Origin: Klebsormidium nitens
Lineage: Eukaryota; Plantae; Klebsormidiophyceae
Assembly: GCA_000708835.1 (NCBI GenBank)
Contig: DF236952.1
Span: 248,001-312,000, forward strand
Reading direction: 5' to 3'
Length of the DNA: 64,000 nt
How positions within the stretch are numbered: position 1 is the stretch's first letter; the number at the start of each line of letters is the position of its first letter. The position numbers and the translations under genes are program-made. Under the pieces are notes generated by a model that saw only the letters and a program-made list of their open reading frames with translations, was not told the origin of the DNA and searched no databases. Below, in pieces: positions 1 through 64,000 of the stretch.

Positions 1-1114
1 TCGATGCTTTGGATGACGCAGCCCGCATGCTCTCCTGTTTGTTTGATCCTGCGTCATTCCAGGTGCTCTATGATTCTTCGAGGGGTACACTTGCTGACTA
101 TTGATATAAATAACAGATATCATGCTCTCCATTCACATCTACTCTCTGCACTCAAGAGGTTGATTTGACGGATACAGCTCCATATGATCTCCACTTTACT
201 GATTATTGCATGCCACTTTTAACCTGCGTAGTATGTATTTGGCTGCTTCGGATCATGCACGCAAACTCCTCAAATGAAGAAGCTCTGGCATATATATATG
301 GCCCTCCATATACAAGTATGAATGTCTATACTGAGCTATAGTGCATAACGTGACATACTTTCACGAGTCAATTGACTAACCATGCACCAATTCCCAACCG
401 ACCGAGTAATTACATGCAATTGGTTCCTCTCCGGAAACATGTACCTAGTATGCATAAGCGCAGCTTGCATGGTGCAACTATAAGACCCCAGGCACACGCG
501 TCTCAGATGTTGTGTGCTGGCCGCCCATGGCCGAAAAACGTAGGTGCACTCAATGACGCTCAGTACCCTGTTGCTCAGCTGTAGCATTAAAATGTTCTGG
601 ACCTCCTTCGTTCTGTATTTTCACTACCAAAAACACCTTCCAATTGCAATCGTCTTATTGCAAACTTCTACTCAGTGACTGTGTTTCCTATATTACACTC
701 CGGCAGCATGTTTGCGAACCAATTATCGAACCCTCCCCGCAACCCCACAGAATGTAACACTTTAGTGACAACCCCGCCCGCCCCCAAGCCTCCCAACTCC
801 AACCAGTACAACAGATTGTACCCTTCTTGTCTTCACCCTCCCAACTCACATTGAGCTCCCCTCATGCACAAGCCCCCCAGCCCCCCCAAAAACCTTCAAA
901 CTAGCTTCTTCTCGGCTATTGCATTCAGCCCCTCTATAAAGCACGTATATAGTTGTTCATACTAGTTTGCCAATGCTTTACCTGCTTCCTGAGCTCGAAA
1001 GAAGCGTTGCCACAAAGCCATAACGTGGACTTCGATCGCTCGAAACCCTGTCCTCGGATTGCTCCATCCAACTGCCATCAACCTAGTATGTCGCATGCAT
1101 GGAGAAGCATCTCC

Positions 1115-4100
1115 TCACTCGTTCTGCTCTCCCGTGAGGTGAGCGGGCCAGACGCCCGGGGCGACATATGTGTACCTGCACAAGATGCACGATAGACTTT
1201 GAAGGCGCCGGTCTGGAACACGTCACTGACCATTCGCTTGTCGCACCGATTCCTCACCTGTTGTCACCTATCGCCTTTTTTCGATCTAGCTTTGGAAACT
1301 GCCCGCTGCCCATGGCTGCAACTTGCCCAGATGGAGTCAAGGCTCGGATGTTGTTCTCTAGCATCGGTTTGAAACCTGATCAAACCGCCTCGCCTCAGGG
1401 GTATTCCAGAATCAAAGCCGGTCCTCGTTTCTCGCGTCGCAATGTTGGCGCTTGTCTACAGTGATCAGACTCCAGTTGCTCCCGTGCAGATTGCCTGCTG
1501 GCGCTGACGCGATGGGTTGGTAACCAAGCGCAAGACAGTCCTCACCCGACAAAGAGGGACCAGTGGCGGCCGCGCTTGGTTGTGGTCTCTTTTAAGCCGA
1601 GCACCTATTCAGATTCCAACTCTTACCAGATCCAAAACTGAACACTCACAGAGCTGTAAAACTTGCTTTGCTCACCCGACGAAGAAGTCGTCGTGGCGGC
1701 CGCCCTTGGGCGTGGTCGCTTTAAGCCGAGCACTTACTCAGACTCTAACCTACCAAATCCAAAACTGAACACCCACAAAACTGTAAAACTTGCGCTCACC
1801 CGACGAAGAAGTCGTCGTGGCGGCCGCCCTTGGGCGTTGTCCCGGGCGAGTCGAGCACCGGGAGCTTGGTGTACATCTCGTCGAAGTTGGCCGTGCACCG
1901 CTGGTCCACGACCGCGGGCCGGAATGGCGGCACCACCTGCCGCGCCTCCAGCTTGCGCCAGTTGATCGCCTTGAAGAACTTGTGGCCCTTGATCTCCGCC
2001 GCGCCCGTCGGGCCGCTGCCGAGGCGCCGCGCGGGGTCCTTGTTCAGGAGCTGCGACGGATTGAAAGGACAGTGACGTTACGCCAGGAAGCGACATGAAC
2101 GGTTGGCTTGTTGAAAACGAAGCCCAGTTGGCCCGCTGCCAACGCGCCTGAGGGACCCTTGTGCAAAAACGAGTAGCTAATCTAGGGAGTGACATCAGCA
2201 GTGGCAGGGTAACGTCAAGTATCCGCTGGGTTATCTGTCGTCAGACGTCCGTCGGGCCGCTGCTCAGGCGCCACGATGGGTCCTTGTTCAAGAGCTGTCT
2301 GCATCAGAGGAGGTGGAAGTCAACAGGGGTACGAACGAAGTCAGCAGGTGCGCTCTTTTGAAAGCCTGTTCACCTTCTCACAACAAGCCAGAATAGCCTG
2401 ACACAGTGACGACTTGAAGCTGCCAGGGAGGAAAAAGAGCGGATACCGAGCAAAGTAGCGGAGTCCGGCTTTCCAAGAATCAAGCAAGAGCTCAGATGTG
2501 ACTTGCATCAATCGCGCCACCAGAGGACGAAGGAAGGTCATAACAGTAACCTTCGAGGGACTACTGATAATATATTCGATGAATACTCGTAGGAGAGCAA
2601 GAGGTCTTCAACTTCTAGGCTGGAGGCTCGAATCTAACCGCTCCGGATCTCTCGCAAGGCAACCACGACGCTTCAAGTCAGATCAGCAGACACTTGCACG
2701 ACCGAACTGGAAAAAGCAGAGCAAAACCGGCTGCTGCTGTAGGAGTCAGGACATCGCCCTTTTCCGCTTGAGTATCTACTCTAGTAAAGTCGGCTCCACA
2801 AGACGAAAACGAAACAAGGATACCTTTAACTGCCAGCAAGCTACTCCGAAACCTGCGAGAACAAGGGCCGGTTCCCGTTTGCTCACCCCTTTGACGAGCG
2901 TGCTGGCCTCGCTGGTGAGCCACGCGGGCAGCTTGAGCTTATCCTTGACGATCTTGTTCTGCAGCTTCTGGCGGTTGTTGGAGAAGAACGGGGGCTCCCC
3001 CGTCAGCATCTCGAACAGCAGGATGCCCAGGCTCCACCAGTCAGCGGCCTTGCCTGCAAACAAACGGTAGGAGGGTTGAGGAACTTTGACGAAAGCTAGT
3101 CCTATGGCACACGTGTATCGCGAATTCCTACAAGACATACCAGCTCCTCAATACTCCCTTCTAATGGTCACAACCGCCACGCCATCTCAAAGCATCTCTT
3201 CTGTAGCCGGAACATACCGCTCCTTCGGGCTTGCTTGTCGCCGCCATGCGTTTTTGAAGCCCCAGTCTCGAAAAAAGGGGACGGAGTGTACAACCAACCT
3301 CAATCTAATTTTTGAAACGGTTTCACTACTCAGGAGACAGCAAATCTCAAGGCCGTTCTCTTTCATCGCCCATCTGCAACCCTCAGTTTCAATCTGCACA
3401 AAGCGGCCCTTCACATTTTCCCAACACTGCCACCTACTCGTGTTGGCCGCATCTCGTCACCGATTCAAAGATTCAATGACTGATTCAAACCCAACCCAGA
3501 CTCGAACCCCTGGTCACCCATAGAGCCCAAGCTCACCGTGCCCCTTTGCCAGCAGTATCTCGGGCGCCATATACTCCATTGTCCCGCACATGCTATTCGT
3601 TGCCGCAGGTCCCGTCACATCCGCCTTCGCAAGACCGAAGTCCGTGATCTTTAGATGCCCCTCTGCGTCCAACAAAATGTTCTCCGGCTTGAGGTCCCGA
3701 TGCATGATCTCGCGCTCGTGCAGGTGCGCAATTGCGAGCACAATCTCGGCCAGATAGAAGCGCGAGAGCTCCTCGCTGAAGGTGCCCTGGCGGTAGAGCT
3801 GGAAGAAGAGATGGCCGCCGTTGATGAAGTCGAGGAGCAGGTACAGCTTGGAGCGGGTCTGCAGGAGCGGATATGGACGCTTCAGTGCTCAAGATGTCAT
3901 GGTCAGAGAAAGTATGATACATGAGACTGCGGATGTAGCCGCCGTTGATGTTTTGGGAAGGCACAGCTTTGAGCACTCTGCGAAAGCGTGGTCTCTGTTT
4001 CTCAATCATTGGCTGCCTGAAGCATGTACATACGCATTCCTAAACAAAAGCGCAGAGTTGCCGGCACCTGTGGCGAAAAAAAACCAACCTTAGGCCAAAA

Positions 4101-6033
4101 GCGGGTCTGCGATTACAAGAGTTTCAATTTTGGGAAGTGACATGCAATCGGCAGAGGATCAGCGAGCAATAAAAGTTCACCGAGGAGAGATTCAGAAGTG
4201 GCCCCCTGTCCGTGGGATTGGGAGGCCGCTTTACCCTGAAAGCAAACAGTGAGGAAAGAGCCCAAGCGTTCTGATCTACGGGCTTCTGACTGTTCTCAAC
4301 GGGCATCAGGGCGGAAGGCTGATTGGGCGTAGCCTTACTGAAGATGACATGGACGGGAACTTTCCAAAGATGGAAAGGGGCCAAGGCTGGGGTATGCTTC
4401 AATGACGAAGCTCCGAAAATCTTTCTGGGGCAAAGGATGGGCCCACCGGCTCACCAAGAATGTGTTTACATTGAGGGCCTACAATGACTTGGCAGCTGCC
4501 CCCGCATTAAAAGGCAAGTGAGTAGGCAATTACCTGGAAGGAGTATTGCAGGGTCACAATGAAGGGGTGCACAATCTGGGTCAGGATGTTGCGCTCCGCC
4601 TTCATGTAGTCGGCATGATTCTTCTCCATTATCCGGTCCTTGCGCATCACTTTCATGGCCAGGATCTCTCCCGTGTCCTTCTTCTGAACCTGTAATCAGC
4701 GGACAAAACAAACTCGATCTCATTCTCAGGTTGCTCAGGCTTATCAACTTTTACTTTCTGCTGTAATTGGTCAAAAGTACCCCTTGAAGTCATTTGGACA
4801 GATGAAAACAAAAAGGGGGGGCATCTACTTTACATGGAGTGCATGGATATACAACATAAGGTGGCAAAGCGCGGTGCTTGATCTGACACATGAGTAGCTT
4901 GAATTAACAATCAACTGTGTAAACACCACCTAGAGAAAGCCGGGCATCTTCGGAAGGGAAACTAGGCGTGGCCTCAAAATCCAAGCAGCCCCACTCTGGA
5001 AAGGTACCTACTGCAACTGAATCGACCAACCAGCTGACCAACCGGCATCGAGAACACAGAACTACTCAAGAGACACCACTTCAAAGAGATACACAAGGCC
5101 CATTCAGCTGCCAGTGATTGTTTCTGATGTGAAGTGTCAGCTGCTGCATACCCTGGCAGCCAGACTCAAACCCTAACTTTGTGCAAACGCATGCACCACC
5201 CCAAAACCAAGTCTCCAGACGTACTACTTCCACCAATATCGAGCAGTACGTTGCAAAAGCCAGCTCCGCACCTGAAACACCTTCCCAAAGGCGCCCTGCC
5301 CGACCACCCTGAGCAGCTCAAAGTCCGAGGGCCCCAGCTTCTGGTTGCCGTTCCCCACATGCTCCCTTCCAGATGTTGACGCCCCCTCGTCGCCCGAAGA
5401 ATCGCTGTAGATGGTCGACAGAGGCTTTGCAATGATCTCCACCGGTTGACTGATCACTCCCTTGATTTCAGGAGTGGGGAGACTGTTACCGTCCGCTTCT
5501 TCTTTGGGTGCCCCAGCCTCCGCTATTTCTGCCTCATTGTTTGTGATGACCATCTCTACCTGCTGCCAGACGATAGTTGCTGTCTGCCCCTCATGTGGGG
5601 AGGGGTTCGCTCCCGGAGTATGCTCTCCAAGCACCGCTGATGGCCCCCTTAGGCTATGCTGCCTCGTGATGAGGTGCGGAGGAGAACCGGGCCGGTTGCT
5701 CAAAATCAAAGAGGGGGTGCGCCTCTTCCCGTTTACAGTAACCTCCTCCGCTGCTCCCACCAACGCCTCAACCAAAGAGTCCCGTTCACCATTCTCTGCC
5801 TTAGTGTCTTCTTCCACCGTCCCCAGTGATGAACCAGCTCTCTGCAGCCCCTCCCCCGCGTCTGCTTCTGCTCTTGGCGTAGAAGAAGCAAACATCTCAT
5901 CAAACTCGAACTCGGTCCCTCCATTGGTGGCTGGAGCCTGCGGCGGCTCAACCTTCACCTTGATCCCTGAGAGAACGCTCGCAAAGCTCCGGAAGTCCAC
6001 GCTGGGAGCCTGCTGGCTCGAGGTTGCTGCCAT
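1115..6033 (-). CDS. S6K: Ribosomal protein S6 kinase-like AGC Ser/Thr kinase (6 exons, ~572 aa)
   Basis: Exons (minus strand): 6033-5272, 4689-4534, 3858-3537, 3053-2887, 2050-1800, 1175-1115. All introns are GT-AG and phases are consistent. Motifs: [55 protein letters not shown], turn-motif region DSPGTTP, and C-terminal hydrophobic motif FFVGYTYVAP. A long acidic low-complexity N-terminus precedes the kinase domain, as in plant S6Ks. Confidence 0.92.
1541..1850 (-). repeat. Three tandem ~125-130 bp units spanning the S6K exon 5 donor site
   Basis: CTCACCCGAC (reverse complement of GTCGG|GTGAG) occurs at 1541, 1671 and 1795, each followed by GTGGCGGCCGC-like exon sequence. The intronic part (TTAAGCCGAGCAC...CCAAAACTGAACAC...CTGTAAAACTTG) is also repeated. 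Confidence 0.9.
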
Positions 6034-7245
6034 TTTTTGTTCGCTACTATTCTAGATTATTCTTCAAGTTTTAGAACACTATACGTTTCATGCAAGGGCC
6101 AGCAGTAACCAGTCCCTACGTCTGACCCTCCCACCTGTATTTCAGAGCATCAGAATGCACGTTTAGAGGAGGACAACAACATGGATGAGGTTCATAGAGC
6201 GGTTTATTACCGCAGCTGCTGATCGCTGTCCAATAGTCAGTTGCTCAGCTTCTGCGGTATTTAGCGCATGTTGTTTGTTGCAAGAACTCCTGCTGACAAC
6301 TAATCCAGCTAAAGCGATGTTGATTGAAAGCGAACGCGGTTGCGATAGGGACAACCACGCCGGGGGCGCTTGGTCACATCGTGCCGGTTGTCACTCTGAC
6401 CAATCAGGCGAATCACTTGCAAGATGCGTCCCCAGCAAGCTGCAAACTTTCAGCTCAGAAACAACACTGTAGCCCCTTCTAACCAGCTGTTTTCAAGGGC
6501 GCAGACTCGACTCCACCATGCAGTATAGCTTTTGCAGCTCCAAACTTTTGCTTTGGTGGCAACCTTCTCTCATGCAGGCGGTTTCAAGGTCAACAGGTTT
6601 GGGGCTCATGCAGAAATTTGCGCTCTTGCCAAGCAGGCACGAATCCTGAAGATGCAGAATCTCTGAATCCGCAAATGGGCTGACACGTGGAGCGTTAAGA
6701 AGGTTTGGAGATCCATCAGCGGTTCAGAAAGCGCACAGTCCCCGCCATAAATTCGAAGAGCTCAGATTGTAGTGCAGCAAAATGCAACTTCTGCTCGCAA
6801 TGTTCAGCCAGTAAGCGAGCTGCTGTTTGCATACTTTCAGTACTTTCCATACTTTCCATACTAACGGGAGTCTTTGTCAAACCATGCATGACCGTGACGT
6901 TGTCAGCAGCAAGCCCGTAACAAGGGCTGCCAGCTCATTTGGTCATAAAGTTCGATCAAATGTCGCATGCTACATATGAGAAGTAAGCGTACATATAATT
7001 CGAAACATGGGACGAAGATTCTTCGCAAGCAAGCGTATTCACGATGATCTCATCAATCATCATCATCAAAATCGTTCCACCTACGCCATCGAGATCGGTC
7101 GTCTAATTTTCTATTCGTTGGTTGCTGGAAAGGTGGTTGAAGTGATTGCGGGGCGCTCTGCTCAATTTCGGCAGGTGAAGGTCCCCTGCAAGCAAAAGAG
7201 TCCCCAAACCGTTGCTCATTGATGGTTACCGAGCATTTCCGCAAA

Positions 7246-10200
7246 CTATTCGTCTGATGCAGCAACAGATTTCAGGCACTGCTCGCTGTACGGCAGGAAA
7301 CAAGCGAGAAGCGGGCTCCAAGTAGATGACCAAAGCACAAGAAATTCAACAAACTCCGGTTATGCTGCGCGGTATTGAATCAATCCAATAAAGCTGCCAA
7401 AGAAGTGCAACACAAAAGCAGGAACGGCAGGCGAGTCTGCGGTAAACTAACTACCAACCCGTCTTCACTGGAATGCAATCGCCAGCCAGCCACAGGGCTA
7501 GGCCATTAGCCAGTCGACCTATTGAGCGTCCATAAGCACGAAACTCAAACCAGATCGCTCTAGACACAGATTAAGAACCTTGCAGACACACAATAAGCAC
7601 CTGGCAAAGCCGGCCAAACCCACCTGTAACCTGGGTTGACGGACTTGAGGAACGTCGCCAACTCGCTGACGACCCACTTCTTTTCGACCTCCGTCAGCCC
7701 GTCCCCGAAGGTGTGCTTCTTGATCCCTTCTGCCACCTGGCAGTTCCTCAATGGCTGCCCGTTCACGCTGCCGGTCATCACGACCTGCGCGCTCGCAAGG
7801 TCGTCCGTGCGGCCCTCCACGGTGTGGGACCATAAGCCGCCGGCTACCTGAAAGGTAATATCCCAATTTGAAAGTTTTCGGGAATCGAAATCACACCTAG
7901 TTGTCTGGTTGGCAATTACCCTTGCAAGTCCTCGTGGATTAGAGCCATATTTGAGTTCGCAATTATCCAAATGATTGATGACAATCTACGGTCGCAGGGT
8001 AGGCCCGTCTCGTTCATCTTGGGTACGATAGGGGCTCCGGACTCCAGTCCTTGAACTACACCTCTTGGCAAACACGGGAGGAACTGATGACAGTTTACGG
8101 TCTTCGCGTGTCTGCTTCGTCACTCCGCCGCTTTGGACCTTCGATGCGTGCCAACCGTCTACGAGTGCCCAACCGTGCAAAGTTGACTATACCACACTTG
8201 GTCTGTCACTCGAAAAGCGCGGACATGAGAATCAGGCGCTTGAATGGTCGAAACCGAATGGAGATAAAGGCCTCCGCCCATTTCTAAGTCGAACCGACTC
8301 AATCCATGACGTTCAATCTGGTGAAAATGGCGATTGGAAAGACTTGATTGAGTTCGATAGATGTCGTTGACAAGAACTGACGCCCAAAGCAGGCAAGAGG
8401 TGTGTAGCAACCGTTACAAAAGCCCCTCGCCAGTCGCTTTCTTGCGTAACCATGCATCCGTAAATGCACTTGATGAAAACGAAGTCTAGGTCTAAGTACT
8501 TCTGCGGATTTTGTAGGACCACTCGAAGAACGTTCAGTCGCAGAAAGCGCTCAACAAGAACATGCAGCAGGTCGGGCGACGTTTTGCCACCTCACCTCCC
8601 ACTTTATTGTGAAATTCTGTACCCCAATGTCAAGCGTCGTCTTGACGGAGACGCCCGAGAGGGCCGACTTGGCAAGCCTGCAGAACAAGGGTCGAGCCGA
8701 CACTGTGAGCACTGGCAAGGGTGAAAGCTTATCTACGGTCCATTGGATCAACGGAACCGCGTCATGAACCCCGTACTATACGGAAAATCAGCCTCAGTGC
8801 ACTTTTAAGAACGTGTACAGATCTGTACGTGAACAGGGAGCCATTACAGCGACCAGATAATTTCTCGTAGGCGAGACATCTGTGAAGGGCGATCAGAACC
8901 ATAAGCGCGCGAAATAAAGTGCATAAGCGCTCACCCGAACCCCACCGCCCAGAAAGGTATGGAGAAGAGCGAGAAGAGGATAGGCGCTCCGCCGGTGATG
9001 GCGCTCGCCGTCCAAAACGCGATGAAGCCGTTCCAGGCCAAAGCAAACGTGCCGGTGCTGAGGTTCTGCTCCGTGAGTCCCTGGGGAGGAACCTCTATAT
9101 GTATGCGGCCGCCGCTCCGCTCTAGTTCCTGCAGTGGGAATTGCAGGAAATAGACGGAGGTCGAATGTGTCCTCACGCATCGGCATCGATCATTGTCGAT
9201 GCGAAAATGGACTTGGCACTAACGGTGAGATCAACGAAGACGTGCGCAGAGTGCGGCCGCCCTTCGAATTGATTGACTTCCAGAAGTTTACGGAGAACTC
9301 TTCCAAACGATGGGACGCGTCTCAATCGAACAGCATCAGCAACTGGAGACTATGGCAACAAAAAGCTCATTCTCATGTGCTGACCGTTGGGGACGTTGGA
9401 AAAATGCGACCTTTGAAAGGAGTTTCCATGCGTTCAAAGGAGTGGAAGTGATGTTCGTGTTCGCCTCAGAATGATGAGCAATAACTCACCACTTTTGACC
9501 CCGCCGGTTTCCTGAGCGGCGTGAAGCTTTCAGGGACCCGAGTGTCCGCACTTTGCCGTCCGACCCACCCCCCGATCGAGCTCCGATCGTTCGCGCCACT
9601 GATCGCCCTGTGATCGAGACGAGAAACAGAGTCTGCTTTCTGCTAAGATTCTGTTCTGCTTCAGCTCGCGCCTCTCCAAGGGAGAAGATTGAAATGATGT
9701 TGACGGCTTACGAGAGACAAAGGAGCTCCCGTGTCAAAATGAGACGGGGCTGGTGATATCTACAAACGTTGTTCACGTGTTGTGGAAGAAGCCTCCTCCG
9801 AGTGTGCAGCCGCTAGCAGAAGCGGAGGGACAAACTTTCGGTGATATGACGCTTCCGCATTCAGGACTTATGGCGCTTCGCACGGTCCGCACGACAGATG
9901 ATACAGTTCGCTTGATATCTGATGTATTTTTTAAAAAACACGCTTACAAAACCAAGACGTACGTCCTTGATTCCGCCAAGCCAGGACACTGATATTCTTC
10001 TCCGCAGGTCCGGCCAAGGGATCTTGAAGCACTGCTGAGTGATTCCATTGTCGTGGTCCGCTGTCCGCTGAGACCTCACCCTTTGCAACGGCACCGAAGA
10101 AGGCGAGGACTGAGGTTCGAGGGGGTCCAACCGGGTGAAAGAAAGGAAGAGAGGGAACGAACAAACAGAGAAAAAAGGACCCGAATCTTGCAAGGTCAGT

Positions 10201-12610
10201 TACATGGCATGTCCCGCTGCAGACTGGTGAGGAGCAACAAAGTGGAAGAAAAGGGGGCGGAGGGGGAACGAACAACCGAAAAAGAGAGGGTCACTCACCT
10301 GGCGACTTCCGCTGCGGACTGGTAGCGGTCTTCAACGGCGGGCTCGAGCAGGCGGTCCAAAACGTCAGCAAGTCCGGGGCTCATCGAGACTCGGTCGCGG
10401 AACTCCACTTTCAGACGCCGCTGCAAAAAGGAGGCTGACGCATCAGCGGGGAAAGCAGATTAGGAGATGAAAGAAAATGGGGAACACTGCGCGACAACTC
10501 TTAAGCAGAAGTTTGCAAAAACGACACCAACGGGCTCGAGCTGTGATACGGTCGTGAAATTCGACCTTGAGGCGCCCAGTCACGTAGTCACATAGTCCCC
10601 CTCTTCGCGGGACTACTTTTGTGAAATGGTAGAGCAGATAAGGAGATGAAGGGGAAGGGGGAGTACGAAGACGAAAGTCTTGAGCAAAGAGGGGAGAAGG
10701 AGCGGCCATTGGGACGTTCAACCAGATCACAAGAACCTCGAATAAACCGAGATAACGAGAGTCTCTTGAGGCGCCGCTGCGAGAAGGTGCTATATTTTCG
10801 CAATAACTGAGACGATAAATAACCCGAGCTAGCAAGGCTATCGAAAAGAGAGGGGTGCGCTCTGCAGGATACAGTTGGATTACACAACATTGGAGCAACA
10901 ATTGCCATGAAAAAGGGAATCGAACAGAAACCTGAGAAAGCATGAGGGAGAGGTAACAACTAACAAAGCCAACAAGAGAGAACGAAAACCATCAGTGCTA
11001 ACGCCAGCCTCACTTGCGGGAATTCGGAAGGTGGTCGCCCTGACAGCATGTAGAGCATCGTTGCGCCGAGCGCGTAGAGGTCGCTCTGCGGCACCGCTTT
11101 TCCGCGGAACTGCTCGGGGGCCATGTAGCCATACGTGCCCACGACGGTACTGCCTAGAAACGTCGCGGCGGCCTGATCCTGGACGGCGCCGAAATCAACC
11201 ACCTAGGGAAAGGCGACGATGAGGTCAGCATGACGTCAGCCCTGGGAGGTAGGCGTTGTTAAGAAGCATGACTTGGGGAGTTAAGTTGTCGGTTTGATTG
11301 CAGACACGGTAGACTGTAGAGACAACATGGCAGCTTGAGGGATCCGTGGCTTATGCGGGGTCGTGATGCCAATCGAGGTGCGAATTGCACTGCCTTTCAG
11401 TATGTGCGACGCCAGGAATATGATTTGCATATGAACGAGGGTCTCCCCATCATTTTTAAACAAGCTGACATGCAAACTCCTCCGGCGAACCCTCAGTGGG
11501 CGCCATTACTGCTCATCGCTGTGAAGACAGTCATGAGCATCCCCTCACCTTCACAGCCCCAGTGCCCCTTCCAGCCCCGTCGGAGTCAATGATGATATTC
11601 TCCGGTTTGATGTCCCGGTGCACCACCGCCGGCCGCAGACTCTGCAGATACTCCAAAACTTTCAACACTTCCAATGCGATCCTCTTCACTTCCTCCTCCC
11701 CCACGCGCCAGCCCCCCTTCACGAGATCCGCGATCGACTTTCCGGGCGCCACCTTCTGCGCAATGTAGAAGGTTCTGTCGGCATCCGTATCTACCTCGAA
11801 GGAATCAATGTACTCGGCAATGCCCGGGTGCTTCAGCGACTGCAAAACGCGCGCCTCACGTTCAAATAGCTCTAGGTCCTTCCAGGCCTTCATGCCCCTG
11901 AGCGACATTGCTTTCAACGCCACTTTCGTGCTTCTTTCTCCCCCCGATTTGGACGCCGCCACCGCTTCCTCCCACGTCTGTGCAACACCACTCGGACTGT
12001 CCGAATCGGCGCTGCCATTTGAATCGACCAACTCCGCCTCAAACATGGTCCCCAGCCCCCCGCTGCCGAGAACCCCCGTGATGCGATACTTCCCCACGAT
12101 GACATCACCGATCTCATGGAGGGGTTTGAACTGGGGCGGGCTGGAGCTGACAGTTGGGGGGAGCTCCGGTTGTCGTTCTAAATACTCTTGGAAGCTGAGT
12201 CTATCTTCCTCCCCCTGAGCCCGTACAGTAAGACTGAAATTCCTAAGGGGCCCCTTGTTGAGGGCTCTTCTATGCACTTGCTTGACTGGAGAGCCTGAGA
12301 GGAATTCACAGCATCGCCTTAAGGCCAAGGCTGGACTCCCTTCTGTTGGCTCCACTGAGCGCGCCTTTACAATCGCTGACCTACACTTGATGAATGAACT
12401 TTGATTACAAGCGCGCAATTTGCAGAAACTGGCCTCTGCAGAAAATAGAAGGGGCCAACAAGCAGGCGCGGCCTCAGCAAAAGCGCTCCGCACGTCCACT
12501 CTTGCATGCGCTCCAATTGACGCACGACCCTGAGGATGGTCAAAGTGCCTGGTTGGAGATAGTCTTATACACCCAGTATGGCTGCCGGCAGACGCCATGG
12601 ACTGCGCCAT
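7246..12610 (-). CDS. Cyanobacterial-type (Pkn2/Spk-like) Hanks Ser/Thr kinase with C-terminal membrane domain, probable plastid transit peptide (8 exons, ~676 aa)
   Basis: Exons: 12610-11549, 11202-11014, 10420-10299, 9607-9490, 9128-8935, 8677-8596, 7847-7624, 7285-7246 (the last exon and the start codon are less certain). Intact catalytic motifs: GSGGLG, VALK, WKDLELFEREARVLQSLKHP, HRDIKPEN, DFG, GTYGYMAPE, DLYALG. The C-terminal RKPAGSKVELERSGGRIHIEVPP...FALAWNGFIAFWT...LFSLFSIPFWAVG (two hydrophobic helices) resembles cyanobacterial membrane kinases as I recall them. The N-terminus is Ser/Arg/Ala-rich. Confidence 0.85.
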
Positions 12611-13849
12611 TGGCGAACAGAACGCATGCAAGCAAGTTTGGCTAGGACACTTGATCTCAGGCTTCAGCCGCTTCAACAACGAAAATTATGATGCTAGCCT
12701 GCACTGGCAGCCTCCCATTGCCAGCCCCGCCAAGCTTCTCTCCCAGTCCTGACTCCCAAGCTCCGAGCAGAGAAGATACACCATTGAAGACGTACAGTGG
12801 GATGGACCCGGCGGTGCAAGCTCTACTCGAGTCTCGACTGTGACCATGTCCACGTGGCATTGTATGATTCGAAGAAGGTGCGGCGGCCAGCATCGAGCTT
12901 TATTGTTTACCGAATCACTGCTTCAGAGCTGCTTCATTTGACATTCACTGCTTTAACTTGATTCAATGCAATTGCACTTACGAAAGTGTTATCGCACATG
13001 GTTTCCGGGTTTCTTTGGAAGAGATTTATGAGCACCATATCCTTGTGCATTAGCTTTAAGCGCATGCTTGATCAGATGTCTGTTTCACGCAGCTACATGT
13101 GCTTATAAAAGCATTCTGTGGTGTCCGTGGGAGCACTCTGTGGAATTACTGAGGCTTTCTATAGCCCATTCTGGCTGACCAGTTCAACGATCATTGATAG
13201 ATTTGAGGATAAAACTTGCAATCAATGGTTTGAAATTTAATCGCCAGTTACATTGTGGGAATGAGGACACACGTATGACACACACGTTGGGATGTGTGAT
13301 GCAGCGGCCGTTGTGCAATTTAATTGGCACCTGCAACCGCAGTGCAAATCCAGCCTACCTCAAGCTCCAATATTACTCCTTTGCTCTTACTATCGTAACC
13401 CATCGCTGCATGAGCTTTGTAATTTAAAATTCTTCTTGGGTTGCTTCAAGATCGTATGCCGAATTTAGCTGCCGGACTTGCTTAAGTGGACAGGAAAGCT
13501 CTTCGTTTAGGTATACCTACGTTTGACCAGAACGCCAGCAGGCTGGCCCGCGGGCTTATACACGTGTTTCTAACGTTCGCTTATATCGCTAATTTGAAGG
13601 GCTGCCCGTCATGACAAGTACCAACCCTCCGAAAGATCTCGTTACATTACACGTTTCCCCATGTCCTGGCAACAGGCCCTATTCTTATTCTTGTATATGA
13701 GCATACTTGACTCGGATCGGATGCCCTTTGCGATACCACGCCCCCCCCTTCCTGCTCTCTGAAAACAGCACGCTAGGAAAATCAAACAAACATATTTTCC
13801 ATGTCATTTGACGCTTCCATTACAAACAGCCTTGCAGAAGATAAATCTG

Positions 13850-16800
13850 TCATACCAGCTCCCAGTCAAACCAGCCCCCCTTCCCCGATTCTCCCCCGGT
13901 GGAATGCCCCGAATCCGCCCTAGGCAGGGCACCCTTAGCTCCGTACCACTTGGTGCGCTGCGACCGGTCGCTCTCGTTCCCGCTCAAAAGATCGTCGTCA
14001 TCTCTCCTCCCTGCCTCCCCCTCCGTCTCAGAGGCAAACTCGAGCTCTGTGGCATCTGAATCCGCTGCCACGTCCAACGGAACGGAATCCGCTGGAGCCG
14101 AAGCAGCTGCCAAACCGCCGGGCGCCTCCATGCGGGCCTTGTCGATAGGCTGGGCGTCTTCGCCGGGGCGTCGGATGGGCAGTTCCGCCGTCGTCTTCTT
14201 GTCCGTTTCCGGTTCTGCTTCAGGTTCCGCTGGGGCAGCTTCGACAGCGGGGACCACAGTTCGGGCGTCCGTTTGCACAGCCGGCGACTTGTCCGACTCG
14301 ATGCGCTGCATCTCCTGGAAAGAGACAACGGCATGTCAGCCTCGAATCCTTACGAACGTGCATTACTGCTCTGCAGAGCTTCTGAAAGATCAATAGGAGC
14401 AATCGCAAACAGATCTTCGCCTTTGGAAGGAATACAAGGTCACGAAAAGCTGATGGGTCTAGCCCCCAACCCCCACACCTGAGGCAGGGATTCCGCAACT
14501 TCTAAACGCCATCAGACGGCAGTCAGAGGGTCAAGACCGAAAGCCAAAAGCCAAGACGAAAGGCGTTTTCACCAGAACCGAGCACTGGAGACTCGAAATA
14601 AAACCAAACATGACGAATCAAAACCGAATCCGGATGTCTTCCAAAACGGCTGACGATCTCAAAACCGGGGCCCCACATCCAGATCCAAAAATCGAGATCG
14701 ACTGTCCGAAACCTTAAAACACGAGGCCCCCGGAATCCAACGAGCGAAAACTCAAACCAACAATCACAACGAACCCTCTAAAACCTACCTGCAGCTTGAG
14801 GTGCAGCTTGGTAACCCCTTCCTTAACCCGCAGGTCCTCGTGGGTCTCTTCCAGGGGCGGCGCCTGAAACAGCGGCGGGGCCAGCAATTCAAACTCCTGC
14901 GAGTCGGACGCCGAAAGCACGGACGCAGCCTGCAGGGCACGGACGTCCGAAATTAGGGACAGGCTTGACGTCCCTCGTTGGTCCGCTCTTAGGAAGAATC
15001 GTGACATCCCTTGTAAAGTCTTGACGTTCCTTGTGCGTCCGGATCAAGAGACAGTCTTGATGTCCCTTGTCTGAACGTCTTTCAATATGTGTGGCCAATG
15101 CGAAGAGCGGCATTGTTGGACGAGCATAAGTCCCTTGGGCTACACACTGGGGGCCCTCGATATCAGAAATGTCGAGACTTTGAGGCAACAGGACGAAATC
15201 TCGCAAAGAGCAGAGACAATCGCTACTCTGACTGTCCAGTTCTGCTGCGAGGTCCAAAGAATTGTCGAGGGGTGTCATCTAACACTCAGGAATGGACTAT
15301 GGGCTTAGTGTATTCACAGGAAGGCCGACTGGAGCACATTATTTGCTCACGAAGGAAAGCATTTGGGATAGCGAAGCGCACTTCCAGCTTCGAGTTGCTC
15401 ACATGAGCCAACCTGATCTCGCTCGCTGCGTTTCTAAAAGCGCTGTCGCTATCATACAGCAGCTACGGTCGTCGTCTGGTTCAAAACCGAGGTACGTTTG
15501 CACCTACAAGTCAATGCTGAAAAAGGATTCTTTTATGTACTTTGACGTGACCGGACAATCTCTTTCAAAAATGATATCTAAAATCCGTCTATAAGACCAT
15601 TTCGGCAAAGTAAAGTACAATCACCTTCTCGTCGACCTCGGCCTGCCCCTGGGTCTCCCTCCCCTGCTCGTCGCCCGTTGCCTCCTCGTCCTCGGCGCCC
15701 GGTTGATCTTCCCCGGGCACTTTCTCGTCACTGCCGGCGATGGCCGGGGCCTTCAACCGGGCTTGCGCATCCGCCCAGGCCTGGCTCTCCCCAGGCACCT
15801 CGAGGGGCAGCAAAAGCTCGCGCACAAACTCGGAGTAGAGCTTCTTCACATTGGCGCCGACCTTGGTCACTTGTGTCTCAAGCATGCGGCCAGTTTCCTG
15901 CGGAGAAGTAGTCCAATAATTTGAGCAGGGGTTTGTGAGGGTTAAGCTGGATTAAGCCAGGTTTAGGGAGGAGTTTCACAGCTCCAACTTTTCGGCCCAA
16001 CTTGCTGAGCTGATTCGAGCATGCAGCGGGAGAGAGGGCTTCAGGTTTCAGCACGCGTTGAGTGTAGGTTGGGTACGAGTTTTAGGCGCAGCAGACAGGG
16101 ATGAATTTATGTTGAGAAGGGGGATTGAGGAGAAATCCGCAAGGAGGCATTGCGACGGTACTAATCCGCAAGGAGGCATTGCGACGATACTACGGCATCG
16201 GGTCAATAACGAATGCAGATAGGAGATTGAAAGGTGCGGAGTCGTGCAAGCCATGTCAGTAGCTCGTTGTTCACGTCTGTAAACGACAGAGCAAAGAAAT
16301 TTGCAAGGCTCCCCAATCGAAGACAACTGGACACCTACACAACAGAAAGCTCTTAGACCACACTCCTAAGCCGTTCAGAAGCATCAGGCTCATTGTTTTC
16401 TACATGTTGAAAGAGATTTTTCCCTGTGCCATAATCCTCTAGACCAGTCACTCCTACAAAGTAAAGCAGTAGAACAAAGCCTCAACCCTCCATTGTCTGT
16501 TGGAATCGTAGGTCCACCCTTGGTCCCTTTACAAACAAATGTTCAAGATGTATATACAATCTACATAAAGAGAGCAACCTGACCATATGCACCAAACAAC
16601 AGAAGCAACTTTGAGATTATTCCAGGAGTTGCAAACATGTCATGGCAGGCCCGCAACGTACCGGCCCAGCCTAGGAGCAAATTGTCTTTTTTCTTTATGT
16701 GTCGCAAAGGGCAGTGAATCGCACATATAAACAATGAGGGCTTGGAATGCAGCGAGTCTAGCTTAGAAGCTTTTCCTCGTCTCATTTTACAAACTGAAAG

Positions 16801-17394
16801 AAGGACGCTTTTCCACTTAGTAAAGCGCCCCAATTCCGCACTGTAGACTGACTTTCGCCCTCATTACGGAAGATTATTGCACTCCTCAACTTGTCATTTT
16901 TGAGGTTCTTCAAGTCTTGAAAACCATGCCCACGTGTGAATGCACCACCCCTCCTCTGTATTCACAGGGTCCCTCTTTGATCCTTCTTAACGGAAGAGGC
17001 TTTCTCCCACCTGCTTTAAACAGAGGGGAACCTTCCACCTTTGGAAAAGTCCTGGTGAACAAGAATGGAACCAGGCAAACAGGCCTTTCCAAAGTAGATA
17101 CTTCGAGCTGGTAAACCCGCCTAGCAGTAATGCCTCTTTGGCCTATGTAACAGATTCTGAAGCACAAAAAGTGCGGTCAAACTGGAAAGCTCACTTACAA
17201 AATCTCTCACAACAGAATTACTTTGCTTCGTTCAAAGTAACACCAGAGAAGCTAGGCCCTAGCCTTACCTGTAAGAATACGCTCCCTCCCTGCTCCGTCT
17301 CGTATAGAGACTCCAGCTTTGTCTGTACGCGGTCCAGCCAGGACCATGAGCCCTGCTGACTATTCCCAGTGTGGACCATGCTCTTGGGCTTCAT
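13850..17394 (-). CDS. Uncharacterised protein with a conserved plant-type N-terminal motif and acidic disordered C-terminus (4 exons, ~334 aa)
   Basis: Exons: 17394-17269, 15897-15625, 14929-14789, 14314-13850; all phase 0, GT-AG. The spliced motif WSWLDRVQTKLESLYE...FLQ|ETGRMLETQVTKVGANVKKLYSEFVRELLLP resembles the N-terminal motif I recall from Arabidopsis At2g31130/At1g73130/At1g17780-type proteins (W...QKFE...VENQ.QTVG..VKKF.SD...DLLP). Confidence 0.72.
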
Positions 17395-20300
17395 CGCACT
17401 CCCTCTTTGGCAGATTTCAGGTTTGGACAGCTGTCACCCTCGTTGCCAGCTACTGAGCTCTGCCTTCTGTCGCCGTTGTGAAGACAGCTCTCGCTTATGC
17501 AAGGCTGTCAGCACTACTGTAAGGAGCACCACCGCTGTTTCTGGCCAACGTGACCACTGACTCTAGAAACTTTTTTGGTAGAACCTCAATGCAGACAGCT
17601 GTCACCGCTGTTTGGACAGCTGTCACTGCTGCTTCTGACGGCTCGCTGCGCCCCTTGTTCCTTGCCCGGAGGGGCAATGGAGAAGTTGCGCTTACTCGTT
17701 CAGTCCTTCCAAGTATGAGGCGGTGCGCCTGAATTGGCCACAAGCAATGGAGCAACGCCGCCGTTTCGGACACCACTCCGCAATCCTCGGCCCTATATAA
17801 AGCCAATGCTGTTCGCTCGCTGGTCGCAATGCTCTGCTAAGGGCAGAGTTTCGGGCTTGGGACCAAACTGGGGTCGTTCACAACAGGGTAACAAACTGCA
17901 GTGGCAGAGGTGCAGGTTAGAAGCAGCAGTGTGGCAACAACCTTGAAGTGCAAAATTCGGGATTGAGTAATTCGACCCATGTTTCTGAGTAGCTCCATTC
18001 ATCGAGCCCTGAAAGAACAGGGCCCCATTGTCGCTTTGTACATGTTGATTGAGAGTCTGCGGCCAATGATTTTGTGCATTCTAAGAAAAAGTTGTTTAGG
18101 AACATCATTGGTACAACTTTGTGCAGAAGAGGTTTGAGTTAAGGATGGTGAAAAAGATACTTTGTACCAACTGAATCAACTCCTTCCAAACAAGACTTGT
18201 GGTCATGTCCTTGTTTAGGCTTGGGATTCGTCCTGTCGCGTTTTCTTAACAAAATGAACTGAGCAGGTCTTGTGAAAAAATACAATAAGCAGAAATTGCT
18301 GCTGCCATACACATGAGGTCTCATTGTTACAAGGGGCTCTCAGTCACAACTCCTCTGAAAGAAAGCAAAGAAAATACTTTGCAATTCAGGTCACTGGAAG
18401 AGAGACGTAAACAGCTCTGACATTGATGCTCTAGCGAGCTGGATAGGGCCTAAACCGGTCTCAGCAAAGGAGTATATGTTTTAAGACATTGCAAAGGATA
18501 GCCTTGAAAAAACCAATGCTGCGCAATTCAAGCCTTGTGTGACCAACACTTTCTTCAAATACTCCAAACGGGGCTTTGCACGTACTCAGCAAGAGCACAC
18601 TTCAGAGGACACTTCAAAGCGTTGCAAAAGCATTAATAATCTGATAGGAGTGCCAACCACCTACGTACAGCTTCTCTAACTTTGAAGCCACAGCAAAGGA
18701 TGCCTGTATGGGCTAGGAAAAGTCTTTCGAAACTCTTAGGAGCTGAAAAGTTACTCACAGGAAAAACAAAGCCGCTTTTGAGAGTGTACGTTTGTCATGC
18801 AGAATACAACGTGAAGCTAAGTATGCGTGGAAAGATGGACGGGGAGTGAACGAGGCAAGAACTAGCTGAAACTTTGATAGGACATGAGCTGCAGGCTACA
18901 GTGTCTATGAATGAGAGCAGGCAAAAACCAAAGGAGAAGGACAAGTGGCCTACCAAATAGAGAGCCCTCACTCCTTTCAAAAGTGACTGTCAGGTGTGCT
19001 ATATTACTTCACTTGAAAGCACCGCCAGTGACCTTTCTAAGCGATAACACCGAGAGGACACCACTCGTCCAAGGAACCACTTGTCCATGGAGCTGCTGAA
19101 CAAGAATACAAGCAAAACGCTGGCTGTTCACAGAGCTACTAGAGACTTGGGGAATTTCCGCAGCCACACCTGAACAAGCAGACAAGGAATGACCTTCCTA
19201 CTCACCTTTTCTAGGGCAGCGCTGTGTGACGGTCAGCCTGTGTCCGCTGCGAGGGAGTTCTTTGACAGCTTGACGCCAAAGGCAAACGGCCGCATGCAAC
19301 AGCCAGAACTGCTGCTGCTGCTGCTGCTGAAGCGCAGCCAGGCTCTCAACTGGCCCCCTGTATCTGGCAGAGGTAGCACGGCCCTTCGCTTTCTTGCCCC
19401 TTGCTCGCATGCAAAGAGATGAGTCGGACTCTGGTGTCGCCCAATCAGCTTCCTAGAGCCGTCGATTGCTGATGTCAGCCTTGCGGTTACCGAATATGAC
19501 TCCACCTCTAACAAAAGTGGATTGGGATTATTCTCACTACAGTCTTTATGGTGCAAATTATTTCGCGAGCCCCTTCAAAAGAGATCGAGGTTCAAGGGCA
19601 TGATGCAGGGGCGGCTTGGTACTCGACAATAGCTTCAAAGTGAATACGCTATTTTGAAGCTTCCAAACCCCGCGCAATCATCATAAGAGGCGACCGCGCT
19701 AGAACAGTCCGGCCGCGACGGGCCGTCTAGCTCCGAAGCGGCGCCGCGGCCGCCCGGCGCGCGGGTAGTCGCCGAGACGGCATGCAATCACGTATACGGC
19801 GATCGAGCTTATTACAACACCTTGCTACAACTTAGCTACTTATACTATGAAATGAGGTCTGGGCGCCAGCAGTCTTTCGCTGTCAAGGACAGACTTCGCT
19901 GCTCATAATTTACATGGCAGAGCAGCGGTCGGGGGGCGGTCGGTGGAGATTCCAGGACCAATCATTGCACAGGGAGAACGAGGGGAGAACAGGCGGTGCA
20001 TCGTTAAACTTTTCGGTCGATTCTAGAAGCGTTGGCTCTGCTTTGAAACAAGAATTCTCTCCGACGGTCTGTCCTGAGTTGAGTTGAAAGCAGTACCATC
20101 AAAGGTTGAACAAAAGCTGATTGGTAGTACTGGTGTGAGAAGGACAATCGGCACAAAGTCTGCCTCGACCAAAAGCTTCCCTTTTTATTGACGACAAGCG
20201 GCGGGCTGCTTTTCATTTATTTTTTTATTCTTTGTTTTTCCCGAATAGGCCTTCATAATAACAGGCCAACAGCGCTTAACATCCGATCCACGCCGTACCA

Positions 20301-21104
20301 AACAGACACCGTGCTCAAGGTGACGCGCACTCCCTGAGTCGACAATGTGGCGTCAGCTGCACACCCCAATTTGAGTGTCACGTTTTCTGAGCTAGTAGTC
20401 GTACCCAGAGGAATATTCCGGGCCCAATGTTGACAGAAAGAGGGACAACCTTCAAAACCCTCCTCGGCGCGTTGAGTTAGTTGCTCGGCAATGCTGCAGC
20501 TGTTTTGGGCACGTCTACAGAAGGTTGAACTCGAAGTTTGAAAATTACGATGGTCGATGTCCAGTCAGATAGGTGAAGCGGATGTCATGAGTGCGCGCCG
20601 GCGTGCACCCACGAGAGGTAGAAACTAGGTATGGGACGCTTTATGGGGATTTCGCCTTCCTTCATTGGTGTGCGCTTAGTTCGAGGAGAAGCGTGCATTG
20701 GATCCTGTTGCTACTCAATCGACAGCTTCATTTTGCGAGTGCATGGGCGTGATCGAAGCCCCTTGAGAAAAAGGAAGGAGGAGTTTCTGAGTTCAGGAGG
20801 TACGCGTTGTGGTGTTAGACAAACACGTTGAGATCGCAACAAGTCTTGTAAAATCCAAACTTGCTCTGTTGGTCCGCTCGCCTCAAACGAAGGCCACAGG
20901 CATTCCGAATGTGGTCATGCACATGCGTCACACAACATGCAGACATTCAAAGCTGATACGGGCTAGCACGACGAACTTCTTGACCTTCACTTGGGTCCCT
21001 TACGTGCCCCGTCTCTATGAGTACGTCCTTCTCTTTACGTCAACTTCGAGCGGTAGAATCGGTTGTTCGTCGTCTCGGATTAACACAGGAGTATTTGGCC
21101 CTTA

Positions 21105-21265
21105 ACCATGGATGGTTATGAGCTGGCTATGGGCTGGTAGAGAATGGTTATGTGTCCATTGACCAGACTTGGGCGGTAACCAGCCCCGGAACTTGTTTAA
21201 AGCCGGGTTAACTGTCTAGTAACCAGAGAATCGGTCTGGTAATCCGCCTGGTTAGAAGCCAGAGC
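21105..21265. repeat. Copy of a short dispersed repeat family (partner at ~42105-42270)
   Basis: ACCAGACTTGGGCGGTAACCAGCCC is identical at 21162-21186 and 42167-42191. CATGGATGGTT lies upstream and GGTTAA / CCTGGTTAG downstream in both copies. Confidence 0.65.
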
Positions 21266-21818
21266 TTCCTGTAGATTGGTTCGTGAGTTGGCCTCCGAGC
21301 CGAAGTAACCTTGTTGACTTGATGAAGAACGGATTTTCTACGATTCCCGCAAGCAATTCAGTCCAGCTGACGTAACGCCCGGGTCAGATCACGTGTCAAC
21401 GTTGAACACTGGACAGCAATGATGTGCTTCTTCAGCCCTTGGTTCGAGCAAAAGGACTTTGGCCAACCGGCGACCAATAGCGAAGGAGCGTAGTCTCGAA
21501 CACTCCGCAGACTTAGTTGGCGGGCTGGTATTATCAGGGCTGAAGGCGCCGCTTTTGCATTCAACATCTCAACAGCTTTTCAAAGGCGCATTTTCCCACG
21601 TGACCGCATCAACGACTTTCCGGCAGCATTCGTCAAGCTTCCAGTCACATGAGGAGATTTCGCTATCGTCTCCAGACCCATGTGGATTTTCTTTTGTGGT
21701 AAATTCTTGGAAACGTGCACTGTACAAGACCAATAATCCACTGACGAGCTTGGGTCCAACCTACGACTCGCTTGCTTACTTCTGAACCCACACGAAGTAA
21801 TTAAGTTGATTTCTTATC

Positions 21819-21996
21819 AAACTCAAGAAAAATACTAGTAAGCCAAGATAATAGTATGGTAACCACCTGGGACGGGTAGGGTTAGTCTGGTGGTTAGGGT
21901 GGGTACTGGTGCGGAACGGGTCTCTTTTTGGGTTAGGGTTTTAGTGTTAGTCGGAGCTTCCTATTATCTTGGCTTACTATTATCTTTCTTGAGTTT
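21819..21996. repeat. Fold-back element: 36-bp inverted repeat around a 106-nt G-rich loop (MITE-like or pre-miRNA-like)
   Basis: 21819-21854 (AAACTCAAGAAAAATACTAGTAAGCCAAGATAATAG) pairs with 21961-21996 (CTATTATCTTGGCTTACTATTATCTTTCTTGAGTTT) with 2 mismatches. Confidence 0.8.
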
Positions 21997-23156
21997 TATT
22001 TATTTCCGTATCGAGGGAGTTGTTGCGTGGTTGCAGAATTGTTCGGCTGTGCGGCGTCATTACTCCCGTGTGCTCATCACGAAACCGCTGACGGCTCACT
22101 GGTCATCCAGTCCTAGTGGCAAATTGCTCTGTTGGTCTTGCCCTTATACAAGCCGGTCGCTCGAACTTGACGTACGGACGACTCTGGAAAACGCAGATAT
22201 CGATCGTGCCCGTAAAAAGCTTCCCATTGAGAAGTAGAATATTTCTGTAGAAACTCAACTTGATCAGATCGGTCGTCTAAGCTAGTGCTTTTGCTGAGCA
22301 TCAGAGCTTTTGAGTTCATCAAGCTGCGTCTAGAGGACGATTTCACCTCTGCAGAAGCTTCCTCCTAGAATCAAGGCCGGCGTTTCTTTGGCTTTTAAAA
22401 AAGCCTGCTCAAAGACGTTTCACTCTGCCGCTTGTTCTCGAGATTGGCTCCCACAGCAAACTCGAAATCTGCTTCGCTGTGAGACACCATATGAAATGAT
22501 CAAATGATAAAATTTGTAACTCTGACCTGTTTAAAGCACCGAAGCAAAGATCTGGATGTAGGAACTTCTGGCCCTCCTTTGCGCGATGCAATGCGTTAGG
22601 GATGAGATCCTCAATCAGGAGAGCTCTGTAAGAAAAGCCGCATGTAAGACATCGCCGTTCGCGGGCCTTTCGAGAAAGAACATGGCAACACGCACGAACC
22701 AGCGAGAAAGCTTCCCATTCTCCTACGCCGAAAGGTGACGCCACATGCGCTTGCCACGTCTTTTTCCATGTGGGCATATGTCCCGCAGAACCCTTGCCAA
22801 GTTAGCCTTTCCGCACGTCAGAGGATGAGACGCTATTCCAGGGACGGCGTCCTTCGACGCGGTAAGGTTTCGAACTGTGGGCGCCCATCGATCTCACTTC
22901 GTCGTCGATGCCAGTTTGCTTCAGAAAACCAGGCCCGCTGCAAGTTGTGTTCTGTGTGCATTTCTGGCTCGACAGAGTAAGGGCAAAAGTTTAGAGAGTT
23001 GCCATTGAAAGTGGCTGTAAAGAGGCGCCAACCCAAGGTACTGCGGCTCAAAACTATCTTCAGCTCTGGCAAGTTCTTCACAGAGAGTCCCTCTTCGCAT
23101 CCTAAGCCTCTGACAAATCACCTTTCTGACAAGTTGCCTCCTCAATTCTTCCCAGA

Positions 23157-26100
23157 ATGGCAGGCCGCAAGCGCTCTTTTGCCAGCCCATTCTTTACCCT
23201 TCTTCCCACCTCTCTCACAGCTCTGTGTCTCTTCTGCTTTCCTTCTTCCTCCGCTCTCCCTCTGCCTCCCTCAACAGACTCTCGCGTCAGCCCAGCGATC
23301 AACCCTTCCGGCGCTTACGACCCCGACGCTTCCGGTGTGTCCACCGGTTACAACACCACAAAACCGGGAGGTGTCTGGACCGTGGTCACTACCAAGTCCG
23401 GCGTCTCGGGGGTTCACTGGGTGATCACACCGATTGTCAACACGCTGGTGATGATCGATCGGAGCGACAAAAACAACAGCTACCTGACGCTCCCCGACGG
23501 CCGCCCCTCGGTCGCGTGCGCGCACGATTTGGCGAACCCCGCGGCCGCGCCGCGCGCGCTGGACGTCATCTACAACGCGTTCTGCTCCGGGGGGCTGTTT
23601 TGGCCCAACGGGACACTGGTGGTGCAGGGGGGGTACCAGGAAACCAGCGGGTCCGACATCGGCTACAACGCGGTGCGCAATCTGGATCCCTGCCCTGCGA
23701 ATGGCACGTGCGACTTTTATGAGTACAAAGGTGAGGGCGCCGTGAGGAGAGGCTTTGCTCCTTCGTTCAGAGGAAGGGAAGTTGTGAGTATTGGAGATCT
23801 TCATGGCTGTGAGCTGTTCTTGACGCTTTGAAAGCGTTCTGAATCTACCGGGTGTGATGGATCAGTCCTACTGATGCAAGCTGCCTAGAAGGACGGATGA
23901 ACTCATCATCCGAAGACGTACCCTGATCTTTTCGACAAGCAAACAGAAGCAAGGAAGCCGAGGGAATAATCTGAGGGTGGCCTCAATTGCTGGCGCCGCA
24001 CAAAGAAAGTGATGGATCTTCCAGATTCTGCACGCATCTCCGAACATTCTTCTGAAAGGAATCTCAGAAGAGGAACTCGTGCTTTCTGGTGACTGATACA
24101 AGAGAAGTTGGAAAGTTGGGTCCAAAAAACGGGTTGAATGTATCCCTGAATGATGTTTCAATGGTACCCCGAAACATCATTCAGGGTACCATTGAAACCT
24201 GGTACCCTTTCATCATTCCTGTTATCTGCTCGCCAAGGCTTTTCAGAGCGCATCAATGATAGCATCGAGAAAACGTCTCTGTTTCACAGTCATGTAAAAC
24301 AGGCTTGTTCCGCTTTTGGACATGGCTAAATGCTGCCGACTTGAGGTGAGCATCGGAGTTCATTTGATGAACGTCAAGTCATCCACGGAGGCGGGACGGA
24401 GCATCCGGTTGAGGGATTTCGTGTAAGAATTGGATCTGCACCTTCTTCCGCTGCCCAAAATAAATCCCTATGTACGAGGACGCAGTGCTTCCTAAACCCG
24501 TGCGCGTGCCGTCGCTGAAATAAACCCCAGCTTCCAAAACTCTGGACCAATAGCTATCTTTCGCTCACGTCTTTGTGGCTCATCTTGTGCCAGGTGTCAC
24601 ACTCCTGGCGAAGCGCTGGTACCCGACCGCCCACATAATGCCGGAAGGTGACCGGTTGATCCTGATCGGGGGATCCACTCAGGGCTTCATTTTCCTCATC
24701 GATGATGAGGAATCCAACTCGGCGACGTACGAGTTCCATCCTCGGACCAAACCGGCGGATATGAAGGTACGTGTCTCTGCTCGAGTGTACCTCTCACGGC
24801 TTACACTTTCGATACGGCGGTAACAAGTCCGGATCTGGAAAGAAATGGATTCTGTGACTCAAGAACAATTGGTGCAGCAGCAATCGAACCAGAAGCTAGG
24901 TGAATTACATTTGTTGAACGGTGGTGACAAGTCCGAGTTTGGAGAAATAGGAACAAGTCTGTGACTCAAGATCAGGGCAACGTTCGAACCAGAAGCGGGT
25001 GTTCATCTGGTGTTGCGGCGGTTGGATATGATCTGGTCTTCAACGTTCAACAAAATTCTTTCAATAAGTTTATTGGTGTTTCAATTTTCTTCAATCGAAG
25101 GACAGCTGTCTTCACCGAAGGGGTTATTCAAGAATGGATGCGAATGCCTTTTTTGCATTTGAAAACCCTTATTCCGCTCATTCCCGTTTACGAATTTTGT
25201 AGAATTTTGCGTTTCAAGTGTCTGCCCTGACCTCCTCTGGAAACAGCGAGACAAGATTTCTTAATTTCCGTCTGACACGTGTCCTCGTCTGCAACAGCTC
25301 CGCCCCATGCCGCTGCTGACGCGCGCGTCCCCGGCCGTGCTGTACCCGTTCCTGCATTTAATGCCCAACGGCTACTTCTTCGTGATGGCCAACACCCAGG
25401 CGGTGCTCTTCAATTTTGACACGGGGGACGAGATCCTTCTACCGGATATCCCGGGCAAGATCTGCCGGTCTTACCCCTGGGCCGGTGGGGCTTTTCGTCA
25501 GCTCGGTTGATTGCTTTAGTTTCCTGAGACCAGTTGTTTTCGTCATAGAGAATATTGTCGCTAACCAGGCTGATCAGCGGACCTAAGTGTCATATTGTTG
25601 GACAATCAAACGGGCCTTTTTAGGACTTTTTACTGCCCAATTCCACTTTCTAACCAGCTTACAATCATCCATGTGTAGGGGCAAAAAACTTCTGGCGTTA
25701 GAGGACGACCCAATCAATCGTGTGGTCAGAATGTTTTCTTGTCGGGGTTCTCATCCTCTTCGGAAACCAGCCGATAACAAAGATTTCGGGCCAAGATCTG
25801 AGCACCTTTGTGTTCCACTTTCTTCACTTGCCTCCAAGAACCTGATTCTTGAGTCGGGAAGATAACTGAGAGTAACCCCCTATCAACGCATTTAGCTGCG
25901 CTAAACATTCGATGTCGCAGACACTGAATCTCAACCCACATCGTCTCTCTCTCGGGTGGCGATACCGGGAGTTTTTGCCCACCTATTCCTCGCCCGCGCA
26001 GGTTCCTCGGTGCTCCTTCCTTTGTCCTCCGCCAATAACTACACGCACGAGATCCTGGTCTGCGGTGGCTCTCCTTTTGACAATGACATGTCACGGGACA

Positions 26101-27900
26101 AAAAGGCGTCCGATTCCTGCGGACGCATCCGTCCGCTGGACGCCAACCCGCAGTGGGAGATGGAGACCATGCCGGACGCCCGCATCATGCCGGACCTCAT
26201 CATGACGGCGAACGGACAGGCGAGTGGTTTCGAAGAATGGGCGGTCGTTTATCCTGGCATCACAGAAGCTAGCACTGGAGTTGGCAGCTTGGAGCGAGTG
26301 AATCCGCGACGAAAGTTTCTGGTTTGATTCCCTAGCGCTTTGATCTTGCGAGACCATTCAAATGGTGCTTGCTGCAGTTAAGGGATGGTTGTAAGATTCG
26401 TCTTCCGAAATGCTCGTTTAGAGACCCCATCGGGGTTCGTCTGCTTTTCTTTCCCAGATCCCGCTTTCGATGTGAATGCGTTTCGTTACGAAGTTTCGCC
26501 CCCCGCTCGATGAATCTTTCGAGATTCCGATCCCTGTTTACCGCAAAGCAGTATTTACCCGCTGACCCCGTCAAGCCGTATCTCGTCCTGCTTGTGAAAG
26601 CTTGATTTCCCCCAAACAGCAGGTCCTAAAGCACGGATGACTGGAGAACGTCGAGCACTCTGTTCTCTCGCAGCTCGAATATGGCGTTAGAGTTTGCAAC
26701 TCCAGGTTTACGTTCAGTCAGTAGTACCTATTTCAATTCCGTTGGGCTTACAGGTGGTCATCGTGAACGGCGCCCGGCAGGGCCGCGCCGGCAACTCCAA
26801 CGGCACCTCATTCGCCCACAACCCGGTCCTCACGCCCGCCCTCTACAACCCCCGGGCGCCGAACGGCACCCGGTTTACTAACCTTAACCCAACCACCATC
26901 GGACGGCTGTATCACTCCCTCGCAACACTGGGCCCCGACGGCGCGATACTGATCGGGGGGAGTGCCCCTTATGATTGCTGCCCCGGGTGCGGGCCCACGT
27001 GCTACGAATCATATGGTTACACGTGTACCAACGCCCCAAACGCGGACTGCTACCCGAGCGAGTACACGATCGAGCGCTTCTTCCCGCCATACTTTTTCAA
27101 CAGCGCCGTGCCACAGCCCGTCATAAGCAGCGCGCCGGCCGGCATCGCGTATGGGCAGGCGTTCAAGGTGGTGTTCCGGGTGCGGTCGGGGCTGACCGCG
27201 CCCGCGGTGCGCGCGGCCATTGTGAACCCGGGCTTCGGTGAGTGTTAACAGGTTTCAGGGGACTAGGGTTCTAGGGTTTTGAGGAAGAAGGCTCTTTTCC
27301 AACGGTTAGTCTGAATCAAAGCGCGCCGTTTGGACAGCGCCCGCTCGGCTGATTGCGCAGGGAAGCCGTTTGGCACGGAGACTTGAAGCGATTGCGACCT
27401 CGAACTGTCTCTTTTGGTAAGAATCATTAGTTCGTCTCATCATCGAGGAACGGGTGGAAGTCAAGAGGACCCTCGAACCAACGTGCTTATTGAAGCCGGC
27501 TCTGGCGAGATGGCCCTTGCAACTCCTCTCCGCAACTAGACTTCAGCTGCGAAGTATACAAAGGCCACGAGCAACGATTGACCCTTCGGTGTTGTTGAAA
27601 ACGGCTCCACTGAGGTGCTGATTAGTGCACCCAAAGAACGGAACGAAGTGCAACCCTGCAAACAGAAAGGTGCCCATCCTAGTTTTTCCCGCTGCAGGCA
27701 CGCACTCTCAGCACATGGGCCACCGCTTCGTCTGGCTGGACATCGACTACGCCAACCTCACCTACTCCAAATCTACCGGTGACGTCACCGCCTCCGTCAC
27801 CGCCCCACCGAGCAACCTCATCGCGCCCCCCGGCTACTATTACCTCTTCTGCCACGAATCCAACATTCCATCGAAGTCCGTGTGGGTGCAGCTGACGTAG
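23157..27900 (+). CDS. Secreted glyoxal oxidase / galactose oxidase-like copper radical oxidase (CAZy AA5-like), paralog 1 (6 exons, ~612 aa)
   Basis: Exons: 23157-23730, 24594-24766, 25298-25484, 26002-26219, 26754-27237, 27698-27900. Intron 4 is GC-AG (CAG|GCGAGT). Hydrophobic N-terminal segment. Active-site motifs: NAFCSGG (cofactor Cys), KRWYPT (cofactor Tyr), RLYHS (Tyr-His ligands), GTHS (His ligand). C-terminal DUF1929-like APPGYYYLF. Confidence 0.92.
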
Positions 27901-28852
27901 GTAGTGCACGAGCTTCGTGGGTGGTTGTCTTGAGGACCTGGGGTGACGTAAGGATGACGTAGGATATTTTTGAACGCAGGAGAAACAGGCTACTTTTTCC
28001 ATATAATAACTATACGTGTTATCTATAAGATGCTGCTGGCTACAGGGAAGGCTGGAGTCCGTTTGGTTGTTGCTGGCGGCGAGGAAATCGTTTCGAGTTG
28101 TGCTCGCAGAACAGGAAAAGTTGGAACAAGTTGGTGTTCTCTTTGACGCTGCAGAATTGCGAACTAAGGAAGGAGTCACCCTCTTCGTAATGAAAAGCGA
28201 CAAGACGCTTCAAACAGAGACGCCGCCACATAGTACGTAGGCACTTTAGTGCAATTTGTGCTTCTTTTGACTCCTATTATTGGCCCATACGTACATGTGA
28301 GAGGCAGCTCCGACGTCGAGGCTCGAAAGCTGAGCTTGGTGGATCGTACGTGTGAACCGCGGTGGCCCTCGGTATGATCCTCGCGTGCAACAATTAGGGT
28401 ATGGTTGATCATGAGATGAACCAAAATCAACAGATCGAGAGAGTTGATGCATCACATGGCGTTATGTCACCAATGCCGCGCATGCACGTGTCTAAACCAT
28501 GCACTACATCTGGGACAACCAAGATGTGGTCCAACTCATTTAAGATTTTAACTTAAGTAAGTTGTACATAGGAGCAGGCACTCCTGCGATCTCGCAAATC
28601 AGTGTAAAGATTGCATGCCATGAGAAACTTATGGTCGCACCGGCGTGAGCTGCCACATGTCCTCACGAAAAGAAGTTATTCTCAACCGACTTTGGCCTCC
28701 TACAGGTTTGCATGAAGACGTTCGTGTTAGGGGCGGTAAAGTACATAAGAACACATTTGCCCAGCGTCGTCAAAACATATTGGTGCACGTGCCTGATCAA
28801 ACATGATCAATTGGACATGCATTGAAAAACAAGTGAGATGTCGAATATGAAA

Positions 28853-28885
28853 CTTGAGGAGCCTTGAGGAGCCTTGAGGAGCCTC
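28853..28885. repeat. Short tandem repeat (CTTGAGGAGC)x3
   Basis: CTTGAGGAGC CTTGAGGAGC CTTGAGGAGC CTC is read directly. Confidence 0.8.
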
Positions 28886-29228
28886 AGAGAATATCGAAAA
28901 GTACATGTGGAGTGTTTATTGGAGTAAATCCGTCTGAAATATCTCTTGGAAAAATGGGTTATTGTCTCGTCCTCTACGACTCGCGCGCAGCCAACCTGCT
29001 TTGCGTTCTAGCTGCAGACTGAAGGCATAGGTACGACTCTAGTACAGACTCTGGCAAGTAACTCATTATGGACTCTCAAGCATACTGGGGTCAACGCGAC
29101 TTCTAAGATCAGCCTACTTCAAATCATCTGGCGACCAAGCGAACCCATTTCGCGCCCCTAAACCTCGCTCGGAATCCATGTTCAACCAACAAATCTTAAC
29201 CCTGCCGTTAGCTAGGTCACGTCATCCT

Positions 29229-32200
29229 TTAGTTGGACTGATAAGTGATGCCCTCACCGCACCCGGTGTCGCTAGTGCCGACAGGGTTCCCGGAGGCTGG
29301 GAACTTCGCCTTGATGGCTTCGATCGCGGCCGACTGGGCGTTGAACGCGACCTGGGTAATGGTTCCGGGAATCCCGCTGGGCAGGAACAGTGCGCTGCCG
29401 ACCCTCTGCGAAAAATTGAGAAAGTGTGAGCCGCACGATAAGCATGCTTCAAAACATCGGACGGTCGAAGACCGTTAGCAGAATGCGACCTGGGTAATGG
29501 TGGTCGGAATGCCGCTGGGCAGTAAAAGCGCGGCGGCTGCCGACTCTCTGCAAATATGAGGAGAGGCGTGAGCCGATGGATTGGNNNNNNNNNNNNNNNN
29601 NNNNNNNNNNNNNNNNNNNNNNNNNNNNNNNNNNNNNNNNNNNNNNNNNNNNNNNNNNNNNNNNNNNNNNNNNNNNNNNNNNNNNNNNNNNNNNNNNNNN
29701 NNNNNNNNNNNNNNNNNNNNNNNNNNNNNNNNNNNNNNNNNNNNNNNNNNNNNNNNNNNNNNNNNNNNNNNNNNNNNNNNNNNNNNNNNNNNNNNNNNNN
29801 NNNNNNNNNNNNNNNNNNNNNNNNNNNNNNNNNNNNNNNNNNNNNNNNNNNNNNNNNNNNNNNNNNNNNNNNNNNNNNNNNNNNNNNNNNNNNNNNNNNN
29901 NNNNNNNNNNNNNNNNNNNNNNNNNNNNNNNNNNNNNNNNNNNNNNNNNNNNNNNNNNNNNNNNNNNNNNNNNNNNNNNNNNNNNNNNNNNNNNNNNNNN
30001 NNNNNNNNNNNNNNNNNNNNNNNNNNNNNNNNNNNNNNNNNNNNNNNNNNNNNNNNNNNNNNNNNNNNNNNNNNNNNNNNNNNNNNNNNNNNNNNNNNNN
30101 NNNNNNNNNNNNNNNNNNNNNNNNNNNNNNNNNGATGGATTGGCACGGTGTTAAACATCGGACGTTCGAAGACCGTTAACCGAGCGACCTGGGTGATGGT
30201 TCCGGGAATGCCGCTGGGCAGGAACAGCGTGCTGCCGACCCTCTGCGAAGACCCAAAGCAAGATGAGCCGTAGGATTAGCACGGTTTTTGACATCGGACG
30301 GTCGAAGGACGTCGAAAACGTAGAAAAGTGTTAGCATTACGACCCGGGAGACGCTGGTGAGGATGCGGAGATCAGGGGAAGAGCTCGCTGCCGACCCTCT
30401 GCGAGGAGGAATACGAGAGCGTGGGCCGGGTAGGACATGTTGGGTTCTTATCGGACGGTTGCGCAGCTCCAAAAGTTGAACGGCGAACAGTGCCAGCGAT
30501 CTGGGAGTTACAAAGCCGGCTGAATCGGCGTTGATGGCAGTGGGGGAAGTGGATCCTTTCAACGCGCTTGAACGAGGCCACTCCTCCGGAACTACTTTAA
30601 TTACTCTCGGAGTCATTCTCAGGTGCTTCTCCTGCTCGAAACTTCTGCAGCAAGCGCTCGACGCCAATGCGCTGCTTTCCCAAGACAGCTACCGGAACGG
30701 ACCAACGGCTTTCTGCTAGTCAACCTTATTCCTTCCCTGACTCCGAGGGACTGGCATACGAACCCCTCCGCCGCTTTCCACACTGGCCGTCCTGCTTGGA
30801 GCTTTGTAACATCAATCCCTGCCATTTGATTCCTTCCAACCCAGCAAGAGCGTAACACGAGGATATACTGCACTACGCATCAAAGCACGCACTGACGGAC
30901 TGTTCTGGCTCCTCAAAACCACGGCGACGTGGCCATGACAAGGATCTGCCTGAAGAGAGTAGACCAACATCCCACACTTTTGGTCACCACAAGCGCACAA
31001 ACCCAAAAGTCTGACCCGGAGTTTGAGGTGGGTTTCCAGGTCTCTGCCTGTTGAACGCTGCGAGCGCGTTGGCTAACCTGCCCGAGCCGGTCCTTTGCTG
31101 GGCGCGAGACATTCCTTAATGTCTTCGAGAGCCATTGTAATCAAAACCCAGAATATATAACCTGGGTTCCCGAGTTCTGGTTGTTGAGCGCCGGAAGCGC
31201 CCTGGCTTTGCTGCTCGGGCTGGTGACTAACTGAGAATGAAAACCCGCAAACGTTGTCAAACCCATAAAATAGAACCCAAAATCGCAAACCCTGGTTTGC
31301 TAACCTGGGTTCCTGGGTTCTGGCTGTTAAGCGCAGCTAGCGCCCTGGCTCCGCTGTTCGAGTTGGTGTTCTGCTGGAAGTGGATCAGACCGCGGGGGAA
31401 GACGAACGCGTCACCCGCGTTCAAAGTGGTCGAGTACAGGGTGTCTGCAGGCAAAGAAAGATAACGTCGGCGGCTCAGGAGGAAGGGTGAGTGACGGCAG
31501 CGAGCATTTGCACTCTCGGAATCCACTTGCTCAATTGAGACGCAACTTTGAGTGGGTATTGTAAGAGTCGATTGGGTGGCGAGACGGAAAAGCGGCGTTT
31601 CACAGCTCAGCGGAGATTCGTTTATGGCTAAGGTCGAATTTTAGAAATCTACAGGGGGAGTAGGCATTTTGTAAAGGCGAGGCTGTGGATTGAGGATGGA
31701 AGGAGATCAGCCAATCGTCTATGCTAATCCTGATCGCACAGTGAAGCTTCTTGCGAAGGTCGGCCCAAAGTTCTATTTTGAGAGCGCTGCTTTCGATTTG
31801 GGAGTGGCTTCGACTGACCCACAGATCCCGAAAGGCTGGCAATTGACACCGGAGCGAGTCCAGGCTGAGCTTGCAGAGTGAAACTCACTGTTGGTGTCAA
31901 CGAAGCCGACGTACAGCTGGCCCTCGATCACGAACAGGAGCTCCGTGGCGCGGGGGTGGGTGTGGATGGGGCTGCACCATAAGGGGAGCAAAGGTCAGAT
32001 AAGTAAAAGTATGTAAGTATAAGTATGTGTATGGTAAAGAAGTTCGTAATATTAAAGTCTGCTCGACAAAGCGCTCCCCTGCTTTCTTCCATGAGACTTG
32101 TGTCTTGCACGTTATTGCTCACCATGAAAACGCGCTCAGTGTGCTTAGGCCTGCTTTGGCAGAAGCTTCAGACACAGCCAGAGAGCTGACGGCAATCACC

Positions 32201-34565
32201 GTAAGTAGTTGCCAAAGTCGTTACGCTTTTCAGAGCAGCAACAGCGGCGCACGGATCGGAGAGACACATGACTTTGAACCCCATAACGTGAAAGATTTCA
32301 TGAGTTTTGTCGGGCTCTGCAAACCGCAATTCACTTACATGCAAAATGAAGAAACAGTGGTGCGCAAAAATAGCTCAAGATGAAGCAGATGAAGGATCGC
32401 AAGAAGGGAAGCAAAGAAAGACTTAGGAGAAAAGAAAACAAGGGACAAGAAATGGATTCAGATGGGTATGACACTGAGCGCTCTTGGAGACAGAAAATCA
32501 CACGCGCGGAAAGAGGAAGTGGTCTAGGAGGAATCGTTGACTCAGGTTGGCCGAAGCACAGAAGAGAGGTGGCTTAAAGCAGAATTAAGCAGTAAAAGTG
32601 GAAAAGATGGACAAGAAGAGGGACGGAAGGTGGGCTCAATCCGGAAGTAGCAGTGGGGACTCATCAAAGAGCCGTGGGTCAGCTCCGGCAGAATGACAAA
32701 GTAGGATTGGGGTGGGTTTAAGAAGGATTCGAGAATACAGATTGAGAAAATTGCATGGATTGAATGCGGAAAACTAAAGATGGAGAAAGGGCTTGTAACT
32801 CACTTCTGGCCGCAAGGTGCGTAGTTGATGTAGGTGTACGAGATACCCTGGGACCTGCAAAAATGGAAGTCCATCTCGGACGTCAGACTCAGACTCAAGC
32901 GAGGTCTCTGCAGCAATTTAAAAACCGTCGCTGATTGTCCAGCACTTTGCAATTGTCCTGTATCGGTCCTTTTCTCTGTGATACTTCATCGTACGTCTTT
33001 CTGGCGCATGCAATCCCAGGATGAAACCCGGCAGAGATCCCACAGCTGAGTCATTGCGCAACAGGAGAAGCATGGGACCCAGAGAAACCGCTGGTCGAGA
33101 GGCAAGTAATCACTTGAGCACCATCGCTCTGAGCTGCTTCTTCGGGTTGCGACAGAGGAGAGCTTCTGCGCTTAAATCTGCATTACAGAGCACAGGAAAG
33201 GCAAGCAGCTTTACAATTAGCCTGCACAACTTAAAACAATTGCAAAGCTGATTGGAGGGCGACCCCTCCCGTACACGGAGTTGCCAAAGAGAACGGAAAG
33301 GTGGCGCCGGCCTTGTGTCCAGCCGCCAGAATCAAATACTGTTTTCTCCCGGTAAGGACTGTAGGAGCGGCTTACGTGAGAGCCGGGAAACTCGCCGCAT
33401 TGGCAGACTTGGCACCGCTCCCCTGGCCGGATGTCACGTTGACGTTGTTCAGACCACGGAAGGCAAAGTTGCCGCCAGTGACTGTAGGAACACAAAAGAG
33501 AGTCCATGTTTCAGAGGACTCACGTGGATACTTGACATGTGCGAACTGAAGAACCTCATGAGTGCTGGAAAAAGCTGGAAGGACCCTTCTTGTGCTCAAT
33601 TTGCGTTCTCAGAAGCTTTGCTGTCAATCAACACTGGAAGGATTGGTAAGATCTGGAAGCCATCTCTTTTCAACGTCTGATACTCAATGATACCCGCAAA
33701 GCAGAACAAATCTGTGTGTATGATTGAGTTGGTTTAGCGGGTAGCTAAAGGTGGGGTTTGCAAGGTGGGGACGTCCAGATAGCCACTAGGCTATCATAAG
33801 GGCACTAGTACACTCATAGCCTGAGAAGGCCTTCAGAGGACTAAGCTAAGCTGAGAGGGCCTGACAGCATTGCCAATTGGTTTGTCAGACGGAGAGCTCC
33901 TTAAAGCCTGGCATTGCATGCATGCGTGGGGGTCTGAAAACGCTCTCCATATCCGCTGCTCACTGCTACTGCTCACAAACAATTTATGCTTAGACAGCAT
34001 TTGTTCTGCTGAAGTACGAATGCCTCATGATCATTTGGTATGAGTTTGCAGCTCAAATCCAAAGTCAGTTGCATAATGCACTTCAGGGGCCATCCCAGTG
34101 TTTTAAGGACAATCAAAAGGGAGCAACCATCTCTCGTCTCCTACACTGAAGAACAAGACCTGACAGCTGTACCACTCTTGCTGGTGGGGGTCCTTAATCC
34201 AAACACTGTTTCGTTGGCATTAACCATGTTCACAAACCAGGACTTTACATTGGGACAGTTCACAATGCAAGCAATGGACGCGACTGAACCAAGAGCACGC
34301 CAGCTCATTTCACGATTACGAGCACGCCACTACATTCCATGATTGACATGCCCAAGTTCAAGTGGCCTCCCGAGAAGTGGGGACACAGAGGGAGAAAAGG
34401 GAAACTTCTAGCGGCAGGGAAGCAGGGAGCTTTCAGTAATGCAGCAATCTTACTGGGGCCATTGGCTGCGGAGAGTACAAAGTCAGCCACCGGGTCCGCA
34501 TCGGACGCGAAAGCGACAACAGCCACCGCCGCCAAGACCAGCATCAACACACCGGCGCGAGCCAT
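29229..34565 (-). CDS. Germin-like protein (cupin, Mn-binding), secreted (6 exons, ~222 aa)
   Basis: Exons: 34565-34454, 33481-33376, 32854-32804, 31971-31889, 31444-31305, 29405-29229. Signal peptide [20 protein letters not shown] followed by SDADPVADF. Germin box 1 [22 protein letters not shown] and box 2 [16 protein letters not shown] carry all four metal ligands (H,H,E,H). [11 protein letters not shown] follows. Confidence 0.92.
29340..30430 (-). repeat. Tandem array of partial copies of the germin terminal exon plus acceptor, interrupted by the gap
   Basis: Acceptor plus AG(G/A)GTCGGCAGC units have their AG at + positions 29406 (true exon), 29548, 30243 and 30399. The spacer motif ACATCGGACG(G/T)TCGAA is repeated. 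GATGGATTGG flanks both sides of the gap. Confidence 0.88.
29585..30133. other. Assembly gap (549 N)
   Basis: Run of N. The four ORF-track entries crossing it are artefacts. Confidence 1.
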
Positions 34566-37500
34566 TGTGCTGGCTAGAGATCTAGGTTGATTGGATGTCT
34601 ACTTGTTTCTTCTGGAGCTGATAGCGGGCAATGTGGTCTTTGAGAGTACCTAGTAGCGAATGTGAGGGGAAGGAGAACGGGTGAGATTGATCAGACCTTG
34701 TTCAGGATTCAGGAAGGTTCAATCTGAGCAAAGTTCGACCTTTCAGGCTTGATCAGCTAGCTACTTCGCGTTCACTGTTCAGCTCCCCTCTCCTGAGTCC
34801 TGGAGGCTGGATTGTGCATGGTTGGCAGACTTCAAAGTTCGAAGTTCAGCCTAGCTGCTGGGAAAGCTACCTACTGTACCTAGATACCGTATCTGCCTGT
34901 ATCCTACGTGGCACCATATGGAGCCAGGAAGAGGATACGATTCGAGGTGACAGATTCTTGTGTCACCGGTTCCTCTGTCATGCTGATGCCGCTGGCGTGT
35001 GCGCTGAGCTTGTGCCCGGTACGAATGCTTGTGCTGTAGGCAGCAGACCATGCAATTTCCTACCGCTTGCCCCGAGCTTTGACTTTTAGATGTTGACATC
35101 TTCGGTATTACTTCCTGTGACGTCACTTTAAATCAAAATATTTTGGCCGTTGCCCGCCATCAATTTTGAATTTCAACGGCATCGAGTGATGATGCGCCGC
35201 CAGTTGAGCTGTTAGCAGCTGTCGATTTGGAGCCAATCTTACGGTCAGGGTCGCCTCAAAGCTTGAAGCCCTAGCGCGCTGCGGCCGGCCCGGCGCAACT
35301 TGAAGTTTGCAGCCGCGCCGGCCTTCTGGCGCCGCGCCCGGCGCAAGTTTGCAGCCTTCTGGCGCCGCGCCGCGCGCCATATGCCTTCCAGGCCCGGCGC
35401 TGCCCGCCAAGCTAGCCGCGCTCAGGCACCTCTCCTTTCTCGCAGGCAACTATAAGCGATACTTGATGTACTGTTGATTCAAGGGGGAAAAAACTGATAA
35501 GTAGGTTGATAATCCAGACGATAAAACGTACGAAGCCGCAACCATATATTGCCCCCTAGTACTAGTACTAGCTGCAAAGAGCTTGTTATGACTACGTCTG
35601 AGCTTACAGCATCACGTCCGGGCCTGCATGTCGAGTTCATTCGACATTCAAAGGTGAATCGCAGCCTTTCTACAGTTCTACCCGCCTTGTTTGATTCATA
35701 AGGCAGTATGCGAGTCGAAGAGCCGGTGGAGTTGATTGATCACCCCACCTCTCCACCTTCAGTATAACCCGCCGTGAGCGATAGCTCTCTTCTTCCGGTG
35801 CTTTTGTATGTGCAAGCGCTGAACCAAACGAACGGATTGACTGGGCCCTCTCAATTGTAAATGCCATCTCACATGTGTTTCGATATTTCATACTCAGTAT
35901 ATCAGGAACCAACGTTGTCTGAGAGAGATTTGCGCAAGAGTGCCAAAGGCACATACGTCGACTGAGTCAAGTTTTCTCTCCCGTTCAATCCTTGAATTGA
36001 ACGAAGAGTCGAGCTAACGTGCGGCACCGTCTGCTATAACAAACAGGATCTAGGAGTCGCTCCCTGTTACTTCTGACAGGCGGCTTCGCTCTTGATTGAC
36101 GTGGAAGACGGGAGTCCAGTCCTTTGTCTTTGAGGAGCGCTGAAAAGTTGGGACCCGGATTCAGTACGGTCTTAAACCGACTTTCAGAACGCTTCTGACT
36201 GAAGAGTCCCCTTTTTAAGAACATGTGCGCTCTATAAATGCACACCAAATCATAAGCACAGTATCGACTGAAAAGTCCCCTTTTTCAGATCGGTGGTGGA
36301 CTTGATCCACCCTGCACATACCGAAAATTGTACTTAAAACCGGGTCTCGATTTACTGGATAGCGAGCAGTGCCCTCATCTGATGATACATATGCCGAAAT
36401 GCTGCTTTGCGTGCTCGGCATGTGCCTGCTTCAATGCGAAACTCAATGAGGAAAGTTCTACTGACGTTCACTTCTTCTTAGAGTCAGGTGTGTTCTCAAC
36501 ACAGCATATGTCCCTAGATTGAGCCCCCACGTCGCGAGTGAGTACTGTCTATGTATGCCAGCCTGCGCCACCTGCTGACGTCTTGAGCCACATGGCGTCA
36601 GACCTTGATTGGACATTGTATACTGCAAGCTCGAGTCAAGAAGCAGTCGTTGCAGAACGACGAAAACTTTTTTCGGACACGTATGCTTTCCGTTTTTCCT
36701 GCTAATCCGAACAGTGCATCGCCTCAGTCGCTTGGTCTTGCTGCAGATTATATTTGAGTACGAAGTTTCCCGCGACAGTGTAGACGTTTACATCAGATAC
36801 TGTACGTCTGACGGTAAGAGCAGCAGGATCGGCGGTCTGCTCGTTGTGGATCGTCCACGATGGAGCTTCGGAGAAAACGAGGCTGCGTTTTCTCGAGGGC
36901 CAAGTCGCCACAAATCTCGATACGTTTCTTCAGGTCAATGAATACGAGCATATCCACTTCATTCTCCTAGGGGTTACGGAAAAGTGTCAAGCCCTACCTT
37001 CCGAAAGTGTCGACCCACCACCTACCTTGGGTCTTCAACTTTTAAACCAGACTTCTCGTATGTGTTATGTAGTCGCTGAGTGCGACCAATCCTAGGTGAA
37101 GTGTCGCGATCCGCTTCTATAAAGCAAAGCAACCAACACAGGAGTTCCGCATTTACAGTGCCCACCTAAGCAACGCCCGCCTTTTCATCAAGCTTTGGGG
37201 TGCAGAACCGGGACGCTTTAGTGCCTCGAACATCACAGAGCCGGTGACATTTTTACCAGCTTATGTTATACATTGCGATCGAGCCCTCTTAAGACGTCGG
37301 CTGGTCGATTTTAACCATTATTCGATTACCTTTGTGTCACTTACAACACCAAGCTGGTTCTACTTTTCTTGGGGGGACTCCCTCTCGCCTCTAACGAAGT
37401 TGGAAAGGACGAAGTCAGGCTACAGAACTCCATCTCCAAGTAACTCCGTAGGATCTGGACTGCGTTTTCCTAGCTTGAAGTCGACGCCTCGGCCTGGGAG

Positions 37501-38030
37501 TTTAAAGTAGCCTCTCGAACGGAAAATTTACTCCACTTACAAAGCTACTCACAAGTCCCTTTTGATAACCTCAAGGACGAATACTGGTTTCAAGAGGCTG
37601 TTGGCTTGTCGTCATTTGCGTCCACCAAATCCATAAAACTCCACGCATTGTCTACATAACGCTCTTGATCGGTGGAGTGCCGCTGTGAAGTGTGCTCACC
37701 ATTATGCTTGGATGGCCCAGCAACGATGTTGTGTCTCGGTGGCGGCCTTCTCTGGTGTGTGAGGAGGCTAGAAAACCGTGGCCAAAAAATCGCCCATCGC
37801 ACACACGCAAAGCAAGTTATCTTGTCAAGCGGCCAAGGCCAGACGCGGTTCTGTGAAGGGGGCGTGAGGTTCTGCTTGGCGCAGAGTGCAATTCTCAGGT
37901 CGCGGCCTACTCTTATGAAGACAGAAGCCGCTTGCTCCTTCCTGGAAGGCTTTGCAGGAGATCATCAAAGTCACTCTCATCCAAAGATGCCCAGCTTCTG
38001 ATCACCGCAATTCTACAAGAGCCCACAAGC

Positions 38031-41000
38031 ATGGCGCTCCGCGATCCCCAATCTCCGTCTCCCTCCCTCAAGACAGCTCTCCTTCTCCTGATCGCTTCTT
38101 TCTTCCCTTTCTCTTCCCTCGCCATCTCTCCGATTCCTCCAAGCACCGACACCCTCGTTTCCCCGTCCATCAATCCAGCCGGCGCATACGATCCCGACCG
38201 CTCGGGGGTTTCCACTGACTACTCCTGCAAGAATCCGAACGGAACCTGGTCCCTTGTCACCATCAGTTCCGGGGTCAGCGGAATCCACTGGGCGATTAAC
38301 CCGGTCGTTAACACGCTGGTATTGATCGACCGATCTGACCGTGACGACAGCTACGTCAAAGACCGGAACGGCAACCAGGCGTCCGCGTCAATGCTGGATC
38401 TTGCTAACGTCACCGCGGGCCCACGTGGGCTGGACATCATAGACAACGCGTTCTGCTCCGCGGGGCAGTTCTGGCCCAACGGAACGCTGGTCAACACCGG
38501 CGGATTCAACACGGCGGACGGAAACGCCGCCGCGTTTTCCGGGGTGCGGTTCCTGGACCCGTGCCCAGGGAACGGAGACTGCGACTTCTACAACTATCCG
38601 GGTGAGGAGTTTAGGACGGTTTCAGAATGATTGACGTGTGTTGCAGGAGTGGTATCGAGTCTGTGCGCTTATGAGCATGAATCGAAGAGGTGCGTCCTAG
38701 AATCTAAATTATGTTCGTAGAGCTCTTGCCATTTGTCGTGCAAGATGATCGCTGGCCGTTGCTAGTTCAAGCGCTTTCCTGAGGTGAGTTCCTTGAATGC
38801 GTTGCGAAGCACGTGACAGTTCTCAACAAAGTAATGTGAACTTGATGATAAGTCACTTTCCGTTCGTTTGTTTGTTCCTCAGTACTCTGGAACCTACCGC
38901 CACAATTCTTGCAGTTTGAGAGCTCTTGGCGACTCTGCCGAGCTATTCAAGCGTCGTGTCATTCTGGCTGGTGAAATCAGAACCTGTTTTGAAGCTGAGC
39001 GCATTGAGATCTTGCTCGACGCCAATGCGCTCGAGGCCATTGGGCGCTTGGCACGTGCTTTCCAGAATCGCCCAGATTCCATAGGCATTTGCTTCGAGCG
39101 AGAAAGCCTCGTTCTCGCTTCACAGCTTCTTTTCAGACGGAGGTTTTCCCGCGTGTAAGGGTTTCATACTTCGCTGGAGCTTCTCTCAATCCTTTCCTCC
39201 ATGCGGGCTCATGCCTGAAAAATCCAGATGCGCTCGTCACTTTCCTGCTGCTCCTCATCAACGCTTTTGCCTTTGGAAACACCTTTGGATCTCACGCAGC
39301 CCGCGTCAAAGACTCCCAGATATGGTACGATCTTCTCTTGCTTCGTCCTTATCTGTCTCTTTCGTGATTCTTGGCTGGTGTTCTGCCAGGTGTCACTCTG
39401 CTGGCCAAGCGCTGGTACCCGTCCGCGCACTTGATGCCGGACGGCGTCCGAATCGTCGTCATCGGCGGCGCTCCCGTGGGCGATCTCGTCCTTATGCAGT
39501 TCACTAATCAGGCAAGTATGGAACGAAGTTTTGATGTCTTGTACTGATCTGCGGCTCTGTGAACTTTTTTATGTGTAAAAGGGTGCAGAAATTTGCTGAC
39601 GGTATGAAATGTCAGCCCACAGTCTGAATTCCAAAGACTTTATGACGCGTGAGAGGATGAATGTTTCTTGGATCAGCATGAAACGGATTCCGACTCACGC
39701 AAAAACAGGGACAACTGGAATTCTATCCAATTCTACCTTGACGATCCACCAGTCCACCAGGTTCTTCCCGCAGAGCCCTGTTCTCAACCCTTTTCCAGCG
39801 CGGTCGCTTGACGGAGTGACCCGAGTCACTCAGGTTTGCCTCGTCGCATTTTCTTTTCAAATACAGCCACGGTTTTTCTAATTTCTAGCGATTCCCCTTC
39901 TCCAACTTGCAGTCCTCCCCGACGTACGAAATCGTTCCGCGGACGGCCCCCGCGGACGCGCAGCTGCGGACGCTCCCCGTCCTGGTGCGCGCGTACCCCG
40001 CGCCGCTGTACCCGTTCCTGCATCTACTGCCCAACGGCTACTTTTTCGTGATGGCAAACTATTACGCCGTGCTTTACAACTTCGACACCGGGGACGAGAT
40101 CCTGCTGCCGGACATGCCGGGAAACATCACGCGGTCGTATCCGTACACTGGTGCGGACGCCTCCCGGGATCTTGCACCATTCCGTTTTGCAACGCTCGCC
40201 ATCCGTTCAAAGTCTGAAAGGAACTGTTGCAGAAACCTTCTGAAACGTTTTCACTTTGAACAGATGTGAAAAGTGTCATACCAAGTGAAAAATTTCGATT
40301 CCAAGGATTCGATGTTGTCTTGGAGAATCCAGGAGCTCGAGGGTCAGGACCGAGTTTGAAAGTCAGGAGGCCAACTGGAGGTTTTAGTTGGCCTGTTTTG
40401 TTACGCAACTTTTCCGTCTGCGAGGTGATCAGGAAGGAGGGTCATGTCGGACGCAAATTTGGACTCCATCCCGATCTGAGTCATTTCGAAGCGCGTCTTC
40501 TATTCTGTGCTCGTAGCTTTCTTTGTTCCCTCGGTCGAAAGTCAGGCAGATCGATATCGGAACTTGGGGTCAACTTGGGCCTACCTTGACGTTTTCGTCG
40601 GGTCTTTTCTTTACCTTCGCCTTGACACCCGCTCGCTCTGGCCCACCAACAACTTTCTTGGTGGGCGTTCGAGCTACTATTTCCAGCTAACCCTCAGATT
40701 CTAACCTAGCCCCTAACCGTTGTCTGCAGGCACGTCGGTACTTCTACCTATGTCGCTCGAGAACAATTACACCGCCGAGATCCTGGTTTGCGGGGGCAGC
40801 AAGTTTAACCCTAACCCGGGCCGCGACCTGCCCGCGGACGACTCCTGCGGACGTATCCGTCCGCTGGACCCTAACCCAAAGTGGGTTATGGAAACCATGC
40901 CGGACGCACGGATCGTCCCGGACGGGATCATCACGGCAAACGGACAGGTAAGTGACGCGCGCGTTTTTAAGCTACTTGGAGATGTGGAGAGTCAAAAATC

Positions 41001-43219
41001 GACTCCAGGATTTGTGTTTTTCAATGTCAATCGAGAAGCATGATCAGGTTTACTCTGCTCCTTTCACACTAGAAGCCACTGGAAAAGGGGAAAAGTCGTG
41101 ATGAGAAGTGGCTTGTACGTCTTATCTAGAAGTAGCGCTACAACTCATCAAATCGTTTCTCTCGCCCCCCTCGACGTAGCCCCTCTTCGAGCCGTTTGTT
41201 CTCAGACAGACAGCTCCATGACGTATCTGATGGCGCCACATTCTCAGAACCGACTGCTAGCAAAACGTGTCTTGAAAGGTCTGATGACGATTTCACGACG
41301 CAGCTTTCGAGCACACAAGATCTACCGGGACTTTTGGCTGCTGATCAGGCTGACTACCAGACTTGAGTCTCAAGACTATTGGACTAACAACCGGCTTTGA
41401 CCCTGTTCCAAGGCCGGTAACCGCTGATCAGATACAATTTTTGAACATGTGAACAATTTCTCACCAGCCCAGAATCTGCCCACAACTATCCCAAAAATGC
41501 CTGTAAAATCACCATTCCCGCAGATCATGATCATCAACGGCGGCCGGAAAGGCCGCGCCGGGCTCAACACCGGCCCCTCCAACATTCACGATCCGGTCTT
41601 CACACCCGCCCTGTACCACCCGGGGGCTCCCCCCGCGGCCCGGTGGAAAAACCTCGCCCCGGAAAGGCTTGCGCGCCTCTACCACGGGCTCGCGATACTG
41701 GGCCCTGACAGGTTGGTGAATTTTGAAAAGTGCCAACTGCCAGAAGCGTGAAGCTCAAAGTCGATCCAAGACGGGGATGCAAAGGTTCCCTTTGTAAGGT
41801 CGTGCAGGTTTCAGAATTTTTTCGTGATCGTTCCGGTCGTCTGGAGTTGGGGTGCAGGCCTCGATAACGTCGATAGCTCAATAATGAAAAGTCGAAGCCG
41901 CGGAAGAGAGGGGAATCCATCCCAAAAGGGCTTTGATGGATGAGCCACGTCGTCCGCTGCACTGGAAAAAATTGCTCGCCCACGAACCCTTCAAATCGCT
42001 CGCTTTGCCGGTTTGCATTAAAGCAGCAGACATCTAAACCGGGAAAACCTACCTAGCTCGCGATTGTGACAGATGAATTCTCCAACACAGGAGTTTCTGG
42101 CCTCTATTCATGGATGGTTCTGGGCTGATCATGGACTGTTTTCAAAAAGTCGTTATACATCCAACTACCAGACTTGGGCGGTAACCAGCCCTGGACCGAG
42201 GTTAAGGCCCGGTTAAGTTTGCCCAGTACCCTGAAACTCAGCCCGATGATCAGCCTGGTTAGCAACCAAATCTTCGTGTGTGCAAGTACAGCTGTCTTCT
42301 CACGGGCGGCAGCAACCCGTACGACTGCTGCGTGGGGTGTGGGCCCCAGTGCTTCGGCGCGAATTGCACTGGCGCCGACGATCTCTGCTACCCAAACGAG
42401 TTCACCATCAACAAGTTTTGCCCGCCGTACGTCTCGAGCGCGATCCCGCAGCCGCGCATCGTAGCCGCGCCCGCGACGATCGGCTACGGGCTGACGTTCG
42501 TGCTGACGTTGACGATCCGGACGAACCTGACGGTGCCCGCGGTCCGGGCGGCCATCATGAACCCCGGGTTCGGTGAGTTGCCCCGGTCTCCATTCCTCGT
42601 TCTTCTCGTTCGTTTCTTTTTTCATCATATGGCCGTTTGAGGTGCTTTCTGCGGGAGATTTGCTGCACGGTGTCGTTTGCGAGTTTGAGAATCAAACACA
42701 TGGACCTTGCATCCCACGTCACGTGGGGAATAAACCGGCTTGTTCGTCTTTCGAAGGCCTTCGAGATAAATATTTGGTGAAGGCTGTCAAGAATCGCCCA
42801 CGTCGGGTTGTCCGCACCGATGTTTGTCTGCTCGCAGAGATACACCGAAGAAGCTCTTGCATACCTGCTCCTTACTTCCATCGTCAGCGCTTTGAATGTC
42901 ACCTTGAAAATCTTCCGTCTTTGTTAATTGTCCTCTTAACTGTCAGATTGGTTTATTGCATCCGTTTGCCGCTCTCGTTCCGCCTCTGTCCTTACTCGTC
43001 TTCCGCCGGAACGCAGGAACCCACTCGCAGCACATGGGCCAGCGCTTCGTCTGGCTCGAAGTCGACTACACGACGCTCAACTATACTTCCGCCACCGGGG
43101 GGGTCACAGTCGCAGTGAGAGGACCCCCCGGGAATACAATCGCGCCCCCCGGTTACTATTACCTGTTCTGCCACGACAGCAACATCCCGTCAAACGCCAC
43201 GTGGGTGCAGGTCATGTAG
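38031..43219 (+). CDS. Secreted glyoxal oxidase-like copper radical oxidase (AA5-like), paralog 2 (7 exons, ~606 aa)
   Basis: Exons: 38031-38601, 39390-39511, 39913-40150, 40730-40947, 41524-41711, 42292-42572, 43017-43219. Intron 2 is GC-AG (CAG|GCAAGT). Signal-peptide-like N-terminus. Motifs NAFCSAG, KRWYPS, RLYHG, GTHSQHMGQR, APPGYYYLF. Colinear with paralog 1. Confidence 0.92.
42105..42270. repeat. Dispersed repeat copy in GLOX paralog 2 intron 5 (partner at ~21105-21265)
   Basis: 25-nt identity with 21162-21186 plus shared flanking motifs. Confidence 0.6.
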
Positions 43220-44992
43220 AGGACGAAGACTCGATTTTGCTGTTGTCAAAATGGTTGAAAAGAGACGTCTGTGCAGAAGCCGCTTGTGCAAGTTCAGTCC
43301 ACGAAGAGACATGATGTGATGCTAAAGTAGACTGCCGGATGTTGAAACGGTTTTCGTAACAGTTGCGGTCCAATGACCTGTCTTTCGGCCGGACAGTAAA
43401 TCAGAGACCACGTGTTGCCAGACAAAATCTACGCTGCTGGTAAACTCACATTGAAACGCAGCGCGTAGGATCCGAAGGCCTTCCAGAAAGCCTCCGCTTT
43501 AGAACGATTGACGTCGTGCCATTCAGAATATAGGCGACCGGTGAGCTTCTCGAAGAGGGCACAAAACCACTCGAGCCTGTCAGAAGTGCGGATGAGATGG
43601 ACAGGATGTTCTGTCACGAGGGAATCCCGGTCGTATCACAAGCCGTTTTTCTTTCAACGTATTGGACCACCGTGTGTCACGCGCTCACACAAGACCCCTT
43701 CAGCAATGAGTGCCGGCAGGACCTACGTGAGTCAGCAACTGGAAAGATAAAATAAGGATGCATACTTGAACCACCCAGTGGCGGCAACCCACGCTCATGA
43801 CTCTATGTGGGCATATACTCAATCTTCAATCCATCTGTTCAAGCTTGAACACGCTCACCACAACCGTGCCAGCAAACCACAAACGTATAGATCGAGCCCG
43901 CATCTATTGACCAGAAGCACTCGTAACGATGGAGAGCGTTTCTCAGGTACCATTGTATAAGTTCAACCCCAGTTTGAAATTGCCGGCATATAACAACTGC
44001 ATGATCGCCCGGCGTCACATATTCCTCACCGAGTCACCGATTTTCGCTACTAGGTATTCATGCTTGCAACTGATTGGCCGCAAAATTCAGGTCTGCGGCG
44101 GAAAAGGATTTGATGGGCGTACTCGGAGAACTTCACGCATCGGTTGAAATCTTCCTCTAGCTTCAATCATGCATATGCAGATGCAGAATGGCGAGGCTCT
44201 AGGCGGCAATTACAAGTGTCCCCATGTAACAAATAAACCGGCCAGTCACTTCCCGCATTATTCCTACCTTGTTCAAAAGCGACGGGCAGCAATCAGGGCA
44301 GCCTCTCAGAAGAGCTCGCGGTCTAAGAGGACCGGCCCCCAGTGGATCGAAATACTTAACGGTGTGATTGCAAATGATGTAATGAAGTGTCGAATAAAAG
44401 TTCCTCACATCTCGACCATTGCAGACCGTTACGTAATCCTTGATTTGAGTCTTTGAGTACGTCAGCACGAGCGTCTAATTCGAACTTGGATGGCGGTCTT
44501 TGATTGCCGCCATCCAATCAATGGATCACGTTACCATATAACCGTATCGCGTTTCACTGTCTCATGGAGAGTTTGTCTAAGGGAATCGATGAACGACTGC
44601 TGCGCTCCGCTTAATACTGAAAGCTATGCTTGTATAAACTGAAGCTTGCCAACACTTTGAGTCCTCTGTACAGATGCGAAGTCCGGCGGTTGCACGACAC
44701 ACTGTCTATGCTTATTGCGGTTGTTGATCTTTCAAAGAATGTGGCCGCGCGCGAGTAGGGGGTCTGAGTGGAATCCTAAGCTTCAGCCCATCGACTATAT
44801 CCAATACTTGACCCAATATCTGACCCAATATTTGACGTCAAAATCGAAGTATCTATGACGCTTGTCTTGCAAGTGAAGCGCGGCGAGAGTCGGTCGAAAG
44901 CCTCGTCTAAGCTTTGGAAGTCGGCTTGTATGCGCGTGGTGTTTGGTCACTAAGACAACGTTGTCGATTGTACCACTTTGCCGTCGACCGCT

Positions 44993-47900
44993 TCAGAAGC
45001 CCTTCCGGAAACACATCACCTGCAACGAAAAGGAACGAAACGACAATGAATTGCGGAGGTCGGAACGACAAGCAAAAATGCCAGGAATACGTCCCTGGCG
45101 ATCCGTCCTGAACAGGATAGTGGCCAACAAGCCCTCAAAGTGGGGTGGCCTAAGGATCCAGGCAATCGGCATTGTTTGATTTCGAAGGGGCAAACGTGTG
45201 GCTGATAAACCATGCAGCGAAGTAGTGGTCGGTTTTCTGCAAGAAGTGCCTGTCTTGCAAATGGATGCTACAGTGAGGTCAACTTGCCCAGGGCGGTCCA
45301 AAAACATAAACATAAACTTCTCGTCATTGATGCAACCAAGGCAACCTCGAGAGAGTAGCGTCGGAAGACCTGCGACTCGAGACCTCAGACGACCAATATA
45401 AAGCCTCGTGGATCACCTGTGACTGGTCCAAAGGCATGGTAAAAACCGTTTTCAAGACCACCCCAAAGACGAAGACCTTTCAACCAGAAGCCAGGCTTTA
45501 GGCATGCCTCTGGCCATCTGATTCACCTCATGCTGAGCTTCCCATCTTAACAGCGCTCCAAAGAAGGGGACTCGGATTCGCTCTGAGGTTTCGTCCCCCC
45601 CAGAACCTTTTTTCCTCCAAATTCCTGATAACAAGTCGGAGCGGGCGACCTTGCCTTGGTTAAATGTGCCAGGATGGTCGCCTCGTGGCCCAGGCCCGAG
45701 GCCGCGAACATGGGCTTGAAGTCGGCGCGGAAGAAGCTCGAGAAGTACGGCTCGTGGAACATGCGGTTGAAGATGCCCGCCGCCTGCGCTATCTCAGGGC
45801 GGTCGCCGTCCTGCAAGCCAAAAGCTCACGTGTTTCCGGCGACCAAACACACGAGGGCGTCAAACTGGTTGAGATCCGTGGGTCTATTGAAGAGGGCGTC
45901 GGGGGGACCGGTCCCCCTGACGTCAGCCGCGTACGCTGAATTGGTTCGCACGGCGAGTTTGCCCGCGTGACGTTGGTTTTGAAAACCGGTGTGGGCCCGA
46001 ACTGCGCGGCGTGCGGAAAAAGAGAAAAGGTTGTTTCGACCGAGCTTCGATTGCTCGGTTAAAGTTGAGCGCACTCCCCAGTTGGGCTATTTTGTGCATC
46101 CAAGTTGGTCGGCAATTCACGAGTCGGGTCGGTATATGGAGTCTGACGCTCTCATTGATGCGGCTGGACACGCCCGCCGCCTGCGTCATCCCGGGGCGGT
46201 CGCCGTCCTGCGAGCCAAAAGCTCAGCCATTTTTGGCGACCAAGCACCCAAGGGCACTTAAAATTTCTGATATCTGTGAGTGGTTAAGATGCGGCTGAAC
46301 ACGGCCGTTGCCTAAATTGTTCCAGGGCGGTCGCCGTCCTGCTAGCCACAAGCTCAGCCGTTTGTGGCGACCAAGCACCCAAGGGCACTCAAAACCTCCT
46401 GGATTATTCTAGGATTTTAGATGCGGTTGAAGTTGCCCGCCACCTGCGCCACATCGGGGCGGTCGCCGTCCTGCAAGCTGTTTGCGGCGACCGGGGCAGG
46501 AAAATATTTGGATTCTCCGCCCCGCTGGAAACTTCTGGGCGGCTTAAAGGGGCTGACAATGCCCGGCTTTTTCGTGGTCGCCGTCCTGCAAGTCGAGAGC
46601 CCACGTGTTTGGGGCGACCGGTCATTAAGTCGACAAAGAAGCTGAGGATTTTCAGAAGCTCTGAACGCGTCCGTTGCAAAGCGGTCGCCATTTGCAGGCC
46701 GAGGGCTCACATGTTTTGGGCGACAAAGGGCCGGAACTTTCTGGACGTCTAACTGGGGCTGACATGCTCGGCCCTTCCGCAATTGTGGGGCGGTCGTCAA
46801 TATGTGGGTCGCGGGCGGACTTTTGAGTTAGAGTGACAGCGGCACAGAGGAGCTGCCTGCGAGCTCGGTGCATACATCCCAAATCAGGAGGAAACAAGTG
46901 AAACCATGATGGGCTAGCTGGTAAGAAGATACAGAATTCTGATGTGATTGCCAATGAACTTAGCTTTTATTTCAGCATAACCTCGTGCAAAACCGTCCAT
47001 CATGAATCCTGGGTCCTGCTTTTGGTTCAGACAATTAGGACAGGAATTCCAAACCGCCAAGGGATCAGAACCATCGCTAAATCTAGTAAAACCTCGCCAA
47101 AAATCCACACATCGTGTGCCCAGAGCAAACAGATAATCTACGGCAGATTCCAGGACTCCGTGTTCGGTTCATTTGGTCACACTGTCACCGAGTCGTTTCA
47201 GCAATTAGGGTAGTCCAGGCCCCCGAGGGGCCTCTCTCCTTGCGAAGGCGCAGTTTTCGGACCTGAACTCATGAGGAAAGTGAGAGACGCGGCCGGAAGA
47301 GAACGAACGTCTTTACCTGTGTCGCGTCCGCCCAAATAAAGATGCCGCCTGGCTTCAGAACCCTCGACACCTCTTGGGCCACCGCTTGACGCGCGTTGGG
47401 AGGGAGCTCGTGGAAGAGGTAGACGCACGTGACCTGCAATCAGGCACGGGGGCCGACACATGAAGGCCTGGGATAATGCAAAACCAAGGGCTTGCGACAG
47501 CAGAGCCTACTTTTTATCGAGGTAGCATACGCTTATATAGGGGAAAGCTGCAGCAATTGTTCGTCCGTCCTCTTTTTCAACAGCCAAAAGGCGCTTGAGA
47601 GCCAAAAGCCAGGTAGTACGGGAAAGGACACAGCACACAATTGAGATTGCGCAGCTGCTCTGAAGCTGATGAGGTCACAGGCAGCCGACTTCAAACAAGT
47701 GGATGTTGATTTCTCAAAGCAACAAGAGACCTTTTGACAGTCCGCGCAGTACACGAACCTCGTTTCAATGGTGAAGACGTAAGTCAAGGCATGAGATCCG
47801 AAAGCCTGGACAAATCGGAAGACTCTTTACCACGTCCAAGGAGCTGTCTTCGAAAGGTAGCCGCTCCGCGTTAGCCTGGATGAACTGCGCTCGGGAAAAT

Positions 47901-50900
47901 ATCCGGGAGCCGTTTACTTTCATGTCGAATTCTGCACCCAGACACAAGAGGACGGGTCGTTTGCAAAAGCGTAAAACGCAAATCAGAAGCGTTTACGGCT
48001 AATTGCGGCGCACACAATCTCTCTTGCTTGAGCGGACAAAAGGTCTAGCCGCCATGAAACGGGTATGCGAAGCAACACACTTTGACAGCCGGAGTCAGGG
48101 ATGCTGCGGGAGCTCGATCGATGTCAAAAAGATGTGGCAGACTGTAAATGGAAGATAGCGGTTTTTTTTAACGAGTGCGCAAAGCAACAGACTTCGAAAG
48201 AGTGGTCACAGAATGCTGCGGCACTAAAACCCTAAAACGCTAAAAACCAAAGTGCTTACTCTCGAAGTACCCCATGTTCGCCTCAGCGGTCTTCAAGTAG
48301 TTGGGGCTCAAATCAACCTGCAAAAAGAGAGGAGGACTTGTTGGGCTCTTCGGTGGAGTGAACTTAAAAGAGGTGCGGAGCCATCACTTCCGGTTAAGGC
48401 CACTAGTCAAAGAATCGCGATGCCTCGAGTTGTCTCGTAGTGAGAAGTGTGCTCTATTTCACACAGGTCTGCAGATTTTTTCGTTAAATACTTCATGGAG
48501 CCGAAGTCGGAAAGCCTGATATGGTGCAAACGCCGTAACCCTTAGCCTTCAGATGGCGAAGTAATGCGGGCATGAAAGGCATGGGAAGATGCTCTAATTG
48601 CCTGTCTCTAACCCCTTCCCAGCTTTTGAATTGTCACGGCTGCTGAGGTTCTCCGCAGATCAGAAAACGGGTCCTGAGAGTTAGCTGCGCCAAGAAAGCG
48701 GTTTGCGCTGGTCACGTTGACTCTTGAATTCAAGCGATTGGCAAACACACCCTAGACGCAGCGTCTCCTGACGCGAATCGCAAGCAAGTTTCTACGTGGT
48801 GAACATTCACTGCGCTCTCGCATCTCAACCAAACGTCTCTACGCTAGAAGACATTAGCGGAGCTTGTCTGACAAACCGACGGCTGTCAGTTCATCTCAGC
48901 ATTTGCAAGGATACTACCGGCGCACCTGACTTTTTATCTATCTTCACAAGATCTTCCTCACTGCGTTACTCCGCACGACAGGGCTCTTGTGCAAGAATTC
49001 TCAGACTTCGACGATATGCCAACCTCACGGGCGAGTTGAACCCAGAAAGTTTCTATCGTCGGACTTGTCTCACTCACTCCGTACGTCCGCACGGCGGGGT
49101 AGTTGTCCTTCAGGAAGGTGAGGAAGCGTCCGGTGCCGCAAGCGACGTCAAGAACGGACGTCCGGGCGGGGTCGCGGCCGCGCATGAAGTAGTGCAGCGG
49201 AACCAGCGCCTGCCGCTGCATCATGTCCTGCAGCGGAACGGAACGGAATGGAACTCAGAGGAGTGGGCGTAGGTTATGCGTGAACCTAGCGCAGGCGACG
49301 TCCAGCACGGACGTCCGGGCGGGGTCGCGGCCGCGCATGAAGTAGTGCAGCGGAATCAGAGCCTGCCGCTGCATCAGGTCCTGCAGCGGACCGGAACGGA
49401 ACGGAGCTTAGAGTATTGGGCGCAGGCCATGCATGGACAGAGCGGAATGAATGGCGCCAAGATTTTTATGAACTGCCGGCAGAGACATTATCATTGAATT
49501 GCAGCGATCTTGGCGTTTGAGGCTGACGTCAAGCAGACGTTTACGCTCTCTTCGAAGGAAGAAACACTTAGAAGCGAGCGCTGGCGATCAGCTAGAAATG
49601 CAGAAGCGAACGGCCGGCGATGCCTCAATTTGCAGGTCCTATTGAGCATACTTCGGCATTCGTACGCGGGGGTTTGCAGTGCCACACGCGCGAATCTGCA
49701 TTCGTGAGTCCGGACTCATTATCACGTGAAGTGGTCTCTAAAGGCAGTTGGTAGAGAGTGACGGGTCTTAGTACAATTTTCACCATTCCCGCAAAGCGTC
49801 AAACCCGGCGGCCGCAGCCGTCAGGCTCGACCCGGGCCGTTCATCAAACGAGCGCCGTCCACTGCCCGGAAACGAAAGATCAAACGGTCCAAACAGTGCA
49901 AAAGGCGCAGCCGTAAAGGCGGGCTAACGCCGGCAGAACCAGCAGAAGAGCGCCCATGTGATTCGTATCTGGGCTTCATCAATGAACGCTTCCGTGTTAT
50001 GCTCGTACACATGCGCCAACCTGGACCACCGTTGGATCTGGGTGATCCAACGGGCCCAGTTGCACAAAACGCATAAAAATTACCCCCAAGTCCAAACATG
50101 ACTAGCAAAAGAGCGCCCCCGGATCATACTTGGGCCTCGTAAGAGAGCGCTTGGGTGTTGTGCTCGTTCATATGCGCCGACCTGGACCACCGTTGAATCT
50201 GGGTGATGCAACGGCCCAAGTTGCACAAAACGCATAGAAATTACCCCCAAGTCCAAATATGACACAGCAAAAGAGAAGAGCGCCCACGTGACCCATACCT
50301 GGGCTCCAAAAAAGAGCGACTCCGTGCTATGCTCGTAAATTTGCGCCGACTCGTCGCTCAGCCAGCCCCCCGGCTGCCAGTGGAAGTGCTGCAAGTAGTA
50401 CGCAGGATAGCCGTCCGCTTCGCTCGCGCTGCGCACCCGTGTGTCTGCGAAACAAGCGGGCCAGGTGTCAGCTTGTCGTATGTTTTGACGCGTTTTATTT
50501 GGGTCAATTCGAGGCGTAGCAACGAGTCGGACTTCTCGCTTGCGCTGCGCACGCGCGTGTCAAACGAACGGCGAAACAAACGGCGCCCAGTGTAATTTTA
50601 TGGAATGTTTCAGTGCGTTACTTGAGTTTTCAAGGCGTAGCGACGTGAGGGTAAGAACTAGGGATAGAACCGTATTAGTAGTCAGCGAACTTCTCGTCCG
50701 TCTGGCTCGCGCTGACCACGCGCTTGTCTGCAAACTCGCGGCGCCCAGTGTCAGATTTAAGAAGGTCCGACTCCTCATAACGAGATTCTTTTATAGGCTT
50801 AGCAAAGGGTAAGAACCAGGGATAGAAGCTCCCGTTCGCCTCGCTCTCGCTGCGCACGCGAGTGTCCATTTCGAATCCGAACCAATCACTAGATGGGTGG

Positions 50901-53900
50901 GTCTTCTCATGCATAGCGATGTGAGGGTAAGAACCCCGGCTTGAGCTCCCCATCCGCCTGACTGCAATGCGCCATCAGTTCCTTTTGCGACTTGGATTGC
51001 ATCGTTACTCGTGTTTTCGGGAATCGGTTTGAAACAATCTGCAGCACGCGCGTGTTCGAGCAGCGCCACAGTGGCAGCTTGCGAGCGTTGCGGATGCGAT
51101 GTAGGTGAGGCGTAGCAAAGTGGGTGAGGATCATGAATCGAGCTTAGCGTTGTGTTGAAAGCAAGACACGGACACGCAGCGAGGGTCTCTCCGCCAGGAA
51201 GGAAGAAACTTTGAAGTGACGAGCTTAAACCTAATTTTGCGAGCAACGGGCCCGCAAGTTTCGAAGACCCGGGAACCTGCCGTCCGGCTGCTTCTCACCG
51301 CAGGACCGCACATGATACGCATATCGCCCCACGATTTGCTTCATGCATTTGCGAGCGCCATTTATTTCGGACCCGCCAGATGAAATGCAGAAGAAACGGC
51401 GGGTAAAACGTGGCCAGAATCGAATGCAGGTTACTCTCTTTAGAGGGGTGGCCTACCCTTTTTGAGCCGAATCTCCTTGCCCTCCCGTCGGTCGCGCAAC
51501 AGCCTTTCGTGCTGGTCCGCCCAGAAGGCGGGGCTCCACTGGCGGTGCCGCGGGTCCATATCGTATGGTGCCCGGTAAATACCCCGTCTGCAATAAAACA
51601 AAAACAGAAACGGGTTTGAAAAGGTCCGCCCACAAGGCGAAGTTTCGGTGGAATTGCCGCGGCGCTGTGTGTCCATATTGTATGGAGCCTGAAAAATACC
51701 CCGTCTGCGTCAGGACGGAGGCAGAAACGGAGTTTGACAAGTCCGCCCACAAGGCGGGGATTTACTAGTGGTGCCGCGGGTCCATATCGTATGGAGCCCG
51801 GTAGATGCCCCGCCTGCGATAAAACGGAAACAGAAAGGGGGTTTGACAAGGTCCGCCCACAAGGCGAAGTTTCGGTGGAAATGCCGCGGCGCTGCGTGTC
51901 CATATTGAATGGAGCCTGAAAAATACCCCGCCTGCGATAGAACGAAGGCAGAAACGGGGTTTGAAAAGGTCCGCCCACAAGGGGAGGTTCGGTGGCGGCG
52001 CTGCGTGTCCATATCGTACGGAGCCCGGTAGATAACCTGCCTGCAATAAAACGGAGGCAGAGACGGTGTGTGAAAAGGTCTGCCCAGAAGGGGGGGCGCC
52101 AGTGGCGGTGCCGCGATACCATTTCGTATGGACCCCGGTAGATGCCTCATCTGTTATGAAAATGGGGCTAAAATGGGTGAAGTAAACGAAGGCTCGTAGC
52201 AATAGGGGGTCAGCAAGCTTAACCAGGCAAATGTCGAGGTCACAACCAGCCCCAGCGAAGAGAAATGTCCAAAAGCGCTGAAAAGCAGACGCAACCAAAA
52301 TCCGAGCTCGATTTGAGCCGCCAAGATCACTTGCGCGCTTGATGCAGGAAGCTATTCTTGGAACTTGTCAGCGGCAGGTGCCTTCGCCGGTCACTCGCAG
52401 ATCAAGGAAGGCTGAGAACGACAAACGCGGCTTCTCTGAGACACGCTTGCACATCCCATCTTGCAAAACCTCCAACAACCGGTGCATGGCAGAAACAAAC
52501 GGCTCCCGTTTCAAGATCAGCACGGATTGAACCTAATCTTATTAAAATCCTTCAGATGTTATTTTCTTTTGAAGATTGTTTTATCTTAAGGTCTTTTGGT
52601 TTAGAATTGGCATGATTTCAAACACGGATTGGACGGCGCCCCACCTGACATTTTCAATGTCCATCTTCGTCAGTTCCACAATACCGCCCAGCGAATCTTG
52701 GACCATCTTGTCGGCAGCCTCTTTGGATACGTCGGGGGGCATCGGGCCACCATTAGGAAGCGCGCTCATCTCCACGCCCAGGCTTCTCGAAATCAGTGCT
52801 GACTACACGCAAGAACACAGTCGTACGTTTGGCCTTTATGACGAACAATCCGCACTGATGTTGTTGTTCTGAAACTGGTTCTAGATTGCAGTAGGTATAC
52901 AATGTGGACCACTGTTTGCAGTTTGTACCTCTGCAGTGACCATGTAAAGGGCTGAAAAATCTCAAACTGAACTTCAAGGTCCTCAGCCCAACTCTTTGAA
53001 AGTCTATAAAGGGCTAGCCTACAATGTCTTGAAATGAGAAACCTCATATATCTACAGATGTTAGCGCAACAGCTTCTAATGGCAATCTCCTGCCTGATAA
53101 CAGTAACACAAACCAATGAAAGGAGCAAAGTTATAATCGATTAATGGCACTTGGACTGACGTCGTTCACCGATGGGACTGACAATGCAAAGATAATAAGG
53201 GACATCTGAACGATCGAGTAAAGTTGGCAGCAATCTTTCAAGTCACGCTGGCACACTATGCCTTTAGACCAACCTTTTGTAGATCTTGGGGCCACACGAC
53301 AACACAGCCAATGGAAAACCCAGTCAAATGCTTGAGGATCAAGCAGATGAGGATGTGCACATGCATTCCATCCGCCTGGCCATGCCAGCCTCCGTAATAT
53401 CAAGAAGCAATTGAACAGCCTGATAAGCTCTTGACCACAGTCCAGAAATTTCCGTTTTCAAGTGGCCCTTTACACTATCACCATTGATTTGCTTCCAGAA
53501 TCAAACCCCATATGTCTAGCCGAGACCCATGTTTCTAAACCCTGCCCACCTGTGCAAAGAAGAACGCCATGCGGGCCGCCGTGTATGCCGTCTGCGCCGC
53601 CCGCTGTGGCATCGCAGACAGTCCTCCGGCCCCTTCAAGATTAAGCATCTCCCAGAGACCTCCAAGCGATGTGGGCGGTTTCCAAGAATTAAACGTTGTT
53701 CTTGAGGGGATCCCCAGTGTTGAAGTTGGTTCCCTTGAGTCTGCCCAGGAGGGCACGTTCCCGCCCTGGAAGCTGCTCTTACGGGTGGTGGTGTGAACAG
53801 CCCCTGGGGCTGCGGTTTTCCTGGCGGTTTGAGTAGGCACCCCAGCGGGACTGAGCGTATTTTCATCAAGAAGACTGCTGCTAGCGCTGGTGGTGTGAAC

Positions 53901-54347
53901 AGCCACCGCAGACACACTTGTGCTGGCAGAAGGAACAGGTGCCCCTTTGAGCACGCGCCCGTTCTTGATTACGCCCCTCATTTTGCTGCTGGAAGAACGA
54001 CCACTGATCTGTCCCTCAAAGACTGCTGGGTTTGATTCGTCCGTCCGCCTGTTTGATTGGGGTCTGGTTGGCTCCGCTCTAAAAGCTGCTCCCTGGATTG
54101 CCGGCGCACTCCAATCTGACCGGCCATTCGCCATTTTCAATGCTGGTGTGCTCTGGACCCCAATGTGGTGACCCCACAATGATGATTGCAGCTTGCATGT
54201 AGGTTTGAGATTTGTTGACGAGTGTGCAAGAGGAGAGCAATGCAGAGATCTTCTCTGTAAGGAAGGACTGGTGGTGTCAGTGGCGAAGGCAGCGCCGCTG
54301 AGCAGGGGGCACTGACACCTGACCACTCTTGCTGCCAGCTGATCCAT
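44993..54347 (-). CDS. Class I SAM-dependent methyltransferase (Methyltransf_11/25-like, cyanobacterial/algal type), probable plastid transit peptide (10 exons, ~613 aa)
   Basis: Exons: 54347-53550, 52802-52645, 51587-51457, 50444-50299, 49227-49078, 48317-48260, 47931-47831, 47433-47317, 45810-45655, 45019-44993. Intron 9 is GC-AG (AAG|GCAAGG); the last exon is less certain. Motifs: [18 protein letters not shown], motif [58 protein letters not shown]. Confidence 0.87.
46190..46810 (-). repeat. Array of about six degenerate copies of the methyltransferase exon 9 acceptor and exon start
   Basis: GGTCGCCGTCCTG (reverse complement of CAG|GACGGCGACC) recurs with AG at 46208, 46339, 46471 and 46586, with decayed copies near 46685 and 46790. 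The true acceptor is at 45811. Confidence 0.88.
49255..49420 (-). repeat. Near-perfect duplicate of the methyltransferase exon 5 acceptor plus first 90 nt
   Basis: Acceptors at 49381 (copy) and 49228 (true), period 153. There are 6 differences in 90 nt. The copy runs into TGA at 49255. Confidence 0.93.
49940..51060 (-). repeat. Tandem partial copies on both sides of methyltransferase exon 4
   Basis: Donor-side units of ~165 bp (TGCTCGT...GCGCC.ACCTGGACCACCGTTG...TTGCACAAAACGCATA...TTACCCCCAAGTCCAAA) lie at 49940-50350. Acceptor-side copies of ACACGCG.GTGCGCAGCG lie near 50550, 50720, 50855 and 51050. Confidence 0.82.
51530..52160 (-). repeat. Six-unit ~110-118 bp array of the methyltransferase exon 3 acceptor and exon start
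   Basis: Acceptor AG at 51588 (true), 51705, 51814, 51932, 52041 and 52151; spacings 117/109/118/109/110. Confidence 0.92.
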
Positions 54348-56639
54348 GCTTGAGCTGATCTAAGTCAGAATGGTCGCACTAAAGGGTTCCTCTGACTCTG
54401 AGAGGCCCTTCACAGTTTGGTGCTGCTGATCTAGTTTGGCATTTGTAAGCAATGTCCACTAGTGTTTGGGGAGGTTCCAACTGCATGCAGCAGACTTCCG
54501 CTTCGTGAAAGAACAGGTGAATGCTCAGAGACGATCACGCTTGCCTCCGCTCTGCTCTTGAAAAGAAGCGACCGACCATACCGTAGATAGAGAGACGCCC
54601 CCTCCTTCCAATCGGGCCTCAAAGCACTGGCGCCGACGTTCGACCTGTCGCCGTCGGAGTGAAGGCAGAAGACAGAGGGTCCGGCGAGACTCGGAGTCGG
54701 AGCCGGAGCTAAGATATTTCGCGGTTGCAACTTGCAAGTGATGCCGCTGGATTCTGCCAGCCCCCGGGTGGCCAAAAGGTGCCACCGGGACCAACGTGTG
54801 CGCGTCCCCGGCGCAGCCCACATACTAAATGTGACTCGGTAACGTTGCCCCGAGCCGTCCGTTCGTCAATGACCAATCATGCAATCAACCGGTAGCCATC
54901 AATAATGACGTGGGCGTAGCGAGTGCGCTTGCGATGGCAATCGGACGGCTCAGATCGTCGCGATTCAAGTCGGCCTGACTGCCGATTTTGATTGATCAAA
55001 GAGCGAGTCCGTCCGTCATAATAATTCCGACGCCCACTCAGGGGGACCAAACACCCCAGGTAAGAAAGTTAGCAACATGAACCATGTGCCAGCAGCTAAA
55101 CGGCTAATTGCCCGGAACTGAAAATTGTTGGGATTGAACCTACGCAGGGTCACCTTTCAAAACCCAGAGTTTGGGGTCCGGGCAACGCGCCGTTTAGGAG
55201 GAATTGGGAGCAGGTTTTGGTGGGTTTACCAGCCAAAAAGTTATCAACCCACCTCCAACATTCGTCTTAACCCTCCCCTCAGACCAACCGAGGACCGCAT
55301 CTGGCTCGGGACATCCAATCTATGCAATATCGACCGTCCAGATTCGAAATCTTCTCATCTGACGGTGCGGATCATGGTTCGCTCTGTTTCAGTGGGGTTT
55401 GGTCCCCCTGCGCCCACTCTGAAATCCTTGATCGCCAACTCGCTAACTTCTTTTCGATCTCGCATTTCTCAACGATTACGCGCCTCTTGCAACTTGTATC
55501 GGCGTAATGGGTACACCCCACATTCATGCATTATGCAGGATGTGTGGACCAGACTTCTTATACGTTCGTATGAGGATACTGGGATACAAGGGCTGATCGG
55601 ATCTGAGATTTGCACGTCACAACTGTACATGGATCATGAACAGAGGGCTTTGCGTTCGGGGAGCTTCAGCTTCAGATTGGCCATCACAACAGAAATCCAA
55701 GGACTGGCAGATTTAGGTGCGTTCACTGATTCACTGCCGTCATTTCTTTCCTACACTACACCTTTGTCATTTGCAAATCAATAAGACTAGAGCTACTGGG
55801 TACTGTTGAAACAGCGATCCATGCAAGCTGGTTGTCGAACTTCTAATGACCATCGCTGACAGACTTCTTATTTCTGTTGCGTCCTGTACTACGACCGCGT
55901 CTATGTTCATTTGAGTGCGGAGTTCCACAATTTCGACGCTGGGCAAATACCGTGCGTAGAACGTTGCCGGAGCCGGCCATCAAACAATTTCGTAAGATCA
56001 GGTCGCTGTCAAAAGCAGGAGCATGGCAGTGGGCCTCGATTCTTCGATGCAAGTAAATGTGGTATATTCTCCAGTTGTTCGAACTTACATGTCAGACAAT
56101 TACATGGGTTCTTCCACAAGCACTGTTACATTGTTGGTCATTGTCTTTTTCACCCGTCTTTCAGTGACGAATGATCTATGCAACCGAGGACCATTCTAGA
56201 CGGGGCAATCATGTGTCAAGCAGGCCGTCAAAAGATGCCTCCAAACGTGGAACCGAAGCAAACGAACAACGATCACACTCACAATCTCTAGCTTTACCAA
56301 CACTCTCTTGATTTTAGATCGACACTGCGAGAAGAAATATGGGCATCTGGCGCCCGTACGGTTCTTCCCTGCCTATTGGACTTTACGATTCAAAACACTC
56401 GTAACAAACCTTATTCAGAGCGGATTTCAGGCCGCCTGAAATTGCTCCAATTTATCAGCCTACGTAATCAAATAATCGTTCACGAACCTTGCGCCGAAAC
56501 AGCCAACAGCAGCAATACTTCTGCGCTGTTAACTTCATTATGTTCAAGCTCTGTTTGCAAACTTCTTCCGACGAAATATAAGGTAGCGACTTGTATAGCT
56601 TATGCCCAGTTCGATGGGCCGATTGCTGCCACGTGTCAG

Positions 56640-59600
56640 CTAGTGCTGGTACAGGTAGTCCCAGTACTGAGTGGGTCCAAGAATTGCCATACGGTATGGG
56701 TGTCCGCCCAGGTTGAACGCGCGGAGAAGTTCGAAGTTGTCCGCGTGATGCTCGTTCACGACGCCCGCCTCAGGGTTGGAAATGTAGATCTGTACCAAAA
56801 TGAGACGATGTTTTCAGCGCTGCTCGTTGATTCAAAGGACGCTGTGCCATCAGGAGGGAGACCCTAGATACAGTCGACCAGAAGATTGTAGTTCCCGAAA
56901 GCTGAACGGATGGGGGACCATGGCTGAAGCTTGCTTAGACAGAGCGAGGAAAGGGGAACGCGGTTGAGTTAATTGCCCTCTAGAATATAACAATGGAGAC
57001 AAAAGAGAAGAAGCGTCGAACGAAGAGAAACACATGAAGGAAGCTTTCTCATGTTGGGCGAAGGAGACACACCAAACGGAGGATGCGCCGAGATGGGTCT
57101 TGCTAACGGATGAAAGAAAACGTGCCACTCGATATTTGAAGGGAGGAAACTGTTGAACGGGTCTTTACTGTCGGTTAGAAATGCCCCCCTAAATATACAG
57201 AAGATGAGAACGTTTTGGCCCTGTTGCTTACCCTTCCGAGACCAGCCTGGATGACGGGCAAAAGAAGAAGCTTTCTTATGCTGTTATGCCTGGCGAAAGA
57301 GAAACCCCACTGTGCAGGATGCGCCGAGATGGGTCTTGCTACTTGCTAGAAACGTCCCCCCTCACATACGAATGGGTGAGAACGTTCTGGCATGTTGCTT
57401 ACCCTTCCGAGACCAGCCTGAATGACGGGCAGAACAGCGGAGTGATCGTCGCCCTCGGCCTCCGGCGCGGGCGCGCCCAAAACCCCGGTCGCGCGGCGGA
57501 GGACGGCGCCCGTCTGGGGGTTGAGCAGGGTCAGAGTGCCGTCGTTGCCCGCGGAAAGAACGGCGAAGAACGCGCCGGCCGGATCGTAGGCTGCAGTGGA
57601 GAGAATGGAGAGAACCGAAGAGCTTCAGAGTCTGCTTGATTCAACTTTCTCAAACGAGATCAACCGGCCGGCACTTTGTAAAAACGGTCAAGGAAGCACA
57701 AGTAGGAACGGCATTGTGGGTCTGCCATTGAGCCTACGGTGTTCGATCTCGCAACGGACCTCGGCTTTGCCTCCGACTGGTTCAAGTGTGCAGGGTTACA
57801 AGTTCGTTAGACCACCAGCCATCTGACAATCTCGACTTCAGGCTAAGACACGTGGACCATTCGGAACGGAAGGGAGATTCGCGATTGCGTCTTGGCTCCA
57901 AACCAGAGTGTAGGTAACGGAGGCGAGTCCAAGTTGCCACAGTCAAATGGACAAAGCAGTTCCTTCCTGACGTTGATGCCCTTTCTCAAAGGACGAACCA
58001 TACACTTCAGATCCGGCGTAAGGGAACCCACCAGTCGAGATGATGTCACCATCGGCGGTCGCATTGATAACTAGAGTGGCGGTCAGCTTCACGGGGTCGA
58101 ACGCGTGGATGCCCACGGAGTCCTCGCCGGCGCTTGTCGAGCCGAAGAACGTCTTGTACATTGCGTGTCCGTACAGGCTGCCAGTGTACACGCCCGCAAC
58201 AGGGTACGGGATCTTGGTGTGGGTCAGGTTAGCGGGAGCTGCAGGAACACAGGAAGAGTTTGAGAAGGGTTAGTGCCTAACCATCTAGAAGGGACTGTGA
58301 TACTCTGGGTTTTGTGAGATTTGAGTCTTGGAAGCCACCCCGGTTTGTTATCTGAAGCGTTTCGGTGCAAATTGAGAGATTTCGAAAAGCAGGAATATTA
58401 CAGATCAGGACGGGCAGATAAATGGCGACTTGAAAAAGCACTACTTCTACATACAACGAAGCTTTCCGAAAGCTCGATAGCTGCCAACTTCGATCAGACG
58501 TCACCCGAACAATCAGTAGTACTGCAAGGGCCTTCTGGTCGCCAAAGGCGTGACTTTGTCCCGACGCCGTGTCTGAGCAGATCTTCCACCGTTAGTTCCT
58601 TCCTTCGTTAAGACCGCAGAAACTCACCTGTGTAGGTCACGACCAGAATGCCGTCCCGGCAGCCGAAGAGTGCGTGGTAACCGTTGGTCGCACTCCCGTG
58701 GAGACCGGGGCATGCCGTGCTGGCGCCGTCATACGCGAGGGAACCGTTCTCGAAGTGGACCTGCACATCCGGCGGAATCCAATGCGAGTCAGATGACAGA
58801 AAGTTGGAGAGATGCCTGTGGAACGGACCACGTGGTTGCAAGCACTCTCCTTCACACGAAGAGATTTGGGAGTGTTGCGGCCTTTTTGAAAGGCTACGAG
58901 AAAAGCCTCATGTAGGGCGTCTTCCTGTTTGCTTCCGGGTCGATCATGCAACAGCTTTTTCAACCGACCATTCTAAACATCCGGAGACCGCAGGACTCTT
59001 TTTCTCCGGTTTTAAAGCCTATCGCCACTCGTACAGTAAGCCTGTTGCTGCAGGATCATACCAACCGCAGAACGGTGGCTCTCTCTCCGGCAGCCGTCTT
59101 TAAAACCGCAGTGCTAAGGTTACAAGACAAAGCCTACTGTTCCGGGGTTCAGAGTTCATTTTTTTCAAGAGCTTCAATCAACTCGCCAGCACTCCGCTAG
59201 GCAGAGACGAACTCCCGGCGGCAACGGCGGTCTGGCTCGCGTGCGTAACGATATTGATCTCCAGCAGATTTCTTGAGGAAAGCAGTGCTAAGGTTACAAG
59301 AAAAGGTCTACTGTATCCAGGGTTTGAGGTTGCTTTTGAAGGGCTTCAGAAAACTTGCCAGCACTCCGCTGGGCAGAGACGATCTCCCGGCAGCAACGGC
59401 GGTCTGGTTCGCGTGCGTAACGACATAAAAGTTGCCCCTCAGGGGCACCGCCGCACCGTGGTGCGGATCCACCTTGAAGGATCTGGTCGTATAGGTCGCG
59501 TTCTCGAAGAGCACCTCGTTGAGCAGGGTCACTTCGCCGGCTGCAAGCACGGGGGGTGGAAACCGGTTAGCGCAAAACATTCATAAGAAGGCTCTTTTCA

Positions 59601-61538
59601 CCGAGTGCAAGCATGTGGGGGCAATCGGTTAGCTAAGTGCTCACTTTGCCGGTTGCCAGTACTGGGAATTCGAAAGCGGTTTGGCAGTGCGCGTGCTTTG
59701 ATGTTCGACAGCAGACTTGGGTGTACATTCATCGTGGAGCCCAGGATAAGCATGAAGCACTTTGACCTGCCGGCCAGTCACTGATTCCATCCAACATCTC
59801 CAGAGACTTGAATCTGGTTCAATACGCCTAAGTTTACGGGACGACTTAGGCGTATTGAGGTGGAGAGATAGATTGAAAGAAGAGGGCCCCTTGACCTAGA
59901 TAGACCGAGACACTTGCTTTGGGAGGGGCATCAAGAGCCGGAAACAGGAGTGCAATTCCGTGTTTTGGATCAAGATAGAGTTTGAAAAGGCCAACAGTTG
60001 ATAGATGAGCATTTCTGAAAAAGGGCAATGAGAATCAGAATTGACGGAACTTTCAAAAAGACACTAAAACCCGAAGTTGCTTACATTGGTCATGGAAGAT
60101 GGCGGCATTCCGCGCCCGCTGGACAAAGTGAGTCGGGGCTGCCCCGGGGATAGTGCGGGTCGTGAGCCCTGGAGCCGCATCTTGTTCCAAGTGCCAGTGG
60201 TCCTCATGGAACTCTGCCAGAAGCATTGGGGTGAGTTAGTCAAGAAGGCCCCAAAAGGCATTTCAGCGGCGATTCCCAACCAGCTTTGAGGGCTTTCGTG
60301 AGCTTTCATTCGTTTCCGTAACTCTCTTGTGGGCTTTCTATTTGTTTCCGTCAGACAGGATTACTGTGTTCGCCCCGAAAACTCCTGAGCTGAAGCACAG
60401 AACACTCTCTGAGAAGAGCGGCGGCCGAGAGACGTACACTACCCATCGCCTGTTTGGACCCAGTACGAAGGATCCAGAAAGGGATTCAGAGGTTCTCTCA
60501 AGAAAGAACGGTGTACTTGGCTGGTGACACAAAGTTTCGATTTGTGAAAGTGAAAGGAACTTGGGAGTACTCATTGGCAGCAGCTTGGGGCGAGATCCCT
60601 TGGCAGAACGGTATGGTGGCATCATTCAGTGCAAAGGGGACTGGACCGATGCTGACGTCAGGGGCAATCACCAATATACATCTGGCTGTCATATACGGTC
60701 GTCACGTTGGCCGTGCGCTGGAGGATGTAAGCATAACGGCCCATGGAGCTGGCATAGACCGACACAGAGGAGTTGGCCAGCTGGAGGGTCTCGTTAATGG
60801 CGCCGGTCCTCAGGTCAATGACCGTAACCTGTGACAAAGGCAATGTAGGGCAGGCTTAAGTTGGCTGCAAAGGTACTGACTAGCATTCCGAGCAGCAAGA
60901 ATGGAAAAGCTCAGTTGCTGAAAGTGGTTGCGCGAGCCGCAGCACGAAGCCCCAGAGCAGTAACAATCCTTCAAAGGGATTCGGTTCAAGAAACTTTGCT
61001 TCCCATTGCCAGGACTTCAGTGAAGCTCTTCTTTTCGACTGTCCATTTTCCACAGAGTGCCTAGCTACAGTGCCTTTTACTGAACTTTCACATTACAAAA
61101 GCAATCACAACTCTGCTCATAAACGGACATATATTATCTACCTCATCACCTTTCTCAACCCTCAATTGCAAGCAATGCCAGTGTGGCCTTCTCAGTCTCA
61201 GTCATTGCTGAAGAATCCTGAACGCCTTCCTTCACGGTCCATTGTTTGACCTTGCGTACCTTAGGAAGCACTTTCTGTGGGCTCATCACACTTTGTACAA
61301 CTCCAAATTCGGCCCAAACAAATCAGGGAGTCTTGCCAGCGGACGTCCAAATACTCACCTGGCCGTTGGTTACCCCGTCCGTCACCAGCAGGTAGCCCTG
61401 GACGGTCGAACGAACTGGCACAAAGGAGGTGATGGTACCATTGGGAGCTGCCTGAAGAAGGCCGCGCCCCGCAGCGTGGGCGGTTTGCAGACCGCACAGC
61501 GCCGAGAGGAGAACGAGCGCAAGGAGCAGCTTGGCCAT
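56640..61538 (-). CDS. Secreted His-rich protein resembling the bacterial periplasmic zinc metallochaperone AztD (beta-propeller) (8 exons, ~441 aa)
   Basis: Exons: 61538-61359, 60828-60672, 60213-60085, 59540-59359, 58760-58628, 58238-58032, 57590-57403, 56789-56640. Phases are consistent and intron 4 is GC-AG (CTG|GCAAGT). Signal peptide MAKLLLALVLLSALCGLQTAHA. Ordered motifs: GRYAYILQR, IEFHEDHWH, GAAPTHF, PHHGAAVP, LPSGV, CPGLHGSA, FGCRDG, NDGTLTLLN, YISNP, LGGHP, C-terminal His. The gene model is strong; the AztD assignment is motif recall only. Confidence 0.8.
57070..57430 (-). repeat. 171-bp tandem duplication spanning the AztD-like exon 7 donor
   Basis: GTTGCTTACCCTTCCGAGACCAGCCTG(G/A)ATGACGGGCA occurs at ~57223 and ~57394; GGATGCGCCGAGATGGGTCTTGCTA occurs at ~57080 and ~57317. 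Confidence 0.88.
59109..59421 (-). repeat. 172-bp tandem duplication spanning the AztD-like exon 4 GC donor
   Basis: GCAGTGCTAAGGTTACAAG occurs at 59109 and 59282. The ~65-nt exon tail is copied with ~4 mismatches. Donors are GCAAGT (59358, true) and GCGAGT (59186, copy). Confidence 0.9.
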
Positions 61539-62025
61539 GCTTGCAACGGGCGGAGACTACAACGAGCAAATTAGGGGGCTGCTGAGCTTCCTGAAAGTGG
61601 AATGGGCATCTGTTTGAAATGCTCCTGTTCTCAAGTACTTCTGCCAATTTCGAGGGGAAGGGTCACGGCTCACAACTGAGGAGCTGCAGGTCAGGTGCAG
61701 CACATTTACGGTATAGGTGTCGGCTGCAAGAGGCTTCTGGAAGTAATCGTACCTTTGAGCCTCGAATCTGGTGAGTTGCCTAGTACCAGCTGTTCACATA
61801 GAAAAGCGTACCTACCTACCTACCATAACGGTATGTTGAGTGAGCATCGACATGTACACCGGAAATATCTCTGCGCCAAATGATTACGCGTCAAGAGCCC
61901 TGAGCCAAGGTTGTTTTCAGGCACTGCACCCGAAACTAAAGACGTACATGGGTAGACGTTTTGTTGGCTTTTGTCAAATACCGGTACGTATACTGTCAGC
62001 AATTTCTTGTCCCACGGCAAGACGA

Positions 62026-62035
62026 CTTATATAAG
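62026..62035. promoter_or_regulatory. Candidate TATA element upstream of the AztD-like gene
   Basis: Palindromic CTTATATAAG ~490 nt upstream of the ATG; position only, no functional evidence. Confidence 0.3.
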
Positions 62036-63885
62036 CAAGCTGAGACTTGATAGCAGGGTACCAGCTACCAGCTACAAAATACCTAGGCAGGAAGGTCACT
62101 TTCACTGGTGATTGCCCAGACGTCCTCCAAGCCGGAGCAGTGGCACTACTAGAGGCGCCGTAGGTACATACCTCACGTATATTTGAGTAGGTATTATTAA
62201 GTATTACAAAATTCAGTACTCGACCTAGGTATCATAGTAGGTACGCCAGAGAAAAGCGCAGGGCATCTGGATTCCAGGAAAGCTCGGAGTTTCTTTCAAG
62301 CTAGTACCTGCCCAGTCCATGATAAGATGACCGTCTTGCAAACCACGTGCTTATATCCTCCGTCCTGGATTGGGCGGAGGACACTTCGTGTCGCCAACCG
62401 GCCTGCATGATGGGGGGCGGTGTCATATGCATTACACATACGGACCATTCCGAGATAACGACATCTGATTGTGATGTCCACATCTAGTTTCAACACTCTT
62501 GTCCAATGAAACCAACATATCACAACTTTTCAGGGTTTGGTAAATTACGGGCTCGTTCTCTTAAACCCCGCCCGGCGGCCCGGTCCGGGCCGTTCCGCGC
62601 GCCCGCCGCAGTGCAGCGCGGCAAGCGCTGACCTTTTGAATAACATCGCGACGATTTTGCAGTATGCCCGTATTACGTGCATTCCAACGTCCCGAGAAGG
62701 AATGAAAGGCAAACAAGTTGTACATAAGCACAAGTTCCAATTGCAGTAACCTCGTTGAGCACGTTTGCGAATCCCCGATTTCGAATTGTTTATAATGCCT
62801 CAAAAGGTGAAGCACTGCGCCAGGTTTGGAAGCAGACTACTCTTCAGGCAGAGTCCCCATTATTGAGTCAAGAATTGCGGAAACGTCTTGCTTCGAGAAG
62901 GAGCCGGTGTTTGAGAAATGGCATTGTGGTCGCTTCAGCGTGGATCATCGTAGCTGGGAATTCTGCATCTTCTGGCAGGTACATGTTGTCAGCTCAGAGA
63001 GGCTAGCGTGATGTTTTTGGAGCGCTCCTGGACTGCTGAAGAGGGAGGTGTCACGAGAACCAGAGAAAGTCTCGGGAACATCAGTACCTCGTCATCCTAC
63101 CTACTGTGCATAAAAGACATTCCATTTGAATGGATTGGTGTTTGCCCTTTCCTTTCAATGCCTAAGCTTTTCTCTTCTCACAATTGGTGAACGACCTGGC
63201 TTGAGCTGATTATGCATAGCATACTCATATGGATCACAACAATTTCTATCCAATTCACGCAAACAATAGCTTGTTTACCGTTGGGAATGGATTCGTGACT
63301 CTCCCTTTTTAAGAGGGCTCAGTTCGCAGGATGCTATTGGTGAATAGGCTTGAACCAAGCAAGCTGCTTTAAGCGGCTACATTGCAAGCAGTTGGTTGCA
63401 GTAAGCACTAAAAGGAGGCGCGACTATAAGCTTTCAACTTCAAAAGGAGGGATCGGGATGGCCGATTGATGATTGATCTTGACTAAAGAACTTCCATTCT
63501 TGTTTTAATAGACTACACAACCTTCGTGCTGGAAGCAAAAGAGCTGTCGCTAACGCTTGTCTTCAATGATTGAAAGAGGTTGGGACACTCCTCCAGGTGG
63601 CCCCGACAATGCTCTCCCTCACTGCTGCTTACATGCTGCAGTTTCGTGAGCTCGATGGCTTCCAGTCCTGTCGATGGATTGCCTATGATATTGTGAGAGC
63701 AAGAGACCCCGAGGTGCTCTCACCAGGCTTTATAAGGGCGTCCAAGGCCGGCTGCTTTCCAAACGAAGAAGGTTCCATCTTCCAGCAGCTTCCTCTCGTC
63801 TACAAGATCTCCCTTACCGCCTCTTCAATCCAACACTGCATATCCCGCTGAAGCAAGCACGCCAGAGCCTCTGCCGAAAGCAACA

Positions 63886-63903
63886 ATGGCTTCCTCTCAG
63901 AAG
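63886..63903 (+). CDS. Probable first coding exon (MASSQK) of a gene continuing beyond the window
   Basis: CAACAATGGCT start context, followed by AAG|GTAAGC consensus donor; TATAA at 63731. Product unknown. Confidence 0.45.
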
Positions 63904-64000
63904 GTAAGCTTGACGTGCGGGTCGATACTGATCTGTGATGAATTTGTGTGTCCACACCCTTTGTTTGCAAGTTTGAAGTCTGGCTAATCGTTCAAAGTTG

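Follow-up and report, generated by a model that had tools for sequence, protein, structure and literature searches.

A spliced gene of the streptophyte alga Klebsormidium nitens encodes a divergent homologue of the bacterial zinc metallochaperone AztD

Introduction

AztD is among the few proteins for which direct protein-to-protein hand-over of zinc has been shown, and it has hitherto been treated as purely bacterial. A stretch of 64,000 nucleotides of Klebsormidium nitens contig DF236952.1 (positions 248,001 to 312,000; here called the window) raises the question of whether an AztD module also exists in a eukaryote and, if so, what it could be doing there. The initial annotation had proposed that positions 56640–61538 hold an intron-containing gene for a secreted AztD homologue, acquired from a bacterium and repurposed as an extracellular metal scavenger. 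It knew of no described eukaryotic AztD, and we likewise found none in the searched papers that mention AztD. The biochemistry and ligand numbering used here are those of Paracoccus AztD (PMC6689063).

The gene and its transcripts

Read from the minus strand (56640–61538), the gene has eight exons and seven introns, with a CDS of 1326 nt that encodes exactly 441 residues, the length that had been estimated. All seven splice joints are found within single spliced contigs from four public runs of four studies (X10, X11, X14 and X15), each run providing one contig that covers all eight exons, in line with the transcript check of the junctions that the annotation had called for. Exon 1 (61359–61538) begins with the start codon at 61538–61536 and encodes residues 1–60, as read from the spliced contigs and their translation. 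Exon 2 (60672–60828; residues 61–112 plus one base) covers the first propeller blade region and aligns with positions ~45–105 of the bacterial AztD profile. It is followed by exon 3 (60085–60213; residues 113–155), exon 4 (59359–59540; residues 156–216), exon 5 (58628–58760; residues 217–260) and exon 6 (58032–58238; residues 261–329, from spliced contigs and translation). Exon 7 (57403–57590; residues 330–392) is placed by spliced contigs and profile alignment, and exon 8 (56640–56789) encodes residues 393–441 and the stop codon, the 3′ UTR extending to about 56290. Six of the seven introns are GT-AG; the sole GC-AG intron is intron 4 (58761–59358), with the GC donor at the end of exon 4. Two introns carry tandem copies of their own upstream boundaries. 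In intron 4, a decayed duplicate of the exon-4/intron-4 boundary (59084–59254 in the reference copy) lies ~172 bases from the live one, while in intron 7 (56790–57402) the segment 57222–57263 duplicates 57393–57434, across the exon-7/intron-7 boundary, at 95% identity and a distance of 171 bases.

Two orthologues on other algal contigs (L003 and L004) have the same 8-exon layout with the same intron positions and phases; all seven introns are common to the window gene and the 51%-identical L004. Against L003, the closer of the two, dN/dS is 0.13 and conservation at the DNA level is limited to exons and 3′ UTR. The frame is uninterrupted and evolves under purifying selection. These data dispose of the notion that the gene is bacterial contamination of the assembly, or the dead relic of a transfer, for which nothing speaks except the bacterial affinity of the protein. 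On the other side stand seven spliceosomal introns that are spliced out in transcripts and recur at the same positions and phases in two further algal contigs, a GC3 of 0.77 in the CDS against a GC of 0.50 in the introns, the uninterrupted frame and the selection on it, and the kinase-domain and glyoxal-oxidase-like ORFs elsewhere in the window. Both are ruled out for practical purposes: the gene is nuclear, spliced and transcribed in a streptophyte alga.

A full-length but divergent AztD homologue

The proposed homology to AztD stands. First of all, the spliced protein matches a profile built locally from 123 bacterial AztDs with 153 bits, from HMM position 35 to 399 of 404 (residues 48–431), that is, over the whole propeller, which is the profile comparison that had been suggested. 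Second, the NCBIfam model NF038015 (zinc metallochaperone AztD) matches exons 3, 4 and 5 colinearly (20, 14 and 30 bits; E 1.7e-4 for exon 3 and 2.9e-7 for exon 5). Third, exon 5 finds its best PDB matches in 6cmk and 6ck1, chains from AztD crystal structures, with CPGLHGSA in common; exon 3 by itself retrieved no AztD from the PDB. Individual bacterial members score 100–143 bits in phmmer, and BLASTP aligns Skermanella AztD at 26% identity over 395 residues (84 bits). Pfam has no model for the AztD family and gave no matches on the exons, and the only Pfam domains among the listed homologues are in PF01297/PF13360 fusion rows.

The relationship is a distant one, identity to bacterial AztDs being only about 26–31%. 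The curated cut-off of NF038015 is 400 bits, and the calibration sequences score 407 (Inquilinus), 371 (Skermanella), 147–159 (Dehalococcoidia) and 131 (Thermus). Taking the nearest bacterial relatives as a proxy (131–159 bits), the whole algal protein would fall far below the cut-off and is thus to be read as a divergent homologue and not as an equivalog. These alignments make the protein an AztD homologue over its full length and a member of the AztD family in the broad sense. It would be expected to fold as an eight-bladed β-propeller, since the protein aligns over its full length to proteins that match 6cmk/6ck1 at E values of 1e-93 to 1e-107.

Metal ligands and disulfide

Every His motif that had been listed is present, as are the two Cys and the final His, and the ligand columns line up with those of AztD: HEDHWH (115–120), PTHF (H141), PHHG (H182/183), CPGLHG (C233, H237), FGCRDG (C250) and H441. 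At site 1, which lies in the central pore, His124/His167/His218 of Paracoccus correspond to His141 (60130–60128, exon 3), His183 (59460–59458, exon 4) and His237 (58700–58698, exon 5). This triad is kept in all three algal sequences, and its columns hold His in 122–123 of the 123 bacterial sequences. The disulfide Cys214–Cys231 corresponds to Cys233 (58712–58710) and Cys250 (58661–58659), with the same 17-residue spacing; the pair is invariant in all sequences compared, and the mature protein has no other Cys.

Site 2 is more variable. The columns of His99/His102/Asp104 are occupied by His115, His118 and His120 in the exon-3 hairpin (60208–60191), the Asp104 column being His throughout the three algal sequences and the His115 position being Glu in L004. 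Two of these sequences also have Glu at Gly100, a residue that is 93% conserved. The terminal His441 (56645–56643, exon 8) is the counterpart of the site-2 ligand His408, and all three algal proteins end in His. Overall, all ten ligand and disulfide columns checked have a ligand-capable residue in the three algal sequences despite 49% divergence. The Asp104-to-His variant also occurs in a few bacteria, members of Myxococcota, Actinomycetota and Cellvibrio. We consider the variant site 2 probably still functional. The changes at Asp104 and Gly100 mean that metal preference could differ.

The same protein and fold might accordingly serve Cu, Ni, Co or Mn, or metal sequestration and detoxification in wall or vacuole, instead of zinc acquisition. 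An all-His site 2 in the algal clade (H-x-D-H-W-H plus the terminal His) in place of His2-Asp-His is what such a reading would lean on. Against it, the site-1 triad is unaltered, and the Asp-to-His change is also seen in Dehalococcoidia-type relatives, in which propeller and AztC/ZnuA-type binding protein, for zinc or manganese, form a single fused chain. We regard another metal or a detoxifying role as unlikely, but as the most serious competitor to zinc handling.

Secretion and glycosylation

The only hydrophobic stretch of the protein, and its hydropathy maximum, is at residues 1–23. A signal peptide is predicted at residues 1–22 (61538–61473), with A-H-A preceding Ala23 and the cleavage site judged by eye; cleavage would thus follow Ala22 and the protein would enter the secretory pathway. 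The nine sequons that had been listed all occur in the spliced translation, namely NGT33 in exon 1, NET72, NSS79 and NVT101 in exon 2, NAT169 and NQT200 in exon 4, NGS221 in exon 5, and NLT264 and NAT319 in exon 6. This is about three times the chance level (2.8 ± 1.5 expected from 5000 shuffles, P about 0.0004). Bacterial homologues have a mean of 0.7, and the three algal proteins have nine apiece against 2.2–2.9 expected. Seven of the nine positions are kept in L004. The N-terminal hydrophobic segment and the sequon excess point to a location outside the cytoplasm, as is characteristic of the AztD family. The protein is thus likely to be N-glycosylated and to reside beyond the plasma membrane, where cell wall and apoplast are the probable sites and a vacuole is a possible alternative, and the conserved sequon excess fits the suggested role of a glycosylated extracellular metal scavenger.

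Seven or more glycan sites could suggest a wall glycoprotein, and this brings up the possibility that the propeller has no metal-carrier role and is an enzyme, lectin or wall protein whose His residues are kept for structure. β-Propellers have many functions, and the low identity to bacterial AztDs would leave room for a change of function. However, retention of a ligand-capable residue at every column checked, in proteins this divergent, is difficult to reconcile with loss of the carrier role, as are the low dN/dS and the persistence of a terminal His that is flexible and plays no part in the structure. We consider such a loss improbable.

Genomic neighbourhood

The annotation had reported no aztABC partner in the window, and this holds. 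Searches by tblastn with three SBP queries gave no matches in the window and none in L004; in L003 there was a chance-level match only (E 0.09). Among the longer ORFs from 41.6 kb to the window end, Pfam gave no matches and no transporter or zinc-related gene. On these searches, the window holds no AztC-type partner gene of the kind seen in aztABCD. In bacteria, an AztC-type binding-protein neighbour accompanies only about half of AztDs (PMC6689063). Skermanella aztD is itself without a binding-protein neighbour. On the side against a zinc role, knockout of aztD in Paracoccus had only a mild phenotype (PMC6689063). That no zinc importer gene was found alongside, together with the existence of bacterial AztD clusters that lack an obvious zinc neighbourhood (PMC6689063), does lend something to a role with a metal other than zinc.

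Phylogeny and origin

In our trees, the algal clade (100/100) is nested among bacterial sequences, as sister to a Dehalococcoidia-type (Chloroflexota) clade (98/89) and not to the characterised proteobacterial AztDs. These wider trees replace a first FastTree with Skermanella-like sequences only, in which the algal clade was unplaced. Divergent AztD-like domains of the Dehalococcoidia type are the nearest relatives found (117–143 bits to the algal protein versus ~100 for proteobacterial AztD). The phylogeny with bacterial and algal sequences that had been called for thus puts the algae inside bacterial diversity and, with the seven introns shared with the 51%-identical orthologue, agrees with the proposed bacterium-to-alga transfer followed by intron gain.

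Vertical or plastid-ancestor inheritance with loss nearly everywhere, instead of horizontal transfer into the algal lineage, would be compatible with the long algal stem (about 1.1 changes per site), which allows for great age, and with an indirect sampling of eukaryotes. On the other side, an exhaustive HMMER search with exon 6 of 1.84 billion representative proteins gave, besides two unrelated repeat proteins, only three related algal ORF fragments (P0001–P0003) and no other eukaryotic protein; the nearest relatives found belong to Chloroflexota, and no cyanobacterial sequence is among the nearest matches. Algal-specific exon-5 patterns gave no matches in genome contigs or metagenome contigs. 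Two profile searches seeded with bacterial and algal exon rows returned bacterial proteins only, a weak blank for eukaryotes because MAFFT had spread the short exon sequences among the repeated blades and the profiles were imperfect as a result. We hold vertical descent to be very improbable; from its placement, the gene was most likely acquired from bacteria.

Proposed role

The reading we favour, and consider probable, is that of a secreted, soluble AztD-family propeller of bacterial ancestry, with conserved sites, that handles Zn(II) outside the cell. The signal peptide would direct it into the secretory pathway, where the mature propeller would be N-glycosylated, and the glycosylated propeller would then arrive in the wall, the apoplast or possibly a vacuole. 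By analogy with bacterial AztD, it would bind Zn(II) at both sites. Since the alga has no periplasm and there is no AztC-type binding protein nearby, a different zinc acceptor is proposed: the flexible site 2 may hand zinc to, for example, a His-rich loop exposed on an importer of the ZIP type, which is the most speculative step. Alternatively, the protein may merely buffer or capture zinc near the cell surface, a working mode that would be like that of a fungal zincophore. The boldest version, to which we give only a small chance, is that the bacterial metallochaperone has been rewired as an extracellular zinc shuttle whose all-His site 2 delivers directly to a ZIP-type importer. If true, metal would pass directly from one protein to another on the outside of a eukaryotic cell, and the acceptor would be of a new class.

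Comparison with known systems

Fungal zincophores, Pra1 of Candida albicans and Aspf2 of Aspergillus fumigatus, are secreted, glycosylated proteins that capture extracellular zinc and return it to a membrane importer. Their likeness is to the proposed working mode of the algal protein only, as they are non-homologous and of another fold. The Pra1 and Aspf2 genes adjoin that of a ZIP partner (ZRT1/ZrfC), whereas no ZIP neighbour is seen for the algal gene. ZinT, including the ZinT–ZnuA fusion AdcA, binds zinc outside the cytoplasm as an accessory protein and supplies a cluster A-I binding protein, to which, as in the Dehalococcoidia proteins, it also occurs fused (PMC6689063). Unlike the algal protein, it has an unrelated lipocalin-like fold and is bacterial only.

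The characterised AztD of Paracoccus denitrificans and Citrobacter koseri (PDB 6CK1, 6CMK/6N01; PMC6689063) is colinear with the algal protein over the whole propeller and shares the site-1 triad, the Cys pair, the two-His site-2 hairpin, the C-terminal His and an N-terminal export signal. The algal protein, on the other hand, has His for Asp104 and Glu for Gly100 at about 26–31% identity, and its gene has seven introns, a predicted ER-type signal and nine sequons, in an alga with neither a periplasm nor an aztABC operon and with no AztC partner in the window. It thus exemplifies how a bacterial metal-acquisition gene can be adapted to a eukaryote. An expressed and conserved copy in what is predicted to be the secretory pathway suggests that neither a periplasm nor, apparently, an ABC-transporter partner is needed for the AztD module to persist. 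The algal protein is thus a specific candidate for handling zinc outside the cell in a lineage close to land plants.

The Dehalococcoidia AztD-like domains are stand-alone (L018, L019, P0126–P0159) or inserted in a ZnuA/AztC-type binding protein (L015, L016, P0162 and others). They resemble the algal protein in having an aromatic residue that separates the two His of site 2 and in low NCBIfam AztD scores, and differ from it in being bacterial and intron-free, with Asp at the Asp104 position in most. Many are fused to a zinc/manganese binding protein, of which none was found in the algal window. This affinity to propellers within a binding protein, which also raises the question of the algal zinc acceptor, independently supports the functional link between AztD and SBPs.

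Gene structure, expression and conservation

The initial annotation proposed an eight-exon gene at 56640–61538, encoding ~441 residues with nine sequons, His and Cys motifs and a terminal His, and the model built from spliced transcript contigs matches this exactly. Translation of the minus strand over 56600–61600 shows eight open stretches bearing these motifs. In each of four public sequencing runs from four studies (X10, X11, X14 and X15), one contig spans all eight exons and skips all seven introns (389–613 bases each), so that every proposed joint is seen. Roughly one in four of the words of the stretch occurs in these runs, a fraction equal to the exon share, and mRNA is therefore the simple reading of their source. 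With joints set on canonical ends, six introns are GT-AG and one, intron 4 (58761–59358), is GC-AG; the joined coding sequence of 1326 nt yields 441 residues ending in His, with nine N-X-S/T sequons and with Cys confined to positions 15, 233 and 250. Further short contigs of low depth in X10 fall entirely or in part within introns 7, 4 and 2 (56826–56988, 58845–59074 and 60228–60701), and one more in X15 falls within intron 2 (60257–60454); their probable source is unspliced RNA precursors or carried-over DNA.

When 1.84 billion representative proteins were searched exhaustively with exon 6, only three related ORF fragments emerged. Two of these were traced to longer genomic sequences: L003, from a Logan assembly, and L004, a 42-kb contig of a JGI metagenome. 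Both carry the same eight-exon gene with matching intron places and phases, two exon boundaries being displaced by two codons in L004, and their products are 87.5% (L003) and 50.8% (L004) identical to the window protein. The DNA-level match to L003 is limited to the exons and 3′ UTR, and dN/dS against it is 0.13. On these comparisons the gene is, introns included, older than the split of these algae, and it is under purifying selection.

At the start of both intron 4 and intron 7 stands a degenerate tandem duplicate of the exon–intron boundary before it (59084–59254 against the live 59258–59426, and 57222–57263 against 57393–57434). The copies lie ~171–174 bases from the live boundary and retain a donor-like site and a legible echo of the last exon codons. 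The GC donor of intron 4 (CTG|GCAAGT) is likewise GC in its intronic echo, and the L003 orthologue has a GT donor there (CAG|GTAGGT).

Homology to AztD and the predicted metal sites

Pfam holds no model for the AztD family. The NCBIfam model for zinc metallochaperone AztD, NF038015, matches exons 3, 4 and 5 colinearly (profile positions 55–99, 94–140 and 159–193). In the PDB, exon 5 matches best the two chains of AztD crystal structures, CPGLHGSA being common with 6cmk, and its tblastn search of plasmids reaches genes annotated as metallochaperone AztD. The spliced protein, assembled in silico by script from the exons, aligns over 395 residues with Skermanella AztD (26% identity, 84 bits). On a profile built from 123 bacterial AztDs it reaches 153 bits, the alignment running from position 35 to 399 of 404. 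This coverage establishes, at the level of sequence, the proposed homology to AztD over the entire propeller, and an eight-bladed fold would follow from it.

In Paracoccus AztD, site 1 is formed by His124, His167 and His218, site 2 by His99, His102, Asp104 and the C-terminal His408, and Cys214–Cys231 form a disulfide; in bacteria, transfer takes place at site 2 (PMC6689063). Mapped through Skermanella AztD and the profile alignment, the predicted site 1 of the algal protein is His141, His183 and His237, the predicted disulfide pair is Cys233 and Cys250, and the predicted site 2 includes His115, His118 and the terminal His441. The His motifs and Cys pair singled out initially as AztD features thus line up with metal-ligand positions and the disulfide. 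Within site 2, Asp104 (Paracoccus numbering) is replaced by His120 and Gly100 by Glu116. L003 and L004 agree at these positions; the exceptions are in L004, where Glu takes the place of His115 and the Gly is retained. His at the Asp104 column is a natural site-2 variant, since some members from Myxococcota, Actinomycetota and Cellvibrio carry it too; the all-His site may confer a different metal preference.

Bacterial relatives and origin

Scanning one genome per bacterial species for the motif [AD]CP[GE]LHG[SQE]A gave 79 loci, among which those of Dehalococcoidia MAGs are nearest the algal exon; their proteins score 117–143 bits against the algal protein, and alphaproteobacterial AztDs about 100. 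The main tree (51 rows, IQ-TREE, LG+C20+F+G4 PMSF), with bacterial rows drawn by the motif and a Dehalococcoidia-seeded profile, recovers an algal clade (100/100) sister to a Dehalococcoidia-type clade (100/95), the join being supported at 98/89. This pair is nested in a divergent bacterial group (99/95), apart from Actinomycetota and from the proteobacterial AztDs, which include Skermanella AztD, a close relative of the crystallised AztDs (361 and 316 bits). Quick trees concur; the algal stem branch is long (1.1) and the root arbitrary. The economical reading is a bacterium-to-alga transfer, with a donor best described as Chloroflexota-like or unsampled and nothing more specific. The bacterial origin with later introns suggested initially accords with an algal clade placed within bacterial sequences and with introns common to L003 and L004.

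In one Dehalococcoidia MAG protein (L015:1430–3721), an AztD-like propeller (residues 184–562) interrupts a ZnuA/AztC-type substrate-binding protein (SBP) between its lobes (N-lobe ~60–171, C-lobe Pfam ZnuA 575–761); the SBP matches NCBIfam AztC in two stretches with 263 bits. The architecture recurs in Dehalococcoidia MAGs at loci L005–L016, L022 and L024 and in proteins P0162–P0191. The propeller enters at profile position ~86–91, which appears to be near the flexible AztC loop modelled as docking into the AztD pore (PMC6689063); this Rosetta-stone fusion is not mentioned there. Thermus oshimai plasmid pTHEOS01 carries two tandem AztD-like genes, annotated as hypothetical (L002:4434–5564 and 5626–6828), immediately after the gene for a metal ABC substrate-binding protein. 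In the second of them the site-2 His residues and the first site-1 His are lost (E-G-G-F-R-R and E stand in those columns).

Predicted secretion, partners and proposed working

The sole hydrophobic segment of the algal protein is residues 1–23. Its nine sequons compare with 2.8 ± 1.5 in shuffles (P about 0.0004) and a mean of 0.7 in bacterial homologues, and seven of them align with sequons of the 51%-identical orthologue, itself with nine. It has no C-terminal retention or anchor signal, since the final residue is a conserved His. These features suggest a soluble, N-glycosylated product that enters the secretory pathway, with a probable final location outside the cell.

As initially noted, the window offers no aztABC partner: tblastn with three SBP queries found no ZnuA/AztC-type gene in it, and tblastn likewise found no second AztD-like copy. 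Pfam matched none of the scanned ORFs between 41.6 kb and the window end; its only matches among the window's scanned ORFs are far upstream, in one kinase exon and two exons resembling glyoxal oxidase. A partner, if any, would thus be located elsewhere or be another kind of protein. The two PF07250 exons (glyoxal oxidase N-terminus; 23157–23831 and 37857–38627, E 9e-11 and 4e-9), ~14 kb apart, may belong to a pair of paralogues encoding secreted proteins akin to copper radical oxidases.

The algal gene thus encodes a conserved, expressed, export-signalled AztD-family propeller in which both metal sites hold ligand-capable residues. The family is treated as bacterial, with eukaryotes brought up solely for WD40 fold similarity (PMC6689063), and the searched papers that mention AztD describe no eukaryotic member. 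A known family is found in a new domain of life, adapted to the eukaryotic secretory route. In the working we propose, Zn(II) would be bound in the pore at site 1 and on a flexible hairpin and the C-terminus at site 2; more speculatively, zinc might be captured or buffered outside the algal cell and handed to a non-SBP acceptor. The algal protein would then resemble in its working the fungal zincophores, which are unrelated proteins.
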